Below the pieces are notes generated by a model. The model did no database searches, was not told the DNA's origin, and saw only the letters and a list, made by a program, of their open reading frames with translations. A stretch of DNA of 64,000 nucleotides. It comes from Sphyrna mokarran (Eukaryota). Position 1 is the first letter of the stretch. Each line of letters opens with the position of its first letter. Of the stretch, positions 1 through 64,000 are shown piece after piece. The translations under genes were made by a program, and so were the position numbers. The stretch is taken from NCBI GenBank assembly GCA_024679065.1, contig JAGIQG010000022.1, forward strand, positions 30,070,001 through 30,134,000. Direction: 5' to 3'.

Positions 1-900
1 CAAAGTGGACGGGGTTCTCGCGAAAAAAAAAGGCTCGTCGCGATTTTGAACCTATTCAAGCAACACTTTCCCCTGAAGAAATGCAATCCGTTCTCCAGAT
101 CGGGTCTTACTATTGCAGCACTTGTGGCGACAAGCGATGGGGGCAAGAGTGGAGGGAGTGATTGTGTGTGTGTGTGGACAAAAAAATTACAACCTGACAC
201 CTAATAATTCGTTATTTTGACAACGGGATTGAAAGCACGTTGAAGAAATTCCTCCAGGCTTTAATCACAGTCCTCGCTAATCGCACTGTGACTCTTGCTG
301 GAGAGGCTGTTCAGAGTGTTGGGGTTGGGGGCGGGGTGGGGGACATTGGGAGAGAGAATTGTTTGTAATAAAGATGGAGTTTAAAAGATTTACTATGTGG
401 CGGTCAGGGTTAAGCAGCCAGTACAGCGGTACTTCATCATGCAAGAGGCATTGGAGATTATCTACTCTGCTTGGATGCATTATCATAAAAAGTGATTTAA
501 AACTGATTGATGCAAATGGTTCTCAGTTCTTTTTTATATCATTAATGGGCGCTTTCAGTGGCCAGAGGCAGTGATTAAGACTGTCATTTAGGGGCAGCTC
601 ATTAAAGGCAAGGATGGGAGCTTTTTTGAGGGGGGGCGTTGTGGAAGTGGACTGTGATATTTTAAAGACGAAGCCCCCCCCCCGCACTCCCCTCACTCTA
701 GCCCCCACCCCCGCTGCCACCACTACCCAGTGCCTTACTGTGGGATTAGCATCTGCCAAACAAATTACAGTATGTTTGATGTTTGACATGTTGGTCCTGA
801 TTTTATTTTAATGGAGGAGCTCGGACGAGTTCCTTGGTTCCCCTGCTGAGCTCAGTGTTGGGGAAAGTGTGAAGCGGCGGCAGGGCTGAAGGACGCTGCT
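1..900. promoter_or_regulatory. CpG-enriched, G/C-run-rich repeat-free region, probably promoter-proximal or start of a first intron
   Basis: Visibly more CG dinucleotides than most of the window (tctcgcg, gctcgtcgcg, gaagcggcgg), GC-box-like gggggcgggg near 326-336, no recognisable TE. Function is inference only. Confidence 0.35.
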
Positions 901-2949
901 GATTTTCAATCAATTTTTTAAAAAATTAAAAAAAAATCCTCCTTTCTTTTTGTGGAGGGGAAAGTAAGAAATCTTAATTGTGGACTTCCACCCCAAATGC
1001 CTCTAATGTACAAACTGAGATTATTCTGTTCCAGCATTAAACCTGTTTCTCTGACCTTTTGTATTTTCCAATCAAAGCATATATTACCTTTCTATTAAAT
1101 TATAGGCTTTTATTACACACACTGACATATGTAGATTGCTGGCATCCTGTTCCATGCGCGATAAATCATGTAACTCGACACAGACAGAACAGAGTTAATT
1201 AGTATTTACAGCGAATCAAGTGGATTAGATATTTCAGTGTTATTAAAAGTGGGATTTTTTTTTGGTTGGGGAGGGGAGAGATGCTGTACTTTGTTCAGAC
1301 AATGTGTCCTAAACGAACTGAGTGACTTGCTGAGAAACATAGATTGCCGGGAGTAAGGAGACCATCCATTTCTGCAGACTGGTGTTAATCAGAGAAATGT
1401 AGACTCGTGGTAGACTAGGGCTCTTGTGTTTATTTGTTCAGATATTTACACAAACACATTCATGTCATTTCATCTCGCAGCCAGCGCCTTTACAATGCCG
1501 CATGTTATCAGTTTACCCTCACCGGCAGCTATCGGAGAGGAAACATTTGATACAAGAATGAAGGCAGCGAGAGAAATCTACTGGAAGATCTCAAACCTCT
1601 GTACACAGACACCAAAGCTAGTGGAGTCTTTGAACTGGAAATAACAGCACTCTTCTGAGACCAATTTCATAAAAATTTGAAGCCTGTTTTTATTGGCCAT
1701 TAAAGGAACCTTTATTTTATAAGGGAATGTTGCAGTAATTGCTTTTTACGAAGAGTACTTTGTAACACACATGAGCACTTGAAAGAGGAGCCATTCTGAT
1801 GTTGTCTACCGGGACTCGGTGGCGCAATTAATTTTGCTCCATCTGTTCTTGGGACTTTAAAGGAAAATGGATTTTTTTTTGTTGAGTGTATTTTAATGAA
1901 GAAGATAAAGTGTGGCATTGATGTCCCACAGGCTTGGTGCAGTAAGTTCAAATTATTGCTCAGTCTGTCAGGACGGGCTGCTTCCTCTGAGGCTGACATG
2001 ACAGGCAGCTCAGGTCTGCCCTGAGTGTGCCACTCTAGGTGACAAACAGCCGCTTGGCTTCTGGTGAGGCACTATTAAAATGTCAGTCTCCAATGACGAA
2101 GAGTCCAGGTGGGTCCCTCCTGGACGCAAGATACTTCCAGTCTGAGCTAATGCCTCACTGCAGGACCTTATCAGCGCCGCCCCAGCCGAAAGATCTTGCC
2201 TTCACATCTTATTATCTGTGGGGAGGCGGGGGGGGGGGTGTTAAAACTGCCTTATAGTCCCATTATTCTCGTGCAGTGGTTCAAGGGTAAAGCTTTATTG
2301 CTTCGAAGCTTTGTTCATTCAGCAGCATTGGCTTCTGAGGCAATTCTTTAACCCACAATCATTCATGATGATAAAGGCCGGTTCCTTGACTGCTTTAAAT
2401 CACAGTGTGCTGCCTGTACTTTAATAACTATTTCCAAAGAGCTATTCAGTTTACCACACACACATGTTATTGAGCATGCCACCAGAAGCACAATTTCCCA
2501 ATCCAATCTCACTGTAAATTACTGAACCTTTTTTTTCTCTTGATGAAGGACTCTAACATTTGATGGTCGCTATCCTGGTGATTCAAAAATTATGATCTAA
2601 AACATTTACTGGAAGAATGAGATGTTTTAATATATCTGTTGGAACCATTCAGGAAGCACAATTAAATATTATAAATTAATACATTGTCATATTTAATTCT
2701 TTTATATTTAGAATTATTTCAGCTTTTGTCTTTAAGAAACAATAATCAGAGTATTTGTTCTTGTTTGGTCAGCTGTTAATATTTTCATGAAGGAATGCAC
2801 TTTGTAGATATAAAAACAAAACCCATTTCCACTTGCCAACTCCTGTTACAAAACAGCAGAATTTTTGAAACGCGTTAAAACAATTTAGTAGGCGCAGTGC
2901 TATGGTCAGGGAATTGAATATACATAAGTGAAGATTAGTTGTCTGAAAG

Positions 2950-3135
2950 ATCTCCGGTTTTCCATTCCTTGCCCTACAAATTGGAGCTCAGTGCAGCAAA
3001 GGACACTTTTACTACACGGATTCCAGCGGCTTCGAGAAAGGCAGCTTACCACCACCTTCTCAAGTGCAGTCGGGGAAGGGCGATAAATGTTGATCATGCC
3101 TGTGACATCCATATCCTGTAAATAATGAATAAAGG
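2950..3135 (+). mobile_element. 3' end of a CR1/L2-group LINE
   Basis: Translates to ...RKAAYHHLLK, then ataaatg...cacatcc-like tail and aataaa. Same tail family recurs at 22345, 53330, 62358 and around 15841. Confidence 0.7.
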
Positions 3136-3954
3136 ATAAAGCACACTTCACTCAGACACAGTTAATTTAGTGGCATAGTGGACAAAAACACAGGTTTTTT
3201 TTCATCCCCTCCTTTGAGTATTCTGTAGATCTTGGTTACGTTCTTATGATCCAGTGAATCTTCCGGAATTAAATCTATCCTGTGCTTTGTTAAATTGTGA
3301 GGTAGCTTATTGCTTGAAGGTTAATTGGCAACTTGTTTAATTATTAGATCTCAATCCTCCTTAATAAATATTTGCTGTCAAGCTACCATAAGCAGCAATT
3401 TACATTGACAAGGGGAACACTTTAGTTTGTTGCTATCTCATGAGTGTCGCTGAGACATGATAGTGAGTGAATGTATTAACACCCCTATTTAAGCACTTCT
3501 CTGCTGGCTCATTTGTCCCTTCCAAGGTGCCAGATTCAGCACTTTTACAGTGTTGCAGACATGTTAAACAATTATTGCATTTTTTTACACCATTGTGTTG
3601 TAGTAAAAGAGCATATCCCAAAATTTCATTGTAACATATTCTATGAACTACATCCCCAAATAAGTTCAATCTTGAAGCAATGTCACAGACTTTATAACTT
3701 CACTTGTAATCATAGAAGCCCTCCAATATTCTTGTACCACCATTTCAGTCTATGAGGCACATAAACCTCCTGTTCATTTTCCTTCTCACCTATGCCAAAG
3801 CCAGACTATCTTCACTTATTGTGTAGTTTGGCACAGGTAAAGATTTTGAGGATACTATCATGTGAATCATCAGTTCTCTATCAGGATGTCTCTTAAGTGA
3901 TTTACTGGGGATACCTTTTCTCTCGTACTGGATGGCAAGTGGTCAAAATTGGAT

Positions 3955-4050
3955 TTATGAAAGGCCTTTCACATCTCTAGAAGAATTCCACATTCACAGC
4001 AGGACTTATGAAATGTAGTCATTTGTGTAATGTAGGAAAATAGGCAGCCC
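3955..4050 (-). mobile_element. Decayed Deu-domain SINE 3' tail fragment
   Basis: gcctttcac...gaaatgtagtcatttgtgtaatgtaggaaa...gcagcc is the reverse complement of the tail of the 6105-6458 copy. Confidence 0.4.
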
Positions 4051-6104
4051 GTTCTCAAGGATAAGAATAAAAAATTACATATTTTGTGGAGTGTTCCTAA
4101 ACCTGATGGATGTGTACCCAATGTAAAAGAATGTTGCCCCCTTTTGATTGTGGCTATTTAGTTTTTGAAGTTTATAATTTTTGCTATCCAGAACAATTTG
4201 GGAATGACCTAGGTATAAAATGGGAGCTTAATGTTCAAGTTGCATATGATGGCTGATCTTGTTAGAGCAACACTAACAGAGCATCATATGCATTGATAAA
4301 GACAGTGTGGAAGTCTTTCACTTGTCCAAAGCACTTACCTTCATGCCTTGAGAGCACTGCAGATTTTCGTCACTTGGAAAATATCAATATAATCATGGGT
4401 ATTTTGCATCTAAGAAACCTGCAGCAATTCAGTGACTATGGATACTCTCATCATCTGTGAGGATGAATGCTGTGGGCATGTTAATGTTTAAGCACTGCCT
4501 GCCTTCACATGTTACAACTGATTGCCAGCTGGTTTATATCAATTCAGCGAGTCATTTAGTTACCAGTTACGATAAGCTAAGTATAGAAATAATTTTAGAC
4601 AAGTCGCTGCCATGTTTTATCAAGTGCTGTACTTCTAGATAACCGAGTCCACCGTTTGCAGACTTGACCTGACTCCATTAGTATCCTGTTCCTGAGCCGA
4701 TGCAATTCCAATGATTTGAATTGCTATCGTTGGAATTTGAGTTCTGTGAATTTATGCTTAAGGATGGGGCATTGATCTTCACCGAGGGCATTTTACCTGG
4801 AGTGCATTTTAGCCTGCAGTCAGCAGTGATTGCTATCGGACGGTTGCTGCCCATAGCCAAGACTGAACAGTTTCTGTAGCCTGTGGCGTGTTAAAAATCA
4901 GTTTATGTCTGTGTGAAAATCTTCCCGGTCATAAAATTCCAGATATTCTTTTGATAGAAATTGTTTCTCAATGTTGAAAGAAATTGAGTTTTAGCGCACT
5001 CCGCCATTATGAAAACCCAGACTGAATCTAGTTAGAAATATAAAAGGCACTTTAAAATGCAGTACAAGCTGGCATACTGTCAACAACTATAATAACCATG
5101 GCTTTCATATCCAAAGACTGGCTTCAGGCGGAAATCCAAGCTGTCGCTAGACTGGGTCTGGTCACATCTTCTTGGGCTTGCAACATCCAATGCTGCCAAG
5201 TTTCAGACCTCTCTCAATATTGCCCAACTCCCCTGTGCTCCTTCAGTATCCCCATATCTTAGCACCTCTTTATTCTGACTACTTCACACTAGGGGTTCTA
5301 CTTTATTTTGTCTTCCCTAGTACTGCCAAACTGCTCTTCTCCCAGACACCCGTTAACTTGACACTCTGGACATCTTCCTGGCCCCAATACCAATTGCTTG
5401 TGCCACATTGTCATTTCCAAACCTTTGGACATTGCAGCAACAACCAGACGCCAGGAATTGTCCAGTCAACCAAAAATGATATTCCAAAATGATAGTACAA
5501 TGTTACTAAGTTGCAGAATCCATTTACTGTTGCAATGCAGAAACACCACTCATTGTTATCGAGAGTGCAAAAACAGCATTGCGCAATCCCACCTGCTCTC
5601 TGTTATATGTATTTAGATCCAATCTCTTACATAAGTAAATACCTTATTTTTATATGGCTCAAGAAACTGTTGCACATTATACTAAAGACCTCTCAAAGTA
5701 AATACTGCCAAAGTTGTAGACCATGAGTAAAAATCTGCATGTGAGTTAATATTATTCCATTACTTTAAGCAAGTGGCCTTGATGTGATGTTTACATGGCA
5801 AGATGTCATTGTTTCCTTACCACAAGCAACATCACAGCAGCTATGTCAGGAACATGTTTCATGTTTGGCTTGCATCATTAGACACTTCACGTAAAACTTG
5901 TGTAACGCACATAATCATTGTTATCATCAGATTCCCTATAATACAAGGACATTTCTTTGTCCTATCCTTGCCAGCAGATTGATTCTAGCCACGGATCCAA
6001 ACCTGAAATGCTGTCTCCTGAATAACTGCTCAGTGTAATGCTCTGCTGAAGCACATTATAGATAAAATTTACGTTTACATGATACTTAAATTATACAATT
6101 GTCC

Positions 6105-6458
6105 GTAAAAGATTGAGGGTCCAAGTCCTGCTCTGAGACTAAACATAAAGAACTGACACTCAGTGTTGTACTGTAGGTGTGTTGCATTGTTGACAGTGCC
6201 CTCTTTCTCATGAGACATTAACTGAGATCCTTTGTTTGTCCTCCCCCATCGAAGAAGAGCAGAATAATTCTTCCTGGTTCCCTGGCCAAAACAGATTATC
6301 ACATTGATTTTATGTGGGAGCTTTCTGTGTACCAGTTGATTGTCACATTACCTATCTTACAACAGTAACTAGATTTCAGAAATGCTTAATTAACTGTCAA
6401 GCACTTTAGGATGCCCTGAGAGAGTGAACAGAGTCATATAAATGTGAGTTCTTTTTTT
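6105..6458 (+). mobile_element. Deu-domain SINE (SacSINE1/AmnSINE1-related)
   Basis: Deu-like core gaagaagagcag...cctggccaa...aaacagattatcacattg...tgtgggagctt, then tail acaacagtaacta...agcactttaggatg...atataaatg and a T-run. Confidence 0.7.
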
Positions 6459-7576
6459 AATATGACATTTTGCATAACATGATATAATGTTCCTGCTGTC
6501 TTTTATAAATGACACTATTTGACTTATCAAGAGCAACATAACTGGAGATTCCCCGAATATGTACTTTTTAATGATGTGCAACATTATTGTATTGAGCAGA
6601 GAACAAGAAATGTGTATAAAGCTAAGACAAATCATCCCATCATCACATTAAATTCTGTGATGTGTAGCTACCACTCAATGTTTTAACTAACTACCATCTG
6701 TCATGCTCTTCAATGGGTGCTCCAGCACAGAAAACAGCTGGCGCTGAACCAAGTCATGATAAACTATCTCCAGACTAGTTTTGCCATTAAGCAATTTTTT
6801 TTTGCTGTAAATATTTAATAAATGAATCCCTGTAAAGTCGTTAAACTCGAGATGAGCAAATGGCCCCTCAATGTATTGCAACCAAATCCTAACTGTTATG
6901 ATTATGATTCTGCCATCCAGTTCTGCCGCAAAGTAAAAACTTGGCCGTGGTCCACATTTCCATTTTGCTATTAAGATACAAAGGAATGAAAGGCATGCGT
7001 ATCTGGAGTAGTCTAGTTCACCTGCTGAATGGCCTACTCCAGCTGTTATGCTAAGCTTCCAAATTTGGAACTGCTTGAATTTTGGGCTAAAATTTGCACT
7101 CATCCTCATGTGTGCAAATGGGATAAAAAGAGACTCGGGCTCAAGAGATCTCTTTAAGAGGCATTTACTGTTGCCAGGGGTTTTGATGTTTTCCAGCCAA
7201 TTCCTGCATGCTCGGGAACATCACCACAGTTACCGACACTACCAATAGTGCACTGATATTCATGACCTAATGCCTTTTGATTCACCAACAACCAATATTC
7301 CTCCAGCTAAACAATGTGGCTTTTGTTGCTTTTTGAGTATGTTGGTCACAGTGGGGGAGGTAAGGAAGTAGAAATGGAATGATCCAAGCACCAATCAATT
7401 CTCTCAGTGTCTGTGTGGATGTCATGACATCATTATATTACTGATTGAGATTGTTTTGGTATTGTTGTCCATTTGCAAATCAAATGGGCATTTTTTAAAT
7501 ACGTTTTTGTGAAGGGAACAGAACTTGTCTTTAGAAAACAGTGGTGAGGAATGTTTATTTTCTCAAAACAGTTGAA

Positions 7577-8205
7577 CTTGATTTGATTTATTATTGTCAT
7601 GTGTATTGGGATACAGTGAAATGTATTGTTTCTTGCACGCTTTGCAGACAAACCATATCATACAAATGGTACATAGAAGAGAAGGAAAGGAGAGGGTGCT
7701 GCATATAGTGTTGCAGTTACAGATGAGATTTTTTAAAAATTTGATTTGATTATTGTCACGTATTGGGATACAATGAAAAATATTGGTTCTTGCACGCTAT
7801 ACAGACGAAGCATACCATTCATAACGTGTAAAGGGGAGAAGGAAAGGAATGGGTGAAGCACATAGTGTTGCAGTTACAGATAGAGGTTTTTATTTGATTT
7901 GTTGTTAGTATTGGGATACAGTGAAAAATATTATTTCTCACTGACAAACCGTACCATACACAGGTTCCATAGGAGAGAAAGTGTAGTATGTAGTGTTGCA
8001 GTTACAGATGAGGTTTTTTATTTGATTTTATTATTGTCACATTACCGTGAAATAGTATTTCTTGCGCGCTAAACGAACAAAGCATACTGTACATAGAGTA
8101 TATAGGGGAAAACGAAAGGAGAGGATGCAGAATATAGTGTTACAGTCATACTCAGGGTGTAGAGAAAGATCAGCTTAATATATGGTTATTCAAAAGTCTG
8201 ATGGA
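7577..8205 (-). repeat. Four diverged tandem copies (about 125-185 bp) of a Rex1/Babar LINE 3' UTR
   Basis: Unit ttgatttg...tattgggatacagtgaaa...atagtgttgcagttacagat starts near 7577, 7740, 7890 and 8018. It is the reverse complement of the Rex-like 3' end at 53100-53252. Confidence 0.8.
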
Positions 8206-9819
8206 AATCCTTTCCTCCTAAATGTCCAGAAGGCAGTGTGAAGTGAGTAAGCCATTAAAATGGGGGCTTGTTAAAACCGAACCTTTAGCCTGATCCCCAA
8301 TCCCCACATCATTCTTCTTGAAAAGCTCAAAGCTTACTGAAATAGCAGCAGCAGCAGCTCCTGAACGTAGCAACAATAATCAAAAAAGACAGCAGCTGAG
8401 GCACTAGTTAGCGGCAAATCAGAGCCTTTTAGGGAACTAATGAGCTACAAGCAAGGCTTTGAATTTGCAATTCTAGTGCAGGCGAAGGAGTGGATTTGTC
8501 GCTGTCTGCATTTCTTTCCTCATTGATCCGCTCACTTTAGAGACGGCTCTCGCCCCACACTGGGCAGCAGGTGTGAGTCATCTCCTTCTGCTCAAATGGT
8601 TATTAGCTGATGATGAGCGGGACAAATCTCCGGTCATCCATCCAACTGTGAGGGTTCAGAGGTCCTCGGATTCAGGATTCCCAAGAGAGCCAGAGATTAT
8701 ATAGCTTTACCTGCAAGCTGGAATTGAAAAGATCTGCAGTAGAGGGGAGTCCTGTCAAACACATCACGCTGAGACACTTATTGTTATTTTATTGCTCTTT
8801 GTTGACAGCCCAGGCAAGACTGAAAAGCTTTCACGTTTATTCAGTTTTTTTTAAAGAAAAACCCGAGTGTTTGTAGGAATTGTTTGATAAATGCAGTAAT
8901 GAGGACAAGATCATCTCTGTTGTATTTTTTTGCTCCTTGAAATGGTAACACATTTAACTTTGTCTAACATTTACTGCAAAAATCTGTTTTATAGGCACCA
9001 TAAGTAATATATAATAGCCACTTGCAGCCACTGGCTTCATCTGTGCAGTATAGCTACAGACTCTAATAAGTTACATTCAGATGCCTGGAGACATTGTCTC
9101 AGTGTAGGGCAGCGACCAACAAACACAGCACATTGGAAATTTTTCAGGTTGTGATTTAATGTTATTAGTCTCCTACCTGCCGTAACAGAGCATAAGGAAG
9201 CTGCTGGCTTCGTACCCTTTGAAGATTAACCCATTCAGTGGCCCGTGGTCTCATTCACATCATTGTTAATGCCAGGCTGAATATCACAGAACAAACTGGG
9301 TTAATTTAACACACGTGTGTTTGCGTACATTTTGCACATTGGTCTCCAAACCCAACCAAAGGGACCTCAGTCCTGGAAACTTCCAAATGTCACTTAAACC
9401 CAAAATGTGCTTTTATGTCATTAGGATGTCAGTATTATTCAAGCCTTAAATACACCATGTGTTGTATTTGTTTTTTTTGTCATGTGGGTATAATGCCACT
9501 GCCCTGTCACAGGAAGGCAGAATACAGGCTGATGATGGAAACTAATGTTTCAATTAAATGTTAAATATTAGTAGGTTTTTTTTGGTGCCACCAAAGAGAG
9601 AGAGGCTGGGATAGCTGGTACGTTGTAAGTTTAGCCTCTTTGTGCAAGTCGTTAATGCAATTTTTCCAGTCCCTGGCCTGCACAGACTTTGCTGGCCGTC
9701 AGAGAATGCCTGGCAGTCAGAAAACAGTCGATCACGCATTCTGTCGCCTGGCATTCGAGTTCACAATGCAGTCCATTCACAATGTAAGCATGCAGCATAG
9801 CTTTGTAATATAAGTGCAA

Positions 9820-10004
9820 CATGAGGCACCAGTAGGCTATGTTTACTTTCATAGAGGCACAGACACAATGTTGAGGTGAAAATGTCGAACTTTATTGCAG
9901 TAACCAAAACAACCGTGCAAAGCCATAAAACAAGATGGCTGCAGCCATGAGGGAATCCCTGGCTCCCATGCACCAACCTATAGAGGTAACCTACAGTGCT
10001 GCGA
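9820..10004 (-). repeat. 3' LTR of the Gypsy element (left edge uncertain)
   Basis: aaacaagatggctgcagccatgagggaatccc...taacctacagtgctgc aligns with 14080-14150. Minus-strand AATAAA at 9891-9896, and it abuts the PPT GGAGAGAGAGAAAAAGAGAGA. Confidence 0.65.
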
Positions 10005-10419
10005 TCTCTCTTTTTCTCTCTCTCCTGTACATAACAGATCCATTTTGTGCTAACGTGCCCCGAAAAGAAACACCCGAGATGAATGCATGTAAACAATATT
10101 CTCATATAAAAATGCTTTCACAAACGACTTAGTCAAAAAGCCTACATAAGCGCAAGAAACAAAGATGTCTTTGATAAAGGCAGCTCAAACGCCAACGTAA
10201 AATGCCAACAAATGGTGGATGTACAGGGCACACAGACACACATCACAGGGGTGAACTAACCTGGAGCCACTGAGGTTTATTAAACAGCCAGATCAATCCA
10301 GAAGTATAAAATTACATAGTCTGGGAACATCTCTGATGAGTGGAATGTCTTAAATCACTCATCAAAGGAACAAATCTGCTGGTATACTGATGCAGCTGGT
10401 TAGGTCAACTACAAGGAAC

Positions 10420-10755
10420 CATGGTAATGCATTGCTAATGTCACTGCACTAGTGATCCAGAGGCTAAGGCTGATGGCTACGGGAGGGGGTGATATAAATT
10501 CATTTTGAAATCTGGAATTGAAAGCTAGTGCTAGTAATGGTGACCATGAAACTAGCATTGATTGTATCAAAAAGGTTCACTTAAGTCCAGTGAAGAAGGA
10601 AATCGGCCATCCTTGCCTGGTTTGGTCTACAATAACGTGGTTGACTTTGAACTGCTCTCTGAAATGGCCTAGCAAGCCTCTCACTTTAAGGGCAAATAGA
10701 GAAGGGCAACAAATTCTGGCTCTGCCGGCAATCCAAGAAAGAACTTTAAAAAAAC
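10420..10755 (+). mobile_element. tRNA-derived SINE with CR1/L2-group LINE tail, inserted in the Gypsy pol relic
   Basis: aatgtcactgcactagtgatccagagg...tctggaattgaaagctag...gaaggaaatcggccatcctt...aagggcaaatag...A-tail. Same family on the minus strand at 27420-27770. Confidence 0.7.
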
Positions 10756-10799
10756 CAGTGCAATCAGATCAGGAGCCTGAGGACCAGAGTGGGTGATGA

Positions 10800-12500
10800 A
10801 CACAGTTTCTCAGAGATCTGCACACAAGATTTGCTGCCCATGAGGACACAAGGAACCAGGCTTAGACTGCACAATATATAATCTGAAATGCTTGAAAGAG
10901 GTTGTATTAGTCAGAACTTGAACTTTGCAAACTTTGATCTGATGAGTACATAGTTTGGTACTGAAAAAGATGGCAAGTTTGAATCTGTTGCCACAGGTCT
11001 CATACTGGGTATATGCAGTGCCATGCTGATTAACAGTTCAGAGTTGATCGCCTGGATAGGGAAAGCTAATGGTTTTGGTGGATGAAAAACCAGATTTAAC
11101 CAACTGAAAACTTGTTCGGAGATCATCTGTCAACTCAATCCTTTCACTAGACTGGAGGCCAACATGAAGTTTCCAAGGGGGCTGAGGCACAGTGAGAGAG
11201 GACTCTTGAAAGCATTTTTTAGGCTCTGATGAAAGATTACATGCAGAAACCTTCTTTGTTGGAGTGCAGGTTGAGCAGGTGGCTATAGGCTGTGGGCTAG
11301 CTTACACGGTATTCTGGGACCAATTCCTTCCTGGAATAGTTGTAGTCTTAGGGTAAATGGGTCACATTATGAAGGAGAATTAGTACATATTTGCTAGTTT
11401 TGATGATGTTCTTTAAGACTGTTTGAGGTCATCTGTAAGTTTGACGACGATGCCGTTCACTAGAAGATTACCTAGAGCACATCTCAAGGGCAGTGTCAGA
11501 CCAATGGCAGATTACGCATATGCACAAACACCTTTGTAATGTGTAATCTCTCCATAGTATTTCATGAAAGAGTGTGCTAATTGAATCTGGTAAAATGTGT
11601 TGGCTTGATCTGCTGCAGTGTTTCCACTGGACAATCTTGCAAATGGTTGAGACAACATATGGCATGAGTTAAGATTGCAGTTTACTGCAGTACCCAATAT
11701 TGGCTATAACAAGTCAAAAACTACCATTCAACTTCTTAACAAGGAATAATAAGGAGGACTCCACAGTGAACCCCACATCTTCAGACCAAACAAAAGATGC
11801 TAAGTCTTTGAAAATTTTTGTTGTAGCTCAAGTTTGTTTCCAGTATGCTCAAAGGGGTGACCTTTCTTTTGTAGTGGTTGTATGGATCCCATATTACACT
11901 AGTCTTGAGAGGTCTGGGCTTGCCATTGTAACCTGGGAATTTTGGATCAAAGACATCATCATATTCTTGAAGGGGGGTGTGGAACTGAGAATGTGTGCGC
12001 CTAGGCAGGATATGATCCAGATTCATAAGAACAGATTCAGAAAACGGTTGATGGTGCTCTTGCTAGCATTGCCTGGGTGGCTTCTTATACTTTGGTCCTG
12101 AGGGGAGAGAGGATGGTTCAACTCAGATGTTGTGAGGTATGCAAGATCATCAGATATGATCATCCCCTGGATAAATCACTGTTGACCTTGAGGGAGTGGA
12201 ATGTACACGGGCTGGCCTCAATCCGCAAAAGGAAGGATGGCATTGATAAACTTTTAGCGGCCGATTTGACACATCATTGATTTTGATGAATAGGCTGCCT
12301 GCAAGGACCTCCACATCAAGGCTCTCCATGAAGAGCCCTTCAAAGACAAGGTTGTGATGGTCTCCGGACAAAAAGAAGTAGGTTTCACCAACCACGTGTA
12401 AAAAGTGACAAATCATCAGCCTGGTGAACAGATTGGGATGAATTCCTGACTGGAACACTGAGATTCATAGCCACGGAAGCACAGATCATGTTGCTAGTGG
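10800..12500 (-). pseudogene. pol: Gypsy pol relic (aspartic protease, RT, RNase H)
   Basis: Peptides LHVVGETYFFLS...LDVEVLAG (protease C-terminus), EYDDVFDPKFPGYNG, TFYQIQLAHSFMKYYGEITHYKG, IVVKLTDDL (catalytic DD near 11425-11445) and GSKSCVQISEKL (RNase H-like). Fragmented. Confidence 0.8.
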
Positions 12501-12749
12501 CTCCGATATCAGTGGTCACCTGACCAGCATGGTGCTCGAAGACTGTCTATAGTAGGATGACTCATGGATCTGCAGCTCATTCCAACCATCAGCAGATCCC
12601 TCATCCCCTTTACCTAAGTGAGCATCTGAGATGCTATCATTGTTATCATCATCTAAGGTAGCAGCTATCTTATGAGTTTTAGCCATATATTGGCAGCCTT
12701 GGGCTGGAATTATCCCATCCCGCCCGCCATGGGAATCGTCACAGCGTGA

Positions 12750-13867
12750 CACGGACCATGCATCACGGCGGGACACGGACCTGTTGACCTTGGGCAGAAT
12801 TTTCTGGTGTTAAGGGAAGCACGGCCAGAAAACCCCACCGTTGATGAGGCAGGAACTTATTTTTGCTGTGAAAATGCTGACCTGGTTGCCTGACAACAAA
12901 TGGCCATGGATGAAGAGAATGGTCATGAATGCGAAGGAGGGTGTTGCAGAATCTCCTCCTGTTATGCAGAGGTAAAATGGTCCCGCACTCTGGGAAGGAG
13001 AAAGCAGCAGTATCAAGAGGCTTGGCATCAGCAGTTGCATGAATCTCATCAAATAATGAATCCAAGGCTTGAGAGATCTGTCGCTTGACGAATGTCAGAG
13101 TGCATGACCTGAACTCAATGCCATGCCTTTGCTTGACTAAAAGTGTTAGGCTCAGGTGAATGAGCTATCGCCAGTGCAGAACCTTTATGTTCCCCAGTGA
13201 GGCTGACATCCTTTCGTCCTCGGTTAAGTGGTTGATGTGATGACTGAACCCATCTTTCTTCAAGAGGCTATCCCTAATAAAGGCCAGCAGATCTTGATAC
13301 AAATCCTAATTCCCTTCCAATCCTAATTCCAATCTGAAATCAGGCAGGTCTGAGAGGTGGACACCTCTGACCTGGAAACCGTGATGTAGCCATATGAAGT
13401 AAGTCAAGTAGATGTCCGAACTTTCTCGTGGCTGGGAGCCTGGATTTCCTTGTGAGTGCAGCCATCTTGTCTCTTGCTTTGTACTGTCCTTTTGGTGACC
13501 GTATAAAATTTCCATGTTTTTGCCTCCACACTGTTTGCATTATGATCTCTTCAGCTCATTTTTCTCTTTTGCGTGGCATTGTGTAATATTAGGCAGCAGT
13601 AATTCGTTATCTGCTCTAGCATCCAACAGATCAATTCTTGTTGGACTGATAGTCTTGGAGATGTCGCTTTGCCTTCTGTGTCTCAGAATCCATGGAGGGG
13701 ATTATCTCTTGTTTCCTTCTCCCGCGTGAAATCATCAATGGCAAAGCTGGGATCAAGTATCAAGGTCATCCACCAGTTGGAGTTGGCTGCATGATGGCAC
13801 ACTGGTGATTTTATAAATTCAGATTTCCTCTGCACTACTGCTTCAGTACCTGATATGTGGCTGCCAT
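12750..13867 (-). pseudogene. gag: Gypsy gag relic, interrupted at about 13430-13560
   Basis: Peptides MAATYQVLKQ (ATG at 13867), LILDPSFA...NPLHGF, MLEQITNYC, HHGFQVRGVHLSD, DLYQDLLAFIRDSL and DSLFDEIH, lying upstream of pol. Family resemblance is from recall. Confidence 0.6.
13430..13541 (+). repeat. Inverted copy of part of the 5' LTR inside gag
   Basis: Reverse complement aatgcaaacagtgtggaggcaaaaacatggaaattttatacggtcacc...acaaagcaagagacaagatggctgcac closely matches 14011-14115. Confidence 0.85.
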
Positions 13868-13959
13868 TGTTTCCAACGTAATTCCATGGACAAAATAGAG
13901 GATGATAAACTCTCAAATTAAATTTGAAGAGGAGCATGAGCATTCTTTCAACACCTCTA

Positions 13960-14154
13960 TCGTGCCAGTGGGCTGTTTTTACAATCAGTTTGGCACTTGA
14001 ACAGGATCGCAATGCAAACAGTATTGAGGCAAAAACATGGAAATTTTATACAGCCACCGAAAGAACAGTACAAAGCAAGAGACAAGATGGCTGCACCCAC
14101 AAGAAAACCCAGATTCCAAGGTACTAGAGGCTGATAACCTACAATGATGCTACA
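13960..14154 (-). repeat. 5' LTR of the Gypsy element
   Basis: On the minus strand it begins TGTAGCATCATTGTAGG at 14154 (canonical TG start) and is homologous to 9820-10004. Confidence 0.65.
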
Positions 14155-14939
14155 GTTGCTAGCATGAGTTTGGCACTAGATCATTGGGAGCTTTATAACC
14201 ATGAAGTTGATGCAGAATTTCAAAGATGCCCATTCTGAGAGGTTTCTTTAGAGGTTTAATTGCACTGTATGTGAAAATGCAAAGCTCAAATTATTTGATC
14301 AATCTTTTTTCCAAATTGGTTTTCTTGTTCATGAGCATATGGCAGCTTTGGGAGGTATGGTGACAATGGCCCAATATCCTTTACAATCTTTGCTGTCTTT
14401 TTTTTTTGCTTCTATTCAGAGCTGTGTGACACTCTGCATAAAAAGCCACACGAAGAGAAGAGAGAACTTTTGGTGGAATTTCAAAAAAAATTATCTTAAT
14501 TAATGGAAAAGGAGTAATATATAACGTGAAAACGAATTGAGTTTTGCACTGTATGATCTGCTGGCTAGTAATACCATTAAAAGTAAGTGAAAAATAGGCG
14601 GTTTTGTCCTTTATCAAATTGAATCATATACATAATTTGTGTTGTGTAAAGTAATTACATTCTAGGTCTAAGATCTAGAAAACTGGACAGCAGCCACAGT
14701 TTAAATTTGTCATCTTCCTTTTGTGTCTTTTTAACCACTTATTGCAGTGATTAGTCCTGACGTTGTCTGATTCTATTCGCACCAAGCCCCATTGCAGGGT
14801 TTTTCTGTGTCAAAGTTGCTATATAAATGCAGTTGTTATGTTGAGCCCTGCTTTTAGCAGTAATTGGAAACAAATTTGTTTCGGGAGCATAGGATTTGTA
14901 CTGGTGTACTGTAGCATGCAAACACCTTTCTTCAAAGCA

Positions 14940-15340
14940 TTCACAATCTTCATGCGCACGCAGTGGTCAAAGCAATTCTTCCCTTTGACTGTTTTTCAAT
15001 AGGTAGCAGAGTAAAACTGCAGGAAAAGTGATGACTGGTATTAACTGGAACTGGCTGTTGTGAGTAAAAATAATAGCCATCTTGGTTGTAGAGACGTTTC
15101 GAGCCTCGAAGGTTTGCGGAGGCAGAGAGTTACATGAAAGTGGCGACAGCATTTTCCACACGATTAACCTGATTTTCATTGAACTGCGAGGCTGCTGAAT
15201 TCAGGCTAGTTTTTGTGTCGCTGACGGGAATAGACTGAGACTAATCCTTTATGTTGCTAGCTGATTAAACACATCTCGACATCAGTGCCAAAAGAAAATG
15301 CTTTCTGTGAGAAGTTGTGAGTGTAATCCTTTCAACTTCA
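14940..15340. promoter_or_regulatory. Candidate conserved non-coding element or enhancer
   Basis: Repeat-free, retains CpGs, YY1-like gccatcttg at about 15076. Conservation not testable here. Confidence 0.3.
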
Positions 15341-15539
15341 TCTTACAAAATCAAAAGCATTTAGAATGATTTTCTTTAAATTGTCACTTTTCACTGACAC
15401 CAGACAAATATAGTTATGTTTGGATATTTTTTATAAAGTATGGTGCAATGGCAGGCACTGTATCAAACTGCACTTTTAACTCCGAGTCACAGTGATTGAT
15501 TTTTAACTGAAACTAAGACTATTCCTCCACGGAAATTGA

Positions 15540-16230
15540 TGTCTGCAGTGGTGTAATTCCACAAGGAACCAGCGCCCTCCAGTATGCTTTCCTCAAAGGG
15601 ACTGAACAATGTTTAAAATAATCAACCACTGGGACCACCTCACAGTTGAACCTGATACTCTGCTTGAACACTTACTCTGTTTCAGCAGATATATGGGAAT
15701 ACCACCAGTTGTCTCCTCTGAGTCGCAATTCATTCTGACTATATTACTGCTCCTTCGCTTGCAATGAGGTCAAAATCCTGGAACGTGCCCCTCAATAGCA
15801 GAATGGATGTACCCACACCACGTGTACTGCTGTGGTTCAAGGGCAGCATATGGGCTCAGTGGTTAACACTGCTGCCTCACTGTGCCAAGAACGTAGGTTC
15901 AATTCTGGCCTTGGGTAACTGTCTGTGTGGCGTTCTGCCCCTGTCTGCCTGGGTTTCCTCCGGATACTCTGGTTTCTTCCACACTCCAAAGATGTGCAGG
16001 GTAGGTGGATTGGCCCCACTGAATTGATCCAAAGAGCAATAGGTTAGGGGGATTATGGGGTAAATACGTGGGATCTCAGGGAAAGGGCAGGAGTGGGCCT
16101 TGTGTGGGATGCTCTGTCAGAGTCAGTGCAGACTCAATGGGCCAAATGTCTCGTTCTGTACTGTACGGACTCTGCGATAAGTCAGCTCACTATTATCATC
16201 TTGAGGGCAGTTATGACAGCTGGCCTTACC
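15540..16230 (+). mobile_element. CR1/L2-group LINE 3' end split by an HE1 SINE
   Basis: caaaatcctggaac...gtggttcaa (to 15840) resumes after the SINE as aagtcagctcac...tcttgagggcagtta. Confidence 0.65.
15841..16178 (+). mobile_element. HE1-type V-SINE
   Basis: tRNA-like head (ggctcagtggtt A-box, ggttcaattc B-box), V-domain tgggtttcctccgg...ccaaagatgtgcagg, CR1/HER1-type tail gtgcagactcaatgggccaaatg. Confidence 0.9.
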
Positions 16231-16354
16231 TATATGAGGTAGCCACTGGATATTGATCTGAACTGGAAATAGGTGGTTGAAACTTCCCTTCTGTAGCTCG
16301 AGGAGAAGTTGTATTGCCCATTATTGCCATCCTGGCAGATATCTGACATGTTAG

Positions 16355-16841
16355 CATCGATCATTGTTCGCAGCAAACTACCCAACCTTCAGGAGAACAG
16401 TGACCACAATACCACACAACCCTGCCACAGCAACCTCTGCAAGACATGCCAGATCATAGACATGGAGGACATCATCAAACGTGAGGATACCATTCACCAG
16501 GTACATGGTACGTACTCTTGCAACTCGGCCAACGTTGTCTACCTAATACGTTGCAAGAAAGGATGTCCTGAAGCATGGTACATCGAGGAGACCATGCAGA
16601 CACTACGACAGCGGATGAATGAGCATCGCTCAACAATCACCAGGCAAAACAGTTCCCTTCCTGTGGGCAAACACTTCAGCAGTTGTGGGCATTCGGCCTC
16701 CGACCTGTGGGTAAATGTTCTTCAAGGGGGCCTTCGTGACACACGACAGCGCAGAGTCGCTGAGCAGAGACTGATAGCCAAGTTCCGCACACATGAGGAC
16801 GTCTTAATAGGGATCTTGGCTTCATGACACACTATCTGTAA
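16355..16841 (+). pseudogene. Penelope GIY-YIG endonuclease C-terminal domain (inactivated)
   Basis: PCHSNLCKTC Cys cluster, SCNSANVVYLIRC...WYIEET...RQRMNEH...VGKHF...E. YIG is changed to YIE, a frameshift near 16801 moves LNRDLGFMTHYL* into another frame, and no RT lies upstream. Confidence 0.9.
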
Positions 16842-17054
16842 CCCCTGTAACTTGCCTGGGTTAGCAAAAAACCTCACTTACTGTGCTGTCTGGAGAAAAT
16901 ACACAATTCTCCAACAATGCTCAGGATTCCCTTCACACACATTGTTAGCCACTTTAACACTTGAATAGCAGGTTCGATGTAAGGATTCGCATTCTAATCA
17001 GCAATCTGTGACTGTCTGTGTTGATATGTGTGCTATTGCAGATCAGAACACTGC

Positions 17055-17093
17055 ATTTGCCTGATGAAGACAGAAAGTCGAAAGCTCGCAAAT
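17055..17093 (+). ncRNA. Minimal type-I hammerhead ribozyme (Penelope pLTR type), core intact
   Basis: Exact parse: stem I ATTTGC 17055-60 / GCAAAT 17088-93; CTGATGA 17061-67; A; stem II GAC-AGAAA-GTC 17069-79; GAAA 17080-83; palindromic AGCT stem III; UH = TC with predicted cleavage after 17087. Confidence 0.85.
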
Positions 17094-17689
17094 TTACTAT
17101 CAAATAAATCGGTTGGATTTAAAATTGGTGTTGCTAGATTCTTACTATGTTAGCATTGACCAGGGAGTGGGCTAACCTGAGTGCATCTTGGTCTGCTCAG
17201 CTCACTTCCATTTCCTGACTAGGCCATTAGGGTAGAGCTCCTGTAGGGAAACGGCAGCTTGTTTTACTTAATATTTTGAGCAGAAAGCAAACTGTATTAA
17301 AACCACAATCAGTTACTGGCTTATATTCTCTCCTGCTATAATATGCTGTTTCACATTTGCCTCGTACCAGATGCCAGCGGAAACAAAGTGTGGCGACAGT
17401 CATGCAAGGATAGATGGCACAGCGGACAATGATTATATTTTTTATGAAATCATCATTTGATATCCCTGAGATAAGAAGCATGCGTTCTGTTTTAGAATGA
17501 TTAGGTTGTAAAGTCCTGAGTGCTGCATCATCCCATGTTTACCACTGTTCATGTAATACCCATGTATGTGCGGGCATTGCAACATTCATTCTTTAATCAG
17601 ATATATATGCTTTGCAGACAACAAGTATGTGTCAGATTAATTTTCTCTGGAACCTTTTGCTGAAACATCCAAGGAATTTCCCCAGGAAT

Positions 17690-18010
17690 ATTTCACCCAA
17701 GTGGCCAGTTGTTCTTGTGAGATCCTTGACAATGAGTACTGAGATGGTGATCAGGGAAGGTGCCATGGTTGACTACAGTGTTGGCATCACCTGATATCTG
17801 TACTGGCACACTTACATCAGTGCTCACTGGATCGCAATCAGAAGCAGGAACCCAACACTTTTTTTTTTCTCCATTCCTTCCCCAGGATTGACACAGCCAA
17901 TTTGCAGCACTCTCATCTATTTCCATAGCTGAGATTAACTCAGCACAGTGTGATAATTGAGTTGAGAACCTTCAGGGACATCATAGCTTAAGCTCTGAAT
18001 CTTAGGGACA
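17690..18010 (-). mobile_element. Old tRNA-derived SINE relic
   Basis: gctgagattaactcagcacag...gagaaccttc resembles a reversed SINE head, with body gcaatcagaagcaggaaccc. A related piece lies at 60520-60610. Confidence 0.4.
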
Positions 18011-18919
18011 TTCAGGCAACTTCTCACTGAGCAAGGTTGGAATGTGAATTCAATGTTGAAAAGCCACTTGGAGCTCTGTTCTTTCAGTATATATTATTGG
18101 ACCTCATGACTCTGGTGCCTGTGTAGGCTCTACTGAGTAAATACTATGTAAAATTTTCAGTTTTTGCAGAATGGAACAGATAATGGAAATGTCGTTTTCT
18201 AAGCAAGCAGCTGAAAATGTCAGGTTACAACTGCTTGATAGTTGCTGTATGTTTATATAGATACACATATATGTATATTTCTATTCAGATGAATGGGCGT
18301 CTTGAGAATAAAAGCAAAGTTGGAGGAAGACTAGTGGCTGTATGTGTTGTGATACTTTTACATTACAAATTTAAGATAATTGAACATACAAATTTGGAAT
18401 GGGAGCCTCTGCCTTTTAATAAGATCAGTGCTGACCTATTTGAATTCCACACTCTCAATTCGTGTTGAGACATAAAACTAAATTTCCACGGAGCTGTGGA
18501 AACTCCATGAATCTTTTAAGAATGGCACATGGGACCTAGATCCAGATGTCCATCCCCATTGCTGGTGGACATCTTTTTCACCGGTAGGACAAAGTGCACA
18601 GGTGTGAATTAGGTATTAGTTGGACCATTTATAAACGCTGCACAGTGGAAGATTTTCTTTGCAAGGACAGCTTAAACCTTCAATGTGTACTTCATGATTT
18701 TATGTTGGAGGAACAAACAGCTCTGAAGGCCTGATTGAATGTAAACCTTTTTTAGAGCACTGCAAGGTAAGGTTTTAAAAACTGAAGATTGCCTTTCAGG
18801 TTGAGAATGGTGGCAGACATCAGCGGGTAGGGAGGTGTGTGGGAAAGGTATTGACTGGAGAAGAGGACCATGTGGGGACCTCTTGATTCTTCCTTGTATC
18901 ATCAGCCAAGTAAAAGGTA

Positions 18920-19133
18920 CAAGTTGCCATAATCCCAGATGACCATTGGCTGCTCTCCCATTTGACGGGGAGAGCTGACTGGTGATGATGCAATTTGAAG
19001 ATCACCATACCTCAGGCAAGAGGCAAGCTTGAGAAGGCGGATTTCCATAAAGAACCTCAGCCGGTGTGAGAATTGAACCTGCATTGTTCATGCCAGTCTA
19101 CATCACTAACCAGCCATCCAGCCAACTGAGCTA
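18920..19133 (-). mobile_element. Short tRNA-derived SINE
   Basis: Minus strand reads TTAGCTCAGTTGG (A-box)...GGTTCAATTC (B-box), then a non-tRNA body. Partial second copy at 54443-54543. Confidence 0.7.
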
Positions 19134-19579
19134 AAAGGATGTCAGTGACAGACAATCTGTAAGAGGGTCGGAGATTGACAATGTTTGAGAAATCAAAATA
19201 AGCCTATTCAAAGTATTTTCCACAAACTGCTTCAGCCAGGGAAAGTGGTCATAGAAGATAGTAGCCTTGTTGGCAGAAGCCAGAAATAATGGTTTGACCT
19301 TCCTGATATTCATTTGGAAGAATGTATGATTTATGGCCTTATATCAGCTCTGCATTCTAACAGCAGGAGGTTGCTGTGGGACGTCAAGGTGTCTATAATC
19401 ACTGTGCAGATGTAAACTGATCCTCTGCCAGTAGGTGCATGAGAGAGAGGATTGGGCCAGGGTTAAGCCATTTGAGGAGAAGAAAATAGAACGATAGGTG
19501 TGAAACGATGCAGGATAATCCCAAGGAACTCGGCAACAGAGAGTAGGTGATGGAAACGTATAATCTGGTCAACTACTTT

Positions 19580-19927
19580 GGGACAGCACACTGGCACAGT
19601 GGTTAGCACTGCTGCCTCACAGTGCCAAGGACCCAGGTTCAATTGCAGCCTTGGGTGACTGTTTGTATAAAGTTTGCATATCCTCCCCATGTCTGAGTTA
19701 GTATCCTCTGGGTGCTCCAGTTTCTCCCTTCAGCCCAAAGATGCGCAGGTTAGGTTGATTGGCCATGCTTAAATTGCCCTTAGTGTCCTGAGATGTGTAG
19801 GATAGAGGGATTCGTGGATAAAATATGTAGGGATTTGGGGGTAGGGTCTGGGTGGGATTGTGGTCAGTGCAGACTTGATGGGCTGAGTGGCCTCCTTCTG
19901 TACTATAGGGTTTCTATGATTCTATGA
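19580..19927 (+). mobile_element. HE1-type V-SINE
   Basis: tggcacagtggttagcactgctgcctcacag...ggttcaatt, V-domain, tail ending ttctatgattctatga. Confidence 0.92.
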
Positions 19928-19929
19928 TC

Positions 19930-20900
19930 TCCGTAACTGTACATCTTGTCTCTTAATAGGTTTCAATCTGGCTTCTCTTTAACCATATCAATTGACCCTT
20001 AAAAACCATCCGTTGGGATTTGTTCCACATATTATGTACCCTATGGGAGAAATAACTATTTTTTAATCTGTAACCTTACTTAAGAATAATTTAATGTCTG
20101 TGGAACTGCTCTCATTGTCCAAGATAAGTCCCATTACCTCCACTTTGTCAGTATCTTTTATTGTGGAAGATCTGCAGTATGTCCCCTTTCACGTTTTCTC
20201 TGCTGGGGTGAAAATAAATGTAGTCTTTGTTCATAACCAAAAGAGAAAATGCTGGAAAATCTCAGCAGGCCTGGCAGCATCTGTAAGGAGAGAAAAGAGC
20301 TGATATTTTGAGCACATATGAAGCTTTGTTAAAATTTTGACAAAGGGTCATCTGGACTTGAAATGTCAGCTCTTTTCTCTCCTTACCGAGGCTACCAGAC
20401 CTGCTGAGATTTTCCGACATTTTCTCCTTTGGTTTCAGATTCCGGCATCCGCAATCATTTGCTTTTAGCCTTTGTTTGTAACCTAGTCCCTCAAGGCCTG
20501 GAATCATCTTTTACGTTCTTCTCTGATCCGTTTTGAATGAAATAATATCCTTATTGAGGTCGGCTGACCAAACCTGCACACGGTGTTCCAGGATCAGCCT
20601 CAACATTGATTTGTGTACACTGTGAATTGTTTTGATTTGTGTTCAGGGCCCTGCAAACGCATGGCTTAATATCCACTTCATACTGACCAGATGCTTTCAG
20701 GGGCTGATAATTGATCACTTCCAAACGCGTTTCATTTTTGGCATCTGTCAGTGGTGGCTTCACTTAGGACCATTTTCGGTTAAAAGACTGTCTTACATCT
20801 GTTATCCACATTGAAATCCACCTGCCATATCTCTGCTCAGCCATGTAATTAATCCTTATCTGTCCACTGAGCTATTGGGCTTACAGGTTTGGTATCTGTC
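19930..20900 (-). mobile_element. Highly decayed CR1 LINE 3' region, interrupted by a Penelope palindrome
   Basis: Minus-strand MIPGLEGLGYKQRLK and YKSMLRLILEHRVQVWS...KD resemble the CR1 RT C-terminus. Confidence 0.55.
20237..20467. mobile_element. Penelope (family B) pLTR piece arranged as a 2 x 98 bp inverted repeat
   Basis: 20237-20334 is the imperfect reverse complement of 20335-20432. The sequence matches the 3' UTR at 27857-28000, which is attached to a GIY-YIG C-terminus. Confidence 0.8.
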
Positions 20901-21842
20901 TGCAGTCTGGGCATTGCAAGATTGATTCCTGTCTGATTTAAGTGCATACTTGGTTACAGTATCCTGTTGACTTGATACTGCGAGAGTTGTTGTCTGTCAA
21001 TTTTTCTTTGTGTCCACATTGAGGTAGGTGCAGTAATACAATAAGACTTTGAGAAGCTAGTTAAGCTCCTCCGGTGCTGTTGAGAAATACTCTGCTCATT
21101 CCAATCACCTTTAGCAGATTCGTAGATTCATTTCAGAATCAAATAAAGTTGGTCAAATTATCTTGCATTTGAATTGAAGTTAAATAAATCACAAACCAAA
21201 TAAATAATGTTGATGGACTTAAAAATGTCAAGGTGAGTGTTTTATAATCTTAATAACATTCAGAATTTTGCAGTTGTAGTTGCGCAACTATTATTTGAGA
21301 AAAGGTGCTGGTTGGAGGGTTTAGGCTAAGCACTGCAAACTGTTAAGCATTGGGTTTAGACGCATTAGCTGACAGGATTTCCAAAATGAACTGCAAGCTT
21401 TGAGGTTTATTTCACATTCTAGCTGAATAAACCGCCCTGTGAAAACAAAGGAGGACTGAAGGATTAAAAAGAAGCATAGTCTTAAGAAAGTTGCCAGCTA
21501 ATCCATTTAAGCACAATATTGGTACTGTTGATTGATTTCTCTTGCTGGCTCAGATGCCAGTAATTGCAGTTGATAATAGTTTAATGGATCTGAGTGTTAA
21601 CAAAAACTGTCATTAATAGAGCATTGTTCTCCTGACAAAGTGGGAGAATGTGAGCACTGCCCTTAGATTAAAATGCATTCTGAGTTCTACGATTTTGCAC
21701 ATTAACTCAGGATGAGTAGGGTTGTGACCGATTGACATTTTGATAGTTATTCAAGCCTGTTTTAGAGCTTTCAGGATTTTGAGCAAAACTGGTTCCAATT
21801 TGGCAATATTCTGTCCTGACTTTAGGAATCAACCTAAAGTAA

Positions 21843-22172
21843 GGGCAGCATGGTGGCACAGTGGTTAGCATTGCTGCCACACAGCGCCAGGAACCCAGGT
21901 TCAATTTTGGCCTTTGGTGACCATTCCTCTGTGTGGAGTTTGCACATTCTCCCTGGGTTTCCTCCGGTTTCCTCTTGTACTCCAGAGATGTGCAGGTTAA
22001 GTGGATTGGCCGTGCTAAATTGTCCCTTAGTATCCAAAGATGTGTAGGTTAGGGAGATTAGTGGGGTAAATATGCAGGGTTTCCAGGGATAGGACCTGGG
22101 TAAGATGGACTTTGGAGAGTCGGTGCAGACATGATGGGCTGAATGGCCTCTGCACTGTAAGGATTCTATGAT
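21843..22172 (+). mobile_element. HE1-type V-SINE
   Basis: gggcagcatggtggcacagtggttagc head, V-domain, tail gcactgtaaggattctatga. Confidence 0.92.
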
Positions 22173-22344
22173 CTTCTGTTTACCCATTATTACTGTGTGC
22201 TCATATGAAATTCTGGTAGCTTTCTCAGATCAGCTATGTGGATAGTCAAGTTCCTGTTCCGAACAGTTAAAATTTACTTTACAATTACGTATGTGTAAAT
22301 ATATGTTTCAATTTTGGTGATTAACAATCACCAAAAACTCTCTT

Positions 22345-22653
22345 GATAATGCCTCCAAGGCCATTAGCCTCTACCACCTGGAAAGACAAGAGCAGCAAAC
22401 GCTTCCACCACTCACAAATTTCCCTAAAAGCAATACACCTTCCTAACCTGAAATTATTACCAATGTTTCTTTGCTGTCACCACAACCTGGAACTCTCTCC
22501 CTAACAACATCGCGGGTGTCCCTGCACCACCACATGGACAGCGGCAGTTCAAGGAGGTGGTTCATCACCACCTTCTCAAGGGCAGTTAGAGGTGGGCTAC
22601 TAATGGAGACCTAGCCAGCAACGCCCATATCCCATGAAAGAATGAAAAAAAAA
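22345..22653 (+). mobile_element. CR1/L2-group LINE 3' end
   Basis: cctggaactctctccctaac...gttcaaggaggtggttcatcaccaccttctcaagggcagttag...gccagcaacgcccatatcccatgaaagaatg plus poly-A. Confidence 0.8.
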
Positions 22654-23406
22654 TCACAAGCAAAACGTTAATTTAAAATTTGAAACTAAAGTTGCCTAGA
22701 GGTTCTGACCTCAGCAAAACTGATGTTTTCCAACCCTGAATTGCTGCATTATTTTTCCTGATGGAAAAAAAAAGTGTACAAAATGATCTTCTGTACTGTG
22801 CTGCACTTGTGATTTTCTTGTGCTACATGGATGAGCGAACAAGGCTTGGTTCCAACTTTCTACTTGGTTCAGTCCAATGACTCGCATCCATCTATTCTTA
22901 ATTTAGATCAATGCTATTCAAATCCTCCAGCCATTTGCTGTGTCACAGTCAATGGCCCAGGTAAATTTGGCTCGTCTCCAGCAACTCCTTTGCTTATCAT
23001 TTGAATAGGTTGAAGAACCGAGGAATCTGCCAAATTTGAAACTGAACCCAGCCCAACTAAACTGGCTTCGGTTGCTGCGCTTTGGCTGTTTGGCATTGTT
23101 CCAGTCTCGATCTTGTAAGAAATCATTACGTTCTTTGTATTGCATGGTAACATGATAGTTTCTTTTTCGCTTGTGTAGCTGATATACAAACAAGTATGAT
23201 GTGTAAAGGCAAGAAATAATTTGCAAATCCTCAAGATTGCTACAATCAATCAGGCGGTTTGCAATTCTGTTTGTCAAAAATGGCAGAGTTCATGGGTGTG
23301 GGTGCACAGGGTGCCTGTGGGGCAATACTGCCAAGATAGAGCAAAGCCTGTTTCAGAAAGCTCTGTTATACCATATTTGTTTTCCATCGTGCTCGAGTGC
23401 TTGTAG

Positions 23407-23467
23407 AGATGAGAAAGGGGAGAACAGGAATATTCTTTCGTACAGCCTGGCTGAGGCAAATTTCAAG
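23407..23467 (+). other. Candidate host-gene exon (or 3' end of an alternative first exon)
   Basis: Donor AAG|gtaatt at 23467, weak acceptor cttgtag at 23406, inside a repeat-free block 22800-23500. ATG at 23409 opens MRKGRTGIFFRTAWLRQIS. Confidence 0.35.
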
Positions 23468-23524
23468 GTAATTTATCAGCCTGATTGTACTGTGTGGTGA
23501 AGAGTCTTGGGTAGGTATTCAGAG

Positions 23525-24428
23525 GGAATGAAAATTGGGTGGCTTCAAGAATGAGTAACCAACCTGTAAGACAAGCTTCATGGCTGGTGCCAGGTCTGTC
23601 AGCTACTTTGTGATCTGGGCCTTTATTCACAGAATGTAGTTTGAAAAAAAATTTTTGTACCTACAACTAAATATATATGGACTTCTGAATCCGATTCATT
23701 CTGTAATGTCAATGCATGGAATGTTACTGACAACCAATCATAACCCATCTCCTCCCACCCCAGAGGCAGTATGGGAAGTGGAAAAGCTCTCATTCATTGC
23801 GTGGGAATGTGTGGGATGGAGCTCCTGTTGCTTTCCTGACTTCCAATTAATCAGGGTTGGGAAAGCATACCTCCTTGGAAGCCAGTTGAGGGGGAAGAGG
23901 GGATGGCCACTTTGAAGATCTTATCCCACTGATGCCAGTATTTAACTAGTAATGGGTAGGAAGCATACGTTGTGGGCAACCTGCTGGACTGGACTGTGGC
24001 CTGGTAGGGAGGGTCCCTCCTACTTGGGCAACCCATGCCCAACAAAGAGGCTGGAGATAGGGGACACCCATGGGTGAAGAGTTGGCCTGTCCTCACAGCC
24101 CCTCCCCTGCCTCCCTCCAAGCTCTTTCCAATTAGCCTCAGCAAGTCCACCTTACCTACCTTCATACCAGGTGCTGGCAATAATGGTTCTGCCTGGGCCT
24201 GTTGCACTACCATTACTGGCGCGGCACCAGGCACTACAGACCCGCCAGTCCCTCATTGGCTTGTAACTCTTGGGAGATGGGATATCTGTCCTGAAGATGG
24301 CAAGAATCCTGGCAGCAGCCGGTTAATTATTTAACTGGCATAGTGTTGTCAGAATGAGGGTTGGAGGGTTGCTATCAGTTCTTCAGACAGTGGATGGGTC
24401 AATCACTGTGAACATTAATTTCACCCCG
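23525..24428. mobile_element. Probable non-autonomous DNA-transposon relic
   Basis: Ends gggaatgaaaattg and aatttcacccc are loosely inverted, with a GC-richer interior. Similar material at 47476-47950 and 50255-50480. Confidence 0.35.
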
Positions 24429-24805
24429 TGTAACAATAACAACAGCTTATATTTATAACATAATAAAATGCTACCTAGGTTTGGACAACTTCAAGTTTAT
24501 GGAGCGAGACCAGCCAGGATAGGTTGGGCTAGTCAAGTCTAGGCATAATGAGATTGGAATGGGGTGTTGAAACATCCCTCAGATCTGCTGTGGAATAAAA
24601 TGTGCAATAATATTCAGAGGGCTGAAAGCATAACTATACTTACAGTAGTGAATTCTAGTGGGGGGGGGGGTCATCATAACTCGAGCAAATAAAAATGCTC
24701 CTTAATACTCATACTTTCTGGCCAGTTGTCATAAACCTGTGTCCCTTGATTTAGTCCTTTCTGTAAATGGAAAGTCTCTATCTATCCATCAAAATCCTTG
24801 GTAAT

Positions 24806-24945
24806 AGAACAAAGAAAATTACAGCACAGTGTTCCAAGCTCACGCTGATCACGATGCCCAAACTAAACTAAAAACTGCCTTTACTTGGACCGTATGCCTC
24901 TATTCCATCCCGATTCATGTATCCACCCAAGCGCCTCTTTAATAT
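24806..24945 (-). mobile_element. CR1 LINE extreme 3' fragment
   Basis: agaacaaagaaaattacagcacag...cctctattccatcccgattcatgtatcc, complementary in style to the CR1 end at 50040-50170. Confidence 0.5.
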
Positions 24946-25099
24946 TGAATCCCATATCACATTATTTTTGTTCCGTTTCTTCACTTGGACCGTAACGCGC
25001 TCAGCATATATTTTTAGGCCGAATAATATGGTTCGTGGAGCTATTTAACTGTCATTAGCATTAATGTACTGGCTGTTTTGTGTGTCAAATGATCAGGGT

Positions 25100-25780
25100 G
25101 CTGAGTGCTGCTGAAACTACTCAGAGCAGCGCCGTGCCTCCTCCATGGTTATTTGGTCCTCTTCCAGGCTTTTTCGGCTGCCTAACTTGACAGTCAAATC
25201 ATTTCTGTCCCGCTCTGCGATATTGTTCATTCGATTCCTAATGATGTGCAGCTTGCCGCTCGCAGAAGCATTCTTGCAACTAACCCATTTCACACTAGCT
25301 TCACGCTTTAAGTGAGGCGATAATGAACTCGAGAAGAACTGCGCCTTCTCCCCCACCCTCCTCCCTTCAGTTCTGCTTCACACCGCCGCTGAAGGGGGTG
25401 GTAAATGGTGAGGTGAGGAGGAGGGGGGGGGAGTGGTGGTGCAGGGAAGGGGGGGGGGTGGTGGGGTGGATAGACTGGGTGATGGGAGAAAGATTGTGTT
25501 TCCGTCGAGTAAACACATCTTTACACCTGTGGCTCGGCAAATAGAGCTACAGACACGGCAGTTTAGTTTAGATTCATAGCTAGGTGTGATTCACGCTGGA
25601 TCAATTTGTCATCCTACTAAATGAAAACTAATTACTTCCTTGGGAAAATTTTCTTCGGAATTTTAGCTACTTATTGACTGCCTCCGTGGAGACAATGCAG
25701 CAGAGCCTGGTGCAGGTTGGAATGCAAAAGCAAGCTTGGCTGTGGCAGAGTAGCTTCCCTTCCCAAATCTCTCTCAGTAA
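25100..25780. promoter_or_regulatory. Candidate enhancer or conserved non-coding element with G-tract
   Basis: CpG-retaining unique sequence with TGACAG (TALE-type), GTAAACA (forkhead-type), TTCTTCGGAA and long G-runs at 25420-25480. Confidence 0.35.
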
Positions 25781-26174
25781 TAATTTAATCTGAATCTTAT
25801 TTTGTCTTCAGTGTATCGTCCCTGGGAGATGCATAATGTAAATAAATGAGATCTGCTTTATTTTCTAACCTCAAATCCAATCCTGTGGATAACTTATTTT
25901 TCTTTATTGCAATAAAAATGTCCAACTGATTATTATGCAAGTGAAAAATAATGCGATGTTCCTTTAAAGAGATCATCAGCAAACTAATTATTGAGCAGAG
26001 TCGCTTGTCTTTCTATTTATTTTCTATTTTTTATCTATATCTATTTATTTATATCCGTTTATCTACCTTTGCAAATGATCCAAGTCTGAATAACAAGGTC
26101 ACAAACCCAGCAGACAGATCATCTTTTGTTTCCTTCTTTGTGCTTTTTCTTCGCATCGATTTCTCAGCCTTCCA

Positions 26175-26750
26175 AGGCCAGCTGCACCTTGATTTTAAAA
26201 TGCTCATCTTTGCACTCAAATCTTCACTAGTCTCATAGAATCACAGAATAGAACCATACAGTGCAGAAAGAGGCCCTTTGGCCCATCAAGTCTGCACCGA
26301 CCACAATCCCACCTACGCCCTACCCCCATATCGCTACATGTTCTACATGTTAATCCCTCTAACCTATGCATCTCAGGACACTAAAGGGCAATTTTAGCAT
26401 CGCCAATCAGTCTAACCTGCACATCTTTGGATTGTGGGAGGAAACCGAAGCACCTGGAGGAAACCCACGCAGACACAAGGAGAATATGCACACTCCACAC
26501 AGCGAGCCGAGAATTGGACCCAGGTCCTTGGAGCTGTGAAGCAGCTGTGCTAACCACTGTGCTACCGTGCCGTCCCAAACCACCCCCTCCTTAGTCGCCT
26601 TTCCCCCTGCTACCTCCACCGCCCAGTTCTTCTGCCTTCTGGGATCTCTGCACTTCTCCAGTTCTGACCTCTTGTGTTTCTCTCATCTTCATCCCTCCAG
26701 CCTTGATGGCTCTATCTTGAGTTATCTTGACTCTTACCCTGAACTTATCC
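26175..26750 (+). mobile_element. L2 LINE RT C-terminal relic split by an HE1 SINE
   Basis: QLHLDFKMLIFALKS (cf. L2 RIxFKxLLLxxK) before the SINE, and gatctctgcacttctccagttctgacctcttg after it. Confidence 0.5.
26233..26576 (-). mobile_element. HE1-type V-SINE
   Basis: Full reverse-complement copy from tcatagaatc to ccgtgccgtccc. Confidence 0.92.
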
Positions 26751-26754
26751 TAAG

Positions 26755-27292
26755 CTGAACAGAACATTGGTTAGGCCACAGCTGGAGTGCTGTGTGCAGT
26801 TCTGGTCACCTCACTGTGGGAAGGATGTGATTGCATGAGATGGGATATAGAGGAGATTAGCCGGTGTGTTACTGGAATAGAGCATTTGAGCTATAAGGAG
26901 TGACTGGAAAGGTTTGAATTGATTTCTTTAGAGCAGAAAGGGCTGAGGGCTTGATGTGTATAAGATTATGAGGGGTGTGGACCTGGTGAATAGGAAGCAC
27001 CTATGCCTCTTGGTTGAGGGCTCAAACATGAGGGGGCATTGTTAAGGGCAAGAGATTCAGAGTGGATTTGAAAAATGTTTTCACTCAGGAGAATCTGGAA
27101 GGTGATGGAGGCTGGAAAGGTTACAGTCTTTAAAAGTATTTGGATGTGCACACGAAACACTGTAACATTACAAGGATATGGGACAAGTGCTGGAAAATGG
27201 AATCAGAGCAATTTTAGTGGTTAGACCCATTTTGTCGGTGCAGACTTGATGGGCTGAAGGGCGTTTTCTACGCTATAGGGTTCTCTGATTCT
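26755..27292 (+). mobile_element. CR1 (HER1-like) LINE 3' end
   Basis: TLVRPQLECCVQFWSPHCGKD motif, ending in gtcggtgcagacttgatgggctgaaggg...ttctctgattct, the same tail as HE1 SINEs. Confidence 0.88.
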
Positions 27293-27419
27293 CTCCTTTA
27301 AGAACTTCTTAAAATCTGTTTGGCCTTTGACCAACTGTTCTAATATCTCCCAAGGCTTGGCGTGGAATTTTGTCAGAGATTTTCTGAAATGTCTTTGAAT
27401 GTTTGATTGCATTAGAAGT

Positions 27420-27770
27420 ATTTTTTTTAAACTCATTGAACATGGGGCATTGCTGGCTGGCCAGCATTTATTGCCCAAACCTAGTTGCTGAGGGCAGTTG
27501 AGAGTCAACTCTCAACTGCCCTCTGGAGGTACATAGAGGCCAGATCAGTTAAGGATGGCGGATTTCCTTCTCTAGAGGACATTAGTGAACCAGATGAGTT
27601 TTTATCAGAATCAACAATGGTTTCATAGTAGATTCTTAATTCCAAATATTTTTTATTGAATTCAAATTCCACCATCTGTCATGGCGAGATTCAAACCTGA
27701 GTCCCCACAACATTACTGAGTTTCTGGATTAATAGTCTCATGATCATATTAATAGGCCATCACCTCCCCC
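27420..27770 (-). mobile_element. tRNA-derived SINE with CR1/L2-group LINE tail
   Basis: Reverse complement of the 10420 family. B-box-like gtttgaatct near 27688-27697 and tail gccagcatttattgccca. Confidence 0.75.
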
Positions 27771-27856
27771 TTAAACTTGTTCCTTTTGTTTATATTTGTG
27801 TAAAAATGTTTCCCCATTTTATCAAACTGGGGCAATTGAATATTGATCTTGGTTTA

Positions 27857-28305
27857 ATAAAAGCAAAATACTGCAGATGCTGGAATTTGAAACATGAACA
27901 AAGAATGCTGAAAAAAACCCAGCAGCTCTGGAAGCATCTGAAGGAACAGAAAAACCGAGTTAACTTTTTGAGTCCCTATGACTCTTCTTCAGAGCTAGAG
28001 GAGAAAATGTGTTGGATTATCCAGTGTACAAGAGGCAGTGGCACGGTAGATGGTCAGTGATTCACCAGAGCTGGGAGAGATTGCAACAAAGATGTGACAA
28101 GACTTAAAAATAAGTGACAGATGGTCTGTTGGGTGAGGAGGGTTTTTGCACAGAGACAAAAAATGTTTGGGATATCTTAAAAAAAAATTAAAATGGAGGA
28201 GAAACATCACAGTCCAATGTTATTGAACTCAGTGTTGAGTCCTGAGGATTGCAGTGTTCCTAATTGGAAGATGAGGTGCTGCTTCATCAGTTTGCATTGG
28301 GATCT
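27857..28305 (-). mobile_element. Penelope-like element 3' end (family B)
   Basis: Minus strand QCKLMKQHLIFQLGTLQSSGLNTEFNN (GIY-YIG C-terminal GLN motif), then a UTR with decayed hammerhead CTGAAGA-A-GAGTC-ATAGG-GACTC-AAAA at about 27960-27993. Confidence 0.8.
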
Positions 28306-28559
28306 TGTCATCATCAAGTTCTGTCTTTGACAAGGAGGTTAGTATGGGGGTGGTGTAGGATTTATTGACAGTGAGTTGCTAATTTGTAGTGCTAATGGAT
28401 ACAAGGCACTAAACGCCAACTTTGTCAATAAAGTTACACCTGATATTTGAATTGCCCGATGACCATAAATGTCTTGTGGCGATGTAAGAAAGCTATCAAA
28501 TTCTAATAAAAAGTTTTGTTTTGAAAAGGGCCTTAAAGGTACCGGAAGTAAAGACTTCA

Positions 28560-28935
28560 AATTTTATCGTTCTTCCATGACCTACGTTAGGACAACCCAA
28601 AGTGCTTCACATGGAAAGTAGAAGCACAAATAGGCCATTCAATTCTTTGAGCCTGCTCTGCCATTCATTTTGATCACGGCTGATCATCAAATTCAATATC
28701 TTGATCACCCCTCTTCCTCCCCCCCTCTCCTCTGTATTTCTTGATCTCTTCAGCTATTACAGTCAATGAGGTATTTTTGAAATGTAGTTGTTGTAATTGA
28801 GGAGTATCATAGTTGAAGCTGTATATGGCAACTCCCACAGATAAAAATGAACCGATAATCTGTTTTGAGGTGTTGATTGAGTGACAAATACTGGCGAAGA
28901 TTCTGAAGAGATAGTGCCCACTTTACTTCACGCTC
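28560..28935 (-). mobile_element. Deu-domain SINE relic with a nested CR1 3' fragment (about 28612-28755)
   Basis: cccaaagtgcttcac, insert ataggccattcaa...gagcctgctctgccattc...gctgatc, then acagtcaatgaggtatttttgaaatgtag...gataatctgtttt. Confidence 0.6.
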
Positions 28936-29081
28936 TTGTATGTGGGAATGGATGGAGAGATTTCACTTAAACACTGAAAGGAGTAGTGATTTTTAAAAAT
29001 CTGGAATCCTGATGCAGATTTGCAAGCACAATGAAAAGGAACAACCCCAACACACACATTTTGCTGAACCATTAAAAATAG

Positions 29082-29197
29082 AGGGCGGAAGATTATAACC
29101 TCACCTGCTGGCAGGATCTGGCACTGCACTTTCCAAAGGTCTTGCCGTATGTTACGGCCCCACCTCCAGCACGACAGATCCGTAAAATTCCGGCCAT
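29082..29197. mobile_element. Short MITE (PIF/Harbinger-like ends)
   Basis: Ends gggcggaagattata and taaaattccggcc are imperfect inverted repeats, as are internal gctggcaggatct and cagcacgacagatcc. Confidence 0.45.
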
Positions 29198-29364
29198 AGG
29201 AAAATTGTGGAAAAGATACTTTGAGCAGATCATGAAGATGCTTCCTCAAATTGAGTCCCAGCCAAAGTGATTATTCTGTTGAGGCAATTTGCACACGAGA
29301 CATAAGTAGATATGATTTTGATAAATTTCTAATATTTTTTGAATTATATAGCACAGTACCTCTT

Positions 29365-29679
29365 GAATCATAGAATAGAATCCCTGCAATGCAGAAGGAG
29401 GCTATTTGGCCCATGGAGTCTGCACCAATCACAATCCCACCCAGGCCCTATTGCTATAATGCCACCTATTTACCCTGCTAATCTGTTTGACACTATGGTC
29501 AATTTAGCATGGCCAATCAACCTAACTCACAGATCTTTGGACTGTGGGACAAAACCGAAGCACCTGGAGGAAACCCACACAAACATGGGGAGAATGTGCA
29601 AACTCCATGCAGACAGTGACCCGAGGCCAGAATTGAACCAGGGTCCCTGACGCTGTGAGGCATTAGTGCTAACCACTGT
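29365..29679 (-). mobile_element. HE1-type V-SINE
   Basis: Reverse-complement copy from the gaatcatagaa tail to gtgctaaccactgt. Confidence 0.92.
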
Positions 29680-30277
29680 ATGAATACCTTTTCCAAAGAA
29701 ATGGTGCTTTTTGGAGGTAAAGTAAACCCTGGTGTTTACGTAACTAAATTGATTCTAAGTGCTTGATGTAAAACGTAGGTTCTTGCATGTGAATCCTTCC
29801 ATGGAATCTGTTGTCTCTTTACCATCTGCCATTTCATTACTCAGGAAGTGGTGCTTGAGTGAAAGAGAAGTAAGGGCCTATCTAGCTGTCAGATATCCTG
29901 ATAACATGTTGTATGGGGCTTTCAAAGTCCTGCTTTTCACTGTAAAGGCATTAACCCACTGATAGCAATCTTGTCTGAGTGTGACTGATACCTACCATCA
30001 GCCAGAAGTGATAGGTGATCTTATCATTGCCTGAACTGCTTTCTGTGCTTTTTATTTAAAGTTGCCATTTTCTTGTTTGCTGGTCTCCCATTGTGAGCTG
30101 CATTGGGGAAAAGCTAAATTTCCAGCATGCTTCACAATTGTTCGAAGAGGATGGACTTTTATTTACGATATTTAAGGTGAGATCGTTGGTTGTATGTTTC
30201 CACCTGAATCTTGCTATGCTAAAAATGGTGACAGTGTCTGAAGCAACACACAACGTTAAGCAACTTCTTACAGTTGT

Positions 30278-30592
30278 GCGTGGCACAGTGATTAGCTCTG
30301 CTGCTTCACAGCGCCAAGTACTCTGTTTTAATTCCACCCTCAGATCACTGACTGTGTGGAGTTTTGCACATTCCCCCCATTTCTGATTGGGTTTCCTCCG
30401 AGTGCTCCGGTTTCCTCCCACAGTCCAAATGTATGTGGGCTAGGCTGATTGGTCATGATAAATTGCCCTTTAGTGTCAGGGGGACTAACAGGTTAAATAT
30501 ATGAAGTTATGGGGATAGGACTTGGATGGAATTGTCATCAGTACAGACTGATGCGCAGATGGTCTTCTTCTGCACTGTAGGAATTCTGTGAT
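30278..30592 (+). mobile_element. HE1-type V-SINE
   Basis: gtggcacagtgattagc head, gggtttcctccgagtgctccggtttcctcccacagtccaaa V-domain, tail. Confidence 0.9.
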
Positions 30593-31330
30593 TAATTGTA
30601 TTCAATTCAGCATGACTAACATATCACAGACATTCAGTGATGAAACCTCTTCCTTACATGAATTGTCAGTAAAAGATAACAATCTCTTACCTGTAAATGT
30701 TCACCATTCATTTTTGAAAAACACATTGCTCCAATTTTATTCTTTTTGCTATCTGTGATACTCCCAGCTCTGCCACTCTGTTCCCAACAGACATCTTTTT
30801 GTTTATGATCAAGGGATTGTTGAAGCTGGGTCAAGAGATGGTAAGATTTGAACTCTGAACTGAGGACAAAGAGCTCACTCCATATGGTTTAGTCTTCCGC
30901 TTTCATCCTGTTGCAAATCAACTGTAAATCAGTGAAGAGTGCGAACGTAGTTGTGAAGCAAGCAGGGTAATTGCTTGGCATTTGATCTGTGCTCGTTGAG
31001 GCAAATGTAATCAGTTTAGAGGTGTTGTATTGTGGTAGCGAAAGGATCAAGTCCCCAAGTGAAACAAGTTAAAGAACTTGTTCGTTTTCACAAACCTCTT
31101 GGTGTAGTGATTTTCTTCTGATGCTGTGAAATTGAATAATCACCATGTGACTCCACAGCTCAAATCATTTCACCTGAGCGACAAGTTTACAAAATAGTAA
31201 AAGATTTTGTTTATTCGTTCATGGTTCCTATTCTGGTGGATAATAAACTTCGCATCAAGCTCAATGATGAGGATTAAGGATAAACGAGCATCTGGCCAAG
31301 GATTGACCAAATGCAGTACAACGTACAACA

Positions 31331-31640
31331 ATAGAAACACAGCAAGTGGCCATTTGGCCCATCCAATCTACACCAACTCTACAAAAGAGCAGCCCTCCCC
31401 TCTGCCCTATCCCTGTAACCCTACATCGCCTAATTTACACATCTTTGGACACTAATTGGGAAATTTAGCATGGCCAATCCTCCGAACCTGCACATTTTTG
31501 GAGTTTGGGAGGAAATCAGAGCATCCAAGGGAAACCCAGGCAGACACGAGGAAAACTCCATACGGAGAGTCACCCGAGGCCAGAATTGAACCCGTGTCCC
31601 TGTGAGGCAACAGTGTGAATTACTGTACCACCATGCTACC
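31331..31640 (-). mobile_element. HE1-type V-SINE (diverged)
   Basis: aatttagcatggccaatcc...acctgcacatttttgg...gaattgaaccc...caccatgctacc. Confidence 0.85.
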
Positions 31641-31899
31641 TCCATGTTTTCCTAATTTAATCACATTCCAGTAAGTATGGTCATTTTTGTTACATACTAG
31701 TCAGATTAAAAGGCAAACACATTAACAGTTGAATCATCAGTAAAAGATTCCTCTTTGATTTCCTTTTCTTATGTTTCTGTCTGCCTCTGAAACCCGCTGT
31801 CTTTTGGAATAGGCCACATCATTCTGGTTTTTAGTGGTGCCGGGTACAACTTCTCCCAGAACCCAAAAGTTAACATCAAAATTCCTAACTGAAATCTTC

Positions 31900-34800
31900 A
31901 ACCTGTTCTTGACTGCCATGAGATGGCACTCCAGGTTCATGTTCTCCATCAATGATTTGCTTTTGTAAGAGAGAGTCAGACATTCTGGCTACATGACCAG
32001 CTTAACTCACTTGTGACTGTCTCAACGTGGTAGGGATGCTTGGCATGCTTCCTTGGGTGAGCATGTTGCTGTCTGGTGTTCTATCCTGCTATCTGATCTT
32101 GAGAAACTGTTGACAACGGAACAAGTGAAACTGATTGAGATTCTTGGCCTGACACCAGTATACAGTCCATGTGTCACATGCATAGAACAAAATGAGCAGG
32201 ATTGTTGTTCAATTAACTTCGAGTTGATGGATAGACTTATTCCCCGACATTCCGGGACTCTCGTTCAAAATTTATCAAAGGCTTCATTTGGCAATTCTTG
32301 CATTTGTCCTGTCATCAGCATGGACAGCTTGAGGAACAGTGCTACTGAGATAAGTGAGCTTATCCGTTCCCACCATAGACTGAAATTTTGGATTCTAGTT
32401 GGTGGTTTTCTGGAGCAAGTAGTACATAACTCCAGTCTTCTTAATGCAGTTTGTACGTCCAAATATGTTGCATACATTGGAGAACAAGCCCATACTCTGC
32501 ATGTCGATCTCTGAACTGGCAGCAGGTGCAGAGTAATTAGTAAACAGGAAATAGTGAAACACATCCTTGGGGATCTTGGTCTTTTCTGGCATTGTCTGAA
32601 GTTGAGAAGTTTCCCGATTATATGATTTATCATTTCAATGCGTGGATGGAACGTGTGGGAGAGCATGTCTGAGAAAAACTGATGGGGACTGGTGTTAGCT
32701 CAGAGCCCGGTTTTAACTCCATTAGTTAAAGGGTCAGAACACTCACCAAAATCCAGATCACATGAGCATGCCATCATGGAACTGAGGAACCATTTTAATG
32801 CATTTCTCAATCCAGCCGAATTTCTCTGTGACTTTCCACCAGTCCTCACGGCTGACTATGACAAAGGCCTTGGTCGGATCAGCAAATGTGATGTACAGGT
32901 CAACGTTCCGTTCTTGGCATTTTCCTGGAACTATCCTTCTGCAAATACTATATCTGTGATTCCTCCACTTTTTCTGAAATCACGCTAACTTTCTGGTGGC
33001 TGATTCTGATCGCACTACTGCACTAAGCGATTCAGAAGGATTCTGGTGAAGATATTGCTGGCAATAAAGAGGAGTGAATTCCCTCTGATTGTTACAAGAT
33101 TAGCAAGTTTCTCACTGTCTCTGTGCCTGTACTGTGGAGGCATCTTTGCATTCTTTGAGATGATTCTTTGCTCCCACATAGGCTGAGGGAGTTCAGCAAG
33201 CTTCCTGACCAGGCATAGTCTGCCATATCTTATCGACAAGGCAGGAGTTTAATTGGGTTCATCATTTCCATCAAGGGCTGGAGAATCAACAAACGAGCAA
33301 CTGATGGTAATCTGTTGGTGAAGGCTGATTGAGGATGTGATTAAAGTGCTGTGCTCATCTTCCTAGGATTTGGGCTTTGTCTACGTGCAGTGTTGGTCCA
33401 TTGGCATTGAGGATTGGTTTTGAACCAGCAGATTGGGTCGTGTAGACAGATTTGAGAGTATTTAACTTTTAAGTTTCTTTTTTAGTGTCACAAGTTGGCT
33501 TGCATTAACGCTACAATGAAGTCACTGTGAAAATCCCCTAGTCGCCACACATCAACACCTGTTTGGGTACACTGAGGGAGAATTTAGCATGGCCAGTGCA
33601 TCGAGCCAGCACATCTTTTGGCCTGTGGAGGAAACTGGAGCACCCGGAGGAAAGCCACGCAGATACCGAGAGAACATGCGAACGCCACACAGACAGTGAC
33701 CCACGCAGGAATCGAACCTGGGTTCCTGGCTCTGTGACGCAGCTGTGCTAACCACTGTGCCACCATGTCGCCACTGCCACTTGGGGTCTCTTCCAGTCTT
33801 TGATGTCTGCATATGATTGAATTCCATCTGCTTTTTGATTCAGGCAAGTGTGTTGCATCTCTTTAAACTTCCAGAGGATGGTCCTGTTTTAGAATTTATC
33901 CTTGACGTCTTAAGAGGTGTTCATAGTAGGGACGTGCACACTAATGAAAGTAGCTTGCTTGTTGCCCTGCAGGGGGGAGTTTAAGCACCATCAGATGATG
34001 ATTAAAGCTTCTGAGAAGGCAAGTCAACTCACTGTTGAGATCATTCATAACAGCAAAGCCCACAACAGCCTTGTGCCATTCTACTTTTCCCATGGCCACT
34101 CCAAATCTGCAGCGATTTCCCTGAGATTTACTGAGGCTGGTAATCTGGACTTTGTTCTATGCTTGTCCTCTACTAATAAGAGCAGTTCTTCTGTCAAGTG
34201 CCAGTCGTAACCAGTGTCACCTTTTACTTTCTTTGAAATTGCCATATTGATCGCATGCTGGCCACAGAGGTGAAGCAGTTTAGGACTCCTTTTCTAGCCC
34301 CTTCATCCTACTGGGGAAGTGCTCCTTAAAAGTGCGCAGTCACTCAGGGAGTTGCTGAGTTTCATTTCTGTTTTCTTGCAGTGTGAGATGATCGTATGGG
34401 CTGAGGTGTCTGTGGCTACAGATCCCAGTAGATTCATAGCTACAGATCCCAGTAAATCCGCACGCTGTTTGTCGCTCGCAGGTTATCACAGGGCTTATGA
34501 CAAATAGATGTTGGGTGGCATATGATGGACATGACTTGGCCATGAATTGGATGATAGCGAGGAAGAGTTATGCATCATCAGCCTCACTCTGATCCTGAGC
34601 TGTCTTGATGTAGTGGCGAGTCTCATCTGGATGGTTAGAAATAGGTTCCAGATGCAGCAAGTGACCAGAATATCTTCTGTGCCTTGTTGAGCTCTACATG
34701 TTCCACAACATGGTGCTGACCCACCTTCAAGATAGTTAGACCTCCGATTGGTCTCATCTGCCCAGACCACAAGAATTAATCTCAGTATGTCAGGATAGAC

Positions 34801-35000
34801 AGATCTGTAAGTTGGCGAGCATAGGAGACAAGACAACTGCTTTCACCCCTTTTGGGCCATCTGTCAACTCTGGCTGCTGATGCATGCTTGGAACTACAGG
34901 TGAAGATGAGGACCAATACAGAATGAGCCAGTAGAAGGGGTGTTTGCCTTTTAGAGGTGCTGTGCCATCCTTACAAACCATACACCCCATAGCCATATAG
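31900..35000 (-). mobile_element. Decayed RTE-clade LINE (APE endonuclease plus RT)
   Basis: Minus-strand RGNSLLFIASNIFTRILLNRL (cf. YRGISLLSIAGKILARILLNRL) and LLFTNYSAPAA (cf. LLFADDxALAA), many stops. A SINE is inserted at 33471-33772. Confidence 0.8.
33471..33772 (-). mobile_element. HE1-headed V-SINE with an alternative 3' tail
   Basis: HE1 head and V-domain, but the tail is ctccctcagtgtaccc...tgtggcgactaggggattttcacagt...cttgtgacactaa rather than the CR1/HER1 tail. Confidence 0.88.
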
Positions 35001-36775
35001 CATAAAAATAAATACACTCAGATTGTGTTAGAGTAAGAGCAGCTGACAAGGGTGAAACGATGATCAGGCAGGGGACGAGGCTCGCCCATTGCACTGGCTG
35101 TGCTGATGGCTATATCATGGTTTGCCCAGGCTAGGGTGGAGTAAAAGATCTGGGTAGCCAATGAGGCTAAACTGAGACTTTACCTGATGCAATTTTTTAA
35201 AGCCATTGTGTCTCATCTTAGCCGAAATGCCTTAGATCAAGCCGGGAGAGGATGTAATGCCTCACTCTGCCAGCCTGGATCTTGCCCAAGATGAGAATGC
35301 AAAGTCTTATCTTGTCAGCTTGGATCTGGTTTGTCCCTCATGATTGAACTTAATTTGATTTGGCTTTTCTGATTAGAATTAACATCCCAAAAGATACCAA
35401 AACAAAAGGAGGAAAAATCCAAAATTGAGTTTGGACATAACAGCAGACATAAAAATGGGGAGATTCAAAGAGAAAAGTTATAGTTAGAGATTTGCCAGGA
35501 CTTCGCACATCACATTCTAGGGAAAGGCATTGAAGATAAAGTCAGAAGGGGAAAGAATTATTAATGAATATTTTGTGTTTGAAAGTGACACTAATTAGAA
35601 TTGGTGAGTTTATCACTGTGCATGTCAGATAACCATTTCAGAGTCACTCTTGGGATAGTTTAAAGATAGATGGGCTTGCTAGGAAGATGGCACCTTTGAT
35701 GGCTCAATCAGTTCGCCCGTGTGACTGGATTACGAATTAAAGCAGTTGCAAATTAATTGTTCTGCGTTGCTCTCGTGGGCTAGGACGTGGCAACCAATTG
35801 CAACAGGTAAATTCATCAGACTGAAGAAAAATATAATTATCAGGAGTCTTAGAGAAAGGAAAATGGTGAGAAACGAGCAGCAATCGTATGTGGGATCTAT
35901 CAACTGATGAAATCACCGACTGAGGACACCTCTGTTCCCGTAAATTGCTTTTAAAATTCTTAATTTCCCAAAGCAAATATCTTCTGCACTGAAGGATGAT
36001 GGCAGGGATTAGACACGTATCCAGTTGACATTTACTGTGGGTGTCTTTTCAGAATGAAATTGCCGACCTTTGAGCTGCCAGCGATGAGGAGGTGTTAAGA
36101 TCTTAAAAGTGACTGCGTCTCAGCACTGTTCAACATCGCAAGACAGGCTGCCTAACATTTCGCCAACATTTGTCTTCTAAATTGTACAGTGTAAAATATT
36201 TATAAAACACACGTGTGGAAGTGAATTTAAAAGGCATATTAAAGTCGCTGCTTAAATTATTTATACTCTGTAAATATAGAAACAGAGAAATGAATGGAAG
36301 CTGGCGACGGCTGATGGTACTGGAATCTCCATTGGGGGTAGTGGGGAGGGCAGATTCTGTATGTGTAACTGCTGCCTGCGGAGCTTCTTTTCTGAATTTA
36401 ATGCCCCCTTCCCTTCAGTCCCTTTATGGACATGAAGCTGAAACGGTCAAGAACGGGCAGCAGCTTGGTCATTTGCGATGAGTGGAACACTGACCTTGAC
36501 ATTGGTTAAGAAAACCAAGCAGGAGACTTGCAGCCTGATCCCAGGTGGAATGCAAGCTCTATGATGGAGTCAGTACAAATTGGCTGTCGACAACAAACCT
36601 AACCACAACTGGGAAAGTATTAGATGGTCTGCTTTGTTTTGAGCAGGCTGACAAGTAAAAGTCCCCTTTTTCCAGTATACTGTATTACATGCCCTATTTA
36701 AGCCTTTTTTTTTTTGCATTGAGCCTGTCTTAGTTTTTCTACAGGAACGATGTTATGTGATTTTTAAAAATATGT

Positions 36776-37095
36776 ATAGATAGGATCCCTACTGTGCAGA
36801 AGGAGACCATTCAGCCCATCGAGTCTCCAGCGATCACAATCCCACCCAGGCCCTATTTCCATAAACCCACATATTTACCTTTCTAATCTCCCTGACTCTA
36901 AGGGTCAATTTAGCATGGCCAATCAACCTAATCTGCATATCTCTGGATTGTGGGGGGAAAACTGGAGCACCTGGACGAAACCTACACAGACACGGGGAAT
37001 GGGTGCAAACTCATCACAGTCACCCAAGGCAGAATTGAACCCAGGTCACTGGCACTGTAAGGCAGCAATGCTAAACATTGCGTCACCATGCCACC
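36776..37095 (-). mobile_element. HE1-type V-SINE
   Basis: Full reverse copy with the standard tail. Confidence 0.9.
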
Positions 37096-37145
37096 AATTG
37101 CAAAAGTAAAAACAATCAATTAATTATGTGCCCCATTCATTATCA

Positions 37146-37600
37146 GGGCAGCATGGTGGTGCAGTGTTTAGCACTGCTGCCTCACAGTGCCAGGGACCCG
37201 GGTTCAATTCCTAGCTTGAGTTGCTATCTGTGTGGGGTCTGCAAGTTCTTCCTGTGTCTGCATGGGTTTTCTCCAGATGCTCTGGTTTCCTCTCATGGTC
37301 TGAAACACGTGTGGTTGGGTGCATTGGCCATGGTAAATTCTCCCTCGGTGTATCTAAACAAGCGTCAAAGTGCGGTGACTCGAGAATTTGTGGTGTCTGT
37401 GTGGGTTTCAAGTTTCAAGACTTGAGTATCTGTGCGGATTTCTCCCATAGTCTGATAGATGTGCTGGTTAGGTATAATGACCACGGTAAAGTCTCCCTCG
37501 GTGTACCTGAATAGGTGACAGAGTGTGGAGACTAGGGGTTTTCACAGTAACTTCATTGCAATATTAATGTAAGCCTACTTGTAATGCTAATAAATAAACT
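37146..37600 (+). mobile_element. HE1-headed V-SINE with alternative tail and internal duplication
   Basis: Segment ...ggtaaa(t/g)tctccctcggtgta occurs at about 37332 and 37485. Ends ctaggggttttcacagtaacttcattgc...taataaataaact. Confidence 0.88.
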
Positions 37601-37898
37601 AACAGTAAAAAAAAGCTTTGTTTAGCAGTGTTTACGTGGAGAATGTAAATGGGCAATTTTTTTAATTAGTTAAATTATTAAAGGTGAGCTCCTTCATAAA
37701 GTTATGTTTGAAAACCTTTGACACCTGCAGAATGAGCACGTGTAACTGATATATTGTAAATATGGTGATTATCAGTCTTTAGCTGCAGGGATATTTTAGA
37801 ATTTGTGTCTTAACCAGAAGGTCACAAGTTCAAGCTTCAGACCTATCTATCATTCATACTTAGCTGTCTCAATTCATTTAGTCCCATCTTTTCGAAAC

Positions 37899-37947
37899 CA
37901 GTCCATTAGCAGGCTTTTTTATCATGGGAAATAGAGGGGAAATATTC
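37899..37947 (+). repeat. 49-bp direct repeat, copy 1
   Basis: cagtccattagcaggcttttttatcatgggaaatagaggggaaatattc; one mismatch to 39853-39901. Confidence 0.95.
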
Positions 37948-38827
37948 TGTTATCTTGGTATTTCCAATGACTCCTGCCTAATTGAAATACTATGCGGCAC
38001 TTGTGAACGCAAAAAGAGACACAAGTAGTCAATTTCTGATCATAAGCGATGTTGCACAAAGAAATCATTACAGATATGCTTTCCTGTACCTTCCAGTAAA
38101 ATGGAAACTGTTATTATCTGATGATCAGCATTCAACTCTGTCTCAGTTGATCGCAGGTTGTTCAGTTACAAAATGGTAGAAGATTGTGGGCCATCTAGAG
38201 GAGGATGTGAGGTTACAAGGAAATAGTATTGTACTTTAACATTCAAGATGCTATTGTATTTTCACCATCTACGGAGTCAACATGTTCAAAACTGTTTTAG
38301 ATAATGTCCTAGGTTAGGTGGTAAACAGAATGTAATATTTCTTCAAAATGTTCAGCTGGCCACTCTGGTAAGTTACGCTATGTTGTGTAATGATACAAGC
38401 ATCCTGATGGAATTTTTTTACATGTATTCTGTTTGCAGAAAAATGTTCATGTTTGGTTAATTGTAATAATTGCTAAATCCAAGCAAAATTCATAGTAACT
38501 ATAGCTGTATGTTCTCATTAAGAGGAATGCCTCTTTCATATTTGAATGCCAGGCAAAATAAATATTGTTAACCTAGTACGACCACTTCTCAGATTCTGGG
38601 GATCCTTTTAAAAGAGATTTGTAGTAATATTAAATCTGTGAAGACATATGAAGTGAAATATCAAACAAGGTTTGGCTATACAATATGGAAGGAAACATCA
38701 ATGGAAGTGAATTTAAATAGTGGTGATTGTGGTTTGGATACAAATCCATCAGGGCACCCATCAAGGCATGTACAGTCCCACAGCACATAAAGAGATCAGT
38801 TGACAGTCAACAGCTTTTATTAGAATA

Positions 38828-39135
38828 GGGTGGCACAGTGGTTAGCACTGCTGCCTCATAGCACCAGGGACCCAGGTTCAATTCCGGCCTTGGGTCACTC
38901 TCTCTATGGAGTTTGCACATTCTCCCCGTGTCTGTTTCTTCCAGGTGCTCCTGTTTCCTACCAGAGTGACAAAGTGTTTAGATTAGATTGATTTGCCGTG
39001 CTGAATTGCCTGCCTCTTAGCGTCAGGGGGAGGAGCAGCGTAAATTCTTGGGTTTATGGGGATAGGGGTGTGATTGTTGTCAATGTAGCCTTGATGTGCT
39101 GGATGGCCTCCCTCTGCACTGTCAGGATTCTATGA
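38828..39135 (+). mobile_element. HE1-type V-SINE
   Basis: Head ggtggcacagtggttagcactgctgcctca, B-box ggttcaattcc, tail ggattctatga. Confidence 0.92.
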
Positions 39136-39852
39136 ATTACCTAGTTTAATCTCATTCTTCTGCTTGCTTCCCACTCTGTTAGATATTAGTTTATCAAACA
39201 ATTGTTTCATTCCCTTTTAAAAGAATTTATGAGCTTTGTTTGAGCAACAGTGCTCCTTTGTGTGGTATGGCATGTAATGTTTTTATTTTGTTTTCATTAT
39301 TTGATATATTGCTTCAATAAATGCACTAGAATCTGCCATTATGTGGGGACATAGTATGCGTCTGAAACAGAGCTCCAAATGCTGGACTATCTGAGCAACT
39401 CCACAGGGACTTGCATTCCATCAGCTTATTAGGCAGCAGTTGTCAAAACTAAGCTGGTGTTAGATGGCAGCTACTGTTGAACTGTATCAGAGAAGGGAGG
39501 GTGATGCACAGGCAACTCAGCGGAGTTTTACAAGAGGGGTGCTTTACTAAGGTTAGCCATAGAGGAGCTCTGCATTTTTGGGTGGCTGCGCATTAGTTGG
39601 GAGAGTCTGAGTCTGCTTTCTTCTGGCACTAAAACATTTAAAAACATGTTTAGAAAATGCTCTGTGTTAAATGATGTTGTACCAAGGCTTCTCCTCAATA
39701 ACTACTCCACAATGAGGCGTCAGGGACCACACATCTTTATTCAGTCTACTTGCTCCACAATCCAAAAGTTGATTGCCTACTCTGACCAGATCCCAACAGC
39801 TCACCCCACATCTGAGGTCACATGACCCAACAAACATAACAGACTGGCAATG

Positions 39853-39901
39853 CAGTCCATTAGCAGGCTTTTTTATCATGGGAAATGGAGGGGAAATATT
39901 C
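39853..39901 (+). repeat. 49-bp direct repeat, copy 2
   Basis: cagtccattagcaggcttttttatcatgggaaatggaggggaaatattc. Confidence 0.95.
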
Positions 39902-40020
39902 CTTGTTTTGAATTAGGCGGGAGTTAAATAAAAACTGCACCTGATGTGAATTTAAAGATGACCATAAAGTGTCTGATATCTTTCAACTTTAGATTACAGG
40001 TAAAACCTTGAAATAGGAAT

Positions 40021-40357
40021 GGCACGGTGGCACAGTGGTTAGCATTACTGCTTCACAGCTCCGAGAATCCAGATTCAATTCTGGCTCTGGGTGACTGTGT
40101 GGTGTTTGCATGCATTCCCCAGGTCTGCATAGATCTCTCTGCATGTTCCACTTCTCTCCCATAGTCCAAAGATGTGCAGGTTAGATGGATTGGCCACGCT
40201 AAATTGCCCCTTAGTATGCTAAGATGTGTAGGTTAGATGGGATCAACCATGTTAAGTATGTGGGGTTATGGAGATAAGGTGGGGAAGAGGGCCTGGGTAA
40301 GATTCTCTGCTACAGAATTGGTGCAGACTTGATGGGCCAAATGGCCTCTTCTGTACT
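40021..40357 (+). mobile_element. HE1-type V-SINE
   Basis: ggcacggtggcacagtggttagc...gtccaaagatgtgcaggttag...ggtgcagacttgatgggccaaatggcc. Confidence 0.9.
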
Positions 40358-41264
40358 TCTCTTCTGTGAACATCATCATTCTTGTCATGCACAACTTGCA
40401 ATACTTCACTTTGTCATGAAAATTGAGGTGTAATTTTAGTTTTGGGAAGGAATGTAACCCAATTTAGTTTGATGGAAAGGAGCAAACAAAAACATGCAAA
40501 GGCAGGCTCAGGACATGAGTCAGCGACCAAGAGGACATGACACAGTATTGGCCTGCAATCAGTTGGGAAGGGCTAAGTTACAACCGGGGCTGACTTTGCT
40601 TCAGTGAAAACCAGCCTTGCATTTCACACCTCCATCATCATTGCCAAGGGAACTAAAGGTTGTTCAGCCGAGTTCCTCTGAGGCATTCTTCATACATTAA
40701 CAACCTCTCGTCAATGATTATATTTGGTGCAATAACAAGATTTAATTTAGATTCAACTTCATCACCAGTAATTAAACTGAGTGATAGACAAACTTAACAA
40801 ACTGGTCGTTTTTACACGAAGCCGTTTCTGGAAATCCTGAACCAAGCATGTTTTCTGGCAAGTAAGGAATGGATTTATCAGGATTATGCTCAATTCCTGA
40901 ATATGATATGTAATGTAACAGATGGCCCTTTGGTAGGCACACTGAGATTTTGCTTTTATCTAAAGCTGCAAATAATACATTGATTCTAAAAGAGTAAACT
41001 CAACTTTGAGTTAGTAGGTTGAAAATATATGGCTAAGTCCGGTAGATCATTCATTTTCCATAATGCAGACTGGTCTAGGATGGGAAGTCAGTATTTGATT
41101 TCGACATCTATGTTGAAACCCAGGCTAAACTTATTTAACATTCGTCAATGAGTTTCTAGTGCTTTTCCATTAGGCTGCAAGACGGAATGCCTTTTGGAAA
41201 ATGAAGAATCTTTGGGATTAGGTTGAATACACTTCTAGTGGAGTTCAACCTGTCTTGTATACCT

Positions 41265-41840
41265 CATAGATAAAGAAGTATTGTTGCAACTATACAAGGC
41301 ATTGGCGAGACTGGAACCAGGAGTATTGTGCAGGTTTTGGTTGTCTCATTTGAAGAATGATGAAGTGGCATTGGAGATAGCTCAGAGGTTCACTGGATTG
41401 ATTCCAGAGATGAAGAGTTTATCATATAAAGAGAGATTGAACAGTTTAGGCCTATTACTAGCTGGAATTTAGAAAAATGAGGGGGAATCAAATTGAGGTA
41501 TACAAGATGATAAAAGAAATGGATAAAATAGATGCAGAGCAGATGCTTTTTCTTTTGGGCCATTCTAGGATGAGACGTCATAATCTTAGGAGAAGAGATA
41601 GCAAATTTAAAGCAGAATTGAGGAGAAACTACTTCTTGTAAAGGGTTATGAATCTATGGAATTCGCTACCCCCAAAGTGTGGTGGATGCTGAGACAGTGA
41701 ATAAATTTAAGGAGGAGATAGACAGATTTTTAATGGGTATTGGTTGAAGGGTAATGGAGAGAAGACAGAAAAAAGGGAATGAGAAACATATCAGTTATGA
41801 TTGAATGGCTCAATTCTGCTCCTATATCTTATGAACTTAT
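41265..41840 (+). mobile_element. CR1 LINE 3' end
   Basis: LQLYKALARL...FWLSHLKNDEVALE..QRFTGLIPEMKSLSYKERLNSLGL, with terminal ctcctatatcttatgaacttatg. Confidence 0.88.
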
Positions 41841-41889
41841 GTCAATGGGGAAAGGAACAGCATGATATATGGTTGAGGTAGAACATCCT

Positions 41890-42010
41890 GGATGGGATTT
41901 TACAGCCTTGCTAGAGTGAGACCGTCAATTCCCGCCTCAGATCAATGGGCATTTCTGTTATCCGCCTCTTGCCCACTCCGATTCCGTGGTAGATGAGGCG
42001 ATAGTATTTC
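41890..42010. mobile_element. Short MITE relic
   Basis: Starts ggatgggattttacagcc, like the other short inverted-end elements in the window; right end decayed. Confidence 0.35.
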
Positions 42011-43921
42011 AATACCAAGCTTTATAACTGCATGATTCAAACGAAACTAGAGGTTAAGAATGGAAATATATTACAGAGAAAAAAAAGCACACACAAAAGA
42101 GTTTTGTCTAGTATCACTCATTGTATGGCACATTTTTGTGTTTATAGCATAGAAACATAGGAATAGGCCATTTGGCCCCTCAAATCTATTCTACGTCACC
42201 AGCTTGCAGGTTACAGTATCACACAATATTGATGTCTTTTACTTCAGTTGCCTGTACCCAATTAATGTCTTGTTTGCGAAAGTTGGATGGACATAACTTT
42301 CTGGCAACTTGGAAAGATATTCCAAATGTGAATGAAGCTTAATTCCAAACTTGATACCACCTTAATGTAGATGCAATCCCAAATAAGTTTCACAGCAATT
42401 GCAAAGAGGAATATCAAAGGACAAGGTGTGTTCTATTAGTGCCTGCAACTGGCCAGTGGAATCTGGCTTTTAACAGAACTTAAGCTATAACTAAGAAATC
42501 CCAGTTATTAGATCATACCAACCAAGTTGAGGTACAGATAGGCCCTGCCTTTCCTTAACTAACAAGCATAAGGGACTTGCCTGCATTTCCAGTTGACATG
42601 AAAGAACTTGGAACTCTTCACCACTGTGAGATGTTAGCCTGCACCTTTGTTTTCAAGTTAGGTTAGGGAGTGGGGAAATTTTACAGCTCCCCATATCTGC
42701 TTAGGAAAAGATGGCTCGAAAACAGGGATCTTCATCAAGGGTAGGTGGGCCTACTGCCCTAGATGCAGACTAAACAAAGTCACAGACTGACGAGTGCTAG
42801 CTCAGGCTGTTTGAAAGGCCCACCTCGGTTCACTGGGGCTTGGTCCCAGATCCTTCCTTAAACATTTGGCCTTTTAGCCACAATACCCTCACTCCTCCAT
42901 CCATACACATTTCCTTTTGCAGACCTTATGCCAGCTTAATGCCAACTCATACCGCTTTTCCCTTACATCCTCCGTGCGAACTCAGCCAGTAAGCACTATA
43001 GGAAGACCTCTGAGACAATACCGATTAAATACAGTAAAGTTCTAAATAGCAGAATTCAATGTAAAAAGCACACACGTTCATGAAAACCCATTTAAAATAT
43101 TGAATTCCCCTTGTGTACTTAATCCTTCTCAAAACACAGAGTCTTGTTATCATTACCCCCACATCAAAGATAGATCATTCTTCAATAACATCTTTGCACT
43201 GTTAATGAAACTATGAGTTAACAACCACCTCCCCTTCATTGTGATATTTCTAGGTTTTGGACAGAATCCAAGTTTTAATAATGCTATAATAGTGGTTAGA
43301 GTTCTGTCAAGAAACAGCTATTGAAATTGCTGGAACAGATCTTTTTCCCCCAAAACTTGGAGACACAGACTGGCAGTTCCTTTTAGTCAATTTTTAAAGA
43401 GCTAGCCATTTAAACAACTTGATAGCTTGACAATTCTCCGTATCTTATCTACTGTACAGGCGTATTTATGATTACTCTCAAGATTCAGAATTCCTACACC
43501 CTTGCTGCAGAGACTCTGAGTTTAGTATAACCTGCACTGCACGCATCACAAAGAAAGTTAGCAACAGTGGTGGTTTGAGAACTTGCAAAACTAGATTTAT
43601 CGTTAAGAACAATACATGGTGTGATGAATTTTCTTGGAGGGAGTTGCTGCTCTGGAACACTTACATTTTTTGCATCTGATTTGGTGCACTTACTGGAATG
43701 TTGAAGCCTCCTGTACGTTGGGAATGATTCTCTGAATAATTCTTTCCTAGTTACATATACTATCACTACAGCTTTATTTTCTTTGTAGGAGTTGGTGATT
43801 CTAAAAGTAGAGTCAGAAGAATGGTCAAATAAACTAGTTCATGAATGGACATATGGGCACACTGTTGTACTTCAAAAATAACCCCAGCTGCAAACATTGT
43901 TTAAGAAATGAGTAAATGAAA

Positions 43922-44225
43922 GGATGACACAGTGGTTAGCACTGCTGTCTCACAGCGCCAGGGATCCAGGTTCACTTCCGGCCTTGGGTGACTGTTTGCG
44001 TGGAGTTTGCACGTTCTATCCGTATCTGCGTGGGTTTCCTCCAGGTTCCTCCCACACTGCAAAGGTAAGTGGTTTGCGTTGATTGGTCATGCTAAATTGT
44101 CCCTTAGTGCCAGGGAGATTAGTATGGTAAATACACGGAGTTATGGATGTAGGGCCTTGGTGGGATTGTTGTCTGTTCAGGCTTGACGGCCTCCTTCTGC
44201 ACTGTAGGGATTCTATGAATCTATG
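43922..44225 (+). mobile_element. HE1-type V-SINE
   Basis: cacagtggttagcactgctgtctcacagcgccaggg head, V-domain, tail ggattctatgaatctatg. Confidence 0.92.
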
Positions 44226-45246
44226 GGAAGTATTTATAAGGTTGATTTTATTTGTTATGTCTAACGTTTTAGAGGGCTGTTAAAAATGCATACAACTGAG
44301 ATGCTCAAAAATAATGACTCATTTTAAATTCTGGCATCTTAAGTGTGCACATAACAAACAATGAAAGATGTTTGATTCCAGTTCCGCACTCCAGCTAGAT
44401 GGACGTCAAAGGCACTAGTTTCACCCTTAAAATCATAAGGCCAGTTGGCATTGATGCCTTCCAATGTTGCTGGGAAAAGAGATGAGTTTGACAGTCGACA
44501 TGCATGTATTCAGTGTCACCAATTATTCAGTGATAATTCGCATCTCTATTTTTCTTTTCCATTTTATTTGAAGAATGTTTCCACTGAGCAAGGATAACGT
44601 GCCCTTTCACGGAGCAATTTCAGTCTATTGGCTGGCTGTTTCCAATGAACTCCCAGTGAAATCTTTAGCTTGGTTCCAGGGAGCTGACCTTTTAACAGCT
44701 TGTAGAACAAAATGATTAGCCTGTAGCTTAGCACAGCGTGGTCTAGTCACATCTGTTTGAAATGACAAAGAGAACACTTGACAGCCATTTAGCTGAAAGC
44801 GTTGCAGGTTCCCGAGTTGGTCTGAGAGCAATTTTATTGATGATGGATTTGAGCAATGTAAATGGATGGATGAAAGAAGAAAGAGGCAGCAGGTGAGACG
44901 TGCTCTTAACTGTGTCAACTGGTAGTCTGGAAATGGAAGTCACGGCTGTCAATGGTTTATGTAGATTGCAATGTCAAATCAAATAGTAAGCACCAAAAAA
45001 TAACTGATAGATTTGCACTTCTATTTCACTTGATATCCAAAATGTGAACACTGCCATCAGTCCTTGTAGAACTCCAGTTAACTGTTTGGAATATTTACAT
45101 TTTGAATATATAGTTGGCCGCTCACATATGTTAGCATGTAATCTTCAGTGCAAGGTGTTCGCTGTTTTAGATGTTATTCTAATGCAAACATCATTTATTT
45201 ATACATCTTCACAATCTTTGTTGGTGCGAAAGAAGTTTCATACAGA

Positions 45247-45527
45247 CTCAGCGCCAGGCTCCCGGATTCAATTCTAGTCTTCTCTGTGGATTTGGTACAT
45301 TCTCCCCATGTCTGCATGGGTTTCCTCCAGATGCTCCAGTTTCCTTCCACAGTTTGAAGATGTATAGGTTTGGTTGATTGGCCATGCTAAATTGCCCCTT
45401 AGTGTAAGGGGAATTAACATGTAAATACATGGGATTATGGGGATAGGGTCTGAGTGGGATTGTTGTCAGTGAGTGCTTGATGGGCTGAATGGCCTCCTTC
45501 TGCACTGTAGGGATTCTGTGATTCTAT
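45247..45527 (+). mobile_element. HE1-type V-SINE, A-box missing
   Basis: cagcgccagg...gattcaattc, V-domain, standard tail. Confidence 0.9.
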
Positions 45528-46304
45528 TCTCTCTTGGATATGACATAAGTATTCTGTATTCAGGCTGGATTGGTCAAAATCTCATGACTTCCCCAAACAT
45601 GGGGAACGAAATGGCTTTGTAGTCTCCAGAGAAACTATTAGTAATACATGACAGAGTAGCGAAGGTGGGGAAGGCTTCACATATGGGTAATGTATACTCA
45701 CAGTTTACCCATTTATTTCACATTAGATCTAGATAGGTATTCCAAAAGAAATAGCAGTTAAATGATACTATGACTATTGGGTGTTTGTGGAAAGTTATGT
45801 AATGAATAGCACAGAGTAGAGATTACACATATACATAGAAGAAACTAAAACTTAGCAGTTCTTCCAAGGTGTAAATGTTTAAGAATTGGATGTCAAAATA
45901 TACTTAGTTGCTGTTTCTATCGAAATTGTGACATGTTGTACAAGTCTTCATGACAAGAGACTAGCAAGTGCATATTTTTATTGAAACACTCGGGACAGAA
46001 ATGGTCAAATTTCAGAGACAAGTAAGTTGTGCCAACTAAGATATATGATTTAGCAAACATTTTTAACCCAGTTTTCTGTGTTAGCACTTGATATGGAACA
46101 AGAATGGGAAAAAATGAAACTTGTGTACTCTTTTCCTTATTGCCCATAAACAATATGCTTTGGAAAAGGAGCTGTGTCTACTCCTGAGCCCCCAGAGTGT
46201 GTGCAGCTAAGTTAAATACAGCAAATCTTTGGGTGTTTAAATAAAAGATTACTTTTAGTTGCATTCATCCCAAAAGCCTAAATGCCGTGTCACTCATGCA
46301 CACA

Positions 46305-46352
46305 TGATGTGGAGACCCTGGCATTGGACTGGTGTAAACACAGTAAGAAGTC
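46305..46352 (-). mobile_element. Penelope family A terminal fragment
   Basis: gatgtggagaccctggcattggactggtgtaaacacagtaagaagtc; same start as cgatgtggagatgcc at 62028, and its reverse complement cttcttactgtg matches the end of the 17150 copy. Confidence 0.5.
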
Positions 46353-48759
46353 ATGGTTAAGAAATAAGAAATTTAAGGGTGGTAGGTGGGCTCACTGCCC
46401 CTTTCCCAAGTAACTGTGGGGCAGGAAGGCCAGTGAATAGGGGACGATGGAGTGAGTGGTGGGTTTCCCTCATTCAAAAGTACTCTGTGCCTGATTGAGA
46501 GACCAGACCTCAGGAAGAATGCTCATGCAAACATACATACACGTGAGAAAGATAGAGTCAAGAGAAGAGTAAACTGTTAGAATTTGTAAACAAAAGAATA
46601 TTCCATAGTTGGCTTGTTATCAGAAAACAGTTGTTGTGGATTCCTTGAAGATGTTGTTCCATTCCTGAAGGCTTAGCCAATGTAGATTCAGGTAGTTGGA
46701 GAGAATCTGAGTTGTTGCAAGATTCCCCTCAAAGAGATGGAACGTTTAGGAGGTCACAGAGTTAGGCACTTATAGGTTAATTATCAGGAGGTCATGATTT
46801 AAACAGATGGACTTTTAAGAATCGGGCTCAATCTGCAGTGGATGTTCTTTGATGACTGTTTTTCTCTGTTTTTTGGTACAATAAGGATTTGGATATTGGA
46901 AGCTGGTTTTGGTCATATGACTGCTAATTCTACCATCCACCGTGAATGATTTAAGATGGTGGTTATTGCTGTCCATTGGAAAATGGGTGAAAAGGGTGTT
47001 TGCATCGATAATGTGGCTTTGACAGCTTTCTTTGTTGAATTTCCAAACTTAGAATCATGAACTCAGGAAGTCCATTGATTTCTGAGTTTCTGGCAAACTC
47101 CAGACAGGCAGGTGTAAATTCCACAGCTGGATTCCATCTGGGTCATCATCCAGGTTGATTCAATTAGGAAATTTCTGGAGCTTTGATGTTATCGGTTGAA
47201 CTTGAAAAGATTGTCTGACACTTGATGCCATCTTAAAGGTCTTGTTAATATCCATTTTCAAGTAAAAGACAGCTCAGAAAATCGTATTCCAAGTGCAGTC
47301 CACATTTAAAGTTTTAATTTGGACACGCTTTCACTGGACATGAATTCTTAACAGCTTGAAGAACCAATACAACAGTTGACGAATCCGTGGAGGAAATGAA
47401 AGCCGAGTGAATAGAGAGGTTATAGAAGCAATTGGCAAACAAATGATTAACTAAAGAGTACCTAGTTCACAGATATTGGGTGGAGCTTTATGCCTTCCTC
47501 TGTGGTGGGGGAAGTTTAAAGGTGATAGGTGGACTCACTGCCACTTTCTCACCGCCACCCTAAGTAACTCTGCAGCAGGAAAGCCAGTGGATGGGGGTGA
47601 GTGGGGTGGGTATTCCTCTTGCAAAGAGCCATCCCCTGCGCTTACTGATGACTCCTCCCTCTCCCGATCTGCCCCCAGCTCTCAAATTCTCACTTCTGGG
47701 GTCCAGTGATTATATCAGGCCTTGGGTGGGTGCAGCAGCCACTGCCTTTCCAGCACTGCTTCCTTCCATTCAGTAGAGCTACTAGCTTCTGATGGACTGG
47801 CAGGTGTTGGGGGATGAGACCTGCGCACCCTCCCATCACCCTCTGCCATTAAGTGCCTGGGTGGAACAGGACATAGTGTGCAAGATCTACCCCATGGTGT
47901 TTACAGGCTGATATTTTGGGGATACAACTAAGCCTCCTTGCAAGTTAATTGGTGAATGGTGATCATAGAAATATCCACAGTCAGAAGCTTCACAATATTT
48001 GATTTGGTAAATAATCAGCAGGTTGTCGGGATGAAGTTCTCGTTCTCCCTTTCTCGTCGACAGTGTTATCTTCCACTTTGTGCTTGTAGTTTCTGTTCCT
48101 GCGCTTTAATGCATGTAGCTTCTTATGTCCTGGCTCTTTCTTCCCCTCTGTCAATATCATTTCTCTCTCTGTCCTGCTTTTTTCGCATTCCTTTTATCAC
48201 CTATACTTCCTTGTTTCTATCCTTCTGTCACATCTGTGTGCAAGAACCATTTGGCCATGTTTCTAACAGAATGTATGGAGTGGGGCGGGGTCGGAGCAGG
48301 CTGCTCGCCAGTGAAGCTGCTCCAGCAGGGAATGGGAGGAGTTGATCTGGGCTGGGTTGAGACTGCGTGCTGAATGGGCGTGGGCTTGGGTCAATGGCGT
48401 AGCACAAAGAGCAGGAGGGGGGCAGACCCAGTTTCCTGGAGTCATGTCAAGAGAGTGGACAGGGATCGCCCATGTGACAGACTGTGCAACAGGAGTGGGT
48501 CTGAGGTTACTGATGCAGCACAAAGGATTGGGAGGGTTGGCGGTCTCCTTTGCAGGGACTGTTGCACAAAGAAAGAATTGTGTTCTCTTATACATGTAAG
48601 ACAGCCCTAGCTGCATGAGGCTGCCTGCGAATTGTAATCTCCTACATTGGTGGTGGACTCCTGTGGATTCACATTTTGTTTGTTTACTCGAGGGCCTTCA
48701 CAACAGGCCTCGGAGCAAGAAATCTCAGATTTTTTGATGAGTATCATTTTGACGCTGGC

Positions 48760-49950
48760 AGGAGCCCATTTAAAATAAATGAGTTACTGCTGTTACAGTA
48801 TCGCTGATTGGAAAAGCTTGATTGTTGTCAGCTAGCTAGTGGAGAATGTAGGATTTGCGGGAAGGTGGGCGGGGGGGGAGAGGGGATTGTTTAGGGGAAG
48901 TGTCTAGGCTACTCAAAGGCCCACAGCTCTTGTTTTGGAAGGTGACATTGAGTTAATAGACAATTTTCAGGATTATTTTGCGAAATGCCTTCTGGATACG
49001 GTGTGTGTGTGTGTGTTTGCGCGTGTGTGGGTGTTTGCCCGCGTGTGTGTGTTTTGTGAGTTGAAGAACTGCTTGAGCGACGGCTTCCCAGGAATGCAAC
49101 TTCCTTTTGAATGCTTGTTTTAATGTTTGGAGCAGAAATTGAATTTGGGAAGAGTTTTCTTAATGGCACAGGTGACAGGCAACTAGCAGAAAAAAAGAGG
49201 AAAAATGTATGATTGGCACGGAGAAAAGTGAAATCTCCTATAGTTAGAAGAGAAAGAAGTAGGCATTTGGATGGGCATAATGGAGGTGACAAAAGTGACC
49301 GACACATGTCGCCATAATAGAATGTAGCATTTTATCTTGGAGAAAATTTAAACTTGTGTTGGGTTCAAAAGCTGGAAAGCTGTAGTTGGAGGCTGATCAC
49401 TGCATTTTCTTGATAAAGGTGATCCAGAGATTTCAGGTTCAGGCTCTTCTGTCTCTCATCTGAAGGAACATTGAAAAGTCTTGCGGGGGGAAAACAAAGC
49501 GAAAAGGAAATGCCTTCAGGAGATATGACTTTTACTGCATTCAGTTGCTTCAGTGCATTTACCATGGAGCTTTTCATCCTGGCGTGAAACACGGCTGAAA
49601 TGTTCAACCACCAGAAACTCCCCACAGAGTTCATTCTGTCAGAGCTGCGAGAAGAGAGGCTGCTGAATGTGATTGTTAAATAGCGAAAGTAGGGGTCTGA
49701 TGATGGTTCTCCACAGGGATCGGAGATGGCACAAGACTTCAAAGCCTGCAGACATCCAGATCTGGGAGGTCTTTTCTTCAGGTCAAACCCCACAGACTCT
49801 TGAGGGGTGGCGGGGGGAGCTGGTTCTGATTGTATTTCACAGAGGTTGGACAAGTAATGACTCGTTTCCCCTGCAGTCACTGCCTCTTTTCAGTGAGTCA
49901 AGCCTTAAGGCAGATTTTTAACCTGCTGCAGGGAACAGTGGAGGAAAACA
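48760..49950. promoter_or_regulatory. Candidate enhancer or alternative promoter block
   Basis: About 1.2 kb without recognisable TEs, reverse CCAAT (attgg) at about 48807 and 49212, gggcggg, a (GT)n tract at 49001-49050, STAT-like ttcccaggaa at 49085 and AP-1-like tgagtca at 49893. Confidence 0.3.
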
Positions 49951-51119
49951 GAAGCTGAAGCCACCTTTATTGTGTGTTTTAACCCATTGGTTGCCACTGT
50001 ATTTGCTGACCGTTCTGCAAACACATTAGGGTAGAATCTGGATAGATACATGAATAGAGAGACATGGACTGCGTAGAGGCAAGAAAATATTAGATTAGAG
50101 AGGCATCTGTGTCAGCACAGACTAGATGGGCCGAAGGGCCAGTTCTTGTGCTGTCCTGTTCTTTGTTCTAAGAGGTGAAATAGGAAAGAAGCTGTTGATG
50201 AATCTTTGCAAATCAATAGCCTTCTGCGTAAAAGGAATCCTGTGGTGAAAGAATGTGGGGTGGAATTTAATGCCCTCCCTCTAGGAGAGCTTGATGGTGG
50301 GGGCATGTAATCAGATAGCCTGTGTTATAGATGGAGAGTGGTCTGGAACCCCATCTCCCAGTTCCTGATCATTGAGAAGGCCCACTATTGCCTCTTTAGA
50401 AGTTAAGGAGGTCTTCCCAAAAAGTAACAACGTTGGCTCTTGGTAGCTCTCCAGATGGTGGACAGGAACTCCTCCACCCCCACATTATTTCCATTAAACA
50501 CTGTCTACGAAATATAACATTTTTACATCAACTCTAGTTTACAGAATCATACAACAAAAATCATTGAATCCTGACAGTGGAAAAGAAGCCATTCAGGCCA
50601 TTGAGTCAATAACAATCCCAGCCATGCCCTATCACTGTAGTTGAAGTCTTTAGATTTGTGTAAAGCTAGATTTTTTTTTTGAGTTTAGGAAAATCTGACT
50701 CAATCAACTTCTATCTCCTTGACTTCAACTCTTGAGCAAGTGAACACCCATTCCATAACCCTCAGGGTAATCTTGAACCTTACTTCAGCCTAGGATCCAG
50801 GAATGTTATAGCTGTAAGTTCATTTGTGGCTTTGGATCAAAAGCTGGTTTTTCCTTACCTGAAGACAAAAGTGAGATTGTGAACCATGACCAATTGTGTT
50901 TTGATGGTTTTGGAAGATGTGTAAGCCTTCACCGAACTGACCTGGAACCAACCAGTCTAAAATATTGTGCAATTACCCAGAGGGCTCCAACCTGAACTTA
51001 TTGATTGAGATTTTGATTATTCTGCACCAAAAATAAATTGTAACATTATTTAATATGGCATGTGAGTTTTCCGGTTTCCCAACATTTGAATCTCAAAATT
51101 GCAAATTGTGTATTGTTCC

Positions 51120-51310
51120 TTATCCAAAGATGTGCGGATTAGGTGCGTTAGCCATGCTAAATTGACCCTCAGTGTTTCAGGATGTGTAGGTTAGGGGGAT
51201 TAACGGGGTAAATATATGTCGTTGCAGGGATAGGGCTGAAGTGGGATTGTTGTTGTGCAGACTCAATGGGCCAAATGGTTGCCTTCTGCATTGTAGGGTT
51301 TTTATGATCC
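51120..51310 (+). mobile_element. HE1-type V-SINE 3' half
   Basis: tccaaagatgtgcggattagg...gccatgctaaattg...gcagactcaatgggccaaatgg. Confidence 0.85.
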
Positions 51311-51404
51311 CATAAACTTCCAAGAGTGCACCCGAGCTCAATTTGCAATTTCTGCTGTCCAACTGATCTTCTTTACGATCTGAACGTTACGATCTTCATG
51401 CAAT

Positions 51405-51690
51405 TGAGTGGGCATAGGTTCAGGATGAGGGGCAAGAGGTTTAGGGGGGATGTGAGGAAACACTACTTTTACTCAGAGGTCTGGAATGCACTGCGTGGGA
51501 GGGTGGTAGGGGTGGGTTGCCTCATGTTGTTTAAGAAGTACCTGGATGAGCCCTGGGCATGACATAACATTCAAGGCAATGGGCCGAGTGCTGGCAGATG
51601 GGATCAGATAGGAGTTCGGGTGTTTCTAATGTGTTGGTACGGACTTGATGGGGTGAAGGGCCTCTCCTACACTATATGATTCTATGAATC
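51405..51690 (+). mobile_element. CR1 (HER1-like) LINE 3' end
   Basis: GHRFRMRGKRFRGDVRKHYF...VWNAL...FKKYLDE, with tail gacttgatggggtgaagggcct...atgattctatga. Confidence 0.88.
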
Positions 51691-52599
51691 TTGCTTCTTG
51701 CAAAATGGCCGCTGCACTTAATTGCCCAGACAATAACAGTTACTGCACCTGAGAGTGCTTCACTGTACACTGTGTTTTGAGGATGATGTATCAATGGTGA
51801 TTATTTCCCTGATTTATACTTCAATTTTTATTTTCAGGTTAAGCAATTTATTTAAACCTAACAGGAAAATCTGCTTTATATTGGGATTACAATATATATA
51901 AAAAAAATCAAGAGATTCACAAATGACCATCAGATGTTATCAGGAAGACATTTCAGAACAATGTAATGTTTTTATCGTCATCAAAAAATTGTGTGATTCG
52001 TTGATGTTAGCAGGATAGCTTGTTTTGTGATATCCAGCCTGTTAAGATTCGCTGCTAAGTTGTCTCAGAAGTGGGACTTTGATACGAAACACAGTTTTGC
52101 GAGAAAACTTTGGGCTGGGATTTCTTGGAGCAATAATTTTGTTTTGGCTTTCTCTGGATTCGGCCTGCCAGCCGCCATCTTCAATGAGTTACTTTTTGCA
52201 AGTGCCGAGAATCTGGTGACCTGACTGTTTGTCAGCAAAGGTTTCTTTCTTCCAAGCCTGTGATCCCTGTTGACGTTGCTCCTTTTTAAGAGCCTCGTGG
52301 AAGCGAAAATAATGAAATAATTGCAATAGATTTCAGCGACTGCTTCTTGGAGGCATTTCTCCGAATCTCATCACAGAACACATGCTGGACTCCATCAGAT
52401 TTCCTGTCTGTCAGCTGCACAGACCTGTCGACTAAAACATGAAATCAGTTGAGTGTAGCACGAAACTGTTTATACCTTTGATAGATTCCAAACCAAAAAG
52501 ACAACTGATAGATATCTTCCATACACCCAGTGTTTACAGGTTGAGCAGTTCAATTTCCACCACTAATTGTGTTCCCACTACTTCAGTTTCTTTCTGTTA

Positions 52600-53252
52600 T
52601 TGCTTCTCCTTTCTTGAAGAAGCTGGTATAATGCTTGATTGGCACCACAGCCACCATCTGAAAAAGGCACTCCCTCTGCCACCCTATAATTAAGAAAGTC
52701 CACCAATGCCTCTAATTTCTCAGGAAGGTAGCCAAAATTTGGCATGTCCACTACGACTCTCACCAACATTTACAGATGTGCCAAAGAAAACATCTTTTCT
52801 GGTTGTATCACAGCTTGGTATGGCTCTTGCTCTGTCCAAAATTGCGAGAAATTACAGAAGGTCGCGAACGAAGTCCACTCCATCGTGCAAACCACCCTCC
52901 CATCCATTGACTCTGTCTATACTTCTTGCTGCCTCGGCAAAGCAGCCAGCATAATTAAAGACCCCACGCACTCTGGACATAGCCCCTTCCACCTTTTTCC
53001 ATCAGGAAAATGATGCAAAAATCTGAGGTCATGTACTAACTGCCTCATGAACATGTTCTTCTCAGCTGCCTTCAGACTTTTGAAAGGACCGACCTTGCAT
53101 TAAGTTGATGTTTCTCTAGCTATGACAGGAGCATGACATTCTGCGCCCTCTCCTTTCCTTCTCGCTGAACGGTATGCTTAACCTGTATAGCAAGAAACAG
53201 TACTTTTCACTGTATCCCAATACATGTGACAACAATAAATTAAATCAAATCA
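52600..53252 (+). mobile_element. Rex1/Babar LINE 3' end
   Basis: FLRKVAKFGMSTTTLTNIYRCAKENIFSGCITAWYGSC...KAASIIKDPTHSGHSPFHLFPSGK is the typical Rex-Babar C-terminus; tail cactgtatcccaatacatgtgacaacaataaattaaatcaaatc. Confidence 0.9.
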
Positions 53253-53329
53253 AAAAACACGTGTGTGCAGAGTGGCGGCAGCGTGTGCTGTCTGCAAGTA
53301 GCATGGCAGCAGCTCGCTAAAGTCATTCA

Positions 53330-53600
53330 TCAGCATCTCCCAATTCCATAATCTCCAGCACCGTGTTGGAAAAAGGCAGCTGGTCTTTGTGAATGTCATC
53401 ACCGTCAAGCCTCACACCATCCTGATTTAGAACTATATCATCATTCGCTCACGGGCGCAGGGTCAAAATCCATACCCCTAGCGACACACCACTGTATGAA
53501 CCTGTAGTGCTTGAGGAAGGTAGCTCACCATCATCATCTCCAGGCCAATGAATGTTGGCCTTGCCAGCAATGCCCGTATCCTGAGAATGAAGTTTTTTTT
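53330..53600 (+). mobile_element. CR1/L2-group LINE 3' end (decayed)
   Basis: gggtcaaaatcc...gaaggtagctcaccatcatcatctc...aatgttggccttgccagcaatgccc. Confidence 0.65.
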
Positions 53601-53639
53601 AAAAAGCCATCCAAATAATGTTTCGAGAAACTGAACTGA

Positions 53640-54178
53640 ATGGTCTGGCAGCATCAGTGAGGAGGGAAGCAGAGACAATGTTTCAGGCCTGTGATCTTCC
53701 ATTTAAAAATAAAAATGCTGGAAAAACATCAGGTCTGACAGCATCCATGAAGAGAGAAAGTAAGAGTCCATATCATTCTTTTTCAGAGCTAAAGAGAGGG
53801 AGAAATGTGATGGATTGTATTGTGTATTAGTGAGGGGGCAGAGGTGGAGCTGCTGGGTAGAAGAGTAGAAGATCAATGATAGGTGGGAGCTTGGAGAGAT
53901 TGGGCAATGGATGTGTAGATATCAAGACAGAGACAACTGTTAGCATCTTTTCTTGCCATTAATGTTTCTTCTGTCTTGTGACTTGCATATCTTAGCTCCA
54001 TCCTGCTCTTATACTCCATCGCATCCCCTTTTTTTCATTAGCTCTGAGGAAGAGCCACATAGACCCAAAATGTTAACTCTGTTTCTCTCTCCACAATTGC
54101 TGCCAATTCTGCTGAGTTTTTCCAGCATTTTTTTTGTTTTTGTTTCAGATTCCAGCGTCCACAGTATTTTTACCTTTC
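53640..54178. mobile_element. Compound Penelope family B pLTR pieces in inverted orientation
   Basis: Minus-strand pieces at 53640-53705 and 53705-53940, plus-strand piece at 53960-54178 with decayed hammerhead ctgaggaagagccacatagacccaaaatgtt at about 54044-54074. Confidence 0.75.
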
Positions 54179-54442
54179 ATTTGAAGTTCATTTACTGCCA
54201 ATTAACCACACCATTCCAGAGCTTGAGAAAGACATTTATAGAATAGATTCAAAAATCTGTTTTGACCAAAACAGTGTCCTTGGGAGATTTGCTATTTTGT
54301 TTTTGGGGAGGGTTTTAACTAGATTGGCTGGGGATGGGTACCTTCGGGCAGATTCACAAAGGACAAATTGAGAGCAGGGAGTGGGAGAAAATCAGTGAGT
54401 GTCTCTGAAAGACAGAAGCAGCATGGGTTGAAAAGGAGATTC

Positions 54443-54543
54443 TTTGAGAAGGTGGGGCCTTCGTGAATAACCTCTGTCAGTACGAGAATTGAACTAGTGC
54501 TGTGGGCATCACTAACCAGACGTCCAGCCAACTAAGCTGACCC
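54443..54543 (-). mobile_element. 5' fragment of the short tRNA-derived SINE (18920 family)
   Basis: ttgagaaggtggggcc...gagaattgaact...catcactaaccagacgtccagccaactaagct. Confidence 0.65.
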
Positions 54544-54559
54544 TCTGCTAAATATGTAA

Positions 54560-56450
54560 GTGCAAGTACAGTAAACAAGGCCATGGAGAACACATGACAT
54601 CATCATTGTACTGGATGCTTGCTTTAAAGAGCAGTAAAATTGGCAGCTCAACATCCCCTGGATGTAGGCTGTTCCGACATGACAGGGAGAGGGCTGAAAA
54701 GGTGGAGGTGTAATATTGCTAGTTAAAGAATAAACCACAGCTGCGAGGAAGGATGATGTATAAAAAGAATTATCAAATGAGACCAAATTGGTTTAACTCA
54801 GAAATTTAAAAAAGGGGCAGCAACGCTATTCGGAGTGTATTATAGATCTCCAAATTGAGAGGGGGAGGAGCAAATAAATGTAGGCAAAATTCTGAGTGCA
54901 AAATGATAAGCCAGTAAATGTTAGAGACTCCAGCTATTCTAATATCAATAGGGATAGCAATAATGTGAAGGGCACAATATTCTTGAACTGCATTCAAGAG
55001 ATTTTTTTTGTGGCCAGCACGTAACAAGCCCAATGAGAGGGAACGCAATTCTAGATTTATGCCGAAAACTTCCATCCTTGTTCATGGCTGGGACTCTCCT
55101 GTGCCACTGAAAGAGATTGGAGTTATGACTCGAACACCAATTCTCTGTTCCAATTTGAGCGAGCACGGATGGAATGGGAAAATCCCAGCCCTCAGATTTG
55201 GAAAACGAAGCTGGCTAAGTGAATGAAGTAGCAGTAGCGGATTTTCTTGGAGATATTGACCATAATACTATTAGATTTAGCATGATTATAGAAATGCAAT
55301 GGGAGTAAAAGTTTTAAATTGGACAGAAACACGTTTTATGAAGCTGAGAAGTGATCTGGCACAAATGGATTAGTTACAGCTACATCAAGAGAAATCTATG
55401 GCAGACCAATGATAGACAGTCAAAAGTGAGATTCTTGGGGAGCTATATAGACATGTATCCACAAAGAAAAAGGGTGTTGCTGTTCTTGGCTCCTTGGTTA
55501 TCTAGAAGCATACAGGCAAGATAAAGCCACAAAATAATGCTTATGACAGTGACAAAAATGTTAGAAAGCCTTGGAGTATAGAAAACACAGGGCTGAAGGA
55601 AAGTAGGAAAGAGAGGATATGAAAAAATATTGGCAGGTAAAGTCAAAGAAAACCCTAAGGTATTTCACTGGTACATTAAGTGCAAGAGGATAACTAAGGA
55701 AAGGATAGAGCTGATCAAGAATGTGCAAGATATGCGTTGGTGAAGAAGATGTGGGCAGAGTTCTTAAGGAGTACCTCATGTCTGAGGGATGATGTAGCCA
55801 TTCCGAGGAGGAGTGTGAAATATTCGGCACAATAAGCATGATGAGACAGGAAGTAACTGGAGAAACTGATATTGAAGGTGGATATATCACTCGGACCATA
55901 TGGGGTATACCCAGACTGTTAAAGGAAGCCAGGGAGGAAATAGCAGATGCTCTGAGGATCATTTTCCAATCTCCGCTCAGTACTAGGTATAAGTGAGATA
56001 TCAGAGGGTTGGAGGTCTACAACCAATGTACCATCATTAAAAAAATGCACAATGGATAGGCCAAATAATTATAGATCAGTCTGTCTGACTTCAGTGGTGG
56101 GCATGTTATTAGAATCAATTCTGAGAGACAGGGTAAACTGTCACTAAGAAAGGAATGATTTATTAGGGACAGTCATGATGGTTTTGTTAAAGGGAAAGTC
56201 ATGCCATTACTAACTTAATTACATTCTTTTGAGGCATTAATAAGGAGGATTGATGATGGATGTTGTCTCCATGGATGCTAGTAAGGCATTTGACAAGATC
56301 ACACAGAACAGACTGATCAGAGAAGTAAAAGCCCATGGGATACAAGTGAAGATGGCGAATTGGATCCATAATTGTCTCAATGAGAGGAAAGAGAGGCTCA
56401 TGATCAATGGATGTTTTGATGAATGGAAAGTGGATTTCAGTGGTATTCAA
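54560..56450 (+). mobile_element. Decayed CR1 LINE ORF2 (endonuclease to RT N-terminus)
   Basis: GVYYRSP-like endonuclease motif near 54832, NYRSVCLTSVVG near 56067, and DVVSMDASKAFDKI...WIHNCLNERKERLMING. Confidence 0.88.
55085..55191. mobile_element. PIF/Harbinger-like MITE nested in CR1
   Basis: TIRs tggctgggactctcc / ggaaaatcccagccc, flanked on both sides by TCA (55082-84 and 55192-94). Confidence 0.6.
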
Positions 56451-56499
56451 TGTTATATTGCTACACCAGTCAATTGTGCATGTAATTGAACACTGCTCA

Positions 56500-57100
56500 C
56501 AACAGCTTAAATATTCCTTTACCTTTAACCTTCAAAAGTCATCGTAACTTCCTGGTAAACTGTCATGGGTTCAGTAATTAGTGCGTGAGCTTTAGTTTGA
56601 GTTTGGGTATCGCGTTCTGTGTCTCAGCCTTTCATGTGCAGACAGGCAAACAGGTGAGGGAGGTGGGGGTAGATGTGCGTCGAGGGGGGTTCTATTTTGT
56701 CCTCTTTCATACATTTTGATTGACAGATTAATTTCTGCTGGGCTGTGTATTTCAGGAGTCAAAAAGAAACGAGGGTGCTGTCAGGTTTGCTTGTTGGAAA
56801 ATTAGATTAAATGCCGTTGTCATTTGCAAAGGATTGCGGTGTTCAAGCGATAAGGTTACATTTAATGAGAGGAAAGAGCCTTCTCGCAAGGGGATGATGA
56901 TTTTCTTGTGTCAGGCTGGTGCTTTATCACAGAACCTGATACTGCTGCACCCTGGCAGCCGCTGATAATGGATGATCAAGAACACTACCACTTCAATCGC
57001 CACACTGCTCTAAGTGACACCTTATCGGTCGTTTGAACTGCAGGGACAGGGAAATAATTAGCAGCCAACATGTGTCTTGCAAGTGGTGGTGTAGCATCCA
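56500..57100. promoter_or_regulatory. Candidate conserved non-coding element(s)
   Basis: TE-free, rich in TAATTA, TGATTGACAG (Pbx/Meis-like, about 56717), GATAA and GTAAAC motifs. Confidence 0.35.
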
Positions 57101-58193
57101 GCCACCTCGCTCTTCCCCTGCTCTTGCCCTCCTGCCAGGGCAGCTTGCTCTTTGGCTTATGGAACACTCTCGTTCCCAGGATGGACTTTCCCCACACGAA
57201 TGGAATGGCATAATGGAGTGACGGACCTGGTACAGCCCCTTAAATGTCGGGATGAAGGGAAAAAAGGGGCTTGAGTTGCAATAATAATTCTTGTGTCAAA
57301 TTAAAGCTTGGCAGCTGGAAGTTCCTGTCTTTCATCTTTAACATTCCTCTTCAACATGTCCATTACTGAAAAAAAGTGTTTTATGCTGAGGAGCTGAGAA
57401 AGAGGAATCTCAAATTTATCATTTATTTTGAGCGTTTTAATTTTATGTTCTCACACCATTTGCAACCCTGAAAGCTACTTGTAGTTGAGAATTTAATAAT
57501 TTGTTTCTTAATTGTTTTATTTTTGATGCTGAGTCCTGTCATGAAGAGGTGCAATTGTTGATGCTGTGACCCGGTGCCATTGGATAAGGTTAAAGGTTGA
57601 AGTTGGATGCAGGTCAGAGGGAGTGGAGTGGCGGGGAGGTGGGGGAAGGAGAGAGCGAGTGGAAGACAAAAGCTGTATTCTGTAGAGACATGCCTTGAGC
57701 TCACTTTATGCCTTTAATGAATATGTGCGGACGACTACAACACAAAACTAGCTTTCATTTTGGAGGAATTTTTTTTTTTATTCCTTTGTAACAATGTAAG
57801 GAAGTGGTTGTGCCTGTAACAAGTAAGGTAGAAAATGGTGGAACTTGCATTTCTGGGTAGAGCTGGATGATGAGGTGCTTCAAGTCCAGAATGTTCCAAC
57901 ATTGTCAAGCTATCTAGTCAAACAAAAATGGTGTTAGTAGAAGTACAAGGTATAGCAGCTTGTCAGGGAGCCTATAACAAAATTACATTAATCGTACTCT
58001 ATGCTTAAATATTGGTTTTCAATCTGTAGTCTAGAAATGTACAAGATTATCTTAAGGCATAATCTTCAAATGCTGTTTAGAAAAATACTCTGGCTCTATC
58101 TTGTGGAGGGTTAAAGTAACTACATAGAGAAATGCTTGCACTAATTTTTTTCTTTCCTAATCAAAACATAACTTTTTTTATGCTCTCCTCTAG

Positions 58194-58242
58194 GTTTCGG
58201 ATGCCACTTCAGAGAAACTTTTCAATACTACCACGAGTAAAG
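58194..58242 (+). other. Candidate 49-nt internal exon of the host gene (5' UTR or coding)
   Basis: Branch-point-like ctaat at 58157, long pyrimidine tract ending ctctcctctag|G, donor AAG|gtaggc. Two frames are open (VSDATSEKLFNTTTSK and FRMPLQRNFSILPRVK). Confidence 0.6.
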
Positions 58243-59914
58243 GTAGGCTTCTCCCCATCCCCTCACCATCTTCTCATTGCTGTCTCCTGAACGAGGCTAC
58301 TGACTTGAAGCCGTATGCGAAGTGGCACTTTTATACTGCTAATTGTGGAGATTTCAGTATTCCTTTTTGTCATTGGGGGTGGTTGGGGGGGGAGGGGGAG
58401 CGGTGTTGGGGGTTGGGAGTGCTAGTATTGGTTGCAGCTAGTAATATAAAAGAGGGCAACCATTGAATCAACATTCCTACTTCACTGCTGGTAACTAGGG
58501 TGAAGGGCTCTCAAGTTGTAGAAGCAAAGGATGATTGATGAACAAAAGGCTTTTCCTCTTGCCCTTGCTTTCTTTCTGGATTTGAATGTATTTCCCACAT
58601 TCTCATCTTTGTTTACTCATACAGTTTGATTTGTGGCATCCATTTAGTTGTGAATGGCCATGCTTGACAGAGATTCTTTATCCAACTGCAGTTTTTTTTG
58701 AGGTGATTTAGTTCCCGTGAAAGGATTACGGTTTCTTTGTGTGGCCTTAAATCAACAGCAGCTTTTTTATATAAGGAAAAAAACATTGCCAGGAAACACA
58801 CACAAATAGGCCTTTAGTGTATTTTCCTCTGCCCTTATTTCCATGAAAATAACCTTTTTTCTTCTCCCTCGAGTGTTTTCCTCATGCCATGTGTTAATTT
58901 GTGTTGCCAGCATGAGTGACAAGAGATAAGTGTAAATGCAGGTGTTGGGAGGATGGACTCTTGGAACTTTGACTGGGGAAGCAGAGATCGATTGGGGCGG
59001 GACGACGGTGGGGGGTGCGGTGCGGGGAGCAGAGATCAATGGAAGTATGGCAACTATTTTGTTCTGGGGAACTTGTCTTCACTCTCTGAGCACTGGAAAA
59101 AAAAGCTGTGCTCGGGAGGATTCTGTTGTGAAGATATAATCTCAATGCTTGTATCGAGACAGGTGCATGAGGCTCAATATTTCAGGTCATTTTCTCAGAC
59201 ATGTAGCATTTAAACTTCATTTCTTGTGAATATTGTTAGGAATTTTTTGTTGCATTGGCTACTGTTAGTTTTAAGGTCCTTTTACCTAATTATGATGACA
59301 TTCCCTGAAATCTGAGAGTCTGTACAATATATTACAAGAAGTACTCATTTTAAAACGGTTGAGTGAAAAAAGACTTAATTTCATGCGGTTGACCTGGATT
59401 CCAATTTTGGATATGTAGATCTAATTATATATCTGTTCCTTTAATTGCTGCTTTACAGTGCTCCCCATTTTTTTTAATAATTACCTACTTTCTCTTTAGT
59501 TTTACTGTAATATTGAAAATATTATCAGGTTGGTGACTCAGAGATCCATTTTTTTTATAAATTGGCCCGTGGGTACGTCTTACTGTTCAGAGTGATGTTT
59601 CGTGAATAATTTTTTGTGCTTGCTTCACACTGTTACAGCATTAGCTTAATGGGAACTGGGATCTCAGCTCAAGTTCTATGTGGCCCATGCTTGATAACAA
59701 TTTAAACTGAAATTGTATGGGGTAGGAAAGCTTTTTTTTAATATCTTGTATGGTGCGGAGCTAATTGAGCACAACAGGCGTAGTGTCATGTTACAATTAC
59801 CTTAAGTGTTTGCAGTCAGGGCTAATGTAATGCCCCAGAGTTCCAAGTTGTGATTAGCCAGCCGGTGACCCATGCGGGAAGAATGTGTGTGGGCAGCCAT
59901 TGAATAAAAAGAGC

Positions 59915-60510
59915 AGCCTGCAATTATCTAACACCTTTCACGATGTCCCAGAGTGTTTTATAGTTAATGAAGGACTTTTGAAATCTAGTCACCATCGTAA
60001 TGTAGAAAACCCACCAGCCAATTCACACGATGGAAGATTCTACAAATCTGTTGTCCATCCATTGAGGTGAAGGCCACCATGTTCAGCATCTAGGGTGTCT
60101 GCTCGGGTTCTGATGGATACGACAGTGACTGCAAAGGCTGCACCCAGAAGGTTCTGCTGAAAATGGGACAGGAAAACTAAAGATACATGCATGCCTTGAG
60201 GCGAAACGTCTTTGCCCCCAGTCAGTTTGGGGAATTAATCCACAACCTGGGCAAACATATAGTAGGCTGATAATGACCTGATTATCTGCATTAATGGTAT
60301 TGGCTGAGGGATCAATATTAGCCAGGGATCCACTCTGAAAGAAGGCCGTGGGAGGGCAAACAGGGCCTTGACTTGAGACATCATTCTGAAAGCTACCCGA
60401 TTGGGCAGCATTTCTTCAACATTTCTGCTTTGGTTTTGTGGTCAAGTCTCTGGAGTGAACCCACAACCTTCCTGCTCAAGAGGCAAGAGTAATACCACTG
60501 CTGGCTGACA
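59915..60510 (-). mobile_element. Deu-domain SINE with an insert at about 60050-60265
   Basis: Tail cacctttcacgatgtcccagagtg...ttttgaaatctagtcacc, core ataatgacctgattatctg, head caagtctctggagtgaacccacaaccttc...gaggcaagagtaataccactg. Confidence 0.65.
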
Positions 60511-61848
60511 CTGGATTGGATTTTACTAGGGTGCTCCCTACTCTCAGTAACCTTGCAACACACTCTGTCCAGGCTCATGCATAAATGATTGTCAGTTAGA
60601 CAGGTTAGACAATGTCCATGGATTGTGTGCCTGCCTTTCAGTACAGACCAACCAAGAGTTTTAACCTTTCAAACTGCCAAGATCTATCATCCCCGTCGGA
60701 GTAACCAGACACCAGGCTTGCAGAAGGTGAAATAATTGCTGAAAGATGTAACTTCAGTTCTGGGTTTCGCAGCCCATATGTCTCATTTGGAATTGGTTTT
60801 ACAAAGTGGAGCTATTAATCACTAAATATGTGTGTTGTGAAATGGGACTGGAGAGAGATGAGCACACTTTGTAGAAAGAACAACAAGGAACTGCAGAGCT
60901 GGCAACAGCTGTAACCAAGATAACATCTTGAAAGAATGTACAGTGAAATATCACATAGAATTAATGTACCATGTTGGAATCTAGAATGATTATAAGCATC
61001 AACACAGTGCATTTAAGTGTATCTGTAGATCAGTGCTTGGCACCTGTTTGTAGCTACTTAAGCGAACATTCACTTGTTTGTGAAGGTTTTATTCACAATG
61101 ATTTCCTGACTCATGAACTTCAAATCTTCGACTGCCTCCCAAAATGCTTATACTGTATATGCACAGTACACCATTATCTAAATGGTTCTACTCAACTCAC
61201 TGTACACATGTGCAGCCACAAGTCTCTGCACTCACAGCTGCCTCTGTGCCTCTCTACTTGGGCGGAATCTTCTGTTCCCAGAGGCAGCAAGTTTGGGACA
61301 GGAGGCTAGTGTTGTACCTATACCCCGCTGCCTTCCCATTTTCACCCGAAGTAAGTTATGACCTGGAAAGTCCAAGGTTAGCTGTCACGCCAAGATGTCA
61401 CAAAAGAGCCTTGAATGGCCAGTTAATCTAAGGGTCTGTTCTTGCCCTGCTGTGATTAATCCAACTGCAGGCAGGCCTCCTGATGTGCGACATGATTGAT
61501 AAAAGTATGCAGCTATCTGTCATCGGGAGGCTTCATGGTAGTAATGAAGAAATGGTTCCATGCTTAAAGCACTCAGTTCCTGACTGAAGGTGTGGGCATT
61601 ACCTGCTGAGAACCATCTTTGTTATGACCCCCTTGTCCCATCTACTCTTGACCTTCTCACCCTGAGAACTTCCCCTCACCTCTTACTTACTTCCCTTTCT
61701 CTGGGACCATAGGGAGTGAGGATGGTGACAGCAAACACAGCTTCCTCTACTGCTCTGATTTGCCCAGTTGCTTTTTGCAAACAGGGCTTTCATCTCCAAG
61801 GACTTGGTTCTGGAGGGAGGCCCACTGGTCTTCCAGATTAGCATAAGA

Positions 61849-62267
61849 TCATAGAATTCTACAGGCAGAAGAAGGCCATTCAGCCCATCGAGACTGCACT
61901 GACTACAATCCACTCAGATCCTATCCCCGTAACCCCATGTATTTACCCTAGCTAATCCCCCCAATACTAAGGGACAATTCAGCATGGCCGATCACCTAAC
62001 CCACACATCTTTGGACTGGGAGTAGAACGATGTGGAGATGCCACAACTCTTCACTCATTTGAAGAAGGAGTGACAGTCCAAAAGCTTGTGCCACAAAATA
62101 AACCTGTTGGACTTTAACCTGGTGTTGTTATTGTGGGAGGAAACCAGAGCATCCAGAGGAAACCCATGCAGACACAGGGAGAAGGTGCAAACTCCAATCA
62201 GACAGTGGCCCAAACCAGGAACTGAACACGGGTCCTTGGCGCTTTGATGCTAACCACTGTGCTGCCC
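61849..62267 (-). mobile_element. HE1-type V-SINE interrupted by a Penelope fragment
   Basis: The SINE runs to catctttggact (62017) and resumes at tgtgggaggaaacc (62132). Confidence 0.9.
62022..62130 (+). mobile_element. Penelope family A pLTR fragment with decayed hammerhead
   Basis: catttgaagaaggagtgacagtccaaaagcttgtg...aaataaacctgttggactttaacctggtgttg, homologous to 17055-17135. Confidence 0.8.
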
Positions 62268-62291
62268 TAATCCATTTGGCCTTCCAAAGAA

Positions 62292-62349
62292 CTGGCAGCG
62301 CAGGTCTCTTGCTGGCTTGCCAGCTAGGAGGCAAGTTCTTCGCTGCCAG
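62292..62349. mobile_element. 58-bp hairpin element with TIRs and an 8-bp TSD-like flank
   Basis: TIR ctggcagcg / cgctgccag, flanks ccaaagaa (62284-91) and ccaaagat (62350-57). Confidence 0.5.
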
Positions 62350-62357
62350 CCAAAGAT

Positions 62358-62680
62358 TTCATTTATGGGATGTGGGCATCACTGACTAGGTTTGCATATA
62401 TTGCCAATCCTGAGTTGCCCTTGAGAAGTTTTTGACAAGTCTTTTTGAACTGCTGCTGTTCCTTAGTTAGATATAGCATGTACACCCATAAGGCTGTGAA
62501 GGAGTAAGTTCCAGGAATTTGATCCGGCGACTATGAAGGAATGGCGATAATATTTCCAAATCAGGACACTGAGTGACTTGGAGGGGACACTGTAAGTGGT
62601 GGTGTTCCCAGGTATCTGCTGCCCTTGTCCTTCTAGAGTCTAACAGTCATGAGTTTGGAAGGTGCTGTCTTGTGGAATTT
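62358..62680 (-). mobile_element. CR1/L2-group LINE 3' end
   Basis: atgggatgtgggcatc...gttgcccttgagaag...ttgaactgctgc...gttccaggaatttgatcc...gctgcccttgtccttctag. Confidence 0.75.
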
Positions 62681-62763
62681 TGCTGGCTGCTTTGTGATCT
62701 GGTGTGGAACAGGGGTCTGAGCACATTCTTAGTGATTGTGATTGTGTTACAATTTGTTTGGAT

Positions 62764-62947
62764 GATGTGGTTGTCATGGTTGAATAGCAGATAGTGTAGC
62801 GGATTCTGAGCTATGGATGAGAGTTTTGCAACAGTGCTAAGCATCTAAGGATGGGGATGTGGTTGTCATGGTTGAATAGCAGACAGTGTAGCAGATTCTG
62901 AGATATGGATGAGAGTTTTGCAACAGTTCTAAGCATCTAAGGATGGG
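62764..62947 (+). repeat. Tandem duplication, 2 x 92 bp
   Basis: gatgtggttgtcatggttgaatagcaga...gcatctaaggatggg starts at 62764 and again at 62856; 4 mismatches. Confidence 0.95.
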
Positions 62948-64000
62948 GAGAAAGGATGAGTGTTATTTGTATGTGCTGATATATGAAGGTTGTTGGTACA
63001 TGGGTGAAGGGAATGTGCTGAATTGCCCAACATGACACACCAGTAGTGCAGTTGTAAGAATTTTGGGATTCACTGACTTTAAACACTCAAGTGCTAATAT
63101 TGAACTTTTCTGGGCCTGATTCCTGGCCCTCTGTATTGCACTGTCAGATCATCTAAAGGCACGTTCTGTAGCATTATAATTCACCCTTCTTCTTGCTTCC
63201 ACAAAGAGTGCAGCAACTTCTCCAGCTAGAATGCACCTCCCCTTTAAGAGGTGTGGGTTGGCCTTAAGTTGTGCAGGCTGGCTTTCAATGGTGCAAGTCC
63301 CGTTGAGGTGCGCAGCCACTCAACATTACACTTAGCCCTGGCTGCTCATAGCAATCCTGCAAATTAGCAGCGAGCACAAAGTTGGCACGGTGCCTACATC
63401 AGAAGCAACAGGTGCAAGTTAACACTGCAGCGCAATCCAAGCCCCCATTTTCAGGGGCTATCATGTTTAACTCCATCGTATTTAGTAGGTGTTGGCTAGT
63501 TGCCTTCGAGCGCCACTGTGGCAAGATGAACAGGTTTTCAAAATAATCGTCTTTGACAATACTGGCAAAAAGTCAAAAGGTGTTTCAACTGGAAGCATTG
63601 GCAAGACTTCAAGGCCGAGAGCTAAACAAACATGGGAGTAAAGCACTCCGCTGTTTACAAAATCACTGCAGTGTAATACTTTTCAGTCACTTACGAGTGT
63701 GTGACCATATCCTGAGGACATTTAAATTCAACCCCCTGGGCCTGACTTTGATGAGGTAAGCTTGTTTTATGCTCCAATTTAAATTGAGAGTCTTTTTAAA
63801 AACGGTCTTCCAAAAGCAGCCTCCTCCATTGCAGTAAAGGTCATTAAGCAATTAACCTGCCTTTAGCACTGGGTGGCAGCTGGAGAATTGACGCCTGCCA
63901 TTGGGAGTCATGCCATGTGCTGCAGCTAATTGTCAAACTCACTCAACCAACTTAGTAATTAATATGTTTTAGCCAGAGGGACATATTTGCTATTCCCTTA

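Follow-up and report, generated by a model that had tools for sequence, protein, structure and literature searches.

An intact hammerhead ribozyme motif lies in a transposon remnant inside an intron of an AUTS2-family gene of the shark Sphyrna mokarran, in sense orientation to the host transcript. The question that this locus raises is whether the motif is merely carried along, cuts the host pre-mRNA by accident or has been taken into service by the host. The window, i.e. the whole stretch of DNA that was analysed, comprises 64,000 nucleotides (positions 30,070,001-30,134,000 of the contig), and the features on which the answer rests are the following:

16348..16357, plus strand, left copy of a 10-bp target-site duplication
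16359..17146, plus strand, 5'-truncated Penelope-like element (PLE), the 3' 788 bp of a ~3.0-kb unit
16359..16841, plus strand, C-terminal GIY-YIG endonuclease coding remnant (Pfam GIY-YIG match weak, E 0.023, below cut-off)
16842..17146, plus strand, non-coding 3' pLTR segment holding the hammerhead and the family tail
17055..17093, plus strand, minimal type-I hammerhead motif, core and stems read directly from the sequence
17147..17156, plus strand, right copy of the 10-bp target-site duplication
58194..58242, plus strand, AUTS2-family coding exon of 49 nt, VSDATSEKLFNTTTSK, with AG/GT borders, which fixes the host strand
62041..62128, plus strand, stub of an older sister PLE family within a short interspersed repeat, hammerhead C3 and G12 changed

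In the motif, AUUUGC (17055-17060) and GCAAAU (17088-17093) form a stem I of six Watson-Crick pairs, the CUGAUGA box occupies 17061-17067, and GAC (17069-17071) pairs with GUC (17077-17079) in a 3-bp stem II closed by the loop AGAAA; GAAA (17080-17083), the palindromic AGCU (17083-17086) and the UC with C17 at 17087 complete it, and cleavage is predicted after C17087. Every position of the type-I core is present (C3-U4-G5-A6-N7-G8-A9, G12-A13-A14, A15.1-U16.1 and H17). Direct reading thus bears out the preliminary description, which had listed all core nucleotides, a 6-bp stem I, a 3-bp stem II and a palindromic AGCU, and had left unmentioned an unpaired additional A at 17068, between A9 and G10.1. 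Its assignment of the motif to the minimal type-I hammerheads of PLEs holds as well. An additional nucleotide at the 9/10.1 place is usual for PLE minimal hammerheads (PMC4209133; this and the other articles are cited from part of their text). The motif further shares with the metazoan pLTR hammerheads of that article (Cervera and De la Pena 2014) the type-I topology, the full core, G10.1-C11.1, a palindromic 15.1-16.1 region with a 2-nt insertion, occurrence in both pLTRs, mostly as dispersed single truncated copies, and many variants per genome, and differs from the S. mansoni families described there in its stems (stem II of 3 bp and stem I of 6 bp here, against 7-8 and 4-5 bp, respectively). 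Sharks are not named in the cited part of its main text.

A relaxed hammerhead descriptor matched the 64-kb window only once, at 17055-17093, and had no match in 200 first-order Markov controls (64 kb each, both strands). The 11 matches that an Rfam covariance search returned at E<=10 include no hammerhead family, a likely consequence of the missing stem III, and the folding z-score of the region was unremarkable (-1.14), so that support for the hammerhead comes from the core-plus-stem pattern and not from stability. Although these two results are those to be expected of a chance match to a loose descriptor, we give that explanation practically no weight, given the empty controls, the constant position of the hammerhead in both pLTRs of full-length elements and the maintenance of stem pairing over 71 distinct intact variants. 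Among these variants, which were preselected for pairing and are counted as sequences and not as events, pairing is compensated at II.2 (A-U in 47, G-U in 18, G-C in 6) and II.3 (C-G in 67, A-U in 4). The palindromic stem III region is present, with the middle GC of AGCU found in 67 of the 71.

The element that carries the motif is incomplete. The insertion has clean ends and holds neither reverse transcriptase (RT) nor an upstream pLTR; other copies of the family run on upstream into RT sequence, which together with the 10-bp duplication indicates a 5'-truncated insertion that was never able to transpose. The YIG to YIE change and the frameshift reported earlier for the endonuclease are both real: the former is a G>A at 16586, where 25 of 26 copies covering the site have G, and the latter reflects one base missing at 16801-16802, close to the endonuclease end. 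Both are decay after insertion. Full-length relatives are pLTR-ORF-pLTR units of ~3.0 kb with one hammerhead per pLTR, and in most of 37 ORF-start loci the hammerheads lie ~3.0 kb apart on either side of the ORF. Family copies have a single ORF with RT and, at the C terminus, a GIY-YIG endonuclease, and of this ORF only the endonuclease end survives in the window copy; one of the family copies (L063) matches RVT_1 (E 8e-10) and reads on into the endonuclease matched by the window copy, and open frames of 882-893 codons are found in two of five full-length copies checked. Direct pLTRs with hammerheads, a tail, two preferred ends and inverted pairs, all hallmarks of PLEs, are present. In the order of RT and GIY-YIG endonuclease, the tandem pLTR-ORF-pLTR units and the two preferred 3' ends ('tail') the family resembles Poseidon_Ac of Anolis carolinensis (PMC11167929), whose ORF starts within the hammerhead, whereas the start codon of the shark family lies ~100 nt beyond the cleavage site.

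Other repeats were observed in the window. A frame at 32017-32699 has a YVAYIG motif, like a GIY-YIG endonuclease remnant of another element, and no Pfam match; a reverse transcriptase fragment at 56244-56486 (RVT_1, E 8.5e-6) is likely a LINE remnant; and 20235-20434 is a perfectly abutting inverted repeat with 100-nt arms, 84% complementary, whose weak Rfam MIR529 match falls far short of the cut-off and which is probably what remains of a small DNA transposon. A SINE-like dispersed repeat of about 300-400 nt occurs at 15840-16160 and in at least 12 other places on both strands, and the 62041 stub is located inside one of its copies.

The copy number and age of the subfamily bear on why the motif is intact. 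The element aligns to 29 other loci at 91-97%, and a 151-nt query (17000-17150) gave 664 candidates, the best 39 others of the 40 scored being 97-99% identical. The intact 33-nt hammerhead pattern has 171 exact genomic matches, window included, and 7 of the 100 matches listed (of 171), the window again included, are identical to the window's version; the tail (17101-17134) has 6,593 exact matches. Against the majority sequence of 45 closely similar copies, the window copy shows 17 substitutions in 788 nt, 8 of them at CpG, and is about 2% diverged; as the 45 were chosen by likeness to 17000-17150, rates were taken from positions before 17000 only. Within the motif the sole difference from the subfamily majority is a CpG transition (C>U) at 17065, the free N7. 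The neutral probability of no change at the 33 critical positions is 0.28-0.31, and in a tail-selected sample of 99 copies the intact descriptor matches 23, or ~0.29 of the 78 that span the motif. Extrapolated from this sample, the 6,593 copies with an exact tail should alone hold ~1,500 intact motifs. Harmless N7 C>U changes (17 of the 100 listed, ~29 of 171) are as common in the window's subfamily as G8>A changes (31), which break the core, and this fits the prediction of neutral CpG decay; decay here is symmetric and neutral. The preliminary description had offered selection or 'simply a young subfamily' as reasons for full pairing, and the second is right: the copy is little diverged and majority-like, and survival of its motif by chance is not a rare outcome (~0.3).

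The same applies to the contrast drawn earlier with 62056-62090, described as a homologous copy with other stems I and II and a lost core. Its stems are indeed different and its core is damaged at C3 and G12, but the core is not wholly lost, and the sequence belongs to a sister family (2,200 candidates, 89-94% identical) and not to the same family. Intact members of this older family have other but pairing stems and the same core, and the difference between the motifs at 17055 and 62056 is one of family age, not of selection.

The host gene was identified from 220 kb of genome flanking the window. AUTS2-family exons lie on the plus strand 75-141 kb past the window end, and the gene extends on the window's contig from a first coding exon at 29,162,478 to the end of the last at 30,275,501, a span within which the window falls. 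With one plus-strand exon of the gene in the window itself, the earlier claim that the motif is sense to the host transcript stands. Several short exons are closer to proteins named AUTS2 (81-94% to P0063) than to the shark paralog P0028, which matches a different gene (on another contig, C772) at 92%; from these similarities the host gene is probably AUTS2 itself. We take the motif to lie in its intron 5 by human numbering. No host domain turned up in a Pfam search that covered all 280 plus-strand ORFs 45 aa or longer and 20 of the 349 on the minus strand. A CpG-richer stretch spans the upstream flank (L132:9000-10000) and window positions 1-1000, with a GTGAGT donor-like site on the plus strand ~470 nt before the window start; it may be an alternative first exon within the AUTS2 intron.

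At the orthologous site, 15000-18500 was compared with contigs from four runs of related organisms. In three of the runs (X2, X7 and X8) the site is empty: a single contig carries both flanks, separated by 27, 24 and 27 letters, respectively, versus about 825 with the element, and these letters match 17157/17160-17184, leaving no room for the element. In the fourth (X3) the contig match begins at 17158, and the 91 letters before it are unplaced in the rows shown, consistent with an empty site. The flanks differ by 3-6% between the window and the related organisms; many of the differences from the window are common to the four runs, whose lineages may not be independent. On these alignments the insertion is younger than the split from the related organisms.

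The empty site weighs heavily against the idea that the motif has been exapted as an intronic ribozyme regulating AUTS2 processing, the more so as the flanks are so little diverged. The idea draws on the sense orientation of the motif inside an intron of a developmental gene, on its one change having fallen at a tolerated position, and on precedent: the domesticated hammerheads of RECK, CTCL and DTNB are likewise of type I and sense in an intron of the host gene (PMC6155905). Those hammerheads are conserved across amniotes (PMC6155905), unlike the shark motif, which resides in a young, still recognisable transposon and is absent from close relatives. Furthermore, it has the sequence of the subfamily majority except at N7, its subfamily decays symmetrically at the neutral rate, its survival requires only ordinary luck, and its stem III is not stable. 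Conserved intronic hammerheads also have loop contacts, which the 17055 motif probably lacks. All three observations that the preliminary description had itself named as refuting exaptation were made, namely a majority-like motif, neutral decay and absence at the orthologous site (in three of four related organisms). Selection, as proposed in that description, is thus not supported, and we consider exaptation highly improbable, the neutrality comparison being one that is blind to recent lineage-specific selection.

Whether the lone copy cuts is a separate matter. With stem III cut down to AGCU, the active fold would need two copies, each core cleaving the other strand. In full-length elements the two hammerheads ~3 kb apart would pair via AGCU, or the element's protein would fold them, and cleavage would follow; the copy at 17055 would have neither a partner nor a protein of its own, and the pre-mRNA is predicted to stay uncut. 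Cleavage of hammerheads as dimers was reportedly described by Lunse et al. in 2017. In folds predicted with ViennaRNA, which ignores tertiary contacts of the core, stems I and II form in the isolated motif, the mid stem I pair probability is 0.002-0.44 with 30-200 nt of flanks, and the dimer (-12.3 kcal/mol) gains no energy over two monomers (2 x -6.3). No second intact motif was found on either strand in the 284 kb scanned, a scan outside which lie ~840 kb of the gene upstream. About 55 kb beyond the end of the window (window-relative 119,230-119,270), the plus strand of the gene holds an older-family hammerhead with a complete core, a mismatched first stem I pair and stem I arms unlike those of the 17055 motif. 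Published activities are low: a lone minimal hammerhead of S. mansoni showed no cleavage and its dimers little (PMC4209133), the same being stated for dimers of such hammerheads in PMC6765202, and the Anolis PLE hammerhead was cleaved only with the element's protein, while RNA-seq reads had no starts or ends at its site (cited part of PMC11167929). Since the lone copy has no partner nearby, cutting of the pre-mRNA is unlikely, and we infer little or no cleavage.

Some cleavage is nevertheless possible given an intact core and stems on the transcribed strand, and the motif could be an accidental, unselected cutter of a small share of nascent AUTS2 transcripts, acting with family RNA or protein in trans, e.g. 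in the germline. Transcripts of the 170 other exact copies may pair with it in trans, as at least that many copies have matching stem I arms and AGCU, and protein from an intact family member may act on it in trans, as open frames survive in some full-length copies and protein-assisted cleavage is known for a related PLE (PMC11167929). Against such cutting stand the absence of an intact partner within 284 kb, a stem I largely unformed in the flanked predicted folds, the weak activity even of dimers (PMC4209133) and family 5' junctions that do not pile up at the site (see below). We regard low-level cutting as improbable, less so than exaptation. By contrast, the reading of the motif as the usual 3' pLTR hammerhead of a PLE family that is young and has many copies, likely an inactive or nearly inactive passenger kept intact by youth and chance, has in our estimate a probability of about 0.88. 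On this passenger reading, a truncated PLE would have carried the hammerhead into the intron, arriving without RT and unable to transpose, and would have decayed neutrally since; the N7 C>U would have fallen on the free position of the core and abolished the CpG by which G8 is lost in other copies. The locus is a real but ordinary representative of a known class. It serves as an example of how an intact transposon passenger can be separated from an exapted ribozyme by comparison with the family majority, by counts of mirror CpG changes and by the empty site.

Of greater importance than the locus itself is the family-level behavior of G8. In a sister subfamily with a 5-bp stem II, exact counts were 256 intact, 713 G8>A and 32 with the mirror CpG change C7>U; the G8>A variant, with at least 713 exact copies, is 22 times as frequent as its mirror and nearly three times as frequent as the intact sister. 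A general strand bias as the source of this excess was rejected, as other CpGs decay evenly on both strands (C>T versus G>A 16:20 and 40:43). A linked base at 17137 is common to each of the 21 A8 copies examined and occurs in only 13 of 26 G8 copies, and the A8 copies are diverged by 2.2%; together with the even CpG decay this indicates that a template with the C3-A8 mismatch was amplified. A hammerhead with this mismatch is predicted to be inactive, and a core-broken template was likely amplified to 713 exact copies. A8 also exceeds U7 in the other stem types of the tail-selected sample (12 versus 3).

Analysis of 5' junctions at ORF-start loci (70 examined of 259 matches, 67 with an anchored junction) revealed that 47 of the 67 extend upstream across the cleavage site, 19 begin downstream and one lies within 2 nt of it, although some may be tandem neighbours or earlier targets and not one cDNA. 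That full-length 5' ends mark the cleavage site was rejected on this count. Fifteen of the 67 fall inside the ribozyme, at the equivalent of 17059-17080, perhaps because RT stalled or switched templates at stem II. It is likely that RNA was copied uncut and even with a broken core. The upstream hammerheads of ORF-start copies have G8 in 35 of 35 readable cases, with C, G, U or A at N7, which frequently matches between the two pLTRs of one element; the 35 of 35 is weak alone, because 19 CpG sites are expected to show only about one change. Downstream, G8 is found in 26 of 27 readable hammerheads, one further A8 was seen besides, and the A8-subfamily type is in none of the 27 readable 3' cores of this sample, which was chosen by start-codon pattern and upstream cover.

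A bolder combination, namely that the copied RNA is uncut and that loss of the hammerhead boosts copying in this shark family, is doubtful and offered tentatively. If true, the ribozyme would be a brake or a processing step of masters only, and masters with a dead core would give rise to short-lived bursts. The pLTR hammerhead of Poseidon_Ac is dispensable for insertion in vitro, hammerhead mutants having still inserted (PMC11167929), and the genomic counts lend this insertion without cleavage support of an in vivo type. Whether cleavage is needed could be tested on the natural pair of the G8 and A8 subfamilies. Our literature search, supplements lying outside it, turned up neither an amplified PLE hammerhead with a broken core nor PLE hammerheads from sharks.

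Two further observations concern loci of the family. A short tandem array with a period of ~155 nt at C749:36342602-36343849 holds the family's ORF start and includes a strand switch. A 467-codon exon at L066:1313-2713, presumably arylsulfatase-like, has two family copies in inverted arrangement ~1.6 kb away.
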